14,122 nucleotides of DNA from Oligoflexales bacterium (GTDB taxonomy: Bacteria; Bdellovibrionota_B; Oligoflexia; Oligoflexales; RGVZ01). Shown here one piece after another: positions 1 through 14,122 of this stretch (position 1 is its first letter; every line of letters starts with the position of its first letter). The translations under genes were made by a program, and so were the position numbers. The notes below the pieces were generated by a model that was not told where the DNA came from, ran no database searches, and saw only the letters and a program-made list of their open reading frames with translations. Where the stretch lies: the NCBI GenBank assembly GCA_044236265.1, contig JBIIGV010000073.1:1-14122 (forward strand). Reading direction: 5' to 3'.

Positions 1-1776
1 TCGTCAGATCTAAAGACTGTCACAGCCGCTCCATCTGCCATTTTCACTGTCCATGTGTACTCAGGACGCTTCCCACTGAATGATGTGCGTGTGTCGTTTA
101 CCAATCAAAACGGATTGAGCGCCAAATGTGTCAGTAATGACCGCGGTCGCTGCGTACTTGAGGTTCAGGCCTCTCTTCCGGGAGAAGGGACGTTAACGGC
201 GCAAAAAACCGGATATCAGACGACCTCCACGACGTTAGCCGTAAAAGAAAATGACAACCATCGTTTAAACATGACACAGGGAAGTAGTCTTGATGCAAGA
301 ATCTCCCTGGCAAGTCCCTTTGAAACAAAGCCAGCAGCCGGATTTTACGTCAAGATTAGAAATCAAAATCGCAACGCCGTCACGTCAGACAGCGCGGGAT
401 TTGTGTCTATACCGGTAGACTCGAAGTTTCCTTTTGAAGTTGACATCACTCACGCGTCAACCGGTACAAGTGTGCGCCGCAAAGTCCAAGACGCAAAGGA
501 TCTCGACTTAAACGTCACGGTGTCCGATGGGTCGACCGAGGGTTGGACAAAGTTATTCCGCTACCCCATTCACCTAAGTCATGACGTGTCTAAAGAAAGT
601 GGTCTGCTTGACTTTGAACTCCTTGATAGCGCGCTTCAAAACAAGTTTAAAAATGAGATTTTGACGGAAAGCGTTCGAAGTCACGCAAACCTTTCCAGTA
701 ACGCTCTGGCCTTACTTCCAAATGTCAGAAAGGGCAATCAGGCTCTGGAACTTGGAATCATTGCCATAACCAGCAAGGGAAAGATTGCTGAATCAATTTA
801 CACAACACTGCCATTGTCTTCTGTTACAGAAGATCAGTGGCTTCGAGCCTACGACTCCGCTCTACGAAATCTCTACGCGAAGCTCCCGTGGCCAGGAACT
901 GTGGCTGCAGTAAAAAACAGAGAGCTAGATATTGCCATAAAAGGGGAGTTTATCGACAAATCTGACCGTATTTCGGTTGAAACACCCCACGGACCGATGT
1001 CAGCCAGTATCAAAAAAATCAGCCCAAAAGGCGCGCGCATTTCACTTGATGCTGCAAGCCACCTTACGGCTGAAGATCTATCCAAACTTATTGGCAATAA
1101 AGTTCAAAAAATTGTTCATGGAGCCTCTTCAATAGAAGACAATCTGACTAACGAATTAGGCACTCTAGTATCCATAAAGTCAGAGCACAAAGGTCGACGT
1201 CTTGCCAGAAAATATCTAGCTGAAAGTAATCCCGATGAAGCCATCAAAATTTTGACTGCCTCCCTTGATGAAAGCACGTCATCTCTTTCTGATCTTGAAT
1301 TTATCATCACGATTGAAAATCAGAGGGGGAAGTCGGATGGCATACTTCAGGCCCTGCAGAAAATGGCTGCGTTGGCTACCAAGTTGGGTAAAACCGATTT
1401 ACTTCCTTTAATAGAAACCAATATTCAGCTTGTACAAGTAGAAAATCTACCAGCCATTCAAGGCGACAGAAATATTGCAAATCGCTTTGCAGAAATCGAG
1501 CAGAATGCAAATGGATTGAAATCCAGACTGCCGAATACATTCACAAGCTCCCAGCAAGCAATTGCACTGTCCTATATTATTCTGACTGCTCAGCAAAAGG
1601 CGGCGGAATCAAACGACGACCTATTGAAACTAGCAGCAATGAGTGACGCCTGGAGTGATTTTGAGAAAAATCTCGGCCCAACGGAAGATCTCCCGCAGCA
1701 GGCTTGGCGAACATATGCCGGAAGACAAAAAGATCGCACGTCGATGGGATCACAAGACGATAATAGATCTCTTTAA
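1..1776 (+). CDS. Large hypothetical protein, 5'-truncated by the window edge; N-terminal beta-sandwich (carboxypeptidase-regulatory/PEGA-like) segments and helical, possibly TPR-like C-terminus
   Basis: Frame +1 has no stop from base 1 to TAA at 1774-1776, so the GTG at 55 is probably internal. Motifs 'SNDRGRC', 'LTAQKTGY' and 'TSDSAGFV' resemble transthyretin-like/PEGA-type repeats. The C-terminal third looks helical. Confidence 0.75.
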   Translation, partial: SSDLKTVTAAPSAIFTVHVYSGRFPLNDVRVSFTNQNGLSAKCVSNDRGRCVLEVQASLPGEGTLTAQKTGYQTTSTTLAVKENDNHRLNMTQGSSLDARISLASPFETKPAAGFYVKIRNQNRNAVTSDSAGFVSIPVDSKFPFEVDITHASTGTSVRRKVQDAKDLDLNVTVSDGSTEGWTKLFRYPIHLSHDVSKESGLLDFELLDSALQNKFKNEILTESVRSHANLSSNALALLPNVRKGNQALELGIIAITSKGKIAESIYTTLPLSSVTEDQWLRAYDSALRNLYAKLPWPGTVAAVKNRELDIAIKGEFIDKSDRISVETPHGPMSASIKKISPKGARISLDAASHLTAEDLSKLIGNKVQKIVHGASSIEDNLTNELGTLVSIKSEHKGRRLARKYLAESNPDEAIKILTASLDESTSSLSDLEFIITIENQRGKSDGILQALQKMAALATKLGKTDLLPLIETNIQLVQVENLPAIQGDRNIANRFAEIEQNANGLKSRLPNTFTSSQQAIALSYIILTAQQKAAESNDDLLKLAAMSDAWSDFEKNLGPTEDLPQQAWRTYAGRQKDRTSMGSQDDNRSL

Positions 1777-1798
1777 GACATACAGTTGAGGACAATTC

Positions 1799-2722
1799 AT
1801 GGCCGACTCTAACTCCATAAAGAATGCCTCGGGCGCAGAGGATTCAAAATCTAAAGGCAAATCAGGCCAGGCGATTGAAGAGTTCTTGCAGGCCCCAAAG
1901 AAGAAGAGAAAAAGTTACGTCATTCTTGCCGCCGGTGACGGCGTTGACGAAGACACGGTCGCCGCGATTCAGAAATTCATGAAGACCCAATACTCGAAAA
2001 TCAGTCTCGTAATCGCAAAAAATCCAGAAGAGGTTTTGCGATATTCAACGAGAAATATCATTTTGACGATTATTCACGACGAATTTGTGCCAAGGGCTGA
2101 GACGCTGGCTATTGTACGCAAACTAAAAGAGACAAAAACAGATGGTCCCATGCCCACCCTGTTCCTGACGACCAACGCCCCAGCTCTTGTAGATGACTAC
2201 CAGCGTGAACTACTTCCTTGGCATGAAGTTGATGAATACGTGCAACACGAGGATGTGCCGCGCCATGATATCTTCAGAAAAATAAAGTCAGGGATTGAAA
2301 CGCAGTTCCGCCGACGAGCTAAGAGATTTAAGGTCGACATGCCAATGCATTTTCAGGTGCTAGATACAGGTGATGTCAAATATGAAGGTCGCCTGATTGA
2401 TTTCAGTTTACATGGAGCGCTGATCTCCACCACAAGTGGTGTTCACAATTTTTCGACCCGCGACCAAATCATGGTCCATCTGCCCCTTTCGAAGTATGTA
2501 AAAGGTGAGGCAGATATCCTCAGGATATCCGCGCGAGTTCGCCGGGTGCTCATCTCGGGTGATCAGGCTGGGTTAAGCTGGGAGTATCTTAGCGATGATA
2601 AGTTGGCCGTTATGACAAAACTCCTATTTGCAATTGTGGACTCCTCATTGGCGAAAACCGCAAACGCAACCCGCGCAAAGCTATCGAAAAATCAGCCCGT
2701 CGGAATGAGTGAACCAACCTAA
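1799..2722 (+). CDS. PilZ-domain (c-di-GMP receptor) protein with N-terminal degenerate receiver-like domain
   Basis: 307-aa ORF with GAGG RBS. Both PilZ motifs are present: RxxxR (RRAKR) and DxSxxG (DFSLHG). The N-terminus has a receiver-like beta/alpha pattern (YVILAAGD, ILTIIHD, PTLFLT, VDEYV). Confidence 0.85.
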   Translation: MADSNSIKNASGAEDSKSKGKSGQAIEEFLQAPKKKRKSYVILAAGDGVDEDTVAAIQKFMKTQYSKISLVIAKNPEEVLRYSTRNIILTIIHDEFVPRAETLAIVRKLKETKTDGPMPTLFLTTNAPALVDDYQRELLPWHEVDEYVQHEDVPRHDIFRKIKSGIETQFRRRAKRFKVDMPMHFQVLDTGDVKYEGRLIDFSLHGALISTTSGVHNFSTRDQIMVHLPLSKYVKGEADILRISARVRRVLISGDQAGLSWEYLSDDKLAVMTKLLFAIVDSSLAKTANATRAKLSKNQPVGMSEPT

Positions 2723-2909
2723 ATACTTGAAAATAATCAATGCAAGCTCAGGACACCTGGTTCAGTCATAGCGCCAGGCCTTAAAAGGGTCATATTTTAT
2801 CAATATTATTAATTAGTTATAAATTTTATTTCAGCATCTTCTGATCACCTCCGATAACTCCCTTAACAGGTGTCCGGGCGGTTTGCTATCGCAGCAAGGG
2901 GGATAAAAG

Positions 2910-4013
2910 ATGTCTAGGTCAAATAAAGTTAAATGTCTTCGCCGGTCGATGGTGGCGTTGCTGAGCACAGCCGCACTGCTGACCACTAGCTGCGACATGG
3001 GAGACCGAAGCGCACTTCGCGTTGCTGGTGGCCAGTTCGATCTCCACCAGAAGTACCCAGGCACCCTCTATGTTGAAATGACAGGGACAGACTTTGCTAA
3101 AAAGCAATCTTCTATCAGAAACGTCGGCACAATTGTGGACATTGGCCTTCCGAATTCATATGCGCTGATTCTCAGTCTTGCAGACGCCTTCTTTGAAAGC
3201 GGCGGCAAGGCAACTCTTCCAGTATATAAGACAATTAACCTTAAGGTTTTCTTAAGCAATGGATCAAACGCTATCGACTTCCCTGCGGTCGCCATGGTCC
3301 AAAATGGTACCTTTGAGGACACTCAAAAAAGAAGTTCTTCCATGCTTGCAGTAGGAATTAAAGCAGAACCTACTGGGTCAGCTCGCAATGCCGAAGTTGA
3401 GGGATACGCAAAGAAAATATTTCTTGAAAGTCCGCTCGTGACAGAAAAAGGCCTCAATCTGAGAGATGCCAACACGAGCTTTATCATGTTCTCCATCCCG
3501 AAAACTGCACATCCTGCTCTCGCAAACATGGCTGTTCCTCAACTCATGACGGCTGAGGAGCGCCCAGAGCCAGCAGCGATCAAAGGTGCGATCGTGGTTG
3601 GCTTTGGTGAAAATATTGTAGGTGGATCTCGAGGTAAAGAGTTTGCTCTTGGCCCATCACTTCCGTCAGTTATGAAACGAAACTTTGCGCCGATTGACGC
3701 ATTGAATAAATCATCTGCAGAATACACTCCACTGCGTCAACTGATTGGTTCATCCAAAGACGTTGCGCAGCAAATTTGGGAATTCACAGGATCGGGCCTG
3801 TGTGGATCTCCGGACGGCAAGAACTACGACACTGGAGCAGCTGTTTATATCGACGGAAAATTTGCTGGATTTGGAGTCCGCTCCACAGCAAAAAGCTCAG
3901 GCTTCAAAGGAACGCTCGACTGCGGTAAGACCGATGCCAGTGACATGGTCACAATGGTCGTAAGCCCTAGTCAGCAGCAAATTGATGAATTCAAGGCCCG
4001 TGTTAAGAAGTAA
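2910..4013 (+). CDS. Lipoprotein with trypsin-like (S1) fold, probably catalytically inactive
   Basis: 367-aa ORF with a signal peptide ending in lipobox LTTSC. S1 landmarks occur in order: RVAGG, YP, GTIV, VVGFG, LC...YDTGAAVYIDGKFAG. The His, Asp and Ser positions appear substituted. Confidence 0.7.
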   Translation: MSRSNKVKCLRRSMVALLSTAALLTTSCDMGDRSALRVAGGQFDLHQKYPGTLYVEMTGTDFAKKQSSIRNVGTIVDIGLPNSYALILSLADAFFESGGKATLPVYKTINLKVFLSNGSNAIDFPAVAMVQNGTFEDTQKRSSSMLAVGIKAEPTGSARNAEVEGYAKKIFLESPLVTEKGLNLRDANTSFIMFSIPKTAHPALANMAVPQLMTAEERPEPAAIKGAIVVGFGENIVGGSRGKEFALGPSLPSVMKRNFAPIDALNKSSAEYTPLRQLIGSSKDVAQQIWEFTGSGLCGSPDGKNYDTGAAVYIDGKFAGFGVRSTAKSSGFKGTLDCGKTDASDMVTMVVSPSQQQIDEFKARVKK

Positions 4014-4036
4014 TCCACGAAGGAGAGGTTGGTCTC

Positions 4037-4288
4037 ATGAAACTGATTAAACAGCACAAAGTTGTTTTAGTGATCCTGATGGCATCTGCCCTTAGCAGTG
4101 GTTGCGCTTTACTCGGACCTCTCATGGGTATGTTAGGCGGTGGCGGCCTCGCACTTGATGAAGGCGAAGAGGCCATGTATATGGCTGCCCCTGACAGCGT
4201 TGCTCAAAAGCTTGGTTACCGCTGGGCAACTAGTGGCGAAACAGAAAAAGATGGTGGCTTTTTGTACGGAGCTTACAAGGCAAAGTAA
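4037..4288 (+). CDS. Small glycine-rich lipoprotein (83 aa)
   Basis: AAGGAGAGG RBS upstream. Basic N-terminus, hydrophobic stretch and lipobox LSSGC. Clearly similar to the next ORF. Confidence 0.75.
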   Translation: MKLIKQHKVVLVILMASALSSGCALLGPLMGMLGGGGLALDEGEEAMYMAAPDSVAQKLGYRWATSGETEKDGGFLYGAYKAK

Positions 4289-4319
4289 CGGTAAGGCTTT
4301 TATCTTGGAGATAAAAACT

Positions 4320-4613
4320 GTGAAAACAAACCTTTCAACCATCGTATTTCATGCAGTGCTCTTGGCGTCAGCCTTGATGTCAGGTTGTGGCATGCTTGGT
4401 GGCGGCGGAGGCTTAAGCGCTCTTGGAGACCTCAGTAAACTGATCCCTGGCGGCGCTGGACTAGCACTCTCAGAAAGCGAAAACGAGCTTTTCATGACCA
4501 ATCGTGAGATAAATCGCGTGACGCCTGACTATGAGCCTCGACCAAGTAACAGCGCCTTATCCGCACCAGACTCTGGTGGACTCTACGGCATCAGCTCATT
4601 GAGAGCTAGATAA
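4320..4613 (+). CDS. Small glycine-rich lipoprotein (97 aa), paralog of 4037-4288
   Basis: Start reassigned from 4140 to the in-frame GTG at 4320, which has GGAG at 4307-4310 and removes the overlap with the previous gene. Signal MKTNLSTIVFHAVLLASALMSGC ends in a lipobox. Confidence 0.75.
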   Translation: MKTNLSTIVFHAVLLASALMSGCGMLGGGGGLSALGDLSKLIPGGAGLALSESENELFMTNREINRVTPDYEPRPSNSALSAPDSGGLYGISSLRAR

Positions 4614-4649
4614 ACGGCTTCCTTGGTAAATGTTTGAATAGATGTTCTC

Positions 4650-4690
4650 AGCCCCGAGCCCCTTGTGAGCTCGGGGTTTCTGTATTATAT
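4650..4690 (+). terminator. GC-rich stem-loop, probable intrinsic terminator of the lipoprotein operon
   Basis: AGCCCCGAGC (4650-4659) pairs with GCTCGGGGTT (4669-4678) and is followed by a T-rich tract. Confidence 0.55.
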
Positions 4691-4691
4691 T
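4663..4691 (+). promoter_or_regulatory. Candidate sigma70-type promoter for ssrA
   Basis: TTGTGA (4663-4668), 17 bp, TATATT (4686-4691), ending 18 bp before the mature tmRNA 5' end. It overlaps the upstream hairpin. Confidence 0.35.
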
Positions 4692-4709
4692 GGAGCGTTT
4701 TCCCTCGAG

Positions 4710-5064
4710 GGGGCCGTCATGGTTTCGACATGCACGGTCGTCGAGTCAAAGCGCATGTCCGGGGTGGGGACGTCACCCGGTTATTAAAGGCGTACCAACG
4801 CTTATTCGGCAACGAATACGCACTCGCAGCTTAATTAAGCTGCCGTCGAACTAAAAGCGGCTACGGCTTTTGGGGATGGCGCAATCGATGTAGCTTGGTG
4901 TCGGGCTCTTCCGTCTGGAGAGTCAGGCATGACGACAATCAGGCTGCGGTCGGATGAGCCTGTCTATGGGCGCGTAAGGCAAGAGGACAAATCATAAGAC
5001 TAAACATGTAGTGCTTTTTCCGACGCGTGTATGGACGCGGGTTCGATTCCCGCCGGCTCCACCA
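4710..5064 (+). ncRNA. ssrA: tmRNA (transfer-messenger RNA), tag peptide (A)GNEYALAA
   Basis: 5' GGGGCCG pairs with 3' CGGCTCC-ACCA, giving an alanyl acceptor stem with the G3:U wobble. GGTTTCGAC 5' motif and T-arm GCGGGTTCGATTCCCGC are present. The tag frame GGC AAC GAA TAC GCA CTC GCA GCT TAA lies at 4808-4834. Length is 355 nt. Confidence 0.98.
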
Positions 5065-5077
5065 GTTTTATCAAACG

Positions 5078-5114
5078 AACCGCCGTCCGGATGATGGATG
5101 GTGGTTGTTTTTTT
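5078..5114 (+). terminator. Intrinsic terminator of ssrA
   Basis: AACCGCCGTCC pairs with GGATGGTGGTT (with G:U pairs) and is followed by GTTTTTTT. Confidence 0.8.
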
Positions 5115-5224
5115 CGAATGAATCAGGAAGTTTAGCAGCTTCAAACTTCCTAATTCTGCGGTTTGCTTGTTGGTTGGACGGGACGCGTTTCGGAGAGAAT
5201 CAAACCCGGATATTTCAAGCCGAC

Positions 5225-5527
5225 TCACCAGCCAAAACACCGAAACTCAGCGCGAGCAATAAAGCAGACTTCATTCCCATATGAACAATCCTCGTATTCA
5301 AATGGACCCACGCGCTCGGTATCGTGAACAGGGGCGCAGATAGCCTCCGCCTTCAAAATCGCTTCTTGTTCAGCCATCTCGAAGGATCTGGCAAAACAAT
5401 CCCAAGAAGCTTTACAAGAGTAACGCCCTTCACTTGTGAATCCTTCGGGCGTGGCGTTTGCGGTCGCCCCTAACAGTACTAGTCCCGCCAGTGCCAACGC
5501 AGTTAGCTTCCATTTTCTCGATTTCAT
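5225..5527 (-). CDS. Small secreted cysteine-rich hypothetical protein (100 aa)
   Basis: AAGGAG RBS, Sec signal peptide (MKSRKWKLTALALAGLVLLGATANA) and six Cys in the mature part. Divergent from the LysR gene. Confidence 0.75.
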   Translation of the reverse strand: MKSRKWKLTALALAGLVLLGATANATPEGFTSEGRYSCKASWDCFARSFEMAEQEAILKAEAICAPVHDTERVGPFEYEDCSYGNEVCFIARAEFRCFGW

Positions 5528-5611
5528 TTTTGTACTCCTTGTTCCTTAATTTTCAGCTGCAGCCATACAAAAGCTTTGGCAGCCGCGAAGTAACATTTAG
5601 ACAATTTAATT

Positions 5612-5628
5612 ATTGAACAAAATTCAAT
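5612..5628. promoter_or_regulatory. Candidate LysR binding site in the divergent promoter region
   Basis: Dyad ATTGAA-N5-TTCAAT containing T-N11-A, in the AT-rich spacer between the LysR gene and the divergent gene. Confidence 0.45.
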
Positions 5629-5650
5629 TTAAACTAATTATATATAACCT

Positions 5651-6517
5651 ATGGATATAAATAGAGTTCGTTATTTTTGTGTTGTGGCAAACTGTGGCTC
5701 CCTTATCAAAGCCTCGGAGATTTTACGAATTTCACAGCCTGCCCTATCGAAAGCGGTGCGCGTACTTGAAGAAGAAGTGGGTTTGCCGTTACTCGAAAGA
5801 GAAGGACGAGGACTTCGCCTCACCGAAGCGGGTAAGAAATTCCGAGCCAGCGCTGAGCCAATTTTGAACGAATGGCTAGCCATCCCCTCCCTGCTTAAGG
5901 GGCAGGCTCGAGAGACGATTCTTCGCATCGGATCATTTGAAGTTTTTACCACATATTTTGTTGGTCATCTCTTGAAACAAATCACCCTTCCGGAATTCGA
6001 GTTGCACGAGTTCACGCCTGGTCGCCTGGAAGACGCTATTTGTGATGGGCTTATTGATGTTGGTATTACCTATCATCCGATCTCGAGACGAAATGTTAAT
6101 TTCACAGAAGTCACAAAAATACGAATGGGTATTTTTGGAAATGAAGCTTTTCTAAAAATACCATTTAGCGAATTGCCCTTTGTCATACCCAATGATCTTG
6201 TTCAGGGGACTCCATCAAAAGTCATGGGTCTGGATGGTTGGCCGGATCACAAATTCCCCCGAAGGACCGCCTTCAAAGTGACCATGATGGAATCGGCTTT
6301 AGAGTTGTGTCGACGGGGCAAGGCAGTCGCTTATCTTCCCGAATTTGTCGTTGGTCTTCAAAACGAGGAAGTTAAGAATAAGTTTGAGTTAAAAGAGCTA
6401 GACTGCCCCATTCCCAAAAAAGACCGGCTACAAAGTGTTTTTATTGTTCAAGAAAGTTCTAAAGATGAGACCCCCTTCATAAGAGCCGTAGCGCGAGCCC
6501 TCCGCTCGCTAGCATAG
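5651..6517 (+). CDS. LysR-family transcriptional regulator
   Basis: 288 aa. N-terminal wHTH signature GSLIKASEILRISQPALSKAVRVLEEEVGLPLLEREGRGLRLTEAG, followed by a substrate-binding domain (LRIGS, IDVGI). Confidence 0.97.
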   Translation: MDINRVRYFCVVANCGSLIKASEILRISQPALSKAVRVLEEEVGLPLLEREGRGLRLTEAGKKFRASAEPILNEWLAIPSLLKGQARETILRIGSFEVFTTYFVGHLLKQITLPEFELHEFTPGRLEDAICDGLIDVGITYHPISRRNVNFTEVTKIRMGIFGNEAFLKIPFSELPFVIPNDLVQGTPSKVMGLDGWPDHKFPRRTAFKVTMMESALELCRRGKAVAYLPEFVVGLQNEEVKNKFELKELDCPIPKKDRLQSVFIVQESSKDETPFIRAVARALRSLA

Positions 6518-6543
6518 GGGCATGCGGCAGCTTCCCTAGTAGC

Positions 6544-6613
6544 TAATTGGTGCCTCCCGACTGATTAACCGATATATTTGGAAAATGAATAATCAGTCGG
6601 ATAGCACCAATTA
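6544..6613 (+). repeat. 70-bp palindromic repeat, full copy 1 (24-bp L arm, 22-bp spacer, 24-bp R arm)
   Basis: TAATTGGTGCCTCCCGACTGATTA accgatatatttggaaaatgaa TAATCAGTCGGATAGCACCAATTA. Near-identical copies at 7435-7504 and 9811-9880. Confidence 0.95.
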
Positions 6614-6639
6614 ATGGCACCAATTAATTACACAAATTA
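6601..6639 (+). repeat. 13-bp tandem stutter (x3, degenerate) of the R-arm terminus
   Basis: ATAGCACCAATTA / ATGGCACCAATTA / ATTACACAAATTA. Confidence 0.75.
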
Positions 6640-6654
6640 ATTACGGAGATTGAA

Positions 6655-7428
6655 TTGGCCAAAATTTTTGTTAGTTTTGTCTTAGGAACACTTCTACACG
6701 GCTGTATATTTTTGTCTAAATCAGATTTGAAGCAAACCGCAGCTTCTGCTTGCAATTACGGTCAATCTAATACATGTCCACAAGGTGAGTTCTGTATTAA
6801 TGTCGATAAGGGCAAAACAGAATGTCGTAGCAATCTCAAAGAGGAACTGTTTGAGCTAGGATTTCCTTTTGAATCTATAAATCCAGTTGTGTGCGATCAA
6901 GGACCTTTATCTCCTCCCGGTAATAGCCATACTTGGCTAAATACCGCATTTGCTCTTGATCTCCAATCCGAAAGATCATCGTCTGAAGTACCAATTCTTT
7001 CAAGTGCAGAGGGACGAGTCATCGCGTTTAATGATTGCAATAACGAAAATGATCAGTGTGGACTTGGTTTTGGCAACGCGGTGAAAATTTTGACCGACAG
7101 TGGTCATCTTTTATTTTACGCGCATCTCAAGCGTACCCTCGTTAAAACTGGTGATCTAGTTAGAGTCGGTCAAAAAATTGGTATTGAGGGAACAACTGGA
7201 TGGACTGGTGAAGGAAACCGCCATTTGCATTTAAGTGTCCACTACGACTGGCGAACAGCGGGTTTTGAATACTGGAAGCAGGCGGGATATCTCCCGGCAT
7301 CGGTGCCGTTCAAAATGTTGATGTGCACTAATGGCTGTACAGCCGAGTGTAAAATGGCGGCAGTCGATGTTAGAACAATTGAATGTAAGCGGAATTCAAA
7401 AAGTGCTCCCGTTTTATGTACAAAGTAA
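6655..7428 (+). CDS. M23-family metallopeptidase, Cys-rich lipoprotein
   Basis: TTG start with GGAG RBS and lipobox LLHGC. M23 motifs: SH...ALD, GFGNAVKI, YAHL, VKTGDLVRVGQKIGIEGTTG, HLH. 13 Cys. Confidence 0.9.
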   Translation: MAKIFVSFVLGTLLHGCIFLSKSDLKQTAASACNYGQSNTCPQGEFCINVDKGKTECRSNLKEELFELGFPFESINPVVCDQGPLSPPGNSHTWLNTAFALDLQSERSSSEVPILSSAEGRVIAFNDCNNENDQCGLGFGNAVKILTDSGHLLFYAHLKRTLVKTGDLVRVGQKIGIEGTTGWTGEGNRHLHLSVHYDWRTAGFEYWKQAGYLPASVPFKMLMCTNGCTAECKMAAVDVRTIECKRNSKSAPVLCTK

Positions 7429-7434
7429 GCTGAT

Positions 7435-7504
7435 TAATTGGCGCCACCCGACTGATTAAGAAATAGATTTGGAAAATGAATGATCAGTCGGATGGCACAA
7501 ATTA
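7435..7504 (+). repeat. 70-bp palindromic repeat, full copy 2
   Basis: TAATTGGCGCCACCCGACTGATTA agaaatagatttggaaaatgaa TGATCAGTCGGATGGCACAAATTA. Begins 6 bp after the M23 stop codon. Confidence 0.95.
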
Positions 7505-7604
7505 AGGCTGATAAAATAGGCACTACTTAGATGAAGAATTGGATATGGAAGAAAATGGCTCCGCCCTAATAATTCATATCCATCTAGATACTTCGAGAAG
7601 CACA

Positions 7605-7901
7605 ATGACAAAGAAAACAACCAAAATCTTGCCTGGACCTGTCCATAGTTTACCAGCTGATCTGCTGAAGGCAATTAATGCAACGCCTGCGATCAAGAAG
7701 GTGTGGGGTGAACTGACACCCCTTGCGCAGAATGAGTGGATCTGCTGGGTCATATCGGCAAAAAAAGTAGAAACGCGGATTAAGCGAATTGAACGGGCGC
7801 AAGATGATTTGAAGGCTGGCAAAAAGCGACCCTGTTGCTGGCCCGGTTGCCCACACCGCAGGCCAAAATCTGCTAAGTGGTTTAACGACAAAACGGCGTG
7901 A
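7605..7901 (+). CDS. YdeI/OmpD-associated family protein
   Basis: Pattern LPADLLKAI...WGELTPLAQNEWICWVISAKKVETRIKRIERA...LKAGKKRPCCWPGCPH is typical of the family. The ATG at 7605 (GAGAAG upstream) is preferred to the TTG at 7539. Confidence 0.88.
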   Translation: MTKKTTKILPGPVHSLPADLLKAINATPAIKKVWGELTPLAQNEWICWVISAKKVETRIKRIERAQDDLKAGKKRPCCWPGCPHRRPKSAKWFNDKTA

Positions 7902-7956
7902 AAGGTTTAATTAATCAGCGCCAATGGAATAGACTCAATAAAAAACGAGGAGCTAA

Positions 7957-8322
7957 ATGCAGATAATTCGTGGCAAAGAGATTGTGCACAAGAATCCTAG
8001 CCAAACCAAAGACTATCCGTACGCCCTATCGTCAATCTTATTTGAAACAGATCAACTATTTGTTTCTAGTGAACTTTTAGGACCTGGAAAGAAGGCGTCT
8101 GCCCCCCATCGGCATCAACTTCAAGACGAGATAATCCTGGTGACCAAAGGCGAGCTACAAGTTTTTGAAGGAACGGAAAAAGCCACTCTCGCTGGTGGGG
8201 ACTACGTTTGCTTTGCGGCAAATTCGCAGAACGATCATTATATTGAAAATAATTCGGAAAAGGACGCCCAGTTTATTTTGATTAGAAGAAGTAAGCATCT
8301 CCATGGAGACGTTCGGTATTAA
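7957..8322 (+). CDS. Cupin-domain protein
   Basis: GAGGAG RBS. Cupin motifs PG...PHRHQLQDEIILVTKGEL and GDYVCFAANSQNDHYIEN. Confidence 0.9.
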   Translation: MQIIRGKEIVHKNPSQTKDYPYALSSILFETDQLFVSSELLGPGKKASAPHRHQLQDEIILVTKGELQVFEGTEKATLAGGDYVCFAANSQNDHYIENNSEKDAQFILIRRSKHLHGDVRY

Positions 8323-8326
8323 AAAA

Positions 8327-8416
8327 ATGGAAAACAGTCGGATGGTACCAATTAAAATTTTTTATGACGCATTTTGCGCACGAGATGGCGAAACGATGGC
8401 ATCGCTCTACGCCGAT
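8327..8416 (+). pseudogene. Truncated duplicate of the first 30 codons of the SnoaL-like gene at 9899-10375
   Basis: MENSRMVPIKIFYDAFCARDGETMASLYAD versus MKNSQMAPIKSFYDAFCARDGETMASLYAD. Similarity stops at 8416, 5 bp before an L arm of the repeat. Confidence 0.9.
8331..8354 (+). repeat. Lone R arm of the 70-bp repeat (inside the duplicated SnoaL 5' end)
   Basis: AAAACAGTCGGATGGTACCAATTA, 21/24 match to TAATCAGTCGGATGGCACCAATTA. Confidence 0.85.
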
Positions 8417-8421
8417 AAAGC

Positions 8422-8440
8422 TAATTGGTGCCACCCATTA
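8422..8440 (+). repeat. Lone L arm of the 70-bp repeat with a 5-bp internal deletion
   Basis: TAATTGGTGCCACCC followed by ATTA, i.e. the L arm lacking GACTG. Confidence 0.85.
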
Positions 8441-8542
8441 ATAACTGGCAAACAACGCCGACGTCGTTATGACTGCCAAGCATATCTCGATATACTGACA
8501 AGAGATACGACAACTCGGAGTGGGTAGATGGCGTCCTTATTT

Positions 8543-8923
8543 CTACTGCAAGTCGACGTGAGAATGACGTTTCAATGCATCCAGCGATACATAATCCAAA
8601 GCTTTGATATCCGTTGCCTGCAAATCTACTTTCGGCGCACGGTCAGCAACAAAAGCTTCCTGCCATCGCTGAGCGCAAAGACACCAGCGATCATTTGGTT
8701 TGAGTCCAGGGAAAGAATTCCTTGGACTCGGAGTGATGAGATCGTTGCCTTTTCGAAGGCTAAAATCTAAAAACTCTTGCGTAACAATTGCACAGATTGT
8801 GTGCCTGCCAAGATCCTGATCGTCAGTGCGACAAAAACCATCGCGAAAAAAACCGGTCTTAGGATCATCGCAGCAACTCTTTAAAGGCTGGTTTAAGACG
8901 TTTATTTTTAAAGGTTTATTCAC
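8543..8923 (-). CDS. DUF2237 family protein
   Basis: GTG start with GAGG RBS. Family signature NVLNQPL..C..DPKTGFFRDGFC.T...DLGRHTICA..T.EFL.FS...GNDL.TP.P...FPGLKP.DRWCLCA.RW. Confidence 0.95.
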   Translation of the reverse strand: MNKPLKINVLNQPLKSCCDDPKTGFFRDGFCRTDDQDLGRHTICAIVTQEFLDFSLRKGNDLITPSPRNSFPGLKPNDRWCLCAQRWQEAFVADRAPKVDLQATDIKALDYVSLDALKRHSHVDLQ

Positions 8924-9048
8924 CTAATACCTCAAATTAATTGTATGAATCGAACGGACTGTCTGTTCACACCATTTGTAGTACTTATTGAGAGTAAAAT
9001 AAAGTATGGTCGCGTCACAAAAACTACTTTGATAAAAGTCTCAAAACA

Positions 9049-9354
9049 TTGGGTATAACGAAATCACTTAAAGCTAAATTAGCACTCTTTTCCCCTGAAG
9101 ATCTTTCGAGGATGGTCAGGATGGGATGGGAGGACAGGACATCCTTTGAGGCCATCTATACTCAGTTCAATTTGACACCGAACGAGTTTGTCAAAGTCAT
9201 GCGAACTCAGCTCTCTCCTTCCGGGTTTAGGCTTTGGCGAAAGCGGATCTTTGAGAAAGGGCATCTTAAAAACGAAAAGAAGCGCGGGTACAAAATTTTA
9301 CGCTTCAAGTGTTCGAGTCAGTCAATCGACGGACAAATAAAGGGCAAGAAATAG
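9049..9354 (+). CDS. TIGR03643 / DUF2805 family protein
   Basis: Signature RMVRMGWEDRTSFEAIYTQFNL....VKVMRTQLSPSGFRLWRKRI. The TTG start is uncertain. Confidence 0.88.
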   Translation: MGITKSLKAKLALFSPEDLSRMVRMGWEDRTSFEAIYTQFNLTPNEFVKVMRTQLSPSGFRLWRKRIFEKGHLKNEKKRGYKILRFKCSSQSIDGQIKGKK

Positions 9355-9771
9355 TCCATCTGAAATAAAATGGTTTCTAGCGCATCGCGCTGCTTGAGAG
9401 GTCACGGCCCCGATTGGCTCATCAGACGAAGCTTCATAACCGTCGTCTCTTTTTGCTTCAATCACTGCACGATAAAAAGTTCGCCCGTTGACTTTCTTAG
9501 CCTTTGATTTATCGAGATTCGACTCAACAATCACATTGAAACCGGTAAGCTTTGCTCGTAGTTCCTCACCGACTGTAAAATATAGCGATGCGCCAGATTC
9601 ATTTTCGAGTTTACCCGAGCATTCCCACTTAGTGCCGCTATTGGTGGACAAAACTACGGACTGAGTTTCAGTATTTTCGCGAAAGAGGCAACAAAGGGAG
9701 CGCGAAATATTCGGAATTACCACACTAGTCTTAATTGCCAATAACACGTCATAGTCACGTCTTCTACACAT
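9322..9771 (-). CDS. Hypothetical protein, possibly degraded; both ends uncertain
   Basis: 149-aa ORF filling an otherwise empty gap, with a protein-like central part. No clear RBS, and its 3' end overlaps the convergent TIGR03643 gene by 33 bp. Confidence 0.4.
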   Translation of the reverse strand: MCRRRDYDVLLAIKTSVVIPNISRSLCCLFRENTETQSVVLSTNSGTKWECSGKLENESGASLYFTVGEELRAKLTGFNVIVESNLDKSKAKKVNGRTFYRAVIEAKRDDGYEASSDEPIGAVTSQAARCARNHFISDGLFLALYLSVD

Positions 9772-9796
9772 GAAGATCTTTCGCGTGAAACAGCGC

Positions 9797-9810
9797 TGAT
9801 TGGTGCCACT
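9797..9810 (+). repeat. 14-bp tandem stutter of the L-arm terminus
   Basis: TGATTGGTGCCACT directly before TAATTGGTGCCACC of copy 3. Confidence 0.8.
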
Positions 9811-9880
9811 TAATTGGTGCCACCCGACTGATTAAGCGATACATTTGGAAAATGAATAATCAGTCGGATGGCACCAATTA
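9811..9880 (+). repeat. 70-bp palindromic repeat, full copy 3 (closest to consensus)
   Basis: TAATTGGTGCCACCCGACTGATTA agcgatacatttggaaaatgaa TAATCAGTCGGATGGCACCAATTA. The arms are reverse complements at 23/24 positions. Confidence 0.95.
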
Positions 9881-9898
9881 CGAATCGTATTAAATAAA

Positions 9899-10375
9899 AT
9901 GAAAAACAGTCAGATGGCACCAATTAAAAGCTTTTATGACGCATTTTGCGCACGAGATGGCGAAACGATGGCCTCGCTCTACGCCGATGACGTTGAATTT
10001 CAAGACCCAGTATTTCCTCAACTTCGCGGCGAATATGCAAAATCCATGTGGCGCATGCTGTGTGAAAAGGGAGCCGACCTGGCTGTCACATACGAAATAA
10101 TTTCATCAGACGGTGACACACACAAAGTCCGTTGGGATGCTCGGTATACATTTACAGGAACAGGCCAACAAGTTCACAACAAGGTCCTGGCAACTTTAGT
10201 GATCAAAGATGGAAAGATTACAAAGCACACTGATCAATTCAGCTTCTGGCGATGGTCAAGGCAGGCATTGGGAGTTCCAGGACTTTTACTTGGATGGACG
10301 CCCGTGCTTCAGAAAAAAGTCCAAAATCGCGCCAGAAAATCTCTTGAAGCCTACATGGCGCAAAAAAAGAATTAG
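9899..10375 (+). CDS. SnoaL-like / NTF2-family protein
   Basis: 158 aa. FYDAFCARDGETMASLYADDVEFQDPVF...MWRML...WDARYTFTGTG..VHN.V......DGKI..H.D.FSFWRWSRQALG..GLLLGW is typical of this subfamily. Confidence 0.93.
   Translation: MKNSQMAPIKSFYDAFCARDGETMASLYADDVEFQDPVFPQLRGEYAKSMWRMLCEKGADLAVTYEIISSDGDTHKVRWDARYTFTGTGQQVHNKVLATLVIKDGKITKHTDQFSFWRWSRQALGVPGLLLGWTPVLQKKVQNRARKSLEAYMAQKKN
9903..9926 (+). repeat. Lone R arm within the first codons of the SnoaL-like gene
   Basis: AAAACAGTCAGATGGCACCAATTA (21/24), preceded by AAAATGA as in the repeat spacer. Confidence 0.85.
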
Positions 10376-10392
10376 TCGGATGGGACCAATTA
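10369..10392 (+). repeat. Lone R arm containing the SnoaL stop codon, at the convergent SnoaL/VanX junction
   Basis: GAATTAGTCGGATGGGACCAATTA (21/24), followed by a short AATTA stutter that contains the VanX stop on the minus strand. Confidence 0.85.
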
Positions 10393-10394
10393 AA

Positions 10395-11159
10395 TTACTG
10401 GACGGGTTCTGTAAAATAACGATCCGTAAATGGCTCTTCGGCGAGCGTGTAGTGCCACCATTCTTTTTCGTAGTTTTTAAAGCCTGCCTGCTCCATGACA
10501 GTCTTTAGTAACAATCGATGGGCACGCGACGCGGGCGTAATCTGATCGTCTGCTGTATAAGAGCGTTCATCAAAACAATCAAAGGATGTCCCCATATTGA
10601 GTGAGCCATCACGGTCATAGAGGCCCGGAACCGTAAAGCATGATCCTGAAGGCACAGACGCCAAAGGCTTCGTAACACCGGCAGGAGCAATCGTTAGATC
10701 AATGGTACTTCCCCGAGAGTGGCCCGACTTTTCTGCGATGTAGCCACGCTCAAATAGCTTTTCGATATTTTCCTTAGGATAGTAAAAGCGTTTTAGCCTT
10801 GGATTATCTCTGCCCTTAGCCCAAGCCATGAAAGCCGTCACCGCTTCCTGCGGTCTATAACAATCATATGCCTTTAGACTAAGGCCCATAGTCTTTAATA
10901 CGGCCTGCGCCTTGGCTAGACCGATCGCGGCCTGACTTGTGAGAAGGCACTTTGAAGCCTTATAGCCAGGGACCACTTTACCGGTAAAGTTTGCAGAACC
11001 TGCGTAGCGAGCATCGACCATGATGGTTGAGTCGATGTCTTTAATGTCGACAAAGATAGCCTTTTTATCCGATGATCGAGCGTCAGAGGCCTCCTCAGCA
11101 GTTGCCTCAAAGGAGAATCCACAGGCTATGCACATCATAAGACTAAAAATTTTTTGCAT
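10395..11159 (-). CDS. D-alanyl-D-alanine dipeptidase (M15 metallopeptidase, VanX/DdpX-like) with signal peptide
   Basis: Motifs RYA..NFTG..VPGY, YDCYRP, SGHSRGSTIDLT, MGTSFDCF and EWWHY. Start reassigned to the ATG at 11159 (GGGGG RBS, signal-peptide-like MQKIFSLMMCIACGFSFEATA). Confidence 0.93.
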   Translation of the reverse strand: MQKIFSLMMCIACGFSFEATAEEASDARSSDKKAIFVDIKDIDSTIMVDARYAGSANFTGKVVPGYKASKCLLTSQAAIGLAKAQAVLKTMGLSLKAYDCYRPQEAVTAFMAWAKGRDNPRLKRFYYPKENIEKLFERGYIAEKSGHSRGSTIDLTIAPAGVTKPLASVPSGSCFTVPGLYDRDGSLNMGTSFDCFDERSYTADDQITPASRAHRLLLKTVMEQAGFKNYEKEWWHYTLAEEPFTDRYFTEPVQ

Positions 11160-11217
11160 GTCAGCCCCCACCACGAGATCAAGACTTCTGAATGTATCAC
11201 AAATCGAGGCATGAAAC

Positions 11218-12024
11218 ATGTGCTACAGCGCACTCGTCAAACAAGACCTTAAATATCTAGGCCGCCGCTACGGAGCCTTGGCTGTTAAAGAGCAGGTGGA
11301 TGCTTATACGGAGGCTAGCACTAAGAACCCAAAAGATTTCCCACCACTCAAAGAAAGAATTTATCCTGGCTACTACGCGCCAGTGATCTTTAATCAACAC
11401 GGCAAGCGAGTGAGCGAGGTCATGCGTTACGGAGCATTTCCCCCGACCCACATCAAAGACCCAAGCAAGTACTCATCTTTTAATGCCAGACGAGATAACC
11501 TCACGAGCACCTTTTGGGGTAACGCCTTCATGAAGCATCACGGCGTGGTGGTGTTAAACGGATTTTACGAATGGGTGGCTGTAAAAGATCTTCTTACGGC
11601 TGGCGTGGTAAGACTAAGTGACATTGAAAAAGAATTTGCACGACAAGCCGAGACGAGGAAACAAAAAATTATTTCTGAAGGAAAAATATGGAAGCCCACT
11701 CCCACAGAAAAAAAGCCCGCCATTGACCGGCAAATCATCATTGAGTTCAAGCCAGAAGACGGCAACGATCTGATTGTACCCGTAATTTTTTCATATGCTC
11801 ACGAGGATCAAGATTTGGCGGGCAAAGCTGGCTTTGCAGTCATCACAGATGAACCCACCGCAGAAATCGAACAGGCCGGACACGACCGCTGTCCCATCAT
11901 CTTAGATGAACAAGACATCGACTCGTGGCTAAACCATGACGGCATGTCAGCTGAATTATTTCAAAGCTTTCTCGAGAAGAGGCGACGCGTCACATTTAGG
12001 CATGGACTAGCCATTGCCGCGTAG
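11218..12024 (+). CDS. SOS response-associated peptidase (SRAP, YedK/HMCES family abasic-site protecting protein)
   Basis: GAGG RBS. N-terminal Cys2 (MCYSA), FNARRDNL, FYEW and HDRCPIIL. Confidence 0.93.
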   Translation: MCYSALVKQDLKYLGRRYGALAVKEQVDAYTEASTKNPKDFPPLKERIYPGYYAPVIFNQHGKRVSEVMRYGAFPPTHIKDPSKYSSFNARRDNLTSTFWGNAFMKHHGVVVLNGFYEWVAVKDLLTAGVVRLSDIEKEFARQAETRKQKIISEGKIWKPTPTEKKPAIDRQIIIEFKPEDGNDLIVPVIFSYAHEDQDLAGKAGFAVITDEPTAEIEQAGHDRCPIILDEQDIDSWLNHDGMSAELFQSFLEKRRRVTFRHGLAIAA

Positions 12025-12054
12025 CTCAAAGTCTTCCCGCGATTTAGTCACCAA

Positions 12055-12801
12055 TTAGCGAGTTTTCAGGGTTCCTAGTCCGCCGTCGATACCAATCGTC
12101 TGACCTGTGACCCAACTAGAGGCATCCGATAGCAGCCAAAGCATGGCTTCGACAACATCCTCTGGCTTTCCAAGTCTGCCGATCGGGTGCATGGACTCTG
12201 AGGCCTTACGAGATGGCTCACTGGCAAATAATCGCGAGGTGAGGGGAGTCTCCGTGAGTCCAGGAGAAATACAGTTAACCCTGATTTTGCTGCGAGCATA
12301 AGTCGCAGCAGCCGATACCGTAAGACCCATGACCGCACCCTTGGCTGCGGCAATGGCTTCATGGTTTTGTAAGCCAATTTGCGCCGCCGCAGAAGCCACC
12401 AGAATAATGCTTCCTCCCTGGTCCATCATGGCCTTGCCGGCAGCACGCGTTAATCCAAAAGCACTGGTTGCGTTAGCCGCCATGGTGGCTTCAAATTCTT
12501 TTTGTGTGGTCGCATGGGCCGATTTTAAAATCAAAGATCCCGTACAGCAGACCGCCCCGTTGATGGGGGCCACGGCCACTGCTGCATTCACAGCGTTTTC
12601 ATAACTTTCAAAATCAGCGCCGTCGATGACGGCCCCGGGAGCACCCAGCTCAGCCATAAGTCCATTCAGTTTTCCCTCATCTCGCGCCGCCAGAAAAACC
12701 TTCGCACCGTGACCCACAAGTCTTTTTGCCAGCAGGGAACCAATGCCTCCGGTGGCACCAGAAATAAAAAAATGCTTCCCACTTAAGCTTTCGTAAATCA
12801 T
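12055..12801 (-). CDS. Short-chain dehydrogenase/reductase (SDR)
   Basis: SGATGGIG cofactor motif, IRVNCISPGLTETPL, HPIGRLGKPEDV and SSWVTGQTIGIDGG. The YxxxK position reads HEAIAAAK. Confidence 0.95.
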   Translation of the reverse strand: MIYESLSGKHFFISGATGGIGSLLAKRLVGHGAKVFLAARDEGKLNGLMAELGAPGAVIDGADFESYENAVNAAVAVAPINGAVCCTGSLILKSAHATTQKEFEATMAANATSAFGLTRAAGKAMMDQGGSIILVASAAAQIGLQNHEAIAAAKGAVMGLTVSAAATYARSKIRVNCISPGLTETPLTSRLFASEPSRKASESMHPIGRLGKPEDVVEAMLWLLSDASSWVTGQTIGIDGGLGTLKTR

Positions 12802-12804
12802 GGA

Positions 12805-13371
12805 TCACGGACCTTTCTCGTTAATTAGTGATTCGATCCTCTCGACAATTTCTTTACTTGTAGGATCGGCTGCAGATTTAAACCTGGCTGTCAGTTGGCC
12901 CTTGCGATTCACAAGAAACTTTTCAAAGTTCCAGTCAATCTCCCGCTTAAACTCTTTTCCAGCCGTATCGGTCAGATATCTAAACAAAGGAATCTTTTCA
13001 GGCCCAGACACAGGCACTTTCGCAAAAAGAGGGAAGTCTACTTTGTAATTTAGCTCGCAAAACTCTTTGATCTCCTTGTTTGACTTAGGCTCCTGTCCAC
13101 CAAAATCATTACTAGGGAAACCAAGAACCACAAGACCCTTGGACTTATACTTTGTGTAAACCTCTTCAAGACCTTTAAACTGAGGCGTAAAACCACAGCC
13201 AGACGCGGTGTTAACGATCAAAAGAACTTTGCCCTTATAAGCAGAAAGACTTTCAGTCTTTCCTTTAATGGTCTTCACGTCAAACTCATATACCGACTTG
13301 TCTAAGGCAAATCCAGCTGACGAAAAGAGAAGCCCCAAACTTAGCCCTAGTCCCATTGCAAAAGCTTTCAT
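12805..13371 (-). CDS. Cys-type glutathione peroxidase family protein with signal peptide
   Basis: VNTASGCGFTPQ, GFPSNDFGGQE and WNFEKF. The ATG at 13371 has a GGAGG RBS. The stop is 3 bp from the SDR start, suggesting an operon. Confidence 0.95.
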   Translation of the reverse strand: MKAFAMGLGLSLGLLFSSAGFALDKSVYEFDVKTIKGKTESLSAYKGKVLLIVNTASGCGFTPQFKGLEEVYTKYKSKGLVVLGFPSNDFGGQEPKSNKEIKEFCELNYKVDFPLFAKVPVSGPEKIPLFRYLTDTAGKEFKREIDWNFEKFLVNRKGQLTARFKSAADPTSKEIVERIESLINEKGP

Positions 13372-13468
13372 ATCAACCCTCCGAACACTCATGGTAAGAT
13401 GCTCGGCAGTGATTGTCTAAGTAAAAAGATTTCACAACGAATTGCATAAGTTCACCAGAGGAAAAAAC

Positions 13469-14122
13469 TTGCTAAAAACTCTTCTTAATAGCCTCAAAGG
13501 CACCGACTGGGAGATGCTCACAGACTTTGTCTCGCCAGTTTTTTTTGACGTCGTACCCACATTAGGCATGGCCAGTGTTTTTGCAAAGATTGCTAAAGAT
13601 TATGCAAATAAGCCATTGTTTAAAACTATCTGCGATGAGATCCAAAGCAAGATCGCAGACCCTCTTGCTGTAAAGCTTGCCCCCGGCGAGAAGACCGCCA
13701 ATAAAAGCTGGATTCAAGAGCTCTCGAACGACGATAAAAAAATCTTTGGAGAAAAAGTCTTACAGCTCTATTTTGCGCAATTATTTTCCTGTGACGTCAA
13801 TATCTTGGATCTTCGAGCGCAGTCATTTTCGTCAATGTCGACGTGGTCTCCCAACTCGATCTATTACCGCTGGAATCCGGAATTTAAAGGGGCCGTAAGC
13901 TTGATGTATAAGGGTTTTTATTTAGACGATCATGAAGCCTTCAAGACTGGCCTTCGCCAGATGAACCTGGAGCACGCGGCAGATATCTTTAGAGCTCACT
14001 TTGGCTCAGGAGATCAAGACGCGGTCGTCTTTAAGCTCTCTGAGTTTAAGAAGTCATTTCATTCAATTTTTGTTTCATGCAAGGAAAACCGCGCCAAGCT
14101 TCATCCTGATTTTTTTGCTCTT
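13469..14122 (+). CDS. Hypothetical protein, 3'-truncated by the window edge (absent from the ORF track)
   Basis: TTG at 13469 with GAGG RBS at 13458-13461. The frame is open for 218 codons to the end: MLKTLLNSLKGTDWEMLTDFVSPVFFDVVP...LQLYFAQL...LDLR...YKGFY...HFGSGDQ..V.F...LHPDFFAL. Confidence 0.8.
   Translation, partial: MLKTLLNSLKGTDWEMLTDFVSPVFFDVVPTLGMASVFAKIAKDYANKPLFKTICDEIQSKIADPLAVKLAPGEKTANKSWIQELSNDDKKIFGEKVLQLYFAQLFSCDVNILDLRAQSFSSMSTWSPNSIYYRWNPEFKGAVSLMYKGFYLDDHEAFKTGLRQMNLEHAADIFRAHFGSGDQDAVVFKLSEFKKSFHSIFVSCKENRAKLHPDFFAL

Follow-up and report, generated by a model that had tools for sequence, protein, structure and literature searches.

Gene gain and loss at dispersed terminal inverted repeats of TIRYT-type Y1 transposase genes in a lake Oligoflexales bacterium

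Integrons and CALINs carry same-orientation repeats between small accessory genes, with modules that may be present or absent, and REP/REPIN-RAYT systems consist of non-autonomous inverted doublets that are tied to a single-copy Y1 enzyme and are targeted by IS3-family elements. A further group of Y1 elements, the TIRtrons, comprises TIRYT genes and families of terminal inverted repeats (TIRs) (Di Nocera, De Gregorio and Rocco, 2013; PMC3733652); as far as the accessible text of that paper goes, the motif GGGGWSAS is present in most, not all, TIRs. The TIRYT enzymes are RAYT group 1 (Bertels et al., 2017; PMC5581495), which equals TnpA-Y1 subclass 2.1 according to a later preprint (bioRxiv 10.1101/2020.03.09.984088). 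In the portion of Quentin et al. (2018; PMC6006769) that covers it, this is the second-largest Y1 subclass and occurs in 14.9% of strains; its place among the largest Y1 enzyme classes makes a locus built from such repeats of interest. TnpA-REP genes beside prochlorosin genes have been proposed to expand and diversify accessory genes, and the authors saw no inverted repeats there and later withdrew their support for causality (bioRxiv 10.1101/2020.03.09.984088).

Here, we analysed a window of 14,122 nucleotides from the genome of a lake bacterium of the Oligoflexales, in which repeats lie among accessory genes behind tmRNA (Table 1). The three 70-bp copies described by a sequence-only reading were all found; they show 87-100% mutual identity and consist of two 24-bp arms around a 22-nt spacer. 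The lone right arms at 8331, 9903 and 10369 were also confirmed and no arm scored in positions 1-6500, as had been claimed, whereas the lone arm at 8422 proved to be a left arm with an internal deletion. The 70-bp copies form hairpins (folding z -4 to -12) whose paired arms show mismatches only, and single arms alone reach 0 to -0.7 kcal/mol (z near 0), i.e. they do not fold. Each arm has partial dyad symmetry around a 6-bp core, which becomes a complete palindrome in the congener G002, and its sequence contains stops in all frames.

Since the 22-nt spacer common to the copies was found in the window only, the window copies descend from one another locally. The uniform polarity that had been noticed is real within the window, and it is accounted for by this local copying of units. 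The sequence CGGATG, by which right arms had been told apart, is a local variant: G is present in 21 of 24 arms of the subtype elsewhere, and another strain has G at 8342. Nor do all copies lie at gene boundaries, because the arm at 9903 falls inside the first SnoaL codons, the arm at 10369 provides the SnoaL stop, and the stretch 8416-8441 fuses two gene fragments. In one of the other sequencing runs (X4), a contig matches the window from 7508 onward and is preceded by another TIR-like 30-mer.

Table 1. Positions of repeats and genes within the analysed window
Feature	Position	Strand	Remarks
tmRNA	4710..5064	+	end of conserved PilZ-h367-tmRNA block, left edge of variable region
TIR dimer 1	6544..6613	.	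outward-facing arms, 22-nt spacer
Tandem echo, outer half of right arm	6615..6626	+	
M23 peptidase gene	6655..7428	+	between dimers 1 and 2; in 1/20 other family genomes (34% identity)
TIR dimer 2	7435..7504	.	
OmdA/YdeI-domain gene	7539..7901	+	ATG at 7605 likely; in 0/20 other family genomes
Cupin gene	7957..8322	+	in 2/20 other family genomes
Direct repeat copy 1	8314..8416	+	cupin end, right arm 8331-8354 and first 62 post-arm nt of SnoaL
Left arm, 5-nt internal deletion	8422..8440	-	left end of polymorphic block
Fic gene 3' remnant	8441..8527	+	begins at arm's inner end; G002 and G011 have whole genes with about 90% nt identity
DUF2237 (-) / DUF2805 (+) pair	8543..9354		91-94% nt identity to G004, G005 (part) and G006
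149-aa gene	9322..9771	-	no family match
Echo, outer half of left arm	9799..9809	-	
TIR dimer 3	9811..9880	.	right end of polymorphic block
Direct repeat copy 2	9886..9988	+	contains right arm 9903-9926
SnoaL-like gene	9899..10375	+	first codons and stop codon inside right arms
Right arm	10369..10392	+	tip 2 nt from D-Ala-D-Ala dipeptidase stop
D-Ala-D-Ala dipeptidase gene	10395-11219	-	
Probable right arm, 7-nt deletion	12042..12057	+	overlaps core SDR gene stop; inferred, below profile threshold

The arm is dispersed throughout the genome, with 80 occurrences at 51 sites on 36 contigs, and a profile search recovered 41 arms at >=15 bits, compared with none in the reversed genome. Among close arm pairs genome-wide, 22 of 28 face outward. 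The sites are clustered (for 16 of 51, another site lies within 3 kb vs a random mean of 4.0), more weakly so when the window is left out (11 of 46 vs a random mean of 3.3, maximum 13 in 2000). The window arm shows only 3-4 mismatches in 24 positions to the ends of Y1 genes in the congeners G001 and G006. Each 70-bp unit is therefore a TIR dimer of the TIRtron/TIRYT family, in which two copies of the terminal inverted repeat of a TIRYT-type Y1 (HUH) transposase gene stand back to back. A 15-nt core is also common to the window arm and the Y1 ends of G003. In seven genomes of the genus, inverted arms flank the Y1 gene on both sides at 7 of the 10 loci inspected, and on one side in the stretch shown at the other three; the arms vary along with the Y1 genes they bracket. 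The sequence-only reading had held that genome-wide scatter, or identity with the ends of a known element, would speak against a gene-capturing array, and both were observed. From the 35-locus hit set, five hits labelled Desulfobacterota/Deltaproteobacteria (about 15 bits) and two labelled Puia were left out. Metagenome pattern scans gave no match, in a collection that may omit records near this genome.

As in the accessible description of TIRtrons (PMC3733652), inverted repeats surround the Y1 gene and often overlap its 3' end, and the family is moderately abundant, its members occurring as singles, dimers and clusters. The window subtype differs in having 2-4 mismatches to GGGGWSAS, a motif that 28 of 71 arms outside the window and none of the nine inside it match exactly, and in not being the arm of the resident enzyme; the Y1 ends of G003 share its variant core. 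Moreover, the accessible text of that account does not describe genes gained, lost or carried at TIRs, and a search of the open literature (subscription papers outside its scope) for gene capture at TIRs gave only the works cited here.

The only Y1_Tnp gene of the genome (54.6 bits; cut-off 23) ends within an arm. Its product has the invariant HVH and Tyr of the Y1_Tnp domain, scores 70.5 bits against NCBIfam REP_Tyr_transpos (under the cut-off of 80), carries a conserved C-terminal extension of ~90 aa, and gave no match in a PDB sequence search at E<=0.001. It resembles TnpA-Y1 subclass 2.1, as characterized in the accessible text of Quentin et al. (2018; PMC6006769), by its long protein, its C-terminal extension and the absence of flanking REP hairpins, and differs from it in having no HTH Pfam match in its C-terminal part. 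By these features, the enzyme would belong to the same subclass as that beside the prochlorosin genes; here the junctions are marked by dispersed TIRs and the enzyme gene is unlinked. Between the resident gene's own arm and the window arm, 10 of 24 bases differ, and an IS interrupts the arm upstream of this gene; the enzyme cognate to the window arm may therefore be missing from this assembly, which is 89% complete. Genomes G004, G005 and G008 have arms and no Y1 match.

The region behind tmRNA is different in every congener examined, and the genes between the repeats are not syntenic in relatives, where conserved synteny had been named as evidence against gene capture. At homologous loci, arms were found for SnoaL in 1/7, M23 in 0/1, cupin in 0/2, DUF2237/DUF2805 in 0/3 and the dipeptidase in 0/5 cases. 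Fic in G011 and SnoaL in G004 lie behind tmRNA without arms, and the LysR and SRAP genes outside the arms are equally patchy across genomes. The DUF2237/DUF2805 pair has likely been transferred recently, because its identity to G004, G005 and G006 is well above that of their core genes (about 68-72%). As regards a tmRNA-integrated element, no integrase was found in the window and no second tmRNA 3' end in this genome; such an end is present in G002. Rfam gave tmRNA only, besides chance miRNA matches far below gathering scores, and promoter and terminator scans equalled shuffled sequences (7 vs 6.8 and 5 vs 4.4, respectively).

Within this region, a 1,572-bp block bounded by arms (8417-9988) and flanked by a 103-bp direct repeat likely varies in presence among strains. 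Judging from protein starts, it appears absent for three of the six proteins of the SnoaL cluster: P0001 and P0123 start with the peptide of repeat copy 1 and continue into a whole SnoaL, and the copy-1 residue is also found in P0125. The copy-2 start is shown by the window SnoaL and by P0122, and P0124 does not discriminate between the two. The arm-encoded end is tandemly duplicated in P0123, and P0002 (68% identical) is the sole one of 119 other SnoaL homologues with arm-like peptides at both ends. A contig of run X2 links 9931 to 8360 across a 41-nt repeat; it is a single contig of depth 4, and a misjoin may account for it. Among the seven runs compared, none showed a skip from arm to arm. 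Misassembly of the window was considered and rejected, as contigs of several runs span both block junctions.

Genes are gained and lost at arms in the window and elsewhere, as had been proposed. On contig C1, arms enclose an orphan gene that G012 and G002 lack, its flanks adjoining there, and two genes on C107 are absent from G011 and G002; the orphan genes on these contigs are gains relative to congeners. Gains bracketed by arms are likewise found within core neighbourhoods (dnaJ-type/NUDIX and pyrF/ggt). Loss of an ancestral gene is observed at L095, where a dimer stands in place of ogt, which follows icmF in all seven congeners having ogt. Synteny is broken 0-11 nt from arm tips, and the sequence beyond is unrelated, at L071/L092, L082/L047, L088/L100, L070/L100, L083/L095 and L087/L072/L102, and at L082 and L100 arm-read peptides replace the native C-termini. 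Breaks also exist away from arms, and at two of the four own loci compared for empty sites (C130 and C207) the flanks are not syntenic in relatives. Arm tips are close to stop codons in 31 of 49 cases (of the 52 3'-facing tips, the 3 with no gene within 300 nt were omitted), with p of about 2e-8 per position and 0.05-0.31 per gap. Since the result hinges on the null model, stop proximity is not used here to support outward deletion.

It is most probable, at roughly 0.6, that the arms would serve as sites at which a TIRYT enzyme, acting in trans, cuts and joins DNA. What stands of the earlier proposal of a recombination-site cassette array is the accessory-gene swap sites, not a novel ordered array. 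A TIRYT enzyme encoded elsewhere would cut single-stranded DNA and join repeat ends to nearby DNA, and new ends landing near existing arms would generate same-orientation clusters. A segment of left arm, cargo and right arm, whose anatomy matches that of left arm, transposase and right arm, might insert with a staggered duplication of ~100 bp or as a circle. Outward joining could remove neighbours up to the stop codon of a needed gene; with stops in all frames supplied by the arm, such deletions would be tolerated. In this view, the window represents one such cluster in the variable region behind tmRNA, with at least one strain-variable block.

An alternative that we regard as rather unlikely is that TIR dimers spread as empty miniature elements and accumulate in a variable island behind tmRNA, where RecA-dependent replacement and hairpin-induced slippage move genes and the arms provide short homology only. 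The variability of this region in each congener examined, the Fic and SnoaL genes found there without arms, the absence of arms at most gene homologues and the non-significant stop proximity per gap agree with such passive passengers, and the 103-bp direct repeat would suffice for homologous recombination around the block. However, this does not sit well with breaks at the very tips of arms with unrelated sequence beyond, with arm-bracketed gains in core neighbourhoods or with the clustering of sites. It is quite improbable that the rearrangements are driven by an IS3-family element that inserts into the arms and for which these serve only as target. All five intact left ends of this IS in the genome lie inside an arm (one degenerate) at the same position, which is also where the half arm at 9799-9809 stops; a decayed IS fragment adjoins the C1 arm next to the gained gene, and targeting of REPs by IS3-family elements is described in the accessible text of PMC1525189. 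On the other hand, the window has no IS sequence, and most congener breaks are at the outer tip of an intact arm with no IS remnant seen.

Slightly less plausible still, and largely refuted by the results below, is an ordered integron-like array whose tyrosine recombinase reads each arm as an 11-6-11 dyad site. Like integrons and CALINs, the window shows same-orientation repeats among small accessory genes and modules that are present or absent; direct-repeat arms flank SnoaL and likewise OmdA-cupin, and the arm dyad, fully palindromic in G002, would suit such an enzyme. In contrast to those systems, there is no IntI, attI or attC core, and the two-armed sites are dispersed and truncate ORFs. 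The absence of RYYYAAC/GTTRRRY cores and extrahelical bases stated before was upheld (no core in the three dimers and no arm bulge), none of 13 genomes encodes an IntI over the TIGR02249 cut-off, this one included at its present completeness, and PF00589 matches only one protein, which is remotely Xer-like and scores far below the XerC/D cut-offs; arms that bracket Y1 genes and vary with them fit poorly with this model as well. An ordinary REPIN or IS630-type MITE is the least credible explanation and is refuted on the features compared here. The repeats are inverted intergenic doublets mostly near gene 3' ends, the window copies read TA...TA, and the tie to a single-copy Y1 enzyme and the targeting by an IS3-family element are shared with REP/REPIN-RAYT systems as presented in the accessible text of PMC3733652, which have arms that fold as hairpins and a tetranucleotide tag. 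Here, single arms do not fold and carry no GTAG, GGAG or CGTC tag (one GTAG lies 6 nt outside one dimer only), the TA ends are not fixed since the last base is A in just 27 and T in 43 of 76 profile sequences, and the arms are tied to Y1 genes.

Beyond the reading of arms as sites for a TIRYT enzyme, we tentatively suggest that TIRYT and its dispersed end-repeats might constitute an undescribed gene-capture system, in which an unlinked HUH enzyme would move arm-bounded cargo between congeners and stack it beside existing arms, producing integron-like arrays without an integrase. The SnoaL unit, with its arm-made start and stop and a 68%-identical homologue with arm peptides at both ends, could then be a long-lived cassette. 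In any case, the locus offers a concrete substrate, comprising a defined site of 24 bp, a block of 1.57 kb for which one species appears to have both filled and empty alleles, and gene gains and losses that are polarised. Without a role for the enzyme, the locus would be a variable island holding an ordinary repeat family; if the enzyme is responsible, it would provide a second, integrase-free route by which bacteria build and prune arrays of accessory genes.

The three 70-bp dimers (two outward-facing 24-bp arms around a 22-nt spacer) and the lone arms lie where the sequence-only reading had placed them, and their occurrence is far above chance. The window makes up one entire 14-kb contig; the genome to which it belongs (G000), found in lake metagenomes, measures 3.25 Mb and is 89% complete. 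Misassembly was ruled out because contigs of several runs span both junctions (~8400-8430 and 9880-9930). Copies of the 70-mer including its spacer were confined to the window in G000, and part of one common spacer is kept beside every right arm there, so these arms are local descendants of a single dimer. The letter supposed to mark left from right arms is not a functional asymmetry, since outside the window 21 of 24 arms of that subtype carry G, as does position 8342 in sequencing run X4. Either local copying or a lagging-strand preference, such as that described for IS200/IS605 (PMC6006769), would lead one to expect arms of uniform orientation.

Coordinates of repeats and associated features
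Sequence	Feature	Positions	Remark
Window	Dimer 1	6544-6613	
Window	Dimer 2	7435-7504	
Window	Dimer 3	9811-9880	
Window	Lone right arms	8331, 9903, 10369	
Window	Polymorphic block	8417-9988	
Window	74-codon chimeric ORF	8303-8527	Cupin end, right arm, SnoaL start, left arm and Fic 3' remnant in frame
G000 contig C225	Empty dimer	15363-15423	One gene downstream of SCO1/SenC
Locus L002 (G000 contig C69)	Sole tyrosine-recombinase-family match in G000	1162-2082	Far under XerC/D cut-offs
Locus L041 (congener G002)	Duplicated tmRNA 3' end	148-178, 4391-4742	Marks a 4.2-kb integrated island
Locus L093	163-bp duplication including an arm, then Gp49/HTH toxin-antitoxin-like pair	917-2578	Pair missing in locus L078
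Locus L094	IS3-family site	4482-4505	

The arm is not private to the window but spread over the genome. It occurs 24 times on nine G000 contigs with up to five mismatches, and an iterated profile with a threshold of 20 bits (top control score 19.5) recovered 80 arms on 36 contigs at 51 sites, in three subtypes (38, 21 and 21 arms). As in the window, 22 of 28 close arm pairs face outward. The sites are clustered: 16 of the 51 have a neighbor within 3 kb, where 2000 random sets averaged 4.0 and reached 13 at most; with the window removed the count is 11 of 46, against 3.3. Five of 12 genus genomes searched carried a close arm variant and none of 47 other relatives did; Oligoflexales MAGs are among the named records bearing a related arm. 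Dimers of a second subtype, with a common 29-nt spacer, are spread on six G000 contigs (C64, C67, C108, C143, C199 and C207) and often adjoin secreted orphan genes.

The single Y1_Tnp gene of G000 (232 aa) has its 3' end within an arm. Close homologs (E <= 1e-35) were present in 7 of 13 genus genomes, with HVH and Tyr invariant in seven aligned genus proteins. Inverted arms lie on both sides of 7 of the 10 Y1 loci inspected and on one side of the other three, within the 160 nt viewed. The window arm shows 3-4 mismatches in 24 bases to the Y1 ends of congeners G001 and G006, has a 15-nt core in common with those of G003, and shows 10 mismatches in 24 to the resident enzyme's arm. Such an arm-flanked Y1 gene has the arrangement that Di Nocera et al. 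(PMC3733652) described for TIRtrons and TIRYT, along with TIRs occurring singly, as dimers and in clusters; TIRYT is equated with subclass 2.1 by Quentin et al. (PMC6006769). The repeat failed the tests for an integron, for REPs and, by its variable terminal base, for an IS630-type element. No typical XerC/D was found in the G000 assembly, and the recombinase match on L002 lacks the catalytic Tyr and His, judged by eye. Where G000 has the empty dimer near SCO1/SenC, G001 and G006 have the full transposase element immediately following SCO1 (loci L027/L028).

An IS3-family element (orfA beginning VPRPEKYRKYSNEF) interrupts TIR arms always at the same point in the 5/5 intact left ends seen, one of these five arms being degenerate. 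Sites were seen on C88 (the arm upstream of the Y1 gene itself), C9, C16, C207, C186 and L094, with a fragment on C1. This parallels the targeting of REPs by IS1397/ISKpn1 (PMC1525189).

The region from tmRNA to SDR is different in each congener examined, with conserved blocks on both sides. Genes lying between its arms have a patchy distribution in 20 other family genomes, with homologs in seven for SnoaL (in differing neighborhoods), four for dipeptidase, two for cupin, one for M23 and none for OmdA. A ~103-bp direct repeat, composed of the cupin end, a right arm and the SnoaL start, brackets one segment that starts with a left arm, ends with dimer 3 and contains a Fic 3' remnant and a DUF2237-DUF2805 pair. 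This pair is 91-94% identical to that of G004, G005 and G006, versus about 68-72% for core genes. In these three genomes (L050, L051, L052), short tandem repeats of ~23 nt (core AAAACTAAACGTCGTGGA), a family distinct from the arms, lie 3' of the probably transferred DUF2237 gene. Within the six-member SnoaL cluster, P0001 and P0123 start with the copy-1 peptide followed by the entire protein. P0125 shows the copy-1 residue, the window SnoaL and P0122 start as in copy 2, and P0124 is a truncated sequence. These protein starts may be read as empty versus filled alleles. In run X2, a single low-depth contig, which may be a misjoin, connects 9931 to 8360 as the reciprocal junction; in X4, a minor contig matches the window from 7508 onward and carries another TIR-like sequence before that point. 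Among contigs of the seven runs compared, none skipped from one arm to another.

The suggestion that genes are swapped at the repeats was borne out by gain or loss at C1, C107 and L095. Other synteny breaks fall away from arms. Two of four G000 loci compared with congeners for gain were informative. On C1, a 151-aa orphan lies between arms; in G012 and G002 it is absent and the flanks are adjacent without an intervening arm, G003 has a different gene, and no match was obtained in G011 or G009. On C107, two additional genes, one between arms, separate pyrF and ggt, which are adjacent in G011 and G002. L095 shows a loss: there a dimer occupies the place after icmF held by ogt in all seven congeners that have ogt. 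In six locus comparisons similarity ends 0-11 nt from an arm tip, and at these points one locus has whole genes that the other lacks. Two of the six show arm-read residues in place of the native C-terminus; further comparisons gave one additional break 3 nt off a tip, the remainder being contig ends or indels. Of 49 tips, 31 are no more than 15 nt away from a stop codon, a proximity that is significant per position, not per gap. The 163-bp duplication of L093 resembles the 103-bp duplication of the window.

The TIR repeat family itself is already known. We found no account of gene swapping at TIRs in the literature searched; the nearest published idea is that of the prochlorosin preprint, whose authors drew back from causality (bioRxiv 10.1101/2020.03.09.984088). 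The analysis established the identity, spread and local descent of the repeat, together with the gain, loss and truncation observed at arms; the probable explanation (roughly 0.6 in our estimate) is TIRYT cutting and joining at arms in trans. Several findings count against this: the cognate enzyme of the window arm was not found in the 89% complete G000 assembly, three arm-bearing congeners gave no Y1 match, homologs of the cargo genes are mostly without arms, and RecA-type loss is possible because the 103-bp repeat alone suffices. Passive accumulation of arms appears less likely as the explanation. On the basis of HUH enzyme chemistry, TIRYT acting in trans would nick arms in single-stranded DNA and join them to nearby DNA. 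Such joining would duplicate arm tips (echoes accompany 11 of 80 arms), delete outward from arms, and mobilize both empty dimers and cargo-bearing segments.
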